Origin: Vermamoeba vermiformis
Taxonomy: Eukaryota
DNA length: 64,000 nt
Direction of reading: 5' to 3'
Assembly: GCA_045837725.1 (NCBI GenBank)
Contig: JBEWZL010000201.1
Span: 1-64,000, forward strand
This document shows, in pieces, positions 1 through 64,000 of this stretch; the first letter of the stretch is position 1; each line of letters begins with the position of its first letter. Below the pieces are notes generated by a model. That model was given only the letters and a program-made list of their open reading frames with translations, searched no databases and was not told the DNA's origin. The position numbers and the translations under genes are program-made.

Positions 1-558
1 AAAAGAAGTTCTTTGCAAATATATACATCTGGAAGTTGTTACCAGACATGCAACTTGTCTGGGCTGGATAACTTAGCGCGCTGGACATCATACCCTGGCT
101 GGCTGTGTCATCCACACTGGATTGGCCATCCCCAAAGTCATTGGTCACATCCAAGGGCATGTTGTGGCGAGTCGCTATATGGTCATGGTAGTTATGCAAG
201 CAGTATTGAAACCAAAGCTACTTTTGAAATGGGGACATCAGTGTTTTTCACTTTAGCCATTGCTGCCTTTGTTTCAGGAATTTCCTGCTTTGTGGCTGGC
301 TCGGTACGGTACAAGGGCCAACTGATTGGTGATAACAAACCATGCAATGTTGCGACATTTAAAAGGCTAGCAGGAATTGACTGGGACTGCATAATGTTGT
401 TTATTGGAAGAGGCTTCCCACTTCCACAAAGATCCCAAAACCTCCTGATGCCTAATAGTACTTCTTGGCCAACGCTGGTGCTGGCAAAGTTTGGTTAAGT
501 TTGTCAATTACTACATCCAAATCCATGGTCAGGGTTGCTTAACAAACATTTATTTACA

Positions 559-1762
559 TTACCACTTCTGGACAATCAATTTAGAACGATCAAACTGGGG
601 TGGTGGAGGCAACTTAGCATTATCAATCGCCTGTTTGGTCATGCAATAACGCGGATCAACACTCTGCAATCCCTCGTAGCCCAACAAGGAGAGACCAGTG
701 AGTCCAAAGCAGGTGTGATACACATCCACCATGTTGCCTGGCTTGTCTGCAAATCCACCAGTCTCCTCGTCCTGACACGACAAGATCCACTCGGTCAGCA
801 GTGCCTTGTCGATCCACTCCAGCTTGCCGAGCATGGCCAGACACGAGAGCACCCACCACGAGTAGCACACATCGGGCAACTTCTCGGGTCTGCCGTTCAG
901 TCCACCCTCTTTGACCTGTCGCTCAGCCAGCCACCAGCCGAGCAGTTCCGCGTCAATGAGATCGAGCGCGTCCAATATCGCGAGCATGCCCACGCAGCAG
1001 AATGTCTGGCCCGCGTGTGACTCGCCGCCTGGCACCACACCAAAGGCCTCATCAAAGTTCTTGCACTTGAGCACCTGTGTCCGCGGTGAGTACTCGTAGT
1101 GGTATATATAGAGAGGGCTGCAGTACTCACAAAGTTGATGCAGGCAGGTATGTCGATCAGATCCAGGCGATGCAACAGCGACAAGCACGACACTGCAATA
1201 TAGGAGAAGCGCGTGTCAACTTCGCCCCACTGATCACCGCGGAATGAGCCGTCAGTGTTCTGCATCGAGGCTACAAATGCTGCTACACGCGCGGTGTCAA
1301 TGCGATCGAGGGCATTGAGCTGCACGAGCACTTGTACCGCACTCAGCGTGTACAACAGATGTGGATCGTGGTTCTTATTGCCTCCAAAGCCACCTAAATG
1401 GCTATTAGAACGTGAAAATATTATGACGCAATATCGCTAGTCCGTACCACTTGGATGTTGCGCAGCGAGGATGGTCTGAATAGTTTTCTCGCGATCGAGT
1501 GCGTGCAAGTGATGCAAGACATCAATGCCGACATAGCCCCAATAGATGCCACTCACTTTCAAGTGCTCTGTGGCCCAGTATTCGAAACTGTCGTGCTTCT
1601 GCGCAGTGTCAGTAAATGATCGTTTAGCTAATAATTAATTGTAAGCTGATATTAATATTGCGAATATTATAATAACAAGTCTCATATGAGCATGCGTACT
1701 TCCTCCTCCAAGCTCTTAATGTACTCGACGTGTTTGTCGCGCAGCAGTGTCTTTTTCTCCAT
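559..1762 (-). CDS. RABGGTB: Rab geranylgeranyltransferase (GGTase-II) beta subunit, multi-exon
   Basis: Spliced translation [20 protein letters not shown]...[19 protein letters not shown]...[13 protein letters not shown]...[24 protein letters not shown]...[20 protein letters not shown]...[19 protein letters not shown] matches BET2/RABGGTB prenyltransferase repeats; short GT-AG introns. Confidence 0.95.
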
Positions 1763-1980
1763 CTGACTTGCTTGGTGAGTACTGATTATTAACCACTATA
1801 ATATATACACTAGCACCAGCAGTCACTGCTCTGCACCTTTCAAATAAAATTGAATCGGCCGCTTCGAGTCACCTCCGAGTTCGGGGTACCCGCAAAACAG
1901 TTCGGGAGCCCGACATTCCGCTCCTCCCGACATGACCGCGCACCAACAGATCTGCTCACTCGAATTACAGCTCCGAATCC

Positions 1981-2962
1981 ATGAACAATCCTCGCGTGCA
2001 CTTTCTGTTGCACAAGTCATGGCAACGCTCCACTGAAGACAAAGACGCGAGGATGTACCACTGGCAGCGCGGTGATTACAAGAAGAGCGATGACCGCACG
2101 CTCAACTACGTATTTACAGGAAAATTAACGCTATTTCCGCTATTTATATTGCTCCTCGCCGTTGGATCAGCGAGTCTGCTGCTGTTTGGTGACAAGAGCT
2201 ACTTTGACGGCTATTTTCAAAGCAATGAAGTGTATTACGGCATTGCAGGCATCGTGTTGCTCGTAGTATCAAGCACGCTGCTCATATTCTTGCTGTTGTG
2301 GCTCGTGGTCAAGATCACATTCACCTACACCCCCACCATGTTTGTCGTCACTAAGCGCGGCATCATACGCTCCTCGCGACTCGAATTCAAGCTGTCGCAG
2401 AGCTCACTGCTCTACTTCAGAACGCACTTCAACGACGATCAGTCCTGGCTGCAGCTTGTTGTCAAAGAAGGAGATCAATATTACAAAATATTTAGTCTGC
2501 GAGGCAAAGTAAGTGCCATTTATTGATATTATACTGTCATACCAAATAGTAATTTTAAAAAATCAGGGAAATCAAAAAGAACGATTTTCGAAATTATTTA
2601 GATCATTGCAAGAGGAGCTGTATCGATGGCAAAGCAAATACTGCAGAAATATGAATATAGCGCGAGACTCACGACTGAATACGCGCGAGATTGTCTCTAA
2701 AGACGAGTTCACGCTCGTGGATCCGTTCACTGCACGACTCAAAGCCTTGACAGAACAGCGTCGCGAAGAGCAAGATGAGGGCAATACGGTGCACTACGAA
2801 TATAGAGCAATCGATCGCATGCGCAACAGACCACTCTGCATTGAAGACATACCTGTCATATCGTACGACTCGTTCTTCAAGCACTTTACGCATCAGAAGT
2901 CGCTGCCGCAGAACAAGACTAGCAACGACATTGGGGCTACTCAACTATCGATTAATGTGTAA
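1981..2962 (+). CDS. hypothetical protein with two N-terminal TM helices (2 exons)
   Basis: ORFs 1981-2526 and 2513-2962 joined by a GTAAGT...AATCAG intron (~2509-2566); two hydrophobic segments; no family recognised. Confidence 0.6.
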
Positions 2963-3093
2963 TATTGTCATATATAGCTCAATTGTCACCTTGTACATAG
3001 TAAATCGGTCTATTTGAAGAAGCCCGCCAATTTTTTAATTCGCTTTTAAAAATCAGCGCAGCAGTTGCACAGCAGAAGAGCACACTAGGCGCG

Positions 3094-5714
3094 ATGAATA
3101 ACACTGCTGCGACCTCTCGTCGTAGGCCTACTGGGTTGCCGGCAACAGGGGCAAGCACAGGTGATACGAACAAGCTTCAAACACAATACAAACAAGACAA
3201 AGGTAATCTGTCGAATCCGCTCTATTGTTATTGCCCATCCATTAACCTAATATTGATTAATAGAGAAGTTTGCGGATTTTATTAGGAACTTCAAGACGGA
3301 AGAAAACGGAGAAGAGACATTCAAATACGTTGAAATATTAGTGAGTGGCGGCAACATTGCTTAAGCTTGAATAATCGCTGTCTCGCATAACTGACTGTTC
3401 CGTATGATTATAGAAAAAAATAGCAACTAGAGAGCAGAAGATTTTGAATATCGAGCTTGATGACTTGACGACGCACTTCAAGAACGAGATCTTGACCGAG
3501 TCAATCATCAAAAACACGGTGCGCTATGTGAACCTATTCTGCGATGTTATCGACGAGGAGTTGCCCACCACAGACATGCCAGTGAATGAAGAGGACGTGT
3601 TGGATGTGCTGCGCATGCATCGCTTGACTTCCCTGACGCACAATGGCGCCAAGCCCAAGCCCGGCCCTGCACGCCCTGCTGATGCGAGCACTGGCAAGCA
3701 AGAGAGCGAAGAGACACTGCCCAAAGAACTGTTGCGTCGCTAGTGAGTCCCTCATTGCACTCCTCTCTATATATATCGTGTTGTGCTAACTGTAGCTCGC
3801 AGTGAACTCAACTTCATCGCACCGCGCAAGATGGCTGAAGTGCCGCTGCGTGAAGTGCGTGCGCGACACATTGGTCAGCTGGTGAGTGTGCGCGGTGTGG
3901 TGACGCGCTGCAGTGAAGTCAAGCCGCTGCTGCAAATAGCGACGTACACCTGCGAGGACTGCGGCTTTGAGATCTATCAGCGCATCACACAGCGCGTGTA
4001 CATACCGCTGCATCAGTGTCCGAACTGCGCCAAGACCACTGGACGCGGTCAACTCACGCAACAGACGCGCGGCTGCAAATTTGTCAAGGTAAGGCCAGCC
4101 CTGTCGCAGTGGTACTGATGCACTGACCGCTGCTCTAGTTTCAAGACATGCGCATTCAAGAGAACGCTGCGCAAGTGCCGATTGGTCACGTGCCCCGCAC
4201 ACTGCACGTGCACATACAGGGTGAATTGACGCGACACTGTGCACCGGGCGACAACATCACCGTGCACGGCGTGTTCTTGCCCCTCGCAAATGAGGGCTTT
4301 CAAGCGATCAAGACGGGTCTGGTGGCCGAGACCTACTTGTACGCGATGCATGTGGTGCAGCACAAGAAGAAGTACAGCGAGTTCAATCCCAACGAGGACA
4401 TGGCCAGCAAGATTGAGAAGTTCATCGAAGGTACTGCGCGACCATGGTGTCGTAGTGCCACTGACTAATCGATAAAAATATACAGAGCCCGATGCCTACA
4501 CACGCCTCGCACGATCGATTGCCCCCGAGATCTGGGGCATGTTGGACGTCAAGAAAGCACTGTTGCTGCAGATGGTGGGTGGTGTGACCAAAGTGATGCG
4601 CGACGGCATGAAGATCCGCGGTGACATCAACATCTGTCTCATGGGTGACCCTGGTGTGGCCAAGAGTCAGCTGCTCAAACACATCGCCACCCTCGCACCG
4701 CGCGCAGTGTACACCTCGGGCAAGGGCAGTTCAGGCGTGGGTCTCACCGCAGCCATTCTCAAGGACCCCATCACGGGCGAGATGACCCTCGAGGGCGGCA
4801 GTCTGGTGCTGAGTGACATGGGCATCTGCTGCATCGACGAGTTCGACAAGATGGACGACTACGACCGCACGGCCATTCACGAGGTGATGGAGCAGCAGAC
4901 CATCAGCATCGCCAAGGCCGGCATCACCACCTCGCTCAATGCACGCACTGCTATTCTCGCAGCGGCCAATCCTGCCTATGGACGCTACAACCCCGCACGA
5001 CCACCGCTCGAGAACATCAATCTGCCTGCAGCACTGCTCTCGCGCTTCGATCTGCTCTTCTTGTTGCTCGACAAAGCAGATCCGATCCGTGACCGCGAAC
5101 TGGCCGAACACGTGACACACGTGCACCGCTTCAGTCGACATCCGCACATGGACACGGAGGCCTGCAGTCCGGAGTTCATTCGCGCATTCATTGCCCTCGC
5201 TAAGCGCCAACAGCCCAGCATCCCTCGCGATCTGCGCACCCACCTCGTCGACAGCTATGTGAATATGCGCCACGACGACTTGACGCAGCACCGACGCGGC
5301 GGCCAGTTCACCTACACCACTGCACGCACTCTGCTCGCCACGCTGCGCATCGCTCAAGCACTCGCGCGCCTTCGATTCGCCACGCACGTCACGCACGCAG
5401 ATGTAGAAGAGGCACTGCGACTGTTAGACGCGTCCAAGGCCTCGCTCTGGGAGTCACAGCACGGCTCTGGCGCCAATGCAGGACCTCGTCGTGCTGCATC
5501 TGACTTCGCCACTGCAGTGTTTGGTATCGTGCGTGATTGGGCCCTCAGTCACGACGAAATTGAACTCAACTACGAGGATCTGTTGCCCGTTGTGCTGGCT
5601 CGCGGCTATTCGCAACAACAGCTGGATCAGACACTCGAAGTGTACGAACGTCTCGAGATCTGGATTGTAAGTGCCAACAGACGCACGATTACCTTTGTAT
5701 CTCACGGACAGTGA
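3094..5714 (+). CDS. MCM7: DNA replication licensing factor MCM7
   Basis: GDINICLMGDPGVAKSQLL Walker A (MCM7-type), CIDEFDKM Walker B, AALLSRFDL arginine finger, CEDC...CPNC zinc finger; multi-exon. Confidence 0.95.
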
Positions 5715-5894
5715 GCTGTAAATCTTGTAAATGACTGTTAACCCCCACCACACCGCGTGTACTGGCCAGCTGAGAGGTCGGTGCTGCAGACAGACATCGA
5801 CATTGGTCGGTTTTGCTCACGTGCACTGCTAGAGCACAATAATACTAGTGTGTAGTGCGCTGAGTAGTTGTTGACTTTCTTAACCTCGTACACA

Positions 5895-8089
5895 ATGCTT
5901 ACTGTTCGTAGACTCGTTTCTTCGTCGGTGAAGTAAGTGGCGCATCTGACACAGATCGTGAACGGACAACGCTAATTACTCACCATGACATTTGCAGGAG
6001 ATTGCATGCAGCGAAGAGCTCCGTGCGCGCAGTGAGTGCCATCACCGCACAGCGCAGTGTCTCCACTCTCACTCGCCACAAGGTAATTATTAAAACAGAA
6101 AATATTCCATGTGAACTCAAAATTATTATCAAGCTATTAAGATGTTAGTTCATATTATTTATTAGCGAATGGGGATATTATAGCAATTAAATAAATTTAT
6201 TGCAGCCCGCTGGTCGCATCTCAACCCACACGAGCGTAAAGTCGGTCAATGTACTGCTCGCTCGTCCAGAAATTACAGCGTCAATGAAGAGATTTTTGGC
6301 TACCAAGCCCGACGGTGAGTAATTAATATCCACGATAAGGTGAGCCGTCAACTCATATAGATCAGTGCCCTACACATTGTTGGATCTGCCCGCGCTGTCC
6401 CCGACCATGGCTGAGGGCAATCTCTCTAGCTGGAAGAAGAAGGAAGGTGATCAAGTGCGCACTGGCGACATGATTGCCGAGATTGAGACTGACAAGGCCA
6501 CTGTGGCCTATGAAGCTACGGAAGAGGGCTACTTGGCCAAGATCTTGGTCCCTGATGGCACCAAAAAGCTCAAAGTCGGCAGTCCTATTGCCGTGCTCGT
6601 GACCAAGGCTGAACACGTCAGCAAGTTCAAGGACTTCACCCTCGAGGCTGCGAGTGCTGGATCTGCCCCCGCCCCTGCTGCCCCTGCTGCACCGAGCAAG
6701 ACTGACGCAGCCCCTGCCCCGCGCAGCACCACAGTCCCGCACACTGAACTCGAACTGCCCGCACTGTCCCCGACCATGGCTGAGGGCAATCTGTCGAGCT
6801 GGACCAAACAGGTCGGTGATGCCATCAAGCCTGGCGACATGATTGCTGAGATTGAGACTGACAAGGCCACTGTGGCCTATGAAGCTACGGAAGAGGGCTA
6901 CTTGGCCAAGATCTTGGTGCCTGCAGGTACGAAGAAGATCAAAGTCGGCACACCCATCGCACTGGTGGTGAGTGACAAGGCCCTCATTGCACAGCTCAAA
7001 GACTACACGCCGGGCACCAAGAGCGGATCTGACACCGCTGCTGCCACCACTGCTGCTCCGAGCACTCCCACTCCAACACCTGTCCCTGCTCCGCAACAGA
7101 CTCAAGCCCCCTCCTCTGGTGGTCGTGTCTTTGCTTCACCTCTCGCGCGCAAAACAGCCAGTGAACTGCAAGTAGATCTGCAACAGATCCGCGGCACTGG
7201 TCCCAATCAGCGCGTGGTGCGTCAAGATGTGCTCGAGTACGCGCAATCTGCACCACGCACAGCTCAACAGCCACAACAACAACAACAGCAAGCACGTGCT
7301 GTACCTGCCCCAGTCAGCGGTGCTAACTACACTGATGTGCCGGCCTCGCAGATCCGCAAGTTGACCGCAGCACGCTTGACCATGTCCAAGCAGACTATCC
7401 CTCACTACTACTTGACTATGGACTGCCGTGTCGATGAACTGCTCAAGTAAGTGACCACTGACCAATGTACAGCCATCAATACTCACCACCCCCTCGCTAG
7501 AGTGCGCGCAGATCTGAATGCCAAGGCCAAGGACGGCGAGTACAAGTTGTCAGTGAACGACTTCATCATCAAAGCGGCTGCGCTGGCCTTGAAGAAGGTG
7601 CCTGAAGCTAACTCCGAGTGGCGCGGTGAAGAAGAAGTGATTCGTCGCTACAACACAGTGGACATCAATGTCGCAGTCAACACTGATCGTGGCTTGTTCA
7701 CTCCCCTCATTCGCGACGCAGATCTGAAGGGCTTGGCTACCATTGCCAACAGCGTGAAAGATCTCGCCAAGAAGGCCCAAGACAACAAGCTGAGCTTGGA
7801 TGAGTTGCAGATCGGCACTTTCACCATCTCCAACTTGGGCATGTTTGGCATCAAGCAGTTCGCTGCAGTTATCAATCCGCCTCAAGCGTGCATTCTCGCT
7901 GTCGGTGGCACTGAGAAGCGTGTGATCGTGAACGAGAGTGCCAAGGAAGAGAAGGACAAGTTTGCTGTCGCTAATTACATGTCCGTCACATTGAGCTGCG
8001 ATCACCGTGTCGTGGACGGTGCTATTGGTGCTCGTTGGTTGCAGGCCTTCAAGGACATTGTGGAAAATCCCCTCAAATTGATGTTGTAA
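5895..8089 (+). CDS. DLAT: pyruvate dehydrogenase E2 (dihydrolipoamide acetyltransferase), mitochondrial, two lipoyl domains
   Basis: Presequence MLTVRRLVSSSVKRLHAAK...; two LPALSPTM...IETDKA lipoyl domains; E3-binding ASPLARK...GTGP; catalytic DHRVVDGA. Confidence 0.95.
6386..6918 (+). repeat. internal tandem duplication (lipoyl domains, 369-nt offset)
   Basis: 6479-6549 is identical to 6848-6918 (71 nt, including synonymous positions). Confidence 0.85.
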
Positions 8090-8214
8090 ACTGTTAAATC
8101 GATATCCTTATTAAAACGTATGCAAAAAACACTCGCGTCTAGTTCGAATTAGTTTTTACTTTCTTTTGATTGTTTTACAAAATTGATTGGAGACAAGTCT
8201 GCTCAGCCTTGCAT

Positions 8215-10479
8215 TTACAACTCGTCGTGATCAGGCATGTCACCTTGACCAGCAGCACCAGCTTGAGCGTACAACTTGCTGAAGATGGGTTGCACAATCT
8301 GTTCGAGTTCCTTGTACTTCTCGTCGTACTCGTCCTTCTCAGCACCCAAGTGCTCGTCGAGCCACTCAATGGTCTCCTTCACGGCATTCTCCACTGTTTG
8401 ACGGTCCTCTTCTTCAATCTTGTCCTTGAGGCCCTTAGTCTCGTCGTTCAAAGTGTTGCGAATGCTGTACACGTAGTTCTCGAGGCTGTTCTTGGCTTCA
8501 ACCTTCTCGCGAGCCTTCTTGTCCTCTTCTTCAAAGTCTTCAGCTTCCTTCACCATGCGTTGAATTTCTTCTTCGCTCAAACGACCCTTCTCACTGGTGA
8601 TGGTGATCTGTTCGGACTTGTCGGAGGCCTTGTCGGTGGCACGCACACTCAAAATACCGTTGACGTCAATCTCGAAAGTGACTTCGATTTGAGGAGTGCC
8701 ACGAGGAGCGGGAGGAATGCCAGTCAATTCGAACTTGCCGAGCAAGTGGTTGTCCTTGGTCATCGAGCGCTCACCTTCGAAGACTTGAATCAAGACACGA
8801 TCTTGGTTGTCTTGGTAGGTGGAGAAGATCTGGCTCTTCTTGGTGGGGATCTGCGAGTTGCGTTCGATCAACTTGGTCATGACACCACCAACAGTCTCAA
8901 TGCCGAGTGAGAGAGGCGCAACGTCCAACAACAAGATGCTGTCAGTGTCTTCTGCGTCACTCAACACACCTCCTTGCACTGCAGCACCGTGGGCCACAGC
9001 CTCGTCGGGATTGACACCCTTGTTGGGCTCTTTGCCGTTGAAGAAGTCCTTGAGCAGTTGTTGCACCTTGGGGATACGAGTGGAACCACCAACGAGCACC
9101 ACTTCGTCAATCTCGTGCTTGTCGAGCTTGGCGTCCTTGAGCACGCGTTCAAGAGGCACGAGTGTCTTCTTGAAGAGGTCCATATTGAGCTCTTCAAACT
9201 TGGCGCGGCTGAGAGGCTCGCTGAAGTCCTGACCCTCGAAGAAGGCTTCAATCTCCACGCGCACTTGATGTTGGTTGCTGAGGGACTTCTTGGCGTTCTC
9301 GACGGCACGGCGCAGCTTTTGAAGAGCTTTCTTGTCACCGCTGGCATCGAGACCAGTCTTCTTCTTGAAGGTCTTGAGCAGGTACTCCATCACGCGCTGA
9401 TCAAAGTCCTCGCCACCCAAGTGCGTGTCACCGTTCGTGGCCATCACTTCGAACACACCGTTGTCGATGGTCAGTGCAGAGACGTCAAAAGTACCGCCAC
9501 CGAGATCGAAGACGAGAATGTTCTTCTCTTTGCCCTTTTGATCCATGCCGTACGCAATAGCTGCCGCGGTGGGTTCGTTGATGATGCGGATCACATTCAG
9601 ACCTGCAATACGACCAGCGTCCTTAGTGGCTTGTTTCTGCGCGTCGTTGAAGTAGGCAGGAACGGTAACTACGGCGTTCTTCACGGGTTTGCCGATGTAG
9701 TCTTCGGCGATCTTCTTCATCTTCTGCAACACCATGGCGCTGATCTCTTCAGGGCTGAACACTTTGCTCTCACCCTTGACTTGCACCTCGACGTAAGGCT
9801 TGTTGTCGCGGTTGACGACCTTGTAGGGCAACAACTTGATGTCGCGTTGCACGTGAACGTCGTCAAAAGTACGACCGATGAGACGCTTCACATCAAAGAC
9901 GGTGTTGGTGGGATTAATAGCAGCTTGGTTCTTAGCTGCGTCTCCAACCAATCTCTCTTCGTCGGTGAAGGCTACATAACTGGGGGTAATTCTGTTGCCC
10001 AACTCGTTGGGGATGATCTCGACTTTTCCTCCGCTCTTGTAAATACCGACACAACTGTAAGTAGTGCCCAAATCAATACCAATAACAGGTCCTTCGACTG
10101 TAGGTGGAGTTACATTAGTAATGAATTTACAGCAGTTATTTAAGAAATTGGTGACGTCATTGCCAGATCAGCTAAGTTATGAATAAAAAATGAACGAGAA
10201 GATTAAACATGCGTGTATATAACTAATTGAAGGATAATACTGCAGTCCAAGTATATAACCGCAGTTTCCAATAATTTCAGAAAGCGGAAAACAATCCTCC
10301 ATCAGCTGATCTGTTGGCAACACGCACCAAGTCAATAACCAAACCTACCTTTGTCTTCGCACGAAACGAGACCAAGAGCCAAGAGGCCGAACACTAACAC
10401 AACTGCATTTAATTCGTTAGTAAGCTGATTCGGTTTACTTTGTCGATCGTTAATACGTACCAATTAAGTTGGCTTTCAT
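8215..10479 (-). CDS. HSPA5: ER Hsp70 BiP/GRP78
   Basis: Signal peptide from two small 5' exons ([21 protein letters not shown]), [20 protein letters not shown]-terminal HDEL. Confidence 0.97.
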
Positions 10480-10554
10480 GTTGTCGTTGGTTGAGTTATT
10501 TGATAAAAAAAAAAGTTCAAGTCGGTTTTTTGATTTTTTACGGTGCTCTGCTGG

Positions 10555-10580
10555 TGACGTGTTTAAACGCAAACGATTGG
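10555..10580 (-). promoter_or_regulatory. candidate UPR/ER-stress element upstream of BiP (TGACGTG plus CCAAT)
   Basis: TGACGTG at 10555-10561 and ATTGG at 10576-10580, 75-100 bp upstream of the BiP ATG; resembles UPRE/ERSE elements (inference). Confidence 0.35.
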
Positions 10581-10712
10581 CTAGGCGGTGGAATTTCGTT
10601 TTATCAATTTTATGAATTTTCTTTTTTGGCTTCGTATGTACAATTCTCGAGAATAACACGTGTCAATGGTAAATTAAATTAAATTCACGAACGTTGCCAC
10701 GCGTCAATCCAA

Positions 10713-11984
10713 CTACGTCGCAGTCCACACAGAGTAGATCTTGTCGTAAAATGAGCAGGTGACGTACAGATCTGGTGCAGCGCGACACCAATCAATGCCG
10801 TACGCGAGAGTGTCTTGCGGTGCGACTTGCAGGTCTGTGTGGCGATGTTCAACGAGCTGCTGGAAGGTACGCGCTGCTGTGAGCTGCAGCAACTTGAAGT
10901 GATTGGATGCGCAACCAGCGGCCAGCACAATGCTCTTCTGCTCTATATTCATGTTGGTCCTATTCTCGCCGAGCAGTGAGTTGTGCACGTGTCGAATGCG
11001 CCACACACCACCGCCGAGCTGATGTTGCTCTGTGGGCTGACGCAACGACCTCAGATCCCACAGCTTGATGCTCTCGTCGTAGCTGTAACTCGGTCAATAG
11101 GGGTACTATTGTATATATATATGTGTATATATATTGTATGTATCTGCTCACCTGCCCACAGCGAGGGTGTGTTCCCAGGGCAAGAGTTCAATGTCAGTGA
11201 CACCCATCGTGTAGCTGCAGAGGTACGGTCAGTCACGTGTAGGTATGCATAAAGATATCCATAAATATATAGAGATATGGGTATATATATATATAGGCAT
11301 AAAGATATGCAACAAGCAGTGTCTACGTACTGCTTGGTGTTGGCCATGACAGCAGTCTCGCAGCGCAAGTCCCACACACGCAGCGCACAATCATCGCCCC
11401 CCGACACGATCACGTGCTCAGTGCCACCACTCGCCACGCACCACGCGGAGTATTCGTGCGCACTGGCACACTGCCACGTCACTCTGCCGTCCTCCACACT
11501 GCGCGCCAGCACTGCCCCTTGCTCCGTGCTCGTGAGGACGTGGCTGCGCTGATGCAGTGCGATGTAGAGCGCGAGTGAGTCCGTGGCCCAGTGCTGTACG
11601 AGCACTAGGCGCGCAGGGTGCAGATCTGTCGCGAGCTGCCACTGTTCGGTGCCCTCTGCTGTCGCTACAAACAGATCGCGCTCTCGCCTAAAATCAGGAA
11701 TAAATTAAGCATGCATGCGCTAAAAAGGATATAATAATTGCATGATTATTAGAGGGTTACCATTTGAGATCGAGCACCGCGCGGGTTGCGACGGATTGGA
11801 TCTGGGTGGCGGAACCGTTCTCGTATTTAAAGAGTAATATCTTACCCTCTCTGTTGCCTTGATGCTGGTAATAGCATCCAATCACAAAATAGTGTTGAAA
11901 ATCAGCGGCAGGACACCAGCCAACCACATCTCCACTCAACTTATCATCCACCACGCCATGCTTCAACAGTTTAATATTAGCCAT
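10713..11984 (-). CDS. DPH7: diphthine methyl ester hydrolase DPH7/WDR85-like WD40 protein
   Basis: Motifs AVLDLKW, AHEYSAW, SGGDDCALRVWDLR, GGGVWR, LAYGIDW, TCSFYDK typical of DPH7; multi-exon. Confidence 0.85.
11110..11295. repeat. (TA)n microsatellite tracts in two DPH7 introns
   Basis: gtatatatatatgtgtatatatat (~11111-11134) and gtatatatatatata (~11281-11295). Confidence 0.6.
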
Positions 11985-12086
11985 AGTAAATAACGATACG
12001 TGGTCTATTGAACAGCGAGTAGTGTTGAATGTTAGGGCCACCAGTGTTTATTTGTAGTTCTTATTTTGACAGATCACATCCACACC

Positions 12087-14231
12087 ATGTCAGCACTCAG
12101 GAGACTATGCGTTATTAATGCACGGTACTTGCGACGGTCAGTGGCTGCGGATCAATTAGGCGTTAAGAAGAGCGCACGACCGCTGTTCTTGACCCCCATC
12201 CCCACCTACCGTGAGCCCCCTCGTGTGCAGTCCTCTGTGTACACAGGCCAGCACGAGAAGCTGTACGAAGACATTGATATATACACTAAGAGTCAACTGC
12301 CCTTCAGTACTCTGCGCGAAGAGGGCCTCAAACTCTTGATGCAAAAAGCGAAAGAGAAGAATATTACACTGTCAGAGGAGAGAGTTGCAGAGTTGTGGGA
12401 TAAATATATGTCTAATCGCGAGGAAGAGGCATTCCAAAAAGCAGCGGTAAGAGAGTCAATTATAATAATTATTTTATTATTTTAAATTCATTAATTTCAT
12501 TCACGAATGTACAAGCCTCTATTGATCTCCCAAACATTCAAATATGCATCTAAAAAATATTTAAAATAAAAATGATGTATTGCGTAGTCGTAGAACATGT
12601 AGCAGCTGAACACATCTAACATCCACTTTTTTTGGATCCAGCTCATGGCACGCACATTGACTCTCAACAACGAAGAAGTACAAAACGAGTCCAACAAGGC
12701 CATTGACGCAGCAGTCACAAGCACTGACGACACACTGCAAGTGCCCTCCAACGAAGAAGTCAATCTGGGCTCCACCATGAGCTTTGAGAGCTGCGACGAG
12801 GCCTTCCAAGAGATCTGTCGCCGCTTCTTGCTCAACGACAATGAGCTGCGCGAGGCTCGGGCCTTCAGCGTGCACGGACCACCCCTGGGCCAGGACTGGA
12901 CGATGACTGACGAGGGCGTGATAGATCTGGTGCACTGGACCGAACAGCCGCTCGTGTTCTTGCCCTTTGAAGTCGCGCAATATGAAGACACCAACGGCGT
13001 CATGTGGGCCATGCGTCGCGGTGCCATTCTCGACTTCAACTCGAGCAAGATTATGATCACCGAGATACGTGAGCGCGACAATGACGAGGAGGACGAAGTG
13101 GAGCCCAATGACATGACACTGCTGCCCGAACAGCCGCTCGATGTGCCCACTGATCCTGGCACCGATGAGCCGTTGCCAATGGACGCTGAGATGCGCGATG
13201 CACTGCACCACGACCGCTACGACATTGCGGCAGAAGAACTGGCGATAGACGAGCAGGGCAATGTGGACATTGAGCGCACATTGAACCGCTACTGGGACGA
13301 GCAGAGCAGCCTGCATCCGATCATGCGCGATGGGGACTTGATTGAGAAGTTCTTGGACCTGCGCGAAGAGGGCGAGTGGGCTGACGAGGACTTGGATCCG
13401 ACCCTCGATGCGGAGGACGAGGAGACACTCGCACAACTGAGTCCCAGCGAACTCGAGGCCCTGATGAAGGAGCAAGAGGAGCTCGAAGCAGAAGAAGAAC
13501 ACGCGCTCCAAGCTGCAGATGAGCCCGTGGAAGATGAGCCCGCCCCACCGCGCAAGTACCCCCTGCCCGCTGACAGCTACATGAATGCGAATGAGATTGC
13601 CATGCTGCCTGGCTACGAGTTCAATGTGGATCCTGAGATTGAGCGCAAGGTTGAGCTCGACACTCTGCGAGATCTGCATCGTCTCAGTCAGTTGCCTGCA
13701 GCCAACATCACCGAGAGCATATCGCAAGCTGTGCGCGCACTCAATGCAGTGGAGTTGAGCAAGCCAGTGCTCGAAAAGACACGTGCTCCGCTGCCTCCCG
13801 CTGAAGCCAAGTTCGTGCAGCTGCACAACGAGGCCACACTACCCGTGGGTGGCACCAGTCCCTACGCAACACCAGGCCCGGCCGAGTTCGTTGACGACAC
13901 CAACTTCCGTGCTATCACTGGCGATCTCTCGCGCATGGACGTGAATCACATTGAGGAGGTGGATGATTTCCCGCGCAATTTGACGCGCATCATCGACATT
14001 CCGTCAGATCTGCTGCTCGCACTCAAAACCGTGCCCTGGCCCAAGCTGCACCCTGAAGAGGTTGAGACCTTCGTGCGCTTCTTCGAGGTGCCACTGACCT
14101 TCCACGACAGTCCCTTGAACCACAACGACGCGACGTACGCCATTGAAGAAGAGCTGCAAAAACTAGACGACGAACAAGTCAACTCTGAAGACTTGGGTGA
14201 GGATTTTGACGCAGAGTTGAGCGACAAATAA
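12087..14231 (+). CDS. hypothetical acidic protein with a putative mitochondrial presequence (2 exons)
   Basis: Arg-rich N-terminus MSALRRLCVINARYLRRS; intron ~12447-12641; 528-codon D/E-rich ORF with host-like codon usage. Confidence 0.7.
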
Positions 14232-14360
14232 CAACACCAAAATACTCTGTAAAACAACTTGCGAATATAAATACTATGTATACATGACACGACGATTATT
14301 GTTTAAGAAGATTTATTAATTACAATTACTATAATACAAGGAGGTAGACATTGCTGGAAT

Positions 14361-15597
14361 TCATTCCCAAGTCAGAGTCTGTCGGCACCACTGTCGGTAC
14401 CAAGCACGTGCTGAGCTGTCACGTGGCACCAACACATCGTGCGTGTCGCGGAATAATCTGCGAATGGAGACGCGCCACGTGGCATCTTGTGTGACAGCTG
14501 CTGACACGTTCTTGTTCACACGTGCCACGCGACACAAAGCACTCGGCGGCAAGTGCGTCAAGACTCGCTGCCACATCTCGACTGGCAGATCACGTGGTGC
14601 AGCACTGAGTGCCGTCACGTGCTCAGCAGCAGGGACGACAAGAGCGGGGGTGAATGCGCAGGGTTTATTAAGTTCAGACACAACAGCAGTCACGTGCTCA
14701 GTGCCTTTGTGTCGCTTGTGCGCAGGTTCGACACTCACTGCGAGCACATAGCTGCACGCATCAGTCAGTACGGGCAATTGCTTCATCAAGCGCGACACAT
14801 CCAGCACTTCGACTTGATTGATTTGCGCTTTGAGTGCGAGTGCCTTGTCTTGCGTGACCAGCGCTACACTGGCAGTGTTCTTGAAGTACATGGCGCAGTC
14901 GAGAATGTGGTCGTCGTTGGTCCATTGCGTCAGGGCGGGCGTGTTCTCCGAGGTCAATCCACGGGCTTGTTTGTGACTCTCTTCAATCTTCTGACCACGA
15001 ATCCACTCGGCTTTGTTCTTGAACTCTTCCAATAAGAAATTGATGGCGGCGCGGGCTTTGAGTGAGAGACCTTGCTTGACTTTGAGCGAATCCAATTCTT
15101 GAATGACTGAGAACAAAAGTTAGCGGTCGACATATTGAAAGCAATAACATAAATAACTTACCAATTGAAGGCACTATCACATGCAATCCCTTAATTTTCT
15201 TCAACGATTGCACGAAGGGCAAATACGAGATCCAAACATTGGTATCGAGAATAAGTGCAGAATATTCGAGATTAATTTTTGTCACACCAGTATTTTGGAT
15301 TTTATTAACATCCTCGTTTTTAATATCATTTTCATCGGTGTTTTTACTTAATTCTGTAATTTTTCTCTTTTTTGCGTTAATAACGATTTGAGGAGTTTTA
15401 CCCGCTTGATCGAGTCTTATTTCCTCATACATAAGCTTACAATAATGCGAACAAGCATATAATGTGCTTGAACCGATGTTCAGAGGAAACTCCGAGTGAG
15501 CAAATGTGCTATTACAAAGGGCGCATTGCTTCACGGAGAAGAGCGGAACGAAAGTATTAGAAAGGAATGAGGGTAATGCGGCAGGTTGAAGCAACAT
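14361..15597 (-). CDS. zf-FCS/TRASH-like finger + SWT1-like PIN nuclease + C-terminal F-box protein
   Basis: CALC-x~20-CSHYC; KKRK; PIN motifs LILDTNVW, VIQELD, NDDHILDCA, LVTQDKAL; F-box-like DLPVEMWQRVLTHLPPSALCRVARVNK...W; one intron ~15110-15160. Confidence 0.75.
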
Positions 15598-16173
15598 TAT
15601 GAGTTATGGTTGTTGTGCTAGTTTTTAGTTGAAAATGGTTTCGAACAAAAGTTGTTTCTTTTTCTTCTGCGAGCACGTGACTGATCACGTGGCCTACAAC
15701 CAATCGTGTACGATTTCTGATGCTTGTTGTTATACAAGACGGCCGTCTTTAGTGTTCTAACGAAGGACTGATTGCCGCAAGTAGGGTGCCTACATAGCAT
15801 TTACTTCTGGTCGACTGGTCGCTGTCACGCTAACTAGCCACCTGCCCTGCTGATCGAGACACTGTACCCGTGCTTTTGCTGTACACTGGTAGAACGGACG
15901 TCGTAACTACCAGTAATTCGTTTTTTTTGTACACTACCTCCGTTCATGAAATCCTTGAAGTCCGTCTAGTAACGGTTTACCGAGGATTCATGTCTCATCC
16001 GTCGTAAAGGGCGTTCGTTACAATAGATTCTCCGGTTTGGTGCTGCGAGAAGCTCGATGAAATTCCCGAGAAAATTATCTTTGTTATCGCTGGAGCTTGG
16101 AAAAAACGAGAAAAATTGAATAGCGGCGGGTCTGTTGAATCATTTAACAGCGATTGTGTTACAGAACTACTAA

Positions 16174-18356
16174 ATGTCCGAGGCACAACCAGTAGTTCTC
16201 GAAGGTCCGTCGATCGGCATTGATCTCGGCACCACGTACAGCTGTGTGGGTGTGTGGCAGCACAATAAAGTTGAAATAATAGCAAATTCTGAAGGTACGG
16301 AGCGAGTACAGTATAATGTAATTATTTAATAACACTGCCGTTGTAGGCAATCGTACCACGCCTTCGTGTGTTGCATTCACTGATTCAGGTTTGCTTACTC
16401 CTTATTAGCGTTATAAACGTGCAATTTAATTAATATTTTTTTTGTTATACATAGAGCGTTTAATTGGAGAGGCAGCTAAAAATCAGGTGATTGTTAATCC
16501 AGAAAATACGCTGTTTGACATTAAGCGTCTTATTGGTCGGAAATTCAACGATCCGACAGTGCAAGAGGATATGAAATTCTGGCCATTCAAAGTAGTTGCA
16601 GGAGAACATGACAGAGCATTAGTACAAGTGGAATTCAGAGGCGAGAAAAAACTTTTTTCAGCAGAGGAGATCTCAGCAATGATATTGAGTCAAATGCGCG
16701 AGATTGCAGAACATTATCTCGGCGTGACGGTGCGCAATGCCGTCATCACGGTACCAGGTACTAGTGCTAGACACCTCACCGCCACGCACTAACTCGATTC
16801 TCAGCGTACTTTACTGACGGGCAGCGCCAAGCTACAAAAGATGCAGGTGAGTCGAGGACTAGTGTTCAATATATATATATATATGGTGCTAATACCCGCG
16901 CCCAGGCACGATTGCAGGTCTGAATGTGATGCGCATCATAAACGAGCCCACAGCAGCCGCGATTGCGTACGGACTGGACAAGAAGTCCGACACCGAGCGC
17001 AATGTGCTCATCTTTGACCTCGGTGGCGGCACTCTCGACGTCTCGCTGCTCACACTCGAGTCAGGCGTGTTTGAGGTCAAAGCCACTGCTGGCAACACTC
17101 ACCTCGGCGGCTCGGACTTTGACACGCGTCTCGTGCAGCACTTTGTGGAGCAGTTCAAGAAGAAGACGGACAAAAACATCGCCAACAACGCCAAAGCACT
17201 GCGACGACTGCGCACGGCCTGTGAACGAGCCAAGCGCGTGCTGTCGTCCTCCACGCAAGCGACGGTGGAGATTGACTCGCTGTTCGAGGGTGAAGATCTG
17301 ATTGCACCCCTCACACGCGCACGATTCGAAGAACTGACTGCAGATCTGATGCGCAGCTGTCTCGAGCCCGTAGAGCGCGTGTTGCGCGATGCCAAGATGA
17401 ACAAGTCGCAGATTGACGATGTGGTGCTGGTCGGTGGGGCCACGCGCATGGTCAAGCTGCAAGAGCTGCTGCAAGAGTACTTCAGCGGCAAAGAGCTCAA
17501 CAAGTCGATCAACCCCGATGAAGCAGTGGCCTATGGTGCCGCGATACAAGCAGCGGTGATCAGTGGTCAGCGCCACGAACAGCTCGATGATCTGCTGCTG
17601 CTCGATGTCACACCGCTGTCCCTCGGCCTCGAGACTGGTGGCGGTGTCATGTACACCATCATACCGCGCAACACCACGCTGCCCACCAACAAGAAGCAAG
17701 TCTTCTCGACCTTCAACGAGAACCAGCCCGGCGTGTTGATTCAAGTCTACGAAGGTGAGCGCGCCATGACCAAGGACAACAATCTGCTCGGCAAGTTTGA
17801 ACTCACTGGCATTCCACCCATGCCGCGCGGTGTGCCGCAGATTGAAGTCACTTTTGACATTGACAGCAACGGCATCTTGCAAGTGAGTGCCGTGGACCGC
17901 ACCACTGGCCGCACGAACAAGATCACCATCACGGGCGAGAAGGGTCGCTTGACGAGTGCGGAGATTGAGCGCATGATGAACGAGGCTGAGCGCTTCAAAC
18001 AGTACGACAGGAGCATGAAGCTGCGCGTGGAGGCCAAGAACAAGCTCGAGAACTACGTCTTCAGTCTCCGCGCCACCCTGCACGAGTCGCGCGTCAGTGA
18101 GCAGTTGTTGCACGAGGACCGCACGCGACTCAATGCGCTGGTCGACACCACGATCCAGTGGCTCGAGTACCAGGGCCACGCACCTGAACTCACTGCCGCT
18201 GACTTTGAGCGCAAACAAAGTGAGCTCGATCAGGTCTGTCGTCCAGTGCTGTCCAAACTGGTGGCAGAGGGCTACAACAGTCACGTGACCAAAGGATTCG
18301 ATTGGTTCCCTGGCGTGAATGGCAATGGGCCAGCTGTCGAGGAGATGGACAAATAA
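16174..18356 (+). CDS. HSP70: cytosolic-type Hsp70 (divergent; ends EEMDK)
   Basis: [49 protein letters not shown]; several 5' introns. Confidence 0.93.
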
Positions 18357-18553
18357 TAGGGCAATTTTGTGACGAGAACAATACTAACACCATGTACATA
18401 TAAAACTGCAATTGATGAATACTGGTGGTGCTTGATCGACTATTTCCTAATTAGGAAAATCACTTTTAATTTGTTGTGCGCGCCAATTTGACTTTGAATA
18501 ACATGTCCTAGTGCAAACTACAAGTGTAAATAGTGTATATATCATCAAACACC

Positions 18554-19987
18554 ATGTCAGTGCTCTACGCGTGCCAGTGCGGGCAATACTATCCGCAACA
18601 AGAGCTGTACTGCTGTCTCGGGTGTCAGCAGCTGAACTGCACTGAATGCACGACGGAAGAGATCGCGAGCTATTATTGTCCGCAGTGCTTGGACATCTCC
18701 ACGCCCTCTGAAGCCGCTAACTTCAATCACAGGTCAGAATAGCGCTCGGTTGGGCCGCAGTAATTTTAATAATATTTTTATTTGCCTCGACGCACATAGT
18801 AATGTCGTGCGATTAATTGGATAATTAATAATAATTTTTTGGTTTAATGATTGGAATCTGACACCTAAATTTCAGATGCAAGAAGTGCTTCGAATGTCCG
18901 CAGTGCACGGCACCACTCAGCTTCATGATTAAGAAAGAAGCACCTAATCCCGATGTCCATTACTTGCAATGTGGCTATTGTCAGTGGAGCTCGATCTCGA
19001 TTGGCGCTCAAGCTGAGGCTACAGCACCGCTCATTGGTACCTTGACTACTATTAACAGGAGCGATGCTAGGAATATACTAACGTCACTATAGTGGCCCTA
19101 TTGCGACGAGAAAGAGAGTCGCCAGTACAGCGCCAGTACGCGCAGATCCACGACAAGCGCAAGCCACTCAAATCACCCTCGAAACCACGCGTCAAGTCCA
19201 ATACACAACGACCATATCACCACTTTGATGCCGCTACACACGCACTGCTGCAGAGTGACGAAGCAGATCTGGCGCGCATGATCCAGCTCAGCGAGGGAGA
19301 CATAGGCAGCGGTGCGTTGATTGATATCATATATGCATACACTAGCGCTAGTACTAACCCGCACCAGTGAGCAGCATTGCCCAGCGCACCCGTCAGCCGA
19401 GCAGTGCCGTACAGAGCAGCACACTGACACCACGCCGCATGGCACTCATGACACGCCGCACACGCCACTGTGCACGCTGCGACAAGCTGCTCGTCAAGCC
19501 CGATCACACGCCACGTCAGTGCGACTACTCGCGCCTGCACACAGCCCTGGCCTATCTGCCGCGCATCACTCTGCTCGCCGTGCCGCGCTGGCAGTACCGT
19601 GCCGATCACGTGCTCCACGTGCGCGTGACCAATCCGCTGACACACGCTGTCACACTGGCACTGTGCAGCACGACGCATGACACCTGTCACGTGCTACAAC
19701 ACGCCACCGAGACAGTGCTCGGGTCTGCGGAGATTGAAGATGACGTGGCAGTGAATCACGTGACTGACGATGTGACACGCTACGTGACACTCAAAGCACG
19801 TGATCACCAGCAATTCGTCGTCAAGCGCGGCGTCACTAGCGTCGAACTGTGCTTCACTGTCACGCCACAACGCGTCACTCGGCAGCTCGTAGTGCCCCTG
19901 ACGATGACAGTCGAGACAGCACATGCCATATATGGTAATCTCTCCTTCAACGTCGCACTGCTCTTTGTGCTGGGCTCAGTGAGCTGA
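18554..19987 (+). CDS. DCTN4: dynactin subunit 4 (p62)
   Basis: N-terminal Cys-rich LYCCLGCQQLNCTEC...YYCPQCL...CKKCFECPQC...YLQCGYCQWSS and later LMTRRTRHCARCDKLLVKP, all typical of p62. Confidence 0.85.
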
Positions 19988-20192
19988 ACTCCGCGAATAA
20001 AACACGCGTTCCATGTACCAAACAGATCATTTGCTGTCATATAGCCATCTATAATGACGACACACTGCACTAGCGGTTGTTCACAGCTCGCTGAGTGCAC
20101 TCAGATCCGCAGCAAGTTCAGTGAGTTTGAAATTGCGCGTACGAGCAGTAACTTTTATTTTTATTCAACACATACACAGCACTTTGTACATA

Positions 20193-22171
20193 ATGTGGTC
20201 TGCATTGGCTAGAAGTGGTCGCAGTGGTATTAATAAGGTACATATAATCTTAATACTCTCAATACTAAGGCAATACGGTGATGATTTTCAATTAATTGGA
20301 TCAATTATTGAAATAAATAACAAAAATTTTAAAAATAAATTTGATTAGGTTAATACATCAAACACTGCGAGTAGATCACATCGTATCATTCGTTCTGAAA
20401 AAAGATATTTGACCACCGAACCTAAACCAAATCCGCCTCAACAAGCAGCCAAACCACCCACGAGCACGAATACTACGCCACCCCACCCCCCAAACCTAAC
20501 ACTACCACCAACAACACCATCAAGATACAGACCAAGCCCAAAAAGTCGCACGGATTGCGCAACTTTCTGCTGCTGACCACACTGACGGGCGGTGCAGTGA
20601 CCGCAGCAGTGGTGATGAGTCCTGAGGACAGCGCGCTCCGACAGTACGCCTATCAACTGCTCAATATAGACACCAAGAGCAGTCTGCTCTCCAAACAGCT
20701 CACACGTGCCATCGAGAAAGAAACACCCCACGTGACTGAAGCACGTGACTCGCAGCCAATCAGCGCCGAGCCAGTGATTGACGTCTTGAACGATGAAGTG
20801 ACGACGCCGAGTGAAGAGGAGCCAGTGGGCATCATTGAAGTCGAGACACCTGTCACTGAAGAGCACGTGACACCTGTCACCTCGGACACCGAGCCCCACG
20901 TGATTGAACCACGTGATCAGATCGCAGAATTAGAGCACGTGCTTGAAGTGTCGGAGTCAGTCCCAGAGCACGTGTTGACTGAAGCAGCGGAACAATTGCC
21001 CAGCGAACCAGAGACGAGCGCGGAGTCAGTGCCAGCACCGTTCAGTGAACCAGAAGTGTCACGTGACGAGTCTGTCACTGAGCCAGCAAGCACACCAACA
21101 GCCGCAGATGACAGCGAGGAGACACGTGTCAAACAGTTGACAGCGCGCATCGGTGAGTTGCAGGACAAGATGAGCAGCTTGGAGCAGATAAAAGCGCAGA
21201 TGGACGAGTTGGCGCAGCGCATGAGCAACGAGACCTCGAAAGAAGCTGAAGTCGTCAAAGAGGTCGTCAAGAAGTTGCAGCTGCAGAACGAAGAAGAGCG
21301 CGCTCGCTTTGAACGCGAACTGAGCGAACAACGCCGCGCCCTGGAAGAGAAATACGCGCAAGAGATTGAACAGGCGCTGCAAGTGGTGGGACGCGAGATG
21401 GAGGACAACTTGAGCTCGCTGCAACAGGCCTATGTGGCACAACATCAATCGCGCATTCAAAAGCTGCAACAACTGCAGTCAGTGGTGCAACAAGAGAGCA
21501 CTGCGCGTGAGATGTATCGTCAGTACGACTACGAGAGTCAGCGCATGCATCTGTTGGACATTGTGCTCATCAATCTCTTCAACAAGATTGTTGATCGCAA
21601 GCCATTTGTGCAAGAGCTGCAGTCCCTCAAAGCAGCTGCCAAGGGCAACGAGGCCCTCGAACTCGCCGTCAACAGCATCCCTGAACGAGTGGCGAGCGAG
21701 GGACTGGTCTCAGTCGAGGACCTCAAACAAGAATTCGATCGCATTTCTCGTTCATTGCGCCGCGCAACACTGTTACCCGAGGACAAAGAGAGCGGTCCGT
21801 TCAGTGAACTGTACGCCACACTTGTAGAGCGATTGAGACACGCCACCAATTACAAATACGACGCATATCTTGACGGCGAGGATGGCTGGGCTGTGCTGTC
21901 GCGTGTTGAATACGAATTGAAGCGTCAAAATGTGCGCGCATCAGTGAAAGAATTGGAGAGCCTGGCGAAGCTCAACAACAAAGTCCCCGCTGAACTCGCT
22001 CGTACGTGGTTAGAACGCGCTAAGCAGTAAGTAATCACTCTATTGATTGAGAACACTACTAACTATCTTTGCAGGCATTTGATCACATTACAAGCACTGC
22101 ACATTCTGCAAGCGAACGCTACTGCCCAAACAGTACAAGTATTGAGCAAAAACCCGTTCAACCACAAATAA
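20193..22171 (+). CDS. MIC60: MICOS subunit Mic60/mitofilin-like
   Basis: Presequence, single TM (FLLLTTLTGGAVTAAVV), long coiled coil, C-terminal mitofilin-like domain (PFVQELQSL...VLSRVEYEL...ARTWLERAKQ). Confidence 0.75.
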
Positions 22172-22261
22172 ATGGTGCATGTTTGAGAATTATAACTAGC
22201 GTATTTACTTCGAATTTACAGTGAGGTTACAGTCAACGATAATTAAAGAAAAGCTAACAGG

Positions 22262-23733
22262 TTAGCAGCAGCCCCTTCGAGGAGCAGGCTTGTTAGCACC
22301 ATCAGTGCCCTCTGCGGGTTCGTCTTCGGGCTTGAGCTTGATAACATTGCCTTCTTTGGGTTTAGCGGGTTCAGCAACATCCGTTTTCTTGACTTGCAAT
22401 TTGGCGGTTTGTGCCTTGTAAATTTCTGCAAGCAATATTAGCTTTTCAGAGGAAAAGAGTCCAAAACGATTGTTTTGTGCAAAAAAGGTCAATCGGAGAA
22501 GGAAATGTGAGCTAGTGTGCATTTCAAGCTAATTGGTGCATTAGGAAGCTCGATAAAAGCGCCAAAAAAAAAAGGTATTGCCTTCAGTGGGGTTCGAACC
22601 CACGCGTGGCTGAACCACATCAGATCTTAAGTCTGACCCCTTAGACCAGCTCGGGCATGAAGGCTACTGGTGATGGTCCGTTTTCGAAATTTTGGAGCCC
22701 GACCAGTGCGAAATTGAATTATTCCTCTCCTTGCAAAATCTCACCAATTTAGTGTGCGTAATCACGTACCTTGAATAATCTTTGCGAAAGCAGCATCTAC
22801 TTGAGCACCAGTCTTGGCAGAAGTCTCAATGAAGCTCAAACCATTCTTGGCGGCGAAGTCTACGCGAGTCAGGTGAGCAACGCGCGGCTAATATTGTTGC
22901 AGCAATCGCCACGTACCTTTGCCTTCTTGCGTGGAGACTTGGCGAGCACTTTGCAAGTCGGACTTGTTGCCGACGAGCATGACAAGAATGCCAGGCTCAG
23001 CGTGTCCAGTCAACTCTTCGAGCCACTTCTCGAGGTGTTCAAATGAGGCCTTGTCAGTGACGCTGTACACGAGCAGACCACCAACAGCACCGCGGTAGTA
23101 ACTGTTCACCATTTCTGTTAGATCTCCGCCTTATTATTGCATTAATAATCATTCTTACCCTCTAGTCAATGCCTTGAATCTCTCTTGACCAGCTATAGTA
23201 ATAAAGGTATCAATACACCGCGCAGTTCAGGTTTAAAAATTTGATCGCATTTTTCTAATACACAAGAATAATTCTGATTCTGCCATATTAATAGGCAAAT
23301 CAAACACTCTGTAATTATTAACTGTGCTATAGAATGTAAGGAATTATTCTCGTACGAAAATTAAATTTCGGGTTTATAAAATCCGGATGTAGTGTTGCAA
23401 ATTATATTATATTAGCAGCAATCGCTTACCAGTATCCCAAATTTGAGCTTTAATAACCTTTTCTTCAATTTTGATAGTTTTATGTCCAAACTCGACACCG
23501 ATGGTGGTGCGTGCTTCCTCTCTGAAAATATTGGTTGTGTAGCGACTAATAAGATTGGATTTGCCGACACCAGAGTCTCCAATAACGACAACTATAATTA
23601 TAATTAATAAGAGCTTTCGAGGTGAAAAAAAAACTGGATAAACGGTCGTTCGGTAGCAAATCAACCGAAAGACAGCACGCTTACTCTTGAATAAATGGTC
23701 GTATTGGTCTTGTTCTTCAATTTCGTCACCCAT
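22262..23733 (-). CDS. RAB11: Rab11-family GTPase
   Basis: [58 protein letters not shown]-terminal GCC; multi-exon. Confidence 0.92.
22579..22664 (-). tRNA. trnL-UAA: tRNA-Leu(UAA), intronic in Rab11 (intron 22426-22769)
   Basis: GCCTTCA/TGAAGGC acceptor stem, anticodon arm TCAGA-CTTAAGA-TCTGA, long variable arm, GGTTCGAACCC T-arm, discriminator A, followed by an oligo-T terminator. Confidence 0.95.
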
Positions 23734-23973
23734 TATATTGTTGAGGTGTGGTGTTCAGTTGCGTGAGATGTAAATTTGGTGCTGGCGACCGATCGGTTTT
23801 TTTTTTCAGCTTTTCGTTTTCAGATAAAAGACAACGAAGCAACCATCACTCTAGAACTTACTTCTCTTTGCAAACCGAATGTTCATATGCGTTATCGAGA
23901 GCTGATCAGCTACAAGAAACAAAAAGGTATTTATTAAAGAACAACAAACAACAATAGCGAAATTACATTTACA

Positions 23974-26434
23974 TTAGCCCCACAAGTTTTGATAGAGAGT
24001 TTTAAACGTGTTGGCAATTGAAAAGTTAGATTCGACATTAAACAGGGCATGTGCAATTCCGAGTTTGTTCTTATTGATTGGAGAATAGGGATACTTAGCA
24101 CCGAGCAACAAGCGCGAGGGTGCGCGAATAACACACTTCTCTACGTTGTCCAGGAAGTACGCATTGTGCACTACAATAGGCCATAATTAGAGCCGTTCTG
24201 CATCGAGTCACCGCCCGCACTACTCACCGAAGCCTCGACCTGATTGAATGTCTTGCGGAGTGTTGCCTGGGTACGCACCCCACACACACGAGCCAGTGAA
24301 GTAGGCCACTGAAGACCAGATATTGACACCTGTCACGCGGTCAGCTGAGTGTCGCTTGCACTGTGTACCATCGCGATAACTTACCGACACAGCCGTACTT
24401 GAGGTCTTTGATCGCGCGTTCAACAGCGGCACTGTGTGTCTTCTCAGTGTGCGCATCGACGAGCAAGTGACCAGAGAGATTGCCCCACACGTGATCGTTG
24501 CTGAACTGCACTGCTTTCTGCAAAAAGTCTTCAAGGTCAGTAGCCTCGAGCTCAATCTGACTGATGATGGGACAGAAGGGTTCAACCACCAGGGCGAGTT
24601 CACTGGGGTCTGCAGGCACGTTCTCAATGCTGCACAAATGTTAGACCTGTCAATTAGCTGCGTGTCACAGCGGTACTTACATAGTCCAAGGAATCGTCTC
24701 GCCTTCACCTTTAGGCGAAATGAGTGCTTCAGCTTGAGGGTAGCGCTCTAAGTAGGCTTTGTGGCGCTGATCTGAGCCGGGGTAATATCTGCGACACGTT
24801 AGACTCGTCGAATGGAAGAGCACAGTACTTACGGATAGCGTGAAGGCGAAACACTCAAGTACTTTTTCAAGGTGTCCATCAGTCGCTTCTTCTTGTCCCA
24901 GCCCTGCCACAAGTCAGTGATGAATATTGATTTGAATGTGATTAAGTACCTTCATCGTGATGATCAGCTTGGCAGCAGTGCAGTTGTACGAGTTGTTGAG
25001 TGCCACAGCTCTGCAAGTACTCGTCAGACACAGTTACAGCAACAGAACGATCAATTACCCTGCCATGTGTTCGGCTTGGTAGTCGAGCTCGGCATTAGTC
25101 CACTCACCAGGCACGACGATGAACTGACACAACGTGAGACATCGTTTCCGTAGGTATATATGCAATTATGTTATAATACTTACAGGAGTAACGCAACCCA
25201 ATTCAGAAGTGAATTCTTTGGTGAATTTGGGTTCGCCAATCTTCTTGGTCTTGTCAGTGGTGCCCCACACAATCATGTCATATGTCTTGTCGGAGCCAGT
25301 GACGTGCACATTGTCGACTCGTTCGAGGATATACGAACCAACTTCAGCACCGCCTTTAATGTGTTCGACAGCGTTGATCTAATGACACGTGTCAGCGCTA
25401 AATAGAAGCGCGGGATCGACTTACATCAAATAAAGGCTTCATGATCTTCTCAAATACGCTCTCTAAGTACTCGTTGACAGGATTGTACTTGACGAATACA
25501 ACTTGGTTCTGATTGTACAGTTTGTACAGTGCGTCCATGAACACGATGGAGTTCTGATTGCCACCTCCAAGTACCAATGAGATCTATTTGTATTAGTCAA
25601 CTGAACCCCTCCCTAGCGGTGACATACCTTTCCTTGAGCGCGTGGTCCATAGTTCTCGAGCAGTTCACCGGCCTGAGTGACTTCATGGCCAGGCAAGATC
25701 CAATTCTCAGCAATGACTCCGGGGAAGAGAATCTTCTCTGCGAAGTGATAAAATATAATTAGCGTCGTGTGTTAACAGCTAAAGAGTTCGACGACGCTAC
25801 CTTTACGTCCTGAAGGGAAGACTTGAACGCGGTATTGCCCTGCGAGTTTTAAAAGCAACGTCATTACTTTATAATACTAGCAATAATGCTCCGCACTGTC
25901 CTACCATCAACTTTCTTCGTGGTAGAAGGCTTGCCAAATTCAAGGGGCTTGCCTGCTTTTTCAGCTGTGACACAAAGAACCTTAGTAATCGATTTTAAGT
26001 CAATCTTTAGACTTTACCAGCAGCGGCGGGACGAAGTGTGTCGATTAATAAGCGACAAAGGCGTACTACAGGTGTGCATCCAGAAGCAATTTCCTCTTCT
26101 TCAAACGAAACTGGTAATTTACGGTGTTCCAAGGTGGTAGAAACCCACTATAATTGAAATCAGAAGCTGCCGATTGTAAATCACAATTTTATATCTTACC
26201 TCGTCCTTATATTTAGCAACATTTGCCATTATTTGCGCTAGAAATTTAATTTTCTGGTCGAAGGTAATCTTGATCCAATCATTTTGACCTTTCTTGAGCT
26301 TCTCTAATTTAGAATCAATAGTATTGCGAATCTGAATAAAATTGCGGTTAGAGAAATAATATTTGTCGGGAATGTCATGGTTGATCGGCGCAGAATATTG
26401 CACTTCCTAAACAAGAGCTTACATTGTCGTTCAT
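23974..26434 (-). CDS. aldehyde dehydrogenase-superfamily protein (atypical, bacterial-like subfamily), many introns
   Basis: Spliced motifs LGGGNQNSI...VFVKYNPVN, HVTGSDKTYD, TSELGCVTP, NSYNCTAAK (catalytic Cys), WGAYPGNTPQDIQSG. Confidence 0.8.
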
Positions 26435-27151
26435 GATGACCTTTATACGTGTAGTGTTACTATTTCTGTTGTGATAATCGACTGTTTGTTATATTACTTA
26501 CTAACTTTTTGTGTCACGTGTTGCGGGCCGCTCTTAAACTTCTCCGCAACTCAGAAATGCCGTTAATACATTCACGACTCACTAGCTACCTGCGGACGCA
26601 CTCTTCAAGTGACGTATACTCAAGGTGGCTTCAATCTCAGATCCTGATAATATTTGAGTGTCAAATTCTCTTTTTTGCCGGGCAAATAGGTATAAATAGC
26701 AATTTTCTCTCTTGTTTTTCATTCACTTTTTTGTTTCGCCCAGAGATTGAGAGAACCTTTCTATAGCCTCTCGATCTGGACGCGAAACGATATTAACTTG
26801 GTTACCTGGTTGTCGGTCTCCAAATCCTCTTTGTAGAGAGCGACATTAAATGGCAAACCATACACCGCTTTTTAAAAAATCATAAAAAAATAAACGGGGT
26901 TACTAGGGGTTATAGGGTTCGAGCGTAGTGCTCTTTGGTTGTATTGGACAATTTTTAAAATAAATTTTGATTTTTTTTTTAATCTGGGATGATGAGCTTG
27001 GTTCGGGTTAGGACTGCTTTTGGCACTTTGTGTTGACGTTTAGAGACTAAAATTTTATTCGCCAGTTAACGTTGAAAAGTTCCAAACCTATTTGGAGAGC
27101 TGTTATGAAAATGTCTCGCTTTTTCTAGTTGAGCGTCATTAGCCATCCACA

Positions 27152-30100
27152 ATGGAAGAAGATACTATTAATCGCATCGTTTTAGCAATTCAAACTCAAT
27201 TAAGCCCAGTAGCAACTCAGGCACAACGGCAAGAAGCTCAACAGGTGATCTACTCGAGATCTGGATCGGATCTTTTAATCAAACACCAAAAAATTAATTA
27301 AGCTTATTATTAGAATTTTGTTCAATAGTTGAGGTGTTGAATTTTATTTGTATTAATTTTTTATTATCTGCATCTCTTTCGCAGAATCGCTAACAAGCTT
27401 ATTTTACAAAGTATTGCGAGGAATTTAAGAATAATGCGCGTTCAGCATACTTCGCATTTCATCTGCTGCAAAGTAAATATGACGCGCCCGTAAGACACTT
27501 CGGGCTGTTGCTGCTGGAGACACGGATCAAGACAGACTGGCAAATATTTAGCGAGCAACAACGTGATGGAATAAGAAAATCGATAATGAATTTTATCGCA
27601 GGCGTAAGTGTTCAGCAGGTTTGAAATTTTCGTTGTAACACGTCGGACAGGGAACTGGCGACGTATTGGAGGAGCAGCAATACATCAAAGAGAAGGCCGC
27701 TGCTCTCGTTGTTGAAGTAGCGAAGAGAGATTGGCCTCAGAAGTGGAAAACACTCGTGCCGAACTTGTTTGAGATTGCTAGAGCTGGAGAAAAGCAAATA
27801 GAACTCGTATTGTTAGTGTTGAAGAACCTGGTGCTGGAAGTCAAGGAGTACAACGACGACTTGCCAACGAGTCGCAGAAAAGATTTGAGCAACGCTCTGT
27901 TACACGAGGCCGATGGTATATTCACCTTCTTCTATCAAGTGCTCGAAATGAGTTACGGCAAATACAAAGCCGCAAAAGAACAGAACTTGCCGACACTAAA
28001 GAAAGACGTCATATTAGTCACTACTGCATTGACAGCTATTCACGCCTATTTTGAACTCACGCCGATCGAGTACGTAATTTGACACCTGTCTAACTGACTA
28101 ACAACGCTTTTACAGCCAAGTGTTAAAATACAATTTGCACTCAATTTTCTGCCTGGTTTTGGGCGATATACCATTTAGAATGGTTGCGTGCGAGGGTATT
28201 CTTACTTTAATCAGCCGAAAGGAGAAAGAAAAGTCTGACAGCGTCAAACTCTTGTTCCCCTTTCAAAGTATGGAGGGTATTGCCGCTTCATTAAAACAAT
28301 CAAGCGGAGATCAAGCTTCGGACTATAATTATATCAAATCGTTGGCGAAAGTGCTTATTCAGTTGGGTCTGAATAATCTTTCAAACTTCAATCCACAGCA
28401 GCTGCCCCCGAGCTATCAACCGTACGTTCTCTTTGGCTTTTTTAGTCCTAATTTCATTTAATAGATTTTTGGATCTCATGTTAGAGATTACAGCTCACCC
28501 GAGTCTCGTGATCACATACGAAACAATTGTCTTCTGGCAGCGATTACTGGACAATGCTTACTTTAGACAGGTACGTCGTGTCCATTGTTAATTTCCTTTA
28601 CTGACGTCAGGGTATAGAACATAGATATGAAAGGGCTTTGTTTCAGGCTTTTAGAAGCATTGGACGAAAAGATTCCAAAGTGGAACCGCGCATCAGAAGA
28701 GGCAAGCAAAAATTTTGCGACGTGGCGCGGTGCCTTCTTCTGGAAAATGGATTTCGAGTACAACGACGAGTTTATGCACTTCTACTCACAAGCAAGAAGC
28801 AAGTTTGGTACATTTATTACTCAGATCGCCTCCATTGCGGTAAGTCTATTTTCGACCTTGTCGGGCTCCAAAATTTCGAAAACAGGCCATCACCAGTAGC
28901 CTTCATGCCCGAGCTGGTCTAAGGGGTCAGACTTAAGATCTGATGTGGTTCAGCCACGCGTGGGTTCGAACCCCACTGAAGGCAATACCTTTTTTTTTTT
29001 TGCACTCACCGCGAGCTAGATAATTCCTTCTCTGCCACATTTCCTTCTCCCGATTGACCTTTTTTGCACAGCCGCAAGTCGCGCTGGAATTTGTCGGTAA
29101 AAAGTTCGGTGCCCTCTCCGCTTCAATCGCCAAGTCAAACCCACAAAACCTACAAAAAACATCGCTGGAAGTAGTTTATTTTGAGGCCTGTGACATGCAA
29201 ATAAGCTCAATTATGAATGGTGTCAATCCATCACTTTTCGATCCGTCAAATCCAGAGGTACTAGTACCGCTGTCTATTCTTCCACTGTACTCACAATTCC
29301 TTTTATAGGCCCAGCAAACAATCTTGCTCACTGAGGGATTATTGAAACTAATCTTCGATTTCTCAAGCACGGTACGCACAACAGTAGCACTTCGATGCGA
29401 ATTAAGATCTCTTTTTAGGAGCCGTTGCTCGTGGAACATCAGATCGCAGCTCTCAAGTACTTTAAGAAGTACTACCAAGCCCATCAGACCTCTCTTGAAG
29501 TTGTTTTAACAAAGGTAAGTCCTACTGTTCCACTATCCAATTGCTGACACGTGCCAGCTCTTGAGTCTCGTGCTCTTCAAAAGGCCCAACGAACCCACTC
29601 TCGACTCACTGTCCAAACCGACACTTGAGGCCCGACGCAAAGCCGCGACTACATTTATTTTTTTGTGCGACACTTTGCCAGACAAGCTCGTAGCACACGT
29701 GCCCAAGTTGATCGGTGCCGTGAAGGAAATGTTCGGCCAGCTATTGGACTCCGAGAAGATCTATTTAATCGAAGCATTGGCCTCGGTGAGCAACGGCATG
29801 AAGAGTTTTGCAGCACAAGAACAGTACTTGTCTCAACTGCTGGCGAATGTGGAGGAAGAATGGTTGGCCCCTGCAGTTCAAGAGTGCTTTACAACCATCG
29901 ACCAACTGCTCACCACGCTCAATGTCCATCCACAGGCCACTCCAGCGCAGCGAGAACAGAACGCTCCCATCGCTAAGGCTAAACGTGGCGTAAGTTTAAT
30001 TACAAGTCAATTAGTTTCTCTAATGTCACTTTCAGGCCATTTACCGATTGATCAACACATTTTACTATATTTGGAAGCGCGTATCAATGCCATCCACACC

Positions 30101-31779
30101 TGAAGAACTAGTGCAGGGCGGCTATTTGGACGCAGCAGTGGCCATGCAAGTTGTGAATGACTTCCAAGAAGATCCTTCAGTCAAGAAGAAGAAAATTGAC
30201 GAGAACGAAATGCGCACTCGTCTCAAACAACGTCTGCATCGTGCAGCACACCACCCACTGTCTGCGCACACGCGCCGTATTGCCCCCAGCATTCTAGCGC
30301 TGACTCGCTCTCTGCAAGCTGTGTGGAGTCCAGCAGTGCGTCAAGCATTGCCCGCTGATTCAGCGCCGATATTTCAAATCGATCCGGCGCGAGCATCAGC
30401 GCTGTTGAATCCCAGCCAAGAGCAGCCCAAACAAGCACCTAACCGCGACAACGACATGGCTATGATGCGCCATTGGCTCGAGTCCATGCGCGAGGTGTGC
30501 TACAGTCTGATTGGCAAGTTCATTGGCGAGCAACAGGGCAGTGTGGTGCGTGACTTGTCCTTGCCCCAGTCGCTGCTGTTCAACTTTGAGCACATTGAGA
30601 ACCGTCACTTGTCCATATTCATTCGTACGTCCACTTCATCTAAACAAGAATGCTTACTGATTCGTAACAGGACGTATTCTCAAGAAGATTATGGTATTGC
30701 CACCAGATACCAATCAAGAGCTCGTTAATTTCTTGGCCCAATCGTGCATGTTCGTGTTTGATCGATTGATGAAGTCCTGGACTGCCAAGCTCGCCACAGC
30801 AGCGCATCCCTTCACTCCGAACAATGAAGAGACCATCGCTGCAGAAGTTATCAACGAAGCTCTGTTGCACAATCTCAGTCGTGAATTTTCTGCGTTCATG
30901 AAAGAAATGTTGTTTCAAATGTCTCACTCGTGGACTGGCAGCACGCACGTGGATATGGGCAACTCACCTGCCCCTAGCGCCATATTTAATTACCTCTTGC
31001 AGCAGAATGTACGTACAAAAATCACTTTCATTCAGTGAACTGACCATTCATGAACAGATGGCCAAACCAATTCTGGGCGGTGTGATTGAATGCCTCAAGT
31101 TCCCTGATTCAACAATCTTCTCCAATGCCTTTGCAGTCTGCTGCGCTCTGTTGCCTGTGTTGTTTGGACAGCCCGAACAGCTGCTGCAAGGTGCGCCCAT
31201 GCAATTCGATCAAGACCGATTGGTCAATTACGCCAAGCTCGTGGGTCAAGATCTCGTGACCAATCTCCTCGGTGTGCTCTGGACTCCGATTGGTCAAGAG
31301 AGACACGCGCAGATCTTAGGTGCGATAGGTCTCATCTTCTTGTTCTTGCGCGCTGTCAGTCAAGCCACGGGCAGCGAACAATACCTCAATCTCATGTTCC
31401 AGATCTTCACCAAACTGCCCAACTCGAGTGACGCCGCTGTGATTGTAAGTCCTTCCATTGAAGCACGAGCCCCAGACTAACAACTCACCAGGCCCTGCGT
31501 GATCTCCTGTACAAATCTAAGCCGAACACCGTCAGAAATGTGCTGCGCTCATTCTTGGCTGATGTGTGCTATGTAAGTCGGTACCTGTAATAGAAACACA
31601 AGTGTTAATCGGGGTGGCAGGTCAAGCTGGGAGGTGATGGCAAGAAGCCGAGCAACATTGTCGAACACTCCGAGAAGGTGTTGAACTCGGGCAAATTGCA
31701 AGCCAAGGCCCAACAACAACAAGCCGAGAACGACAGCTTTGCCGCAATGCTTGAGGCACTGTACACTGACGACCGATAA
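27152..31779 (+). CDS. XPO5: exportin-5/Msn5-like karyopherin-beta
   Basis: IBN_N region (QAQRQEAQQYCEEFK...VRHFGLLLLETRIK.DW), IKEKAAALVVEVAKRDWPQKW Xpo1 domain, helical repeats; many short introns. Confidence 0.8.
28899..28984 (+). tRNA. trnL-UAA: tRNA-Leu(UAA), intronic in XPO5 (intron 28840-29071)
   Basis: 86 nt identical to the reverse complement of 22579-22664; oligo-T terminator at ~28990-29001. Confidence 0.95.
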
Positions 31780-31814
31780 TAAACAGTGTTCAATGTATAT
31801 ATGTACAATGTGGT

Positions 31815-33565
31815 TTATTCGCAATCGGTTTTCTTTCTGATCCGCGCAATGAATATGCCACTAGTGCCCGTAGACTTGGGATAGAACCGCAGCGTGTGTT
31901 GCAGCGAGCCTTGCACTGCTGGACTCGCGCCTGCAAATGTAATAGGCACCACTTCTGCTTTGGGTTCCTGTTTGACACGTGTCAAATCAATGTCTTTGCA
32001 CTTATTCGAGTACTTACACGTGCCAGCAACCACGTGACAACTTCTTCATTTTGTGCCGTTGAAAAGCTGCACGTAGAATAGACGAGCACACCGCCAGGCT
32101 TGAGCAGTCTGAAGGCATTGAATATCATGCGCTGTTGCAGTTGTGTCGTGGTGCTCTCAATGGTCGTGTCGAATTCTTTCCAGCCCACTTTGTGAAACAA
32201 GAGCACGTGTCTGATCGACGCGTCTAGCGTGCACTGGGCGTCTAATAATATCTGCGCACATGATGTTATTGACCATCGCTCAAGCTGTCATATTGAGTAC
32301 CTTGTCGTAGAGCTGCGCACTTGACTGGCGCAGTTTCCAGTGATTGGCGAACAACAGCCCTGGTAGATTGTCTTTGTGTTTCTTTTTGTTCAATTTTCGT
32401 CGTTTGTTCGGAGCTGTCTTTTCATACTGCTGCCCCTCACTTGGCCCTTCATTAGTGTTGGTCGTCGATGTTGACGTGCTCCACGGTAGCGGTGTGAGCG
32501 ACGGAGGATTTGCCTGTGACACGTGTCAAACGGCAGTTCGTGTAAATCACTGGCTAAATACTACTCACGGGTTCAGTAGTCTCTGTGAGCAGCGGTGCTA
32601 ATATGTCAAATGTGGTGGCATCAGCTTCGAATAGTCGCACATTGGGCACGTGATATTTTTTGACCAGTGTTCTGTAACAAACAGTCAGTCTCCATATGTA
32701 GAATGACATGGCGTACTTTGCAGCAGCCAATCGATGAGCAGCAATGTCAACACCAGTGACACTGCCTGAGTGTTCGCGAGGACCGTTGGTGACGTCAGTG
32801 TTTGACACTTGACGCGTGTCATTCTGTAGTCGTTGCAGATATTTGTGCTGCATAATGCTGCCAATCATGCACAACTTGGCACCAGGCGCGCAACAGAGAT
32901 CGAGCACGTGATCACCGGGCTCTGTAAATAGTCGTGCTGTGAGTAAGAGGCCAGTGAATGGTGACAGTGTACTGACCTGGATCCAGTGCCGCCACTACAG
33001 CACCACTGCTAGCATCAATGCCATATATGTGCCCGCCTTTGTAACTGTGTGAAACAGCTAAGTGAGTTGCTGATGAGAAATTGAATACGAGTTGGATTTG
33101 TACCTTTGCGTGGAAGCGAGTTTGAAGCTGGCAGGGATTTTGTAAAAGCCAGGCAGCCCTATTATAGTGTCAATAGCTGCATCTAATATATATACATTGT
33201 CGTATTGATAAACAGTTACAATCTAACGGCTCTAGCGTGGTGTTTAATTCGGTTTGGATCTGGTCTACCGTCACAGAGGCAAGGGGATTAATTCTAGCAT
33301 TTTTAAATTAATTAAAATAGCTATATATAACAATATTTAGCGTCGAATAGGAAGGCAAAGATGGTGAATAAATAATAAAAAATATTCTCGATCGGATCTC
33401 ATACCGTATAAACCGCGACAGAGTTTTGATATTGTAAGCATCCTCAGGTATATTGTTACGCCTAATAAATTCTTTGAAATTATCAGACAGTTGTCCTGAC
33501 AGTTTGAACTCCTGATCCAGCTCTTTCTCGTTCAAATCATTGAAGTCCTCATTATCACCTTCCAT
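31815..33565 (-). CDS. NOL1/NOP2/Sun (RsmB/F-family) RNA m5C methyltransferase
   Basis: VLDLCCAPGAK SAM motif, ILDAQCT (motif IV), LKPGGVLVYSTCS...QNEEVV (motif VI), GIFIARIRK. Confidence 0.88.
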
Positions 33566-33690
33566 TTTTCTAAGGGAGAAATTAAAACTATATACAAATT
33601 GAATATGTCCCTTTGGTGGAGGTCTTTGCGCAAGATAAAAAAGGTCCAACGGTTCAATTTTGAATTTAATAAACAGATCAGACAAACACA

Positions 33691-34857
33691 ATGAGCACCA
33701 GTCGCGGAGGCAGAGGACGAGGTGGCAATCGTCGCGAAGAGAGTCGCGAGACTAAAATATCCAAGGCATTGTCCTATTTGTTGCGACACGGAGCTGAAAA
33801 GGGTAAATTCAATTTAGGAGACAACTGATCCGATTAATTTTAATTAATTTCGTCCAATTTAATATCGAATTATACAAGACCTTACAATAACTTGCATTAT
33901 TTATTGATTTTTTTGGATATTTTTTGTGGCTCGCGGAATTCTGCTTAATTTCGCACCTTAACGGACGACATATTAATTGATCGCCCATAAGAATTAAATT
34001 AATTAATTGACTTATTACTTGATCGAGTATTGGTTCTCACTCCCATTTCCTTGCAGAGGGCATCAACATCCGTGCCGATGGCTACTGTCCGTTACAACAG
34101 ATCTTGAAGCACAAAAGTGTCGCGCAACACGGCGCTACACTCAACGATGTGCGCAGTGCTGTTGCGACCAATGCCAAGAAGCGCTTTGCACTCAAATTGA
34201 TGCAAGCTGACAACACACTGCTCGCACTCGATGACGCTTACATCACTTCCGACGCAATCACCAAAGTCGATATTAACAAGCTGTATATAGCCGCAGTGCA
34301 GGGTCACTCGATCGATGTGCCGGACCTCGAATTGAAACTCATCACTAAGTTGTCAGATCTGCCCGAGAAATCAGTCGTCGTGCACGGCACTAAGAAAGAG
34401 TTCTGGCAGCCAATCTACGATACTGTAAGCACCGCTGTTCAGATGTATTTATTGCATTTATACAGTGCAACTGTTGCAATGATACCTAATTGTACGCGTT
34501 CTAACACCCACATCCACGCAGGGTCTGAACAAAATGACGCGCCAACACATTCACTTTGCCATTGGACTGCCCGGGGACACGGGGGTGGTGTCTGGTACGG
34601 CATAGGAGTGGTGCGTGTGCTTGCAGGACTGACCTCTGATTCACACAGGCATGCGCAACACGTCAGATCTGCTCATCTACCCCGACATTGAAGCAGCCAT
34701 CAGCGACGGCTACAAGTTCTATTTGTCCAAGAACAATGTCGTGCTGTCAGATGGACTCAACGGCAATGGTGTCTTGCCCGCCAAATACTTCAAGTACGTC
34801 ATTGATGCCAAGACGATGAAGCCCCATGACCCCAAGTACCCTAATGAGCTGCCTTAA
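33691..34857 (+). CDS. TPT1: tRNA 2'-phosphotransferase Tpt1/KptA
   Basis: [46 protein letters not shown] motifs; Arg-His-Arg-Arg tetrad present. Confidence 0.92.
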
Positions 34858-35100
34858 TAATAATGCACTTGCCAAAATAATAAAATTATTACTTAAACCC
34901 AACAAATCACGTGACTGAAAACTCGCACGGTATTTTTTTTCTCTCGCTTTTCGTAACATCATATATTGCGCATGCGATCATACCAACTACCAGATGCTAT
35001 AATATTTGTAAAATATGTTCGATCTTATTATAGACACGGCGCTGCGGAAGCGTGCATCTGGATCGGGATCTCGACTGGCAATTTCAATAATCATGATATT

Positions 35101-37364
35101 ATGCTGTTGCTATACTACTTCATGCGAGGAGGCTGCTTCATCATTGCAGTAAGTAGCACTATGTGCACACAATTATTTGAAACTCCGGCAATTAATTATT
35201 TTGAAACAGTGTTGGCGAGAGTTGCAATAAAACCATTCAATGTGATTTTGGCTTAATATGTGTGAATAAGACATGCAGGTAATTTTTGAATTAAAAAAAT
35301 AAATTCAGTAAATATTTTTTGGACCTTCGATCGCGCCTCTTGCTCAAACAGTATTCTAATCAGCAATATTTACAGCTATTGTGTGGACGATATTCAATGC
35401 GAAAGACTCGATAAATCTGAGTTCCGTTGCATTGCACCAATACGTACTCTAAGCACGGGCATTGCCAATGATACGAGCGCGATCGATCCCAACGAAAAAC
35501 TGTGCCAGCACAAGCATTTATATCCTGGTAGCGGCAAAGATGTTGGTACGATCAATATTGGTTTAAATTTGTAACAATGATGTCGGTCTAATTTTCCGAT
35601 TGAATTCAGGCGGATCACTGATTATCTTCTTCGGCGGAATGTTAGCCGCTGGAGCAGGTGTTGGAGGCGGAGGACTATTTGTGCCTATTCTTATATTAAT
35701 ATTGGAGTTTACAACTAAGACCGCAATTCCGCTAAGCAACGTAAGGGTCCCTAAGCCGTATGTGACCATAATAATAACTGCTATTAACATTAGACTCTGA
35801 TTCTTGGCTCATCCGTTGTCAATTGGCTGCAAGTACGTACAATCAAGCAGTAGATAGCCCCACAGTATGAGTGTAATGACCTTATTTGAACAGATCGGCA
35901 TGAAGCGACATCCAACAGCGAACAGACCCCTGATTGACTACAAATTAGCACTCTTATTGCAGCCACTGTCCGTTGCAGGCACTATTATTGGATTCTTATT
36001 GAACACCGTGAGTACATCACACATTCGTAACACGTGACTCTGACTGACACGTGTCATTTGCAGGTGTTCCCCTCGTGGCTGATCCTCGTGCTGCTCGTCA
36101 TCACGCTGATCATCACCTCAGTGCTCACTACGCGCAAGGGACTCAACGTGCGCCGCAAAGAACACCAACAGCGCATGGTTCTGATTCCTGAGCTCAACAC
36201 GCCCAGTCCACTCGAGTCACCGCGCCCCTCTGACACTGAAGAGCCGCTCGGTTTTAATCCCGAAAAAGTCGAGCTTGAGAATGGCGAAGGTGGTGCGGGC
36301 GTGAGGTCAGCGACTGCATCCATGAACAGCTTGTCATTCAGCGGCGTTGAACTGGAAGACAAAACAGGGCCCGTGGACTGGAGTCCGCGCGACATGATTG
36401 ATCTGATCGGCAATGGACCGCGTACGTGATTTGTTGTGCTTGAACGACACCTGTCAAACTGAATCTCACGCATTCTTTCACAGCCCCCAAGCTCGAAATG
36501 TTGCTGCACAAAGAGTCCAAGACAAATGGAGTTATTGTTGCCATCATGTTTGGGCTCGTGTTTCTGATGATTGCTCACGCCCTGCTCATTGGTGGCAAGG
36601 CCTCAGCGAGTCTCGTGGGCATTCAGAAGTGCACGCCAGCCTATTGGGGCGGCTATTGGGCCATCTTCCCCGTGTTTGTGCTCGTCAACATTGCAGTGGG
36701 CTATTATTTAATTCGCGAAAACAATCTCAAAGAACAGCTTGGCTATCCATTCCAGGTACGAGTGATTTGAATGCTAAGACACGCGTTATATTAATACCTC
36801 TCCATATTAGGAAGGTGATATTCACTGGACACCGCGCACGACAATTATCATCAGCACTATTTGCATTGTTGCAGGCATTTTGTCGAGTTTGTTGGGCATT
36901 GGTGGAGGCATGGTCATTTCACCGCTGTTGGTAAGTCGAGCTAGATGAGTGTATTAATCACGTGCTGACACTCCTCGCAGCTGCAGTTCAATGTCCTGCC
37001 TGAGGTGACAGCTGCCACGTCGAGCTTTATGATTGTAAGTGACTTGCCTAATTAGGGTAATGACTCGAACTAACTCCCTCGACAGATGTTCACAGCACTA
37101 GCAGCGGTCGTGCAGTACATTATTGCTGGCCGCATTGTGCTCGACTACGGCATTTTCTTTGCAGTGCTGGGCGTGGTGAGTTCAGTGCTGGGCCAGACCA
37201 CGCTGACTTGGTTCATTCGCAAGTACAAGAAGCAGAGTCTGCTCGTGTTCGTCACTGCATTCATCATCTCTGCCTCGACAGTCCTGCTCTTCATCAGTGG
37301 CCTGCAAACTATCATCACGCAGTATCAGGCTGGAGTCTCGATGGGATTTCACAGCTTGTGTTAA
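35101..37364 (+). CDS. TauE/SafE (TSUP) family membrane protein
   Basis: AAGAGVGGGGLFVP, RHPTANRPLIDY, SLLGIGGGMVISP, PEVTAATSSFM repeats; multi-exon; start codon uncertain. Confidence 0.85.
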
Positions 37365-37458
37365 TTGTAAATAAAATCGAACGGCTAGAATTAAAAGAGT
37401 TTATGTACATATGAAAAGTCGCTACTATAATACAGAGGGTTTTATGTCTTGCAGCTCT

Positions 37459-40400
37459 TTAGCCACGCGATGCCAGCTCGCGCATTTCAAGAGTTCTGCG
37501 GTGTCGTTCAATCATCTCGCAGATGTCATCGAAGGACGGTCGCTTGTCAGGGTCAGTGTTCCAACACTTCAGCATCACATCGCGCCACATCGGGTCACAG
37601 TCCTCGGGGATGGGCGGCACTAAATGCTCGTCTCTTATCCGCACTCCAACTTCAATCGGGTCAATGTCTGTGTGCGGCTCTTTGCGCGTCACAATCTCCC
37701 AGACAACAATGCCAAAGGACCAAATGTCCGAGGCCTTGGAGTACTCGTTGTTGCTCAGGGACTCAGGGGCCATCCAACGAATGGGACCAATGTTGGACTT
37801 GGTGGTACCGACTAGTGTCTCGCTCAGGGGACGACTCAAGCCAAAGTCCTATTGACAAACAGATGAGCATCAAAATAGCAATACGAGTAATTCAAAGAAT
37901 ACTTACGGATACTTTGGGCTCGCCGTCACCTGACAACAAGATATTTCGTGCGGCCAGATCTCTGTGGATGATATTCGCCTTGTGCAAGTGATACATGCCC
38001 TTGGACACGCCAGAGATGATGCGCAGTCGATAGGCGTCTGTAATGTCCTTGTCTTTGTCCTTCAACAGCTTGTCGAGACTACCGCCAGAGCAGTATTCGA
38101 GAATGAGTGCGGGGAATGGACCGTCGGTGCTCAGGCCGAGAATTTGCACCACATTGGGGTGTGGTCGCATATTTCTGATGGAACACGTTAGTATAATGGC
38201 AGTATTAAACTCGATCGAGTACGTACACCATGAGGGTGGCCTCGCGGTAGAACTCGCTTGTCGATGAGGTGCTGACTTTGAGTGCCACTGTTGTGCGCTG
38301 CCACTCGCCAATATGAACGCGACTGAAGCCACCAGCACCAATCTCTTGCAAGAATATCAACTCTGAATAGGGCACATTCAACTTCAGGTGACCGGTTTGA
38401 GTCTTGTTCATCGTATCGCCTCGTCCCGTGAGACCTGATGATGAAGATGTCAATAACGCAGATCTGATTCATCGCAGTCGTTCAATCACTTACGATTAGC
38501 GTGCACGTTGTTCTTGGAGCTAATAGACGTGTATATAGGACTGTGCGGTGGCTTTACGGGTGACATCGCCACGGACCCAGGAGTGGAGGACGAGGTGTCT
38601 TCTACTAAATATGGATCAGTATGAGTCACACGCGATTAGTTAAATCAACATACGTTGTTCTGCGCCGTGTCTCTTTTTCTTGTTGTAGCGCCAGAAGTAG
38701 ATAAACAACACCGCGCCAATAGCCACACCCACGACCGGCACAATCGTCGCGACAATGATCACTTTAGGTTCCACCGTTTCAGCCGGTGTGCTAGTGGGTG
38801 TTGGCAGGACATTGGAGTCATTCAACACGGCAGGTGTGCTCATGGGTGCGTCAGTACTCGGTGAGGCACTTGGTACTGCGGCTGGTTCTGAGGCAGGAGT
38901 CACATCCACACTCGGCGTGCCCGGCTCAATGACTGTCAATACACAGCCCGTGCTGATTGGATTGGTGCGCTGATACCCGTTTTCACATTTACACGAGGTC
39001 GTGCACCAATCACCGCCGTCACAATCGTCGAGAAGTGTCACTTTGCCATCACCGCAGACTGCAATGACACGTGTCAGAAGAGATACTTTCACTGAAAACT
39101 CGTTGATTAAGCCGTACCTAACGATTCAATAGTCCACGACACCACGCTGCGTGTCAAGCCATCGCCACCAGTAGTCGAGTCACCGATGATCAAGGTCCAG
39201 TCCCCTGTTATATTCCAGCCTTGCAGTGCACTTAATTTGGCTGTTTGATTCTTGTTCTGTGAACGAAATTGTTAGGCATAATTTGGTTTTGATTGACGCG
39301 CGACTTACGGGTGGAAAATATTCGCCAGAAATGTCAGACCTGAAAAATCTTGGCAAATCTCGAATAGTAAACAGCTCGAGCACGTTGAATGTGACGTAGA
39401 ATGGTTGAGCAGCTGTCAAATTGCCGAGATTGCGTGATGGTGGATTAACGGATCCTCGCTCCGCAAACAACATGATGGGCGCATTAGCATCGTCGCGGTT
39501 AGCATAAGCCTCGCCATAATCAAATGCCCCTAAAGCACCTGTCCAAGTCACGCCTGCGACAGAGGATCATTAGGATTTGGTTGAAATTTCACACCATAAA
39601 TTGCTGGTCCAGCAGTACGTACCAGGAGGCTGCAAATAGACGTAGAGCCGTTGAGTATCGGGGTGTTCAATAAACATGCCAATACGCAGCCATTGAAGCA
39701 TACCAGGGTTGCTGATGGTGATTGGCGTCAACACGGTGAAACTGCAACACAATGTCAGACTACTTGACACGATCACGCCGTAATTATTTTACTTACGCAT
39801 TGGATGCGAAATCTTGCGCACCACTTGAACTCCAAGTTGAGGTGGGGGCTGTTAATAAGGACGTTAATAAATCTAAAAGAATAAATGATGTTGCGAGATC
39901 TACACACCAATTTCACAGTTCTTGCCGGGCGGCATGGCGGGAATAAAGCCAGATCCACATCGACAAGTCGCCAAACAACCCAGCCCTCCATCGCACGTCT
40001 CGTTTGGATAAGCTACGCGTCCATCGCCGCAGACTGGTGGGGCACATCCGCCCTGGCCATTAGAAGCAGTGCCAGCAGGACACAGACAGGTCGTAGGGTC
40101 ACATCCCTCACCACCGTCGCACTGTTCGTTCGAGGCTAAAATTCCATCGCCACACACTGAAACATTTTAAGATTAATCAACAACATGTCACGCCGATCCA
40201 CGTCTTAATTGTCCGAGATACGTACCATTTGTGTCAATGAACCAGTCTACTAGTAGTCCATCTTGGTTGTTCACGCTGCCGTCTACTCCGACTATTAAAG
40301 TCCAATCTCCTGCCTGATTCGTTCCGTACAGATTCCATAGCTTGCCTTCATTATTCGTGTCCTTAAATAGAGAAAAATGTCATTATAATTATCAAAAATA

Positions 40401-41007
40401 TTTTGCTCTCTTCTTAAAGTTAAATTAATCTTACCGATGGTGTAAACAGGCCGGTCAATCCATCTCCGAACGGAGCAGCAGGGAGACTGTTCTTTGCTGG
40501 ATAAATAGGGTCCGTTGATGTTGAAAATCGTAAATAAGAGCTGCTATTAAATGACGTGCTATTTGTATCAAATGTTCCAAAATCGTTGTTCGATCCGACG
40601 CCACCGATCAACATTACATTGCCGGAAGAGACATCGGCGTTTGCAAATCTGTCTTCTATATGCCACGATGATATATTTCCTATCCAGCTGCTTCCTACAA
40701 ACGAATTTCTTATTAGTATTGTAATTACACCGAATCCACGGTGAAAAAGTTTGACATAATTAAGGGCAATTAATTAATGAATACCTGGAGGTACTAAGAA
40801 GACATATAAACTGCTTGTTAAGGTCTTCTCTATTCGAAAACCAACTCGTATTGAGGATAAACTTCCAGATGGTGATAAAGTTAAAACTGATGTTGTCCAA
40901 CTATTGACTGCTAGTGTAGTATTCGTTGCTCCTAACATTAAACCTGCCTCTACAATGCTAATGGTTGTCATAAATATCAAAATTGCAGCAACACAAAGCC
41001 TTGTCAT
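37459..41007 (-). CDS. single-pass receptor kinase with tyrosine-kinase signatures; ectodomain of P-domain-like modules and CGDG Cys-rich repeats
   Basis: Signal peptide MTRLCVAAILIFMTTISIVEA; CGDGILASNEQCDGG-type repeats; S/T/P stalk; TM VIIVATIVPVVGVAIGAVLFIYFW; kinase GAGGFS, VALK, HRDLAARN, DFG, GPIRWMAPES. Confidence 0.88.
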
Positions 41008-41610
41008 TGTGCAGTGTCGTAGCTGGTTTTTAAGGAGCTAATCTGGTACACAGTCTACGAATTACAATCAAACACTAACAGGCATGGACCTGTGCTGATA
41101 ACTTTTAGAAAATAGAGATAATAAATTAACCTGACAGGAAATCAAATTGCGAAAACTAACCGCAATTATGGAGAAATCCAGAAAAAACCACGCACGATCC
41201 GAGATCCATAAAAATTCGCATGAGAAATTGCGAGATAGATTCTTGTCTTTGATATTGTGACACCATTTGATATGTACTTCGTTGTGAATAACACAGTTGG
41301 TAAAATCGCAGTACGAGTAGTTTGCAGCGCGAAATTGAATTCTAACGTACTTTGAATAGGCTGTGATTCTTTAAAGTTTTAATTAGGCCTTGTGGTTAAC
41401 TCCGACAGGTAAATCTCCTCATATAAATCCTTGAAGATACTGAGTCTTCGGGCGAAGATCCAGATCCAAATTGCAAGTAAAATACATTTATTAGTCTTAA
41501 ACAACAAACCTAATTGCAGTAAAAGTCGTTATTATAGTTTGGGATATATGTACAGGTAAATTAGAGCTATCAAGCTTTGTTTAAAGGGTCTTAAACTTGC
41601 GTGTCGAGAT

Positions 41611-44361
41611 CTACTTCTTATGCAATCGATGGCTGCGACGAACGGGAGTGGGCATTTCAACGTGAGCAGCCTATAAATAGCACATTATTATCTGCAGCGT
41701 AAAAGCGGAAAATCTTTTTAACCTACCTTGTCGAGTACAGGCACCATTTCGCTGTACAAACCGAATCCGTGCTCCGAAGGGACTTTTTGGAACTGTTTGT
41801 AGAGCGAAGGATGTACTTTCTTATAGGCCACGAAGACTGGTGCAGGGGCGTTCAAGATCTCACCCGGCAACAATGAGAGTCGCTTAGCCTCCTCGACCTC
41901 TTCTTCTTCGGTGATAGGCTCAGCAAGCGCTGCTTTCTTCTCGCGCTTCTTACGCTCGCCTTGCTTCTTGTTCTCTTGCAAGGTGCGCATCAATTCTTCG
42001 GCCGAGGACAAGATCTTCTTCTTGCCCTTCTTCGGCTGTTCAAAGGTCTTCAAAGCCTTATTCGGAGTGTAGCTGTATTGAACCTCTTCGAGCATCTTAG
42101 CAACGTCTTCATCTTGTTTTCTATTTAAAAATTCGGTTAAATTTCGTATAAAATCAACGGATCTGGTGCGTTAAAATATACCTCGCGTGAGGGACCAACC
42201 GAACTGAGCGGCGAGCAGGAGTCAAAGCAATTTCAGTGCCAAACTCTTCCTTCTCCTTCTTGCTCAGCTTGTGCTTCTCAAGGACGTAGTAAGTGTCGTC
42301 TTGCACGTTAGCATCGACCTTGTCAAACACGAGGGTCACTTTCTCGTTGCTCGGGGTCTCATCTTCGACAGGGGCAGGAGGCTCAACGATAACTTGTTGT
42401 TGTTCGCGGTGCTCCTCTTCAACGTCATCAGACATCGGCACGTCATCTTCACCGTAGTAGCTCGTGGGCTGGTTGTCGGTGGCAGATGTCAAGCTGTCAA
42501 GGCTGTCACGATCAAAGTTCAGCGAGCGAGGCTGAACGACAGTTGTCTCAGTGTTCTCGACCAACACACGGCCAGCCTTGCCCAGTGGCGTCATAGACAT
42601 GCGTTGAGCCTTCTTAAATCCAGCCAACTTGCTGCGAGGAGTCTTGGCGGGAGTGACGATCAAACCACCTTGAGGAATGTAGTAAGGCGTCTCTTCTTCT
42701 TCAATCGGGTCCAATGGCGCTTCTTCGTGGTGATCCATCTCGACAGCCTCAATCTCAGTGGCGGGCTCGAATTCATGATCGTAATTCTCTTCAATGGCGA
42801 GGTCGGCAACAGCTTCAGTGACTTGCTCGACTTCGGGCTCAGCAATGGGTTCAACGGGACGAGGTGCTTCGACGACGGTCTCGCGCACAGGCTCAATCTT
42901 GATTTCAACGGGCTTTTGCTCGACTTTGACTTCTTGCTTCTTCTCGGCAGCGGCCTTGTTTTGACCAGCGAGACGACGCAGAGTGGCCATGAATTGTTGC
43001 AAGCCATTGTGAATCATTTCAATGGGCGTGGCTTGGTTGCGTGTAGCAGCCTCAAAAGTGCTGATGGCGCGCTTGTAATCGCCGTGACGCTCTTCAACCT
43101 TGGCACGGAAGAGCCAGTAGAAGGCACACTTTCTGACAACGGGCCATGAAGCCTCAAACTGCATGGCGTCAAATGCAGCCATTACTTGCTCGTAGTTGTT
43201 GCCCTTCATGATGCGCATGCACTTTTGAGCGGCGCAGTGACGAATGATTTCTTTGGCCACCTTGCGAATGGTGCGCTTGAAGAAGCTGTTGTTGGCCACG
43301 ACTTCGGTCAATTGTTTGAATGCAGCGACGTTGCTCTCGGGAGTGAGTTCAGAGAGCAATTGACGCGCAGTCACACCGCCGAGTGTCAAACGACGAGGAT
43401 CACTGAGCGGATCAAACATTTTGTAGGGATTGCTGAACATGGCTTCAGTGGCTGGAACAAACTTGAATGCGCTCTGCATCGAGTCTTGGGACTGATGACC
43501 GACAGGCTTGGCAGGTTTCTTGACCACGGGCTTGGCGGGAGTTTTGAACTCAACTTGTTCGTGGTCGCACGGTCCCGCGTGTTTGCATTTCTTGTGGAAC
43601 GGCGACACGACACCCGCTGGTTGGTTGTAGCGCGGTTGAGTCGATTGTCTCTTCTTCTCGCGCTCCTTTTGCTTTTGTTCTCTGCATAATAATATTAATT
43701 AACGTTGCCTAAGAAACTAAGATCCGCACGACTTACTCTTTTTCTCTCTTCCATTTCTCTAACAAGAGTCTTCTATCGATAATAGCCTGGTCGTTGGCTT
43801 GTTGTTGCTGAATAGTTTGCAACAATTTGTTCTTCTCGCTCTTATCGTCAGCCTCGTCAAAAGACATTTCAAGCTTTCGCTTCAACAAATTCATTGACGC
43901 ATCCGCTAATCACTATGGTTAGACACGTAGTCATATTGCCATATTATTACTTACAAAGTACTGACGAGGTTTCAGTACGAACGCTAGGTGTCATAGGAGC
44001 GGCAGGAATTTCAGATCTTCGTTTAAACTTGTGGTCAATTTGAGTAGTCTGAGGCACCTTGGCAACTGACGGTGTAAATATAGCGGTAGATTTTCTAACG
44101 CTGGGAGTCTTGGCATTCACTGCTCTATAAAATAATTATTTCAATATCAATAATTATTTCTCGATCTCAAATCATTATTCTTCATACTGGTTCTCTTTAG
44201 TTGCAACGAGTGATTGGCGCTTCTTTTCTTCTCTCCATTTTTTAAGCTCTTCTTCCATATTACGGAGCTTTTCTTTGCCTAATAAATAAATTTTAAGACC
44301 AGATTTACTTACAGAATATTGCCAACTTACTTGATAAGCCCGGTGTAGCACGAACGTCCAT
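41611..44361 (-). CDS. CKAP2-like microtubule-associated protein (tentative)
   Basis: FYWLFRAKVEERHGDYKRAISTFEAATRNQATP resembles the CKAP2 C-terminal domain; repeated TP(A/V)RRS.RL motifs; many S/TP sites; multi-exon. Confidence 0.55.
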
Positions 44362-44508
44362 GATTAGTTAGGTTGCCTTTTGTTGCTCTTCCTTACCTGT
44401 GCTAATGAAAAGAGTGAAAAAACGGTTACGAAAAGTATTTGAAAAAACGCGGGCAAAAAAGTGCGCGAACTAGATCGACGCGACAGTTGTGTTATTAGCA
44501 GCGCAACA

Positions 44509-46254
44509 ATGTCGGAACCTCCACTTAAAAAGCGAAAATTAGACGAAGGTGCTGAAGTCTCAAAGGCTGCAGACGAACAAGAGAATCCAAGATCAGAACA
44601 CGACGATCAAGATGAAGATCCGAGCCAGAATAATTCCGAAGAAAATAGTAGTGATAATGAGGGACTTAGCTTCGCCTCTAACAGCATCGAAGAGGAAGAG
44701 TTTATAAAAATATTAAAGTCTAAAGAATTATTTAAGGAGTGGGTCGATAAGCAAAAAGAAAAAGGCATGGACGCGGATGATATATTCTTTAAATTAGGAT
44801 TTCCCGAGGAGATGGTAATGACGTTGTCGATTAAGGTGATTGCTAATTACTTAATTAAAATTAACGAGCTTGTGTTTCAATTAGCAGCGCATCGATCACT
44901 ATCATTCACATTTTTAAATTATTATTATTACAGGGTTTGGGAGAAGGCTTGCTCGAAAAAGTTCTCGAACAAGACGATCCCTTCGAGACTTTGCAAGAAA
45001 TTCATTCGGAGATTGAAGAGATGGCAGAACTGCTTATGAATCATCGCAAGAAACTTCCAGACATTAACACAGCTGAAGATGCCATTGAGCGGATTAAGAA
45101 CGCCAAACGAGTGCTCGTAGTGTCAGGTGCGGGAGTGTCAGTCTCGAGCGGCATTCCTGACTTCCGCTCACCCGGTGGTACGTCCTAATATGCATTAAGA
45201 TACTCACTCGAACACTACTGACCATTGTTAGGCCTCTACGACCAAATTCAACAAAAATACACCTTGCCGGATCCACATTGTTTGTTCGACATTAACTATT
45301 TGAAGAAGGATCCAGTCCCATTCTTCGATTTCTCAAAGGTAGTACCCGACGCCCATTCTCTGTGTCTATTGATTACTCATTGATTTGTTAAATAGCAACT
45401 CTACCCTGGTGAGGCTAACCCAGCACCAGGCCACAAGTTTGTTCGCCTGTTAGAATCAAAGTCGCAATTACTGCGTAATTACACACAAAATATTGACACG
45501 CTGGAGAAGATTGCCGGCATTAACAGAGTGTTGTTATGCCACGGCAGTTTTGCTACAGCCTCGTGCATCACTTGCAAAGTCAAAGTTGAAGGCGAGTCGT
45601 TACGAGAAGAAATCATGGCCAGTGTAGGTGTTACTAATACGAACAAATACATTGCTAACTGATCGTAGAAAATACCTTATTGCAAACAGTGCAAAGACGA
45701 GAAGAGTTTCATGAAGCCAGGTAAGGCTGCGGTACTTGTTGTCAAGCAATATAAATACTTACATACTCTCAGATATTGTATTCTTTGGCGAAGCATTGCC
45801 GCAAGAATTCTTCGACACAATTCAAGAAGACTGCACCAAGTGTGACTTGTTGATTGTCATGGGCTCATCGCTCAAAGTGCACCCCGTAGCGCTCATTCCT
45901 CGTGCGTATTGTCATTCAACGTCCAAGAATGTCGTGTATTAACATTTGACAGGTGTCATTTCTGAATTGCATCCTGAAGTACCGCAGCTGCTGATCAACA
46001 ATCAAGTGGTCTATGAGCCACACGAGTGGGACTACTGCTTCTTGGGCAACATTGACGACTCGGTTAAGTTGATCTGTGACACGCTAGGATGGAATTTGGA
46101 CGATACTGCGCAAGGGTTACCGAAGGCTGAAGCTATTCTGCTAACTCCGAAGAAAAAAGCGATCAATGTGAATAATGTGAGCGTGAACAATACTGACAAT
46201 GACGTTGATCCACCCAATACCTCCGCGTCATCGAGCGAGGCTGCTGACAAATAA
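44509..46254 (+). CDS. SIR2: Sir2/SIRT1-class NAD-dependent deacetylase
   Basis: [61 protein letters not shown]-terminal NLS PPLKKRK. Confidence 0.93.
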
Positions 46255-46308
46255 ACTGTATAATATTGATATGACCTTCAAGCGTTGTTTATTACCACGG
46301 GTGCTGTG

Positions 46309-47852
46309 CTACTGTTGAGGGCCAAAAGATGTGACGAGCATGTAACAGAGGAACACACCCATGTTGTACGCCAAATCGAGGACTGTAGCGCTCTCAACAG
46401 AAGTTTGAATCATTGTTTCAGTCTCGTCCTCGTCGAACACTGGCACCACGTCATTGCCTTCAGTAACACGTGTCACTTGGGTCTTGTAGCTCTTGAAGTA
46501 TTCACCTGTCAAGAACAAGCCAATGACTGGCATCCACACTGTGCACACGATCAAGGGCATGCCTAGAGGCACGTGCAACAGACCTACGAGAGACCATTAG
46601 AGAATTGATGACGCATTTAATATGTACGTACCGAACAAGATACTGCGAACTAGACCGACGAACCAATTCGAAGTGTATCGTCTGAACACGTCTTCTTCGT
46701 AGTAAATGATGCACGGTGTGAGCACGAAGAACATCACTCCGACCACGGCCCACAGTCCCATCTTCACTTGCGGGGGCAGATCTGCATCGCGAATAATGTC
46801 CATTGCTGTAGCATTACGTCAATAAGAATGCTTCGTATCACTGCCGCTATTAATATCTTACCAAATGAGGTGTCGTTCTGATACAAGCTCCACTGAAACA
46901 CTTCTTTCTGCTTCACATTCGCGACACCTACCACACCTATAATCGCTGCTGCGGCACCAATAATCATCAAAATTGTCGTCAGTACGTGACGCACGCGAAT
47001 TCTCGTGTAAAAAGACAAAAAGCTGCAGGATAGTAATCGGTTAGACTCGTGATAAATGTCGAAGTTGAGCCAGATCCACGTACCTCAATAGATATTGTCG
47101 CTCTAATATCAACACGAATAAAAACTCGAGTGTTAAACAGCCCGAGAACAGCACTAAATTCTTTGAAAAATACGCACTGGCTGCAGCTCCTAGTGTCACC
47201 AATGTGTCAATATCAAAAAATCTCCGTAATATCTTATTAACGCAGCCTTACCTATGTACAATATTAAATATTTAATTGATGTTGGCAAGTTGATGGATCC
47301 CAAGCGAAGAACTTGTTTTTTGCTGCTTGGTGCTTGCACTTGTTCTTGTTCAGCTGAAATTTGAAATATTAATTATCTACTGCTATTGTGATATTATTAA
47401 TGTCATTAATCTTACTTTGTTCACGTTTATCTTCAACTTTTTGTTGTCTGAATAAAGAAAACGTCAGACTTTCTTAGTAATTTTTGTTGGATGTGCTCAA
47501 AAATTACCTTCCGTTCAATTGATAGTGCGCATGACAAAGCCACTCATTAGACGTGGAGCCAGAATAATATTTTTGCAGTACCAATCTAAACCGTAATAAT
47601 TATTAAACTATTGTTTCCGGATCAGTGTTCTTACGCAATTGTAATTAAGATCTCTATGTGGGTATAATACTATATACTTTATTAAATTTATTACCTGCCC
47701 TTCTTCATGCGATCCACTCGCACAAAGCGTTTTTCGTCCTCGTCAGTGCATCCACAATAAAGACAGACCTTCTCGGTGTTAATACGTTCGACACCGTCTT
47801 TACTAACGCCTTTTAAGCCTCGGCGCTTAATAGCGGTCGGAATAGTCGCCAT
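46309..47852 (-). CDS. hypothetical protein: N-terminal C2CH (THAP-like) zinc finger + multi-pass membrane domain
   Basis: Exons join in frame across GT-AG introns: CLYCGC-x34-CHAHY, then about 6-7 hydrophobic helices. Confidence 0.6.
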
Positions 47853-47980
47853 TTGTTGTTGACGACAAAGATCTACACAAAAAAAGAAAATTTCGTGACA
47901 AATCAAACCTAAGCACCTCAACTCAAAGATCATGACACTATATTTATTATAGCATTTAAAACGTTATTTATGTCATAGCA

Positions 47981-50758
47981 ATGGAGTTTGATGACGCCAA
48001 GTTCGCGATCGAGTTCAATCCCAAGAATAAAGCCCAAAGGTAACGTGTCAAAAATACGACCACATATCTCATTTATGTACGAGGTATTATATTGGCCTCT
48101 TTGATTTTTTGTAATTAATTTTGAATTATTTTTTAAAATTATTGTCAGCTCGTTGGCGCGCAATGTTATGGCAGCCTCTTCATTGGCCTATATTATTAGA
48201 TCGTCTCTGGGACCCAATGGACTCGCTAAAATGATTATAGACGAACACGGAAGGTACGTACCCCACCACATCATTGTCCTTCTTAAGCTAACTTCAATAA
48301 CTCAAATTAATTAACAACGGAACCTTTCATTAGCGTTGTAATCACTGCGGATGGTGCTTCAATTTTGCGGTCATTAAAAGTGGCAGATCCATTCGCACAG
48401 CTCCTCGTACAAGTACGTATCTTCCACACTAAGAAGCATATACCTAATGAGCTCTCATAGGCCTCACTCGCTCAAGAGGTCTCGTACGGCGATGGCACGT
48501 CCTCAGTGCCCGTCATTGCTGCTCAGTTGTTGTACGTAGCGATGATACCCGTCACAATATAGTACTTCTAACTGACCGTTTTTCTACAGAGAAGAAGCCT
48601 TGTACTTGAGCAAGAAAGGAATAGACCCGATGAAGATCGTGCTGGGCTACAACAAGGCACTGAGTCACGTGACTGACTTGTTGAACGAATTTGTGGTGCA
48701 CGAATTGAGTGACTTCAACGACCCCACTCAAGTACGTTGTTAGAGATAGAGCGCATTAATTTCCTCTTGTATTGACACCCACTGCAGGTCAAAGAAGCTA
48801 TTTACATCGCGTTGAGCTCCAAGCAGACGCAACAGATTGACTTCTTGACGGATCTGCTCACCCAAGCCGTGTGCAAGGTGATGAGCAAGAAGCGTGTAAG
48901 TCATAGCACTGCACTCGCCTTCATATCTAATTTCGATAGAACTCGTCCACCTCCGCGCCGTCCAAGTTCGGGGCAGTGAAGAACGAGTTTCAAGCACGGT
49001 GTCACACTGAATTACAACGAGTGCCGTTCAGTGAAAACAAGTTCAAAGCCAGCGATATTACTGTCATTCTTTCTCCTGGACGAGATCTCACGGCTTCACA
49101 CGTTGTCGATGGTATCATCATCCCGGGTGTATCAATGACACGTGTCAAAGTGAGCACCAGAATTTTCTCTCCCATTTTATTGTTTCTCATTACCTTTTGT
49201 GCTCATTAGGAATGCTCAGAGTGCAACATTGCCTTTGTGATGCACGTGGACGATGGGACACGTTCTGGGACCGGCAGACAAGTCACCTTCAGAACAACAG
49301 ATCAGCTCAGAAACTTCAAGTCCAACGAAGAGAATGCTGTCAAAAAGCATGCGGAAAGACTACATTCCCTCGGTGTTAACGTCGTAAGTTTTATATTTAA
49401 AATCCTGTCTAAATAAGGAAAATTCAAGCAGAACACACATTGTTGTGAAACGTGTGCTAATTACAGGCCTGGTAATTTTAGCGTTAATTAATTTCACTAT
49501 CTAGTTATTCATTGCAAGCAAACTAAGCGATCTTGCAACTTATTATCTCAACTCGTTTGATATCGTGGTTTTGGATCAGATCTCGTTGCCTCAATTTTCT
49601 ATGATTAGTCAAACAGCTGGAGCGACACCGAAGCAAGATATTGTGGACCTAACGATTCAAGGCAAGTATACTATTCCACATTTTACTATTGGTCATGTTT
49701 AATCAACAACACTGAAAAACTTTTCGAGCTTGGATTGGTTGCATTATATTTTTTGCTTGCGGATCGAATAAAATTTGTGAATCTATGCAAGCTTACGAGT
49801 ATACGGAACTTCAGTTTGAGCTAACACTAATATATCCAATCACGTAGACTTGGGAAAAGCTGATCAGCTCGGGGTAACAGCTGTATCTGGTCGGGAATGT
49901 TCCGTTCTGACTGGCTTGCCATACAATGATAAGGTACAGCGTTGTTATTAGGCAAGATTAGAAAATGAAGATACGGATGCGAAATTGCGCAAAGACTACA
50001 CTTTCGAAACTCTGTTCACTAACGGTGCTTGAACTGCAGGTCTCGCTCGTTGTGCACGGCACCACGCCACAAAACTGCGAAGAGATTCATCGCTCCATTG
50101 ACGACGCGCTGCAGACGTTGCGTGCCTTGTCTCACGGCGATATGGTTGGCAACTCAAAGACTCGAGGGCGCGGAAGACTGGTGCTTGGCGGAGGATGTAT
50201 TGAATTCAATCTAGCCATGCGCATGCGACTCATTGCGAATGAAACTGAAGGCATCGAGCAAGTAAGTCAGACCACATCCGCTAGTAGCTGCTGGTAGCCT
50301 CGTTACCTTGCTTGAATCAACGAATTGGACTCCATCTAACGCTTGGAATCGTAGTTTGTATTTCATTCGTACGCAGAATCGCTGTTATCAGTGCCTAAGG
50401 TGCTCTCGGGAAACGCCGGATCTGATTCAGACGTGACAGGTGTGCAGACAAGCAAGAGTTGTCATTCATGTTTAATGCAATCTTAACCTTCTTTCTGAAT
50501 AGTCCATGACCTAATCCAGTTCTGGAACGAAAAGTCTTGTGATTATGGAGTGAATGAGCGCGGACAAGCTGCGAACATGAAACAACTTCGCATTTACGAT
50601 GTACTGACAGCCAAACAAAGTGTATTTCATTTGGCAACGACAGCAGCATGTACGATTCTAAAAGGTATTCTATTTAATGCGATATACCCTACTGTAGACT
50701 AATCCTAGCCTTTAAAGTGTGCGAAACCGTCAAAAAATCAGATCTAAATCAGAAATAA
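47981..50758 (+). CDS. divergent group II chaperonin, CCT8(theta)-like
   Basis: SSLGPNGLAKMII, VITADGASIL, QEVSYGDGTSS, SSKQ...DFL, VLGGGCIEFNLA, IYDVLTAKQSVFHLATTAACTIL; many introns including one GC-AG. Confidence 0.8.
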
Positions 50759-50815
50759 GTACGGCAACTACAAGCAACGCTTCAACGACGCCAGTTGTTG
50801 CGATAGAACGTGCAG
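50271..50815 (+). repeat. direct repeat copy 1 (3' end of the CCT8-like gene)
   Basis: accacatccgcta...cttgcttgaatcaa...gcagaatcgctgttatcagtgcctaaggtgctctcgggaaacgccggatctg...cgaaaccgtcaaaaaatcagatctaaatcagaaataagtacggcaac recurs at 53967-54495. Confidence 0.92.
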
Positions 50816-52289
50816 CACAGAGAGGCTCAGATTAGTGGAGCTCTCTGGAGTGGAGTGCAGGAGAAGGACCAGTGATGCAGGAACAATAATTTAGGCCTGC
50901 TGAGGTGCCTCGCGATTGTTGAAGAAATGGGTCGTAATGATCTTGATGAATTTAATTTACCATCAATATTGGTCCGGCGTTGCTCGCGCGTACCCGGAGC
51001 TGGTGTTGATGCAGCCAATTGCTGGATGTACTCGGTGGTAGGATCTGCGCTCGCTGCCTCAACAAACCTATAACTCTTCTCGGCCCTTTATAGTTTGTAG
51101 TTACGCTCGACAAAAAAAGTTTGTTTGTCATTTGTACTGGCCTGCTCTTTTCTGATTGGTCGGTTGTTTTGTTACAAGCTTTTTTGGGCGTCTCGACCAA
51201 AATTACATTTAATCCTCTTACAAGTGCGCAACAAGACTCAATATATTTCGGACTCTTAGTCCAATATACTCGGAAGTGTCATGTCCAGCAGGCCGGGAGT
51301 TGCTCTTCAAATCTTCCTAAAGTAAGCTTTATCTTGGTATAGTATCTTTCTGGCCTCTAATAGTTCAATTAGAATCCTCATACGCCTGTTTGCCGTTGCT
51401 CCTTCAAAAATAAAGCCAATTCGAAGCTTTACTGGTCGCTCCTGATCGAGGTCAATACTCGCCAAGTACCTTGGTAAGTTTTTAAATAATATTCAGTTGC
51501 CAAAAACATATGTCAAAACTCATTGAAAAGCAGAAAAAGCAAACGCCATAATTTCGTAAATTCAGGAAAGCGAAATTTTTCAGATCCTGAATCTTTTGTC
51601 GCTTTCGTCGTTGAAATATTGGGACATCTATACTATCTGTCATGACATTCTCCGCTTTTAATTGACGGTATTCAAATCATTTTGATCGCTCGAAGACTTC
51701 GCGTTTCAAACTCGATCTTGCGGGTGTTGAACTCAGATTACGTCCTATTCCTCTGCTAACCACGGAGAGGTTTTACGATAAATTTGATCTAGTGTAGTAG
51801 TAGACATTTGAGAGATCGTTGCTTCGGAGTAGTGTACCATGTGGTAGCAACGGTCTTCCCCGATTCAGATGAGTGTTTTAAACCGCGACCAGGCACTCAA
51901 CTCCTTGGCTACATTCTGTGCACATCCACTGCTACTCTGCACATCCACTGCCATTGGCTTTATCCGTTCTGTTACGCACATTGCCGAACCCCAGCCAGTA
52001 GTAAGTAGGCAACAGTCAAATAGCAATGGTATCAAATAATAGTACTCGTTAGTTGCTGACATTCTGATGTAGGTCCTACAAATCAAGTGGCTACAGTCGT
52101 CTCCCCGATCAACATACCGCGAACAAGCCAGACAGCGAAGGCCGTGGGTGGGTCACGCCAAAAAGAAAAAGAATGATTGGTAGTATGTATCGACAACAAG
52201 AAGGTGTTTTCGGAGCAACGATTTCGCGTTTTAGTCACTTACCAAGGCACTACGGTCACAAGCGCAGATTTCGGTGTGTACAACCAAAG

Positions 52290-52820
52290 ATGAACTGCCC
52301 AAACTGCAATCACTTTATCAACATTCAACGTGCCGAAGAAGAGCCTCTCTCTACCGAATACGCCTCTGTCGAGCAGACCCAAGTTGGCTACATGATCTTC
52401 GTCTCCCTTTTTGTTGGCTTCGCAGTATGCGTGTTGTTACGCTTGTTGCTGAACCCCGTTCAGTTGTACACAACGTTACTGGCGTTAGCGTTGTCAAATG
52501 GGTGCGATGCAACAGACCTCCTGCTTACTCTGATGAACTGGAAGTCTCCATCAATCACCGGCTTTCTGGATGCTCGACCTCTCTTCTTTTACTTCACGGA
52601 ACTCCTTCGAGTGATTTGTCCCGCGCTGGCATTCTTCACGTGCTACGTAATCACGGCACCTCGTGTTGCCGAAGTGCTAGCGTCAGAGTATGGCCCAATA
52701 GACTTCGTACTCAAGCCCCTCTCATGGACACTCGCCGTTATGGTAGTTGCCTTGCCCCTGTGGATATGCACAAGAATGGTGTATGCCTTTTGTAAAAGAA
52801 ACAAACGCAAGTATTTGTAA
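52290..52820 (+). CDS. hypothetical intronless membrane protein (CxxC N-terminus, ~4 TM)
   Basis: ORF MNCPNCNHF... with hydrophobic helices, AATAAA just after the stop; an upstream start at 52173 is possible. Confidence 0.5.
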   Translation: MNCPNCNHFINIQRAEEEPLSTEYASVEQTQVGYMIFVSLFVGFAVCVLLRLLLNPVQLYTTLLALALSNGCDATDLLLTLMNWKSPSITGFLDARPLFFYFTELLRVICPALAFFTCYVITAPRVAEVLASEYGPIDFVLKPLSWTLAVMVVALPLWICTRMVYAFCKRNKRKYL

Positions 52821-52898
52821 TTGAATAAAGTCGTATTAAATTCAGTGATTACGAGTTTGAAGGTGATGCAGATTAAGGAAAGCAGGATTTTATTTACA

Positions 52899-53222
52899 TT
52901 ATACGGTTTTCTTTGACTCTCTCCGAGCATTAATAATATTTATAAGATACAAGTTTATACTTGCGCCTTGTGTGATAAACTCCACCGTCGGATCTTGGTT
53001 CTCATCGATTTGTTTTGGTGTTGCTAGCTCAGGCTTTTTTTCAATAATACTCTTCCTCACACAATAATTGAACATTGCTTTTGACTCTCTAATATGAACA
53101 GTATCGCCGTCTCGAAAGCTCTCTTCCTCGAACAATAGACGCCAGCGCCGACTACCAATGAAGGCAGGTAACCCATTGTGATAATATGCTCGTGCAATAA
53201 ACACATATATCTCCTCTGTCAT
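52899..53222 (-). CDS. orphan 107-aa protein, tandem copy A
   Basis: MTEEIYVFIARAYYHNGLPAF...NIINARRESKKTV; same length as copy B; ORF better conserved than its flanks. Confidence 0.65.
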   Translation of the reverse strand: MTEEIYVFIARAYYHNGLPAFIGSRRWRLLFEEESFRDGDTVHIRESKAMFNYCVRKSIIEKKPELATPKQIDENQDPTVEFITQGASINLYLINIINARRESKKTV

Positions 53223-53465
53223 GTGGTGGAATTTTGGCTTCCTAAAGACTAGTCTTGTAGAGACAACAAATAAATAGCGATTAAGTTTAGTTTCATTTGC
53301 AGACGGTTTGAACAAAAACTGAATTGCTACAGCGACGATAGTATTATTCATCATAAATGATGTACCGAATTAAATTAATTGTATTGAATTAACAGCAATG
53401 GTCAGCGATCACCAGTTTAAATTGAGGCGGATACGGAACTAAGCTAATAATTAATTTATTCGGCA

Positions 53466-53789
53466 TTACACGGTTTTCTTTGACTCTCTCCTAGCGTTAA
53501 TAATATTTTTAAGATACAAGTTTATAATTGCGCCTCGTGTGATAAACTGCACCGTCGGATTTCGGTTTTCCTTGATCTGTTTTGGTGTTGCTAGCTCAGG
53601 CTGGTTTTCAATAATACTTTTCCTCACCGAATTATATAACATTGCTTTTGACTCTCTAATATGAACAGTATCGCCGTTACGAAAGCTCTCTTCCTCGAAC
53701 AAGAGACGCCAGTGCGGACTACCAACGAAGGCAGGTAGCCCGTTGTGATAATATGCTCGTGCAATAAACACGTATATTTCCTCTGTCAT
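53466..53789 (-). CDS. orphan 107-aa protein, tandem copy B
   Basis: Paralog of 52899-53222; 17 amino-acid differences by manual alignment, no indels. Confidence 0.65.
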   Translation of the reverse strand: MTEEIYVFIARAYYHNGLPAFVGSPHWRLLFEEESFRNGDTVHIRESKAMLYNSVRKSIIENQPELATPKQIKENRNPTVQFITRGAIINLYLKNIINARRESKKTV

Positions 53790-53966
53790 GGTGTCCAGTT
53801 TAAGTACTTTCTTTAAGTGGGGTAAAATGAAGAGCACGTGATCCAAGTCTTTTTCGCAGCGTTTTTGGGAACTGGGGAAGTACACCACAAGTGCGAGGAG
53901 TAGCCGTTTACAGGTAACTCTTCTTTTTGGAATCAAACCACCGAGATGTTGAGGTATCACTTCGCA

Positions 53967-54495
53967 ACCACATCCGCTATTAATATCTTGCTTGAATCAA
54001 TGAATTGGACTCCGTCTAACGCTTGAAATCGTAGTTGATATTTCATTCATACGCAGAATCGCTGTTATCAGTGCCTAAGGTGCTCTCGGGAAACGCCGGA
54101 TCTGATTCAGATGTGACAGGTGTGCAGACAAGCAAGAATTGCCATTTATGTTCGGATGCAATCTAAATCTTTCTTTGTGGCTTAATGCAATTTTGAAACG
54201 AAAAGTCTTGATTGCGAGTGAATGAGCGCGGACAAGCTGCGCGCATGATCCTACTGCGAATCCACGATGTCCTGACAGCCAAACAAAGCGTATTTCATTT
54301 GGCAACGACAGCAGCGTGTATGATTCTAAAAGTCGTTTTTAATTGATGCGATCTGCATACCTTGTGCCCTTCTGGAGATTATTCCTTGTCTTTGAAGCGT
54401 GCGAAACCGTCAAAAAATCAGATCTAAATCAGAAATAAGTACGGCAACCACCAGCGATGCTTCAACGACGCCAGTTGTAGCGATATAAAGAGCAG
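53967..54495 (+). pseudogene. degenerate duplicate of the CCT8-like 3' exons (direct repeat copy 2)
   Basis: Homologous to 50271-50815, but the acceptor (ctgaatag) and donor (g|gtattc) of copy 1 are altered, small indels are present and there is no 5' part. Confidence 0.8.
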
Positions 54496-54832
54496 TACGA
54501 CGGAAAAGCAAAGATTTTGCTCACGAATCTCCGCAGGAGATTTAATTGTTAGCCAATCATTCGCGTTCAGTCAAGAAATTTCTGTGATTGACACGTTTTG
54601 TGACATGGAGGCGGTTTTTTTTTATCGCTCAACTAAAACACTACCACACTTGTTATAGGGGACTATTAGTAGGTCTCTGCTCATTCTGTAACAAAAACCG
54701 AGTTTCATTTCGGATTTCCTTTCAGGAAAAGATCTTCCATTCCCAATTATCTACGTTATAAATTGGGTGTTATAAAGCTGTAGTGGTGATAATATTTATT
54801 GGTTATATTTGTATATTTAGAAGATTAAAACA

Positions 54833-56872
54833 ATGTGTGACTGTTTCAAAGGAAGATCAGCTGCTAGTTCAGACATTGATAAAGCGCTTCAAAAAGCCAA
54901 GAAAGATGCCCAATATAACATTAGATTACTACTATTAGGTAAGAAAAAACATGTACATTCAAGAAAGTGAATCTTTTGCTCGTGTCAAATTAAATTATTT
55001 TAATTTCTTCAGATGTCGCGATATTGATAATCTTTTATTTGCTTATTATTTGATTTTACGAGCTAATAATGATTCATAAAATTGACCGTGCTTGTTTGCT
55101 CATTAGGCATCGGTGGAAGCGGAAAATCGACGGTAGCCAAGCAATTAAAAATCATTTATAACAACGGATTCAGCAGCCAGGAATTATCTGATTACAAAGC
55201 CGTATTGCAATTAAACACTCTCAAATCAATGAAAACGTTGGTTCAGCAATGTAAAAAGCTTAACCTCAAAATTCCAAAGGATTTGAAGGTAAGCGTTGCG
55301 ATAATCCGTTTTTGACACATCCGATGTGTCACACAATCAAATAGGGCTAGCGAATTAGTTATGACGGAAATTGACAACAATAATATAATATATCTTTTTT
55401 TAAAAAGAAACAAATTGCGTGCACAATTCAATTCATTTACAAAATTGAACAGATTTTGACGGAGAGTTTTACTCCTGCTCTCTCCGCCATGAATAATTAC
55501 ATAAATTGAACCCGTCAGTATTTTTTATACACTTTTAAGCTCACTATTACGTATCAAACTTCAATTCTACGAACCCAAACCGACCCGTCGATCCGTCACA
55601 TTTCCTGACTTTATATTTGCTCTAATATAGGATGCGGTTGATTATTTCGAAGCTATGAACCCGCTGACCACTCAGCTCGATGAATCTATTGTCCCCAATA
55701 TTAAAAAGCTTTGGAATTGCGAATCCATTCAAGAAGCCTACAAAAAGAATTACAACATCACTATTCCCCCTTGCACTCAATAGTACGTATTATTTGTCTT
55801 TTTACATTATCCTATATCGGGCAATTTGACATCACAGAAATTAATATTTAGCAACGGACTTCAAGATCCGATCTGGGCAAAATTTAATTTACTTGTATGA
55901 CAGTTGCTTTGAAAATGTCGATCGAATGGCAAGCCCCGATTATGTCCCCGACTATCAAGATATTTTACAAGCCCGTCAGAGAACTACCGGCATCATTGAA
56001 ACTTACTTCAAGCTCGAAAAATATACTTTCACGTAAGCGGATTCGGCAAGCAAACAACGTTTGCTAGTAATATGTTATCGAATACACGTATTTAACGTGC
56101 TTCTATTTATTTCTATAGCGTTGTTGACGTTGGTGGTCAACGAAGTGAAAGACGAAAGTGGATTCACTGCTTTGACCAAGTAACAGCACTGTTATATTGT
56201 GTTGCCATGGATGAATGTACGTACAGCTATTTACATATATTAGACTATTCATAATGCAAAAATAGAACTCTGTGATTTGTAAATTTAATTTGAATGCGTG
56301 TTTTACGCTCAAATCAACTTGCTCTGTAAACATTACTAATCGTTTAATTAAAATAGACGACTTGATGTCAATCGAAGACGAGACTGTAAATAGAATGCAC
56401 GAATCACTCAAGGTCTTCGAGGTAAGCTAATCGAGTTCTATTTTTAGATTTCTTCGGGTGTACTAATCTAATTTACTCGCAGGAAACAATCAACGAAGCT
56501 TGGTTCAAGAATACTTCAGTTATTGTATTCTTAAACAAGGACGATTTGTTCAGAAACAAGATTAAAGAAGTAGATTTAAACGTTTGCTTCCCCGACTACA
56601 CAGGTAAGTGTTTGGTGCTCGATCTCTCTTTAATTTGCAATTGGATAAAAGTATATGCTTATAATCGTTACCTTATAGGCGGAAAGGATTACGACAAAGC
56701 TAGGGACCATATTAAGAGCGTGTTTGCGTCGAAGAACCAATCCCCTGAGTCCAAAACTTTGTACATCCACGTTACCGTTGCCGTCGATACCGACAATATT
56801 CGATTCGTATTTAATGCCGTCAAGGACATTATCTTCTCAGAGCGCTTGAAGAACTCTGGCCTCATGTTTTAA
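54833..56872 (+). CDS. heterotrimeric G-protein alpha subunit
   Basis: [50 protein letters not shown]-terminal SGLMF; multi-exon. Confidence 0.93.
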
Positions 56873-57396
56873 ATATTATTATTTTATTTATGCGCATTTA
56901 TTGCAATGCCTTCAGCACTGCTCGTAGTCTGATAACAAAAGACAGCCCAAATTTTGTTGTAATTATAACCTCTTAATCTTAAATAAAGACTCTTGTACTT
57001 ACCTGTTTGAGCTCGATCAGATGCCACCACACCAGAGTTTATCTCGCGAATATTTGCTTCGTCATTGGTGACCAAAAGAGGTTGTGTATTGCATACAGCA
57101 GACTAAAGTGCACTACAATGAAATAGTGCACCAACATGAAGGGATCGACTAATTGGCGGTTGAAAGTACACCTCCTGTTTCATATGAAGAACCAAAAGTA
57201 GTAAATATTGTTGTTTACAGTACACCGGTGTACGCGCTAACTCTGGGGTCGCCGCAACAAAAAAAAAAAAGAGTGATTAACATTTGCCTCCCGCCTCCCT
57301 AACTCCGAGGGAGGAAATCGGTTGCCCTTTTTTGTCCAGCGTATTTTTTATCTTTCCTCCCTCTACGCTCCGAGCTAGCACAGTTAATAATATACA

Positions 57397-57700
57397 ATGG
57401 GTAAGACTCGTAGCAGATGCGTACAGCAAGATTACAGGCTATTACGATGAAAATACGGCGATACAATTTTTTTAGTCTTCGATTTGGATCAGTTACTGAT
57501 TCTCGATTCAAATAGTCAAGCACGGTAACATCAACAAGGCCGGTAAGGTCAAGAACTCTACTCCCAAGGTTGAGCCTAAGGATAAGCACAAGCCCCCTGT
57601 TGGCCGTGCCAAGAAGAGACTTTTGTATCAAAAGCGCTGGGTGAACCAACCCGCCACCGGCAAGAAGAAGGGTCCCAATGCTCAAAAGCTCCCTCAATAA
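57397..57700 (+). CDS. RPS30: 40S ribosomal protein eS30 (no ubiquitin-like fusion)
   Basis: ATGG|intron 57401-57515|TCAAG... gives [43 protein letters not shown]...GPNAQ. Confidence 0.93.
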
Positions 57701-58060
57701 GCGCGTAATGTAAGAAAGTAACAAAATAAACTAAATAACAATTTAGTTGCAATATTTTTTTGAAGATTATCATAATTATTATATTTAGCTTCTGAGGATA
57801 ATGTGGCAATCTAGAATAATTTATAAACAACGATTGATGAAGTTGCGTAAATAATATTGTTCATGTCGTAAATTTCTTGTTGTTTTCGCAGATTCGTTCT
57901 TGCATTGTGCAACGCAAAATGCCTCGTGCGACAAACGAAGAAAATTGAGCAAATTTTCATCCAAAGCTCTTGCAAAATCGACACCATCGCCTAATTATAA
58001 AACTATGTCTTTTGTTGAATTTTATTTTACAACCAGATCGCATCTCCACACAAGACAACA

Positions 58061-58949
58061 ATGTTTCTGCGGTACAACTTACCTCATATCTTCACAGCGG
58101 CCAATTTATTGTGCGGCTGCTTGGCTATTGCCCTGACATTCAATCACCACTTCGAGACAGCAACATGGATGATTATTGCTGCTGCCCTGTTCGACTTTTT
58201 TGACGGATTCGTCGCACGTCTGCTAAGTGTCGAAGGACTCTTAGGCAAACAATTAGATTCGCTTGCCGATTTAGGTACGCCCTTTTCGATTAATTAGTGC
58301 TTAAATAACATTGCAAAGCTAATTCTGATTCGCAGTCACGTTCGGTGTTGCTCCTGCCATGTTGATCTTCAACCTCGTCAACTTGCATCCAAACTACTTC
58401 GATTCGTGGTTCTCTGTGTTCGCGTTGATCGCACCATTTGCCATCCCCATTGCCTCAGCCTTCCGTTTGGCCGCCTTCAACTTGACCGACACTTCTGCTG
58501 ACATGTTCATTGGTTTGCCCACTCCCGCCAACGCTTTGTATCTCTCGTCGCTCGCATTGATCTGCAAGTACAACTACTACGGCTTGCGTCCTTGGATCAT
58601 GTCTCCCTCTGTTATCGTTGCTCTTTGCGCCGTTCAATCATGGTTGCTCGTGTCCAATGTTCCTTTGTTGGGTTTCAAGGTCAAGCCCGAGAAGGACTGG
58701 ACTCATTACAGATATCATCTCGCTTTTGGCTTTGCTTCTCTCATTTCTTTGATCCGCTTGGGCTATGCCGCCGCTCCCCTCGTTCTCTTGTTCTACATCG
58801 GTATTTCTGTAATCAAGACTGCCAAGGTTGCTCCTCTCGAGCCCGCTGCTGTGTTCAGTCCCACTACTGGCCGTCGCGTTGAAGTCACTACTACTAAGAA
58901 GAAGACTGTCATCCGTCGTGCCCCTGCTGCTCAACCTCAAGAGGCTTAA
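58061..58949 (+). CDS. pssA: CDP-diacylglycerol--serine O-phosphatidyltransferase (PssA-type CDP-alcohol phosphotransferase)
   Basis: LPHIFTAANLLCG, DFFDGFVARLL...LGKQLDSLAD|VTFGVAPA, RLAAFN, FIGLPTPA; one intron ~58275-58335. Confidence 0.88.
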
Positions 58950-59145
58950 GCGAATCAAATCACTTAACTTACATGTGAATAGCTTTAATTTATAAACAAA
59001 TATAAAATATCATAAAATTATCAATCGGAGGTGTTTCTGTATTAATTTTATGAGGCCGCCTCAGAAAGGTTGCGCTGACAAGTTGTCGCCGAACTAAATT
59101 TATGTTTAAATTGAAAAAGAAGAAACACAAACCCATCGAAAGGGC

Positions 59146-62021
59146 ATGAATGATATTATCAAATATGGATTATATTTTCTAGCGATTGTTGACCTCGTTC
59201 GATGTCAGACGAGCGAGCCAGGTACAGAGCCACCATCCGAACCTCCGACCAGCGAAGTATTTGAAACGGATCCAAGCGCGATAAAAGTTGGAATATTATT
59301 GATCTTAGCACTGCTAGTAGTATCTTTTTATACAGGCTACATTCTGCACAGATTTAATGTAGAGTATTTATTTGAGTCTGGTGGATCTATCCTTTGGGGC
59401 ATTATAATCGGTGCTATCATAAGGTAATACAATTAAAAATTTAATTAATAACTTTATTAAATTATGGTCACTTCGTTTTTAATTTGTTATTATTAGGTTT
59501 ACAACAACAGAAGGTCAAAACACTTTGCGATCTGTTGTTTCATTTAATTCCGAAGTATTTTTGCTTGGATTATTGCCGCCAATCATTATCGAGTCCGGCT
59601 ATAATCTCAAAAGGGTAATAAAAAAAAAAAGTATGAAATTTCCTTTTCGTGGATCTGACCCTTGTCCAGCGTTCATTCTTTTACAATCTCGATGGTATCC
59701 TTTTCTTTGCTTTCTTGGGCACAGCGATATCAGCGATGAGCTTTGCTGGTCTGGTATATTTGGTGATCTATTTGGGTACGAGCTTCTATTCGAATAAGCC
59801 GTGCACAACATGGAACTAATTGTTATATCGTGATTCGATTAGGATGGACTCAGCATACTCTAACTCTACCCAGACTGTTTCTTATTCGGAGCATTGATTT
59901 CAGCGACAGATCCCGTTACAGTACTATCGATTTTCAAAATGTTAGGCGTCAATCCTCATTTATACGCGAACGTCTTTGGCGAATCAGTACTTAATGACGC
60001 TGTGGCTATAGTATTGTACAAGTAAGTGGTGCATGTTCAGCGTAGTCGAAAATTGACCTGACACTTGTCGTAGAACGATAGCCAATGTCGGCGACGCTGA
60101 ATTTACTGCAGAGGAGTTTTTCATTGCATTTGGCGAGTTCATCAAGATATTTTTCGGCTCACTTGGCATTGGTACAGGAGTAGCTCTGCTAATGGCATTG
60201 GTACGCTGGTTGTCCTTCTCTGTCAATAATCTTGTCACTAACAAGTCCTTAGATGTACAAGTATTCCACTTTGTACAAGTTCCCTGTAGCCGAGACAGCA
60301 CTGTTTGTCTTGTTGTCGGTTGGCAGTTATATTCTGAGCGAGTTTTTATCGCTGAGTGGCATCGTAGCAGCTCTGTTCTGCGGCATGTTGTTGGACTACT
60401 ACGCATTCAATAACCTCTCTGAGTACGTTTTGCCTTTGAAGTACGCCATTCAGTGCTAACATTATGATGCAGAACGAGTCAGCGAGCCACAAAGAGAATA
60501 TTTTTGGTGCTCGGATCCATCGCTGAAACATTTATCTTCAATTACATTGGCTTGGCACTATTTGCTTTCAATCAAGACTATGACTATGCACTAATACTTC
60601 TGTGCATACCCATTCTATTTATATCACGTGCATTGAATGTATTCCCTCTCTCTGGCATCATCAACAGCTGGCGCAAGAAGAATCATCGAATTTCAAAGAA
60701 AGACCAATTCATGCTATGGTTTTCTGGTACGTCTCATGAACTGGTGTTAGCTGTCGTCTAACGATGCTTTAGGTCTTCGAGGAGCTATCGCACTGGCACT
60801 GGCTCTTAGCGTGAAGAACCCTATTGACGAGCCAGTCATCTTCACCACGACTTTGATGCTCATTCTATTCACGGTCATCATTCTCGGTGGCACGACCATT
60901 CCGATCATGAGGGGTCTCAAGATTGAGGCTGAAGCACTCAAACACAACCCAAATCCGAACATCGACGTGACGGAGGATGAATACAATTTCACCATCGAGA
61001 ATAAGTTCTTACGCGTTGACAGAAAGTAAGAGTTTTGTGGCGACAAACGACGCGGTACTAATCGTTGTGTCAGGTATCTGTGGCCGTTTTTCACGCGAGG
61101 TACGGCTCACTTACATCTACCCCTGGACGAGAAAGTGGCAGATGCAGCACGAGAGGGTGAAGAGTTGATTAATCCCGAACAAAACGGTGCAAATGAGGCT
61201 GAAGTCGCGATTGAGATGGACGGTCGGTCGAACGTTGCGAGTCCGAGTGACAGCTTCACCAGGAGCACTAGCATGAACTCTAGCACGCGAGCAAGGCTGT
61301 CGGGCAGCAGAAATAGATCCGAGGACGCTGGTCCAAAGGCAGTCGGCAAAGGGACGTTGTCGTCAAGTCAAGAGGTACGCAGTCCTTATCCTACTGGCAT
61401 CATCCAGCGGTCAAACAAGGTCAAGATTAGCACGAGCGAAGTACCGCCGCACTATGGTAATTCTAATTAGATCGAGTCGTTTTGTACAACACTCACGCTG
61501 CGTTTTCAGAATGGGATCCAGGCAATGAAGACGAGAAGAAAGAGGAGCTGCAGCTGTGGCAGACCGCGGAGATCAAGTTCAAAGAGAGCACTGGTTCGCC
61601 TATCAGGCGCATTGATTTCCGCGAGCCAGGTTCTGAGCATCAAGTGTCTGACGCTGCCTTGCACATCGTGGAGCATGCCATCGATAGGGCTCATCAAGTG
61701 GAGATGCACGCGATCAACGAGCCTGATGAGTTGCATTCGAATGTGAGCAACAACATCAACTCCAACAACACGATGATCACGACAAATACGCAAGAGGCAC
61801 CCTCGTCTGCACATGCACCCAACTTGAACCAGAACCAAGAAGTTCTGCCGCCCTCGTCGGACTTTGAAACCGCGGTCCAGCAGCAACTTGCGAACAACAT
61901 TACCACTGTAGAGCTACAAGATGAGACTGGTGACCAGTCGGAATCTGTTGGCACGGAGGAGTCTAGCACGAGCAAAGCAAGCCCAACGAGTCAGGAAGTT
62001 GTTGTGGGCGCAGAAACGTGA
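59146..62021 (+). CDS. Na+/H+ exchanger (CPA1; NHX1/NHE8-like) with a long disordered C-terminal tail
   Basis: [53 protein letters not shown]; multi-exon. Confidence 0.92.
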
Positions 62022-62375
62022 CGACAACACGCCACCAGTAGCAGATCCGGATCTGTCGCACAACAGGGAAAGCCACGAAGAGAAATCGAGCTCTGAATCG
62101 ACCTGACTAGTGGTTAAAATAAATAAATTTTTGTTTAAGCGCATTTTCTCGCTTGATCCACAATATCCACCGATCTGTCAGAAATTCTCCTTGTAATTTG
62201 TCAGATTCCATTCGCGTTGGCCACAACTGTTAAAATCATTTACAAACTATTATGTGTCTAAGATCTATGTCTAAGAATCGTTATTTTTAGATCGCGTGCT
62301 TTTGTTCGTTGCCATAAAATTTTTCAGTTTGTCCAGCTATTTATTGCAGAGAACAACAGTAGTACTTTATACAAA

Positions 62376-64000
62376 ATGGCTGAATACGACCTTAGTAAAT
62401 CAATTGGCAAATACTTGGATCGCCACTTATACGTGCTCATCTGCGAGTTTTTGCAAGAGAACAATGTTCGTATTACAGCAATAATTTTATAATATTAGGC
62501 ACCGAATATATCTTGTTAAGCACATACAATGTAGCAATTGGATAATTATATTTAACCAATTATAATTAGGTTTATCCCAAGGAGGAGATTCTGAAAGCTG
62601 AATTAGAGCTGTTAAGCAAAACAAGCTTGGTTGGCTTTGCTATGGAAGTTTACAAAAATTTAAATAATACTCAAGATGTTCCACAAGGTAATTATTGCTT
62701 TGAGAAAATGATTCGAATCCCCTCCACCAAAACTTATTATTCCACGATTCGTTGGAATATTGGATATATTATAATTTAATATATGCACGTGGATTATAAA
62801 TGCTAGACGATTAGATATTATAATCGAGAATTATTTGTTTGATCAAAATAATAATCGATCGCATCCAGCCATGAACGAACAACAAGCACAATTGGAGCAA
62901 TCGCTTAAGAAATTAGAAGAAGAATCAGCGCCTTTGTTGGCTTTGATTGAAAAAGAATCGCAGGTCCAAGCCTTGCGCAACGATCACCAATTTACTTTGC
63001 CGCATCTTGAACAGAACTTTAATGTAAGCAACGATCTTAATGGCAGCACGTTATATAATATTTTAAATATCGAAGCAACACGATAATACGACCCTATTAA
63101 TGACATCAATCTAACTTTATTTTTTGCGATCCAGATTAAGGAAAATCACGTTGATTCATTGTACAAATTAGCCAAGTTACAATACGAATGCGGTCAATAT
63201 AATGAAGCCCTTAAGTAAGTTTTATTAGACGAGAAAATACGAGATTACAGACTATCGCTGGATCTGCAACATTTCGCGTGTATTTCAAAATATTATTGTC
63301 GATTAGACGATAGACAACACCACAATATAGTACCATATATTAATACGCCCTATTCTCTGGCAGGTTCTTGGCTGTTGTTCGCGATCTAACGAAGGATCAA
63401 GAGCGCGCCTTGAGTGCCTTGTGGGGTCAATTGGCCAGCGAGATTTTGATGGACTCCATGGACCAGGCCTCCAAGTCCCTCGCACAGCTCAAAGAAGTGA
63501 TTGAGAGCAAGTCATTCATGTCGCCGCTCAAACAACTGCAACAGCGCACGTGGTTGTTGCACTGGTCGTTGTTCGTCTTCTTCAAGCACCAGCCCAGCCG
63601 CACTGGCATCGTTGACTTGTGTTTCCACGACAAGTGAGTCACGTGCTCGTGTCACGTGTCAAGTTGCAGCACTAACATTCTATTGCCACTGCAGATACAT
63701 GAACGCCATTCAGACCACGTGCCCGTACATTTTGCGTTACCTCGCCGCGGCAGTGGTGATCAACAAAAAGAAGCGCAATTACTTGAAAGAATTGGTGCGC
63801 GTGATCGATCAAGAGTCGTACAGATTCCAAGACCCCGTGACACAGTTCTTGGAGGCCTTGTACATCAATTTTGACTTTGAGGCCGCGGAACAAAAGCTCA
63901 AGTCGTGCGAGAAGGCCTTGGCGAACGATTATTTCTTGCAGCCTTACAAGGACGAGTTCGTTGAGAACGCGCGTCTGTTCATCTTCGAGACGTACTGCAA
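62376..64000 (+). CDS. EIF3E: translation initiation factor eIF3 subunit e (INT6), 3'-truncated by the window edge
   Basis: [69 protein letters not shown]. Confidence 0.95.

What the first reader, a model, noticed from the sequence alone, without database searches (positions are those of the whole stretch)
28840..29071. A tRNA-Leu(UAA) cassette that is essentially a whole intron and recurs inside an intron of an unrelated gene
Seen: the 232-nt XPO5 intron (28840-29071) and the 344-nt last intron of Rab11 (22426-22769, minus strand) each hold an identical 86-nt tRNA-Leu(UAA), both sense to the host pre-mRNA. Homology extends past the tRNA. There is a shared ~40-nt leader (gtcgggctccaaaatttcgaaaac..ccatcaccagta), with weaker similarity reaching almost to the XPO5 donor. 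There is a shared atacc-oligo(T) terminator. After a diverged spacer comes a ~35-nt block, cacatttccttctcc(c)gattgacctttttt-gcaca (29036-29070 vs 22476-22509). In XPO5 this block supplies the likely branch point, pyrimidine tract and 3' AG; in Rab11 the AG is absent and the intron ends ~50 nt further on. Most gene-body introns here are only ~45-60 nt. Inference: either a tRNA-carrying, splice-competent mobile unit (introner/SINE-like) or an intron copied into another intron. Either route would let a compact genome add Pol III genes inside introns without disrupting host genes.
Basis: partly seen in the sequence, partly recalled or inferred. Interest (0 to 1): 0.75.

Follow-up and report, generated by a model that had tools for sequence, protein, structure and literature searches.

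The report
Old intronic tRNA gene, duplicated nearby
A leucine tRNA gene has sat inside one intron of an exportin-5 gene since before two species diverged, and almost that whole intron was later copied once into an intron of a neighbouring Rab11 gene, which looks like ordinary tRNA-gene duplication rather than a jumping element.

Summary
Two identical 86-nt tRNA-Leu(UAA) genes lie 6.2 kb apart on opposite strands. Each is sense to its host, inside a Rab11-like intron (22426-22769, -) and an exportin-5-family intron (28840-29071, +). They share a leader, an ATACC-oligo(T) terminator and a 35-nt downstream block.

New here: the shared segment is almost exactly the XPO5 intron. It reaches the donor (17 of 3000 shuffles) and stops at the acceptor.

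A metagenome contig from a related species (L001) holds the identical tRNA in an intron at the same XPO5 codon boundary, although 35 of 50 four-fold sites differ. So the XPO5 arrangement is old, not a recent insertion.

I found no third copy, no target-site duplication and no terminal inverted repeats. The introner/SINE reading is therefore not supported. "An intron copied into another intron" stands as a description.

The copying mechanism is open. Closeness and inverted orientation favour local DNA copying. The match of the copy's ends to the intron's ends keeps RNA-mediated intron transposition alive at about 0.2.

No whole genome was held, and splicing of these two introns was not seen in RNA. 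Nested intronic tRNA genes are well known. Interest is modest.

The parts
28840..29071 (+). XPO5 (exportin-5 family) intron, 232 nt, GTAAGT..CAG, phase 0. It is the ancestral host of the tRNA gene.
   Evidence: The frame continues only if the intron is removed. An intron sits at the same codon boundary in L001, at 1995-2215, 221 nt. Exportin-5 Pfam hits on downstream exons.
28841..28859 (+). Outermost 5' part of the shared segment: weak homology to Rab11 22704-22721, about 13 of 19 positions with one gap. It reaches the XPO5 donor.
   Evidence: Anchored extension score 6, reached by 17 of 3000 shuffles and by 15 of 3000 random window 40-mers.
28860..28898 (+). Leader, the inferred Pol III upstream region. 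It holds an A/T-rich box AAAATTT at -29..-23 (28870-28876) and a polymorphic triplet at 28884-28886.
   Evidence: 37 of 39 identical to the Rab11 copy. The proximal ~25 nt and an A/T-rich box near -30 are also kept in L001, although neutral sites are saturated. The promoter role is inferred.
28899..28984 (+). tRNA-Leu(UAA) gene, 86 nt, class II with a long variable arm.
   Evidence: ARAGORN; Rfam 57.6 bits; cloverleaf fold at -32.8 kcal/mol. Identical to the Rab11 copy and to L001 2038-2123.
28985..29001 (+). ATACC followed by T12: the inferred Pol III terminator.
   Evidence: Read from the sequence. ATACC plus a T-run is identical in the Rab11 copy (T10) and in L001.
29002..29035 (+). Spacer, 34 nt, poorly conserved.
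   Evidence: Diverged from the 54-nt Rab11 spacer. Roughly 54-64% identical to the second Rab11 haplotype as I rebuilt it.
29036..29070 (+). Downstream block. In XPO5 it holds the branch-like TTGAC, a T6 tract and the acceptor region.
   Evidence: 97.1% identical to 22509-22476. TTGAC fits the CTRAC-type motif seen 8-17 nt before the AG in 14 RNA-supported introns. No RNA structure (z -0.17) and no Rfam family.
22426..22769 (-). Last intron of the Rab11-like gene, 344 nt, GTACGT..CAG. It has 47 nt and 50 nt of its own sequence around the copy.
   Evidence: The spliced frame ends in the prenylation tail ..GCC*. Ends shown. The neighbouring introns are spliced in X21 and X6.
22476..22721 (-). 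Copy of the XPO5 intron inside the Rab11 intron: weak 5' part 22704-22721, leader 22665-22703, trailer ATACC+T10 22564-22578, spacer 22510-22563, block 22476-22509. The positions matching the XPO5 terminal G's are both A.
   Evidence: Present in independent samples X4 and X6.
22579..22664 (-). Second tRNA-Leu(UAA) gene, identical to the first.

Best explanation
This is an ordinary nested RNA polymerase III gene that was duplicated once, locally.

A tRNA-Leu(UAA) gene has long lived inside one intron of an exportin-5-family gene. That intron has shrunk to little more than splice signals plus the tRNA gene unit: an upstream region with an A/T-rich box near -30, the tRNA with its internal promoter, and an ATACC-oligo(T) terminator.

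In the lineage of the window, a segment nearly co-extensive with that intron was copied once, in inverted orientation. It landed 6.2 kb away in the roughly 97-nt last intron of a Rab11-like gene, giving a second tRNA-Leu(UAA) gene that looks fully functional.

I take DNA-level local copying as the most likely mechanism (about 0.45 of the total). That means template switching or repair synthesis using nearby sequence, possibly followed by gene conversion between the two copies.

Shown: the two copies; the extent of homology; the age of the XPO5 arrangement; the absence of transposon marks.

Inferred: autonomous Pol III transcription; the promoter role of the leader; the direction XPO5 to Rab11; the DNA-level mechanism.
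For: - Identical intact tRNAs with shared flanks.
- L001, from a related species (86% amino-acid identity in one exon; 158 of 184 residues over three exon blocks), has the identical tRNA in an intron at the same phase-0 codon boundary. All XPO5 intron positions in the aligned stretch are shared, while ordinary introns cannot be aligned. 35 of 50 four-fold sites differ. So the XPO5 arrangement is old.
- The conserved proximal leader, the A/T-rich -30 box and ATACC plus T-run are under constraint, as expected for Pol III control elements.
- The window's two copies are far more alike (leader 37 of 39, block 34 of 35) than the two XPO5 orthologues are. So the Rab11 copy arose, or was last homogenised, after the species split.
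- The Rab11 intron keeps its own 47-nt and 50-nt flanks and its own splice signals. That fits an insertion into an existing intron.
- No TSD and no TIR. No third copy in the window. The only hit in three collections is the orthologous locus.
- The copies are 6.2 kb apart and inverted, as expected for local DNA-level copying.
- The same leader alleles (AGG, AGC) occur at both loci in different strains, which hints at inter-locus gene conversion.
- Precedent: 264 of 608 C. elegans tRNA genes are nested in introns, and 52% of those arrangements are conserved in C. briggsae (PMC3342880, passages read).
Against: - The ends of the copy coincide with the ends of the XPO5 intron, to within about 1 nt at the 3' end and about 1 nt at the 5' end by the weaker homology. 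Arbitrary DNA breakpoints would do that only a few times in a thousand by my rough estimate.
- The copy is sense to its new host, as an RNA-mediated route requires. For a DNA route this is a 1-in-2 chance.
- Identity along the copy is mosaic: about 68%, 95%, 100%, about 55-64%, then 97%. A single recent neutral duplication does not predict that. It needs a mutation hot spot in the spacer, gene conversion, or constraint on the block.
- The Rab11 locus of the L001 species was not recovered, so the direction and age of the copy are not shown.
- No whole genome was available, so further copies elsewhere cannot be excluded.
- Reads from a relative (X21) show a third kind of locus: a head-to-head pair with the same 11-nt proximal leader. 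X4 shows this tRNA with another trailer.
- Neither tRNA-bearing intron was seen spliced in RNA. An X6 contig carries the Rab11 tRNA intron unspliced next to a spliced neighbour.
Confidence: 0.68

Rival explanations
1. Whole-intron transposition through RNA. The excised XPO5 intron, as a lariat or circle, was reverse-spliced into Rab11 pre-mRNA or into single-stranded DNA of an R-loop at the highly expressed Rab11 gene. It was then fixed in the genome, taking the nested tRNA gene with it. Later the now-internal donor and acceptor were disabled (GTAAGT to ATAATT, CAG to CAA), because cryptic sites inside an intron would cause mis-splicing.
For: - Homology spans 28841-29070 of the 28840-29071 intron. 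It is significant up to the donor (17 of 3000 shuffles) and not beyond the acceptor (195 of 3000).
- The copy is sense to the host transcript.
- There is no TSD or TIR, as expected for this route.
- Rab11 has much more depth than XPO5 in the RNA run X6: about 140-240 against 0-2.
- The idea is current in the field. Ares et al. 2024 (PMC11146597, passages read) favour reverse splicing into R-loop DNA and cite two laboratory transposition events in yeast.
Against: - An RNA-mediated copy has no obvious reason to land 6 kb from its source.
- The source gene is barely expressed where measured.
- A tRNA inside the free intron should be cut out by RNase P and RNase Z (established knowledge, recalled).
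- Both terminal G's differ in the copy. That equally fits their never having been copied.
- The 5' 19-nt homology is weak, about 13 of 19.
- A faint similarity continues about 25-35 nt past the acceptor into the XPO5 exon (p about 0.07-0.18). If real, it would contradict an intron-exact unit.
- The copy does not function as an intron where it landed.
Confidence: 0.2
2. The direction is reversed. The tRNA cassette lived first in the Rab11 intron. Before the split from the L001 lineage, a local copy inserted into an XPO5 exon and was spliced out from the start, which created the XPO5 intron. That would be intron gain by insertion of a tRNA gene segment. The present near-identity of leader and block would come from gene conversion.
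For: - It explains both coincidences at once. The copy equals the intron because the insert had to be removed exactly, and the closeness follows from local DNA copying.
- The XPO5 intron has no sequence of its own outside the shared segment. In L001, too, it is little more than the tRNA unit.
- Shared leader alleles at both loci fit gene conversion.
Against: - A random internal piece of an intron would have to carry a working donor, branch site and acceptor at its very ends.
- The Rab11 copy would have to be older than a species split at which neutral sites are saturated, yet its neutral parts still align with XPO5.
- No outgroup data exist.
Confidence: 0.07
3. The cassette is one member of a multi-copy mobile family (introner-like or tRNA-derived SINE) that spreads Pol III genes through introns.
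For: - Two copies have flanks conserved beyond the tRNA.
- Other contexts of the same tRNA, with the same 11-nt proximal leader or the same ATACC trailer, appear in X21 and X4.
- No whole genome was available to count copies.
Against: - No TSD and no TIR, and no A-rich or repeat tail.
- The tRNA is intact and identical across a deep species split.
- The XPO5 site is ancestral.
- There is no third copy in 64 kb.
- The only hit in the metagenome, genome and viral collections is the orthologous locus.
- An X1 contig runs through the leader and tRNA without breaking, which argues weakly against high copy number.
Confidence: 0.05

Closest known systems
Nested (intronic) tRNA genes, as catalogued in Caenorhabditis (PMC3342880)
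   Same: A complete Pol III tRNA gene lies wholly inside a spliceosomal intron of a protein-coding gene. It is conserved in the orthologous intron of a related species, and such genes turn over by duplication.
   Different: - The host intron here has shrunk to essentially the tRNA gene unit.
- The duplicate is nearly co-extensive with that intron.
- The duplicate lies in another intron only 6.2 kb away, in inverted orientation.
Introners and introner-like elements of algae and fungi (search listings and abstracts seen for PMC3609843, PMC3879977, PMC4540971; passages of PMC11282704)
   Same: A whole intron recurs as a sequence unit in an unrelated gene, in sense orientation.
   Different: - Those families have tens to hundreds of copies and create new introns in exons. 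Some carry TSDs or stable structures.
- Here there are two copies, and the source intron is ancient.
- The second copy is not an intron of its own.
- There is no TSD, TIR or structure.
- None of the papers I looked at describes an introner with a tRNA gene; 9 papers hold all three terms, 7 were listed, and I read passages of 2.
Spliceosomal intron transposition by reverse splicing (model; PMC11146597)
   Same: The copy's ends match the donor intron's ends. It is sense to the target, and it has no transposon marks.
   Different: - The target is inside an intron, not a proto-splice site in an exon.
- The terminal G's are not kept.
- The copy lies next to its source.
- No RNA intermediate is shown.
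tRNA-derived SINEs
   Same: tRNA sequence with an internal Pol III promoter, duplicated together with flanking sequence.
   Different: - The tRNA here is intact and conserved.
- There is no tail and no TSD.
- The copy includes about 59 nt upstream and 70 nt beyond the oligo(T) terminator. A Pol III transcript would not contain those.
Fast-evolving tRNA-gene flanks, i.e. transcription-associated mutagenesis (PMC6130373; search listing and start of abstract seen)
   Same: The spacer just after the terminator is the most variable part, both between the two copies and between Rab11 haplotypes.
   Different: The upstream leader and the downstream block are not variable, so the pattern is patchy rather than symmetric around the gene.

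Membership tests
Nested intronic Pol III tRNA gene | Intact tRNA with cloverleaf and internal A and B boxes | tested here: met
   ARAGORN; Rfam 57.6 bits against a cut-off of 29; class II cloverleaf fold. GGTTCGAACCC read in the T arm; that this is the B-box consensus is recalled.
Nested intronic Pol III tRNA gene | Lies wholly inside a spliceosomal intron of a protein-coding gene | tested here: met
   Reading frames, GT..AG ends, and the same XPO5 intron in L001. A spliced RNA junction for these two introns was not seen.
Nested intronic Pol III tRNA gene | Own Pol III terminator (oligo-T) directly downstream | tested here: met
   ATACC followed by T12, T10 and T11 in the three loci.
Nested intronic Pol III tRNA gene | Transcribed by Pol III independently of the host gene | not testable with these tools
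   The only hints are the conserved A/T-rich -30 box and the terminator. RNA-seq depth on the tRNA is about 1-3 reads.
Introner / introner-like element | Many near-identical copies acting as introns in unrelated genes | tested here: inconclusive
   Two copies in 64 kb. The only public hit is the orthologous locus. No whole genome is held.
Introner / introner-like element | Recent insertion: the intron is absent from orthologues | tested here: not met
   L001 has the intron and the tRNA at the same codon boundary, while 35 of 50 four-fold sites differ.
Introner / introner-like element | Transposon marks (TSD, TIR) or a stable structure | tested here: not met
   The best direct repeats are 4-5 nt and lie 7-10 nt from the boundaries. 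TIR matches are 4-5 of 12, at or below the random median. Fold z-scores are -0.6 to 0 outside the tRNA.
tRNA-derived SINE | Degenerate tRNA-related head, body, A-rich or repeat tail, and TSD | tested here: not met
   The tRNA is intact and identical in L001. There is no tail and no TSD.
Spliceosomal intron transposition (reverse splicing) | Copy co-extensive with the donor intron | tested here: met
   Homology covers 28841-29070 of 28840-29071. The 5' part is weak but significant (17 of 3000). Extension past the 3' end is not significant (195 of 3000).
Spliceosomal intron transposition (reverse splicing) | Copy keeps GT..AG and works as an intron at the new site | tested here: not met
   The copy has A at both terminal positions (ATAATT....GCACAA) and lies inside the Rab11 intron.
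Spliceosomal intron transposition (reverse splicing) | RNA intermediate | not testable with these tools
   No data.

The most novel reading that the evidence does not exclude
The Rab11 copy is a natural footprint of spliceosomal intron transposition. A complete excised intron, carrying a working Pol III tRNA gene, was reverse-spliced into a neighbouring highly transcribed gene. It was kept there because it adds a tRNA gene, while its own splice sites were silenced. Introns would then act as vehicles that move Pol III genes around a compact genome.
Probability: 0.18. Interest if true: 0.7.

Novelty: new member of a known kind. Interest (0 to 1): 0.33.

Why it matters
Nested tRNA genes and their birth-and-death turnover are well known, so the main finding is ordinary.

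Two aspects have some value. First, it shows how far a compact genome can trim a host intron. The XPO5 intron is little more than splice signals wrapped around a tRNA gene with its upstream box and terminator, and it has stayed that way across a deep species split. Second, the duplicate matches the source intron end to end. Few natural cases exist in which one spliceosomal intron can be recognised as a copy of another. If relatives confirm the exact boundaries, this pair would be a small but clean test case for RNA-mediated versus DNA-mediated intron copying.

Tried and rejected
- Whole genome: none is held. No genome-wide tRNA census or copy count was possible.
- Free local alignment of the 80-nt outer flanks gave nothing above chance (1609 of 2000 and 709 of 2000 shuffles reach the score). 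I replaced it with an anchored test.
- Homology past the XPO5 acceptor into the exon is not significant (195 of 3000 shuffles; 542 of 3000 random 40-mers). I neither accept nor exclude it.
- I suspected that the X6 contig with a shorter spacer was a chimeric assembly path through the XPO5 copy, and rejected that. The rebuilt spacer is not the XPO5 type, and it matches the X4 loose end. The rebuild depends on how the listed deletions are placed. I tried both placements, and one of them clashes with a listed substitution.
- X21 carries the same species label but is not the same strain: 231 of 247 laid reads are 95-99% alike. It covers only the Rab11 exons and the tRNA, so it says nothing about splicing of the two tRNA introns.
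- Another RNA in the block, the spacer or the other long introns: none. A permissive Rfam scan of 22000-29500 gave only the two tRNAs plus two sub-threshold antisense matches to a plastid family over the tRNAs themselves. Folds equal shuffles.
- By eye, the block's GATTGACC is not a convincing second B box. I did not test this further.
- Scans of genome contigs and viral contigs with the tRNA core gave 0 hits.
- Organism: not determined. The protein search found only L001's product (1 hit among 1539 candidates), and the Atlas gave only "Eukaryota, exportin-like".
- Complex prediction, structure prediction and fold search were not used; they have no bearing on this question.
Full report
**What is there**

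ARAGORN finds exactly two tRNA genes in the 64-kb window. Both are 86-nt tRNA-Leu(UAA), at 22579-22664 (-) and 28899-28984 (+). Rfam scores each at 57.6 bits against a gathering score of 29. The sequence folds as a class II cloverleaf with a long variable arm.

The two genes are identical, and one 140-nt stretch covering leader, tRNA, ATACC and the T-run is 98.6% identical between them. The 24-nt core of the leader occurs exactly twice, against 0 expected. After a diverged spacer (34 nt against 54 nt) comes a 35-nt block that differs by one 1-nt indel.

**The hosts**

- The plus-strand gene is an exportin-5-family member: Xpo1 domain at 6.2e-19, and PF19273 at 38.2 and 54.9 bits on two exons.
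- The minus-strand gene is a Rab11-like GTPase: Ras family at 7.9e-18. The best solved-structure matches are RABA1a, Rab11 and Rab-11A, though the margin over Rab2 is small on this one 61-residue exon.
- Both tRNA-bearing stretches are introns by reading frame. Removing 22426-22769 gives a Rab tail ending ..GCC*. Removing the 232 nt of 28840-29071 keeps the exportin frame open (IASIA|PQVALEF).
- Both tRNAs are sense to their hosts, and the two copies point away from each other, 6.2 kb apart.
- In a run with spliced contigs (X6) and a raw RNA-seq run (X21), 13 of the 15 listed joints skip 44-65 nt. The others skip 93 and 237 nt.

**How far the homology goes**

A free local alignment of the outer flanks shows nothing. 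An anchored extension test asks how far similarity continues outward from the conserved core.

- Upstream it continues 19 nt. The score is reached by 17 of 3000 shuffles and by 15 of 3000 random 40-mers from the window. That brings it to within one base of the XPO5 donor.
- Downstream of GCACA it does not continue significantly (195 of 3000; 542 of 3000).
- The shared segment is thus 28841-29070 of the 28840-29071 intron. In the Rab11 copy, the positions matching the intron's first and last G are both A.
- The Rab11 intron keeps 47 nt and 50 nt of unrelated sequence on either side, with its own donor, CTAAT branch-like motif and acceptor. Without the copy it would be an intron of about 97 nt.

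**The decisive comparison**

I scanned the metagenome contigs with a 37-nt core of the tRNA. It returned one contig, L001, which is the exportin-5 orthologue of a related species.

- Its product is 86% identical to one window exon.
- The locus is 74% identical in DNA over 2.1 kb.
- All intron positions in the aligned stretch are shared.
- L001 carries the identical 86-nt tRNA in a 221-nt intron at the same phase-0 codon boundary: IATIV|PEVALEF.
- The two species are deeply diverged. 35 of 50 four-fold sites differ, and ordinary introns cannot be aligned.

So the tRNA-in-XPO5-intron arrangement is old.

Against that saturated background, three things in the intron are conserved besides the tRNA: the proximal ~25 nt of the leader, an A/T-rich box near -30 (AAAATTT against TAAATTTTAT), and ATACC plus the T-run. 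I infer that these are the Pol III upstream element and the terminator. That inference rests on general knowledge of Pol III genes and was not tested here.

The block is only loosely similar in L001, where the region is pyrimidine-rich. In XPO5 it supplies a TTGAC branch-like motif 14 nt before the AG. That fits the CTRAC-type motif seen 8-17 nt before the AG in 14 RNA-supported introns.

**Is it mobile?**

The evidence says no.

- There is no target-site duplication. The best direct repeats are 4-5 nt, lie 7-10 nt from the boundaries, and are as common between random 18-mers.
- There are no terminal inverted repeats: 4-5 matches of 12, at or below the random median.
- There is no A-rich tail, and no structure outside the tRNA (z from -0.6 to 0).
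- No other Rfam family matches.
- The window has no third copy of leader, spacer or block.
- The genome and viral collections give 0 hits.
- The XPO5 site is ancestral, not a new insertion.

The caveat is large. No whole genome is held, so copies elsewhere cannot be counted.

Two hints of other contexts exist. In the relative X21, 2+2 reads join two copies of this tRNA head to head, with 42 nt between their 5' ends and the same 11-nt proximal leader. A contig in X4 continues from the tRNA into a different T-rich trailer. These look like further ordinary duplicates of the gene, not copies of the whole cassette.

**How the copy arose**

Two coincidences pull in opposite directions.

- The copy's ends match the intron's ends, and the copy is sense to its new host. 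That is what reverse splicing of an excised intron predicts. The model is under active discussion (PMC11146597, passages read).
- The copy also lies 6 kb from its source, in inverted orientation. That is what local DNA-level copying predicts and an RNA route does not.

Further points:

- The source gene has almost no RNA depth where measured (0-2, against about 140-240 for Rab11 in X6).
- A tRNA inside a free intron should be cut by RNase P and RNase Z (recalled).
- Both terminal G's are missing from the copy.
- I therefore put local DNA copying first (about 0.45) and intron transposition second (about 0.2).
- The reversed direction comes third (about 0.07). In it, a Rab11-intron segment inserted into an XPO5 exon and created the intron before the species split, and gene conversion has kept the copies alike since. 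It would explain both coincidences, but it needs a random segment to bring working splice signals at its very ends.

**The mosaic of identity**

Along the copy, identity runs about 68%, 95%, 100%, about 55-64%, then 97%. A single recent neutral duplication does not predict that.

Part of the answer is that the spacer is a hot spot. The Rab11 intron exists in a second haplotype, shared by X4 and X6. It differs from the window by about 20 nt of deletions and 6 substitutions within the spacer, but by only 2 substitutions elsewhere on the X6 contig (8 other letters in all over 22404-22859). Fast-evolving tRNA flanks are documented (PMC6130373, listing and start of abstract seen).

Part may be gene conversion. 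The polymorphic leader triplet shows the same alleles at both loci in different strains: XPO5 has AGG in the window and AGC in X1; Rab11 has GGA in the window, AGG in X4 and AGC in X6. Why the block stays nearly identical in the Rab11 intron, where it is not a splice site, remains unexplained.

**RNA evidence**

It is thin. No listed joint removes either tRNA-bearing intron, and 10 joints were not displayed. XPO5 is hardly covered. One X6 contig (656 nt, depth 178.5) carries the whole Rab11 tRNA intron unspliced, while the next intron is spliced out. Contigs cannot give levels, so this shows only that an unspliced form is present.

**Comparison with what is known**

In C. elegans, 264 of 608 tRNA genes are nested in introns, and 52% of these arrangements are conserved in C. 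briggsae (PMC3342880, passages read). A conserved intronic tRNA gene and its duplication are therefore a known kind of thing.

A search for papers holding "tRNA gene", "introner" and "intron gain" found 9 (7 listed). In the two whose passages I read, the tRNA mention was unrelated to introners. I cannot say more than that about what is in print. Supplementary files were not consulted.

**Verdict**

The mobile-element interpretation is not supported. "An intron copied into another intron" is supported as a description, with the mechanism open. This is a new member of a known kind, and interest is modest at 0.33. The boldest reading still alive is natural intron transposition carrying a Pol III gene, at about 0.18.

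Noticed in passing
window 27245-27385 (first XPO5 intron); L001 361-490: The first ~30 nt of this intron (GTGATCTAC.., then a GATC-rich, partly palindromic stretch) are conserved between the window and L001. Other introns cannot be aligned, and four-fold sites are saturated. It may be a regulatory or structural element at the donor.
   Followed up: no
reads of run X21 laid on window 22675 / 28888: In a related strain or species, 2+2 RNA-seq reads join two tRNA-Leu(UAA) genes head to head, with 42 nt between their 5' ends. Each has the same 11-nt proximal leader around an A/T-rich centre (table 5c). This is a third kind of locus for this tRNA.
   Followed up: partly
contig of run X4 laid up to window 28995: A water-metagenome contig continues from this tRNA plus ATACC and six T's into a different T-rich trailer of 110 nt (table 7). 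It is either another haplotype of the XPO5 spacer or another locus.
   Followed up: no
window 22510-22563 (Rab11 spacer): A second haplotype, shared by X4 and X6, differs by about 20 nt of deletions and 6 substitutions inside the spacer, but by only 2 substitutions elsewhere on the X6 contig. The window's version looks partly tandemly duplicated (AGCTT..ATGCAC occurs twice).
   Followed up: partly
window 28884-28886 and 22677-22679: The leader triplet at -15..-13 has at least four alleles among close strains, and AGG and AGC each occur at both loci. This is either inter-locus gene conversion or a mutation hot spot.
   Followed up: no
window 23193-23429: Rab11 has a second long intron of 237 nt, spliced in X21 and X6. 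No Rfam family matches it at E up to 1.
   Followed up: partly
window 22404-22859 (X6 contig): A transcript-run contig keeps the tRNA-bearing Rab11 intron while the adjacent 57-nt intron is spliced out. The tRNA intron may be spliced slowly or inefficiently.
   Followed up: no
window 27150-31500: The ancestral host of the tRNA gene belongs to the exportin-5 family, which is known (recalled) to export tRNAs and pre-miRNAs. This is probably a coincidence.
   Followed up: no
window 20426-22030: A 534-residue single-exon ORF upstream of Rab11 matches Mitofilin/Mic60 (PF09731, 3.3e-14).
   Followed up: no
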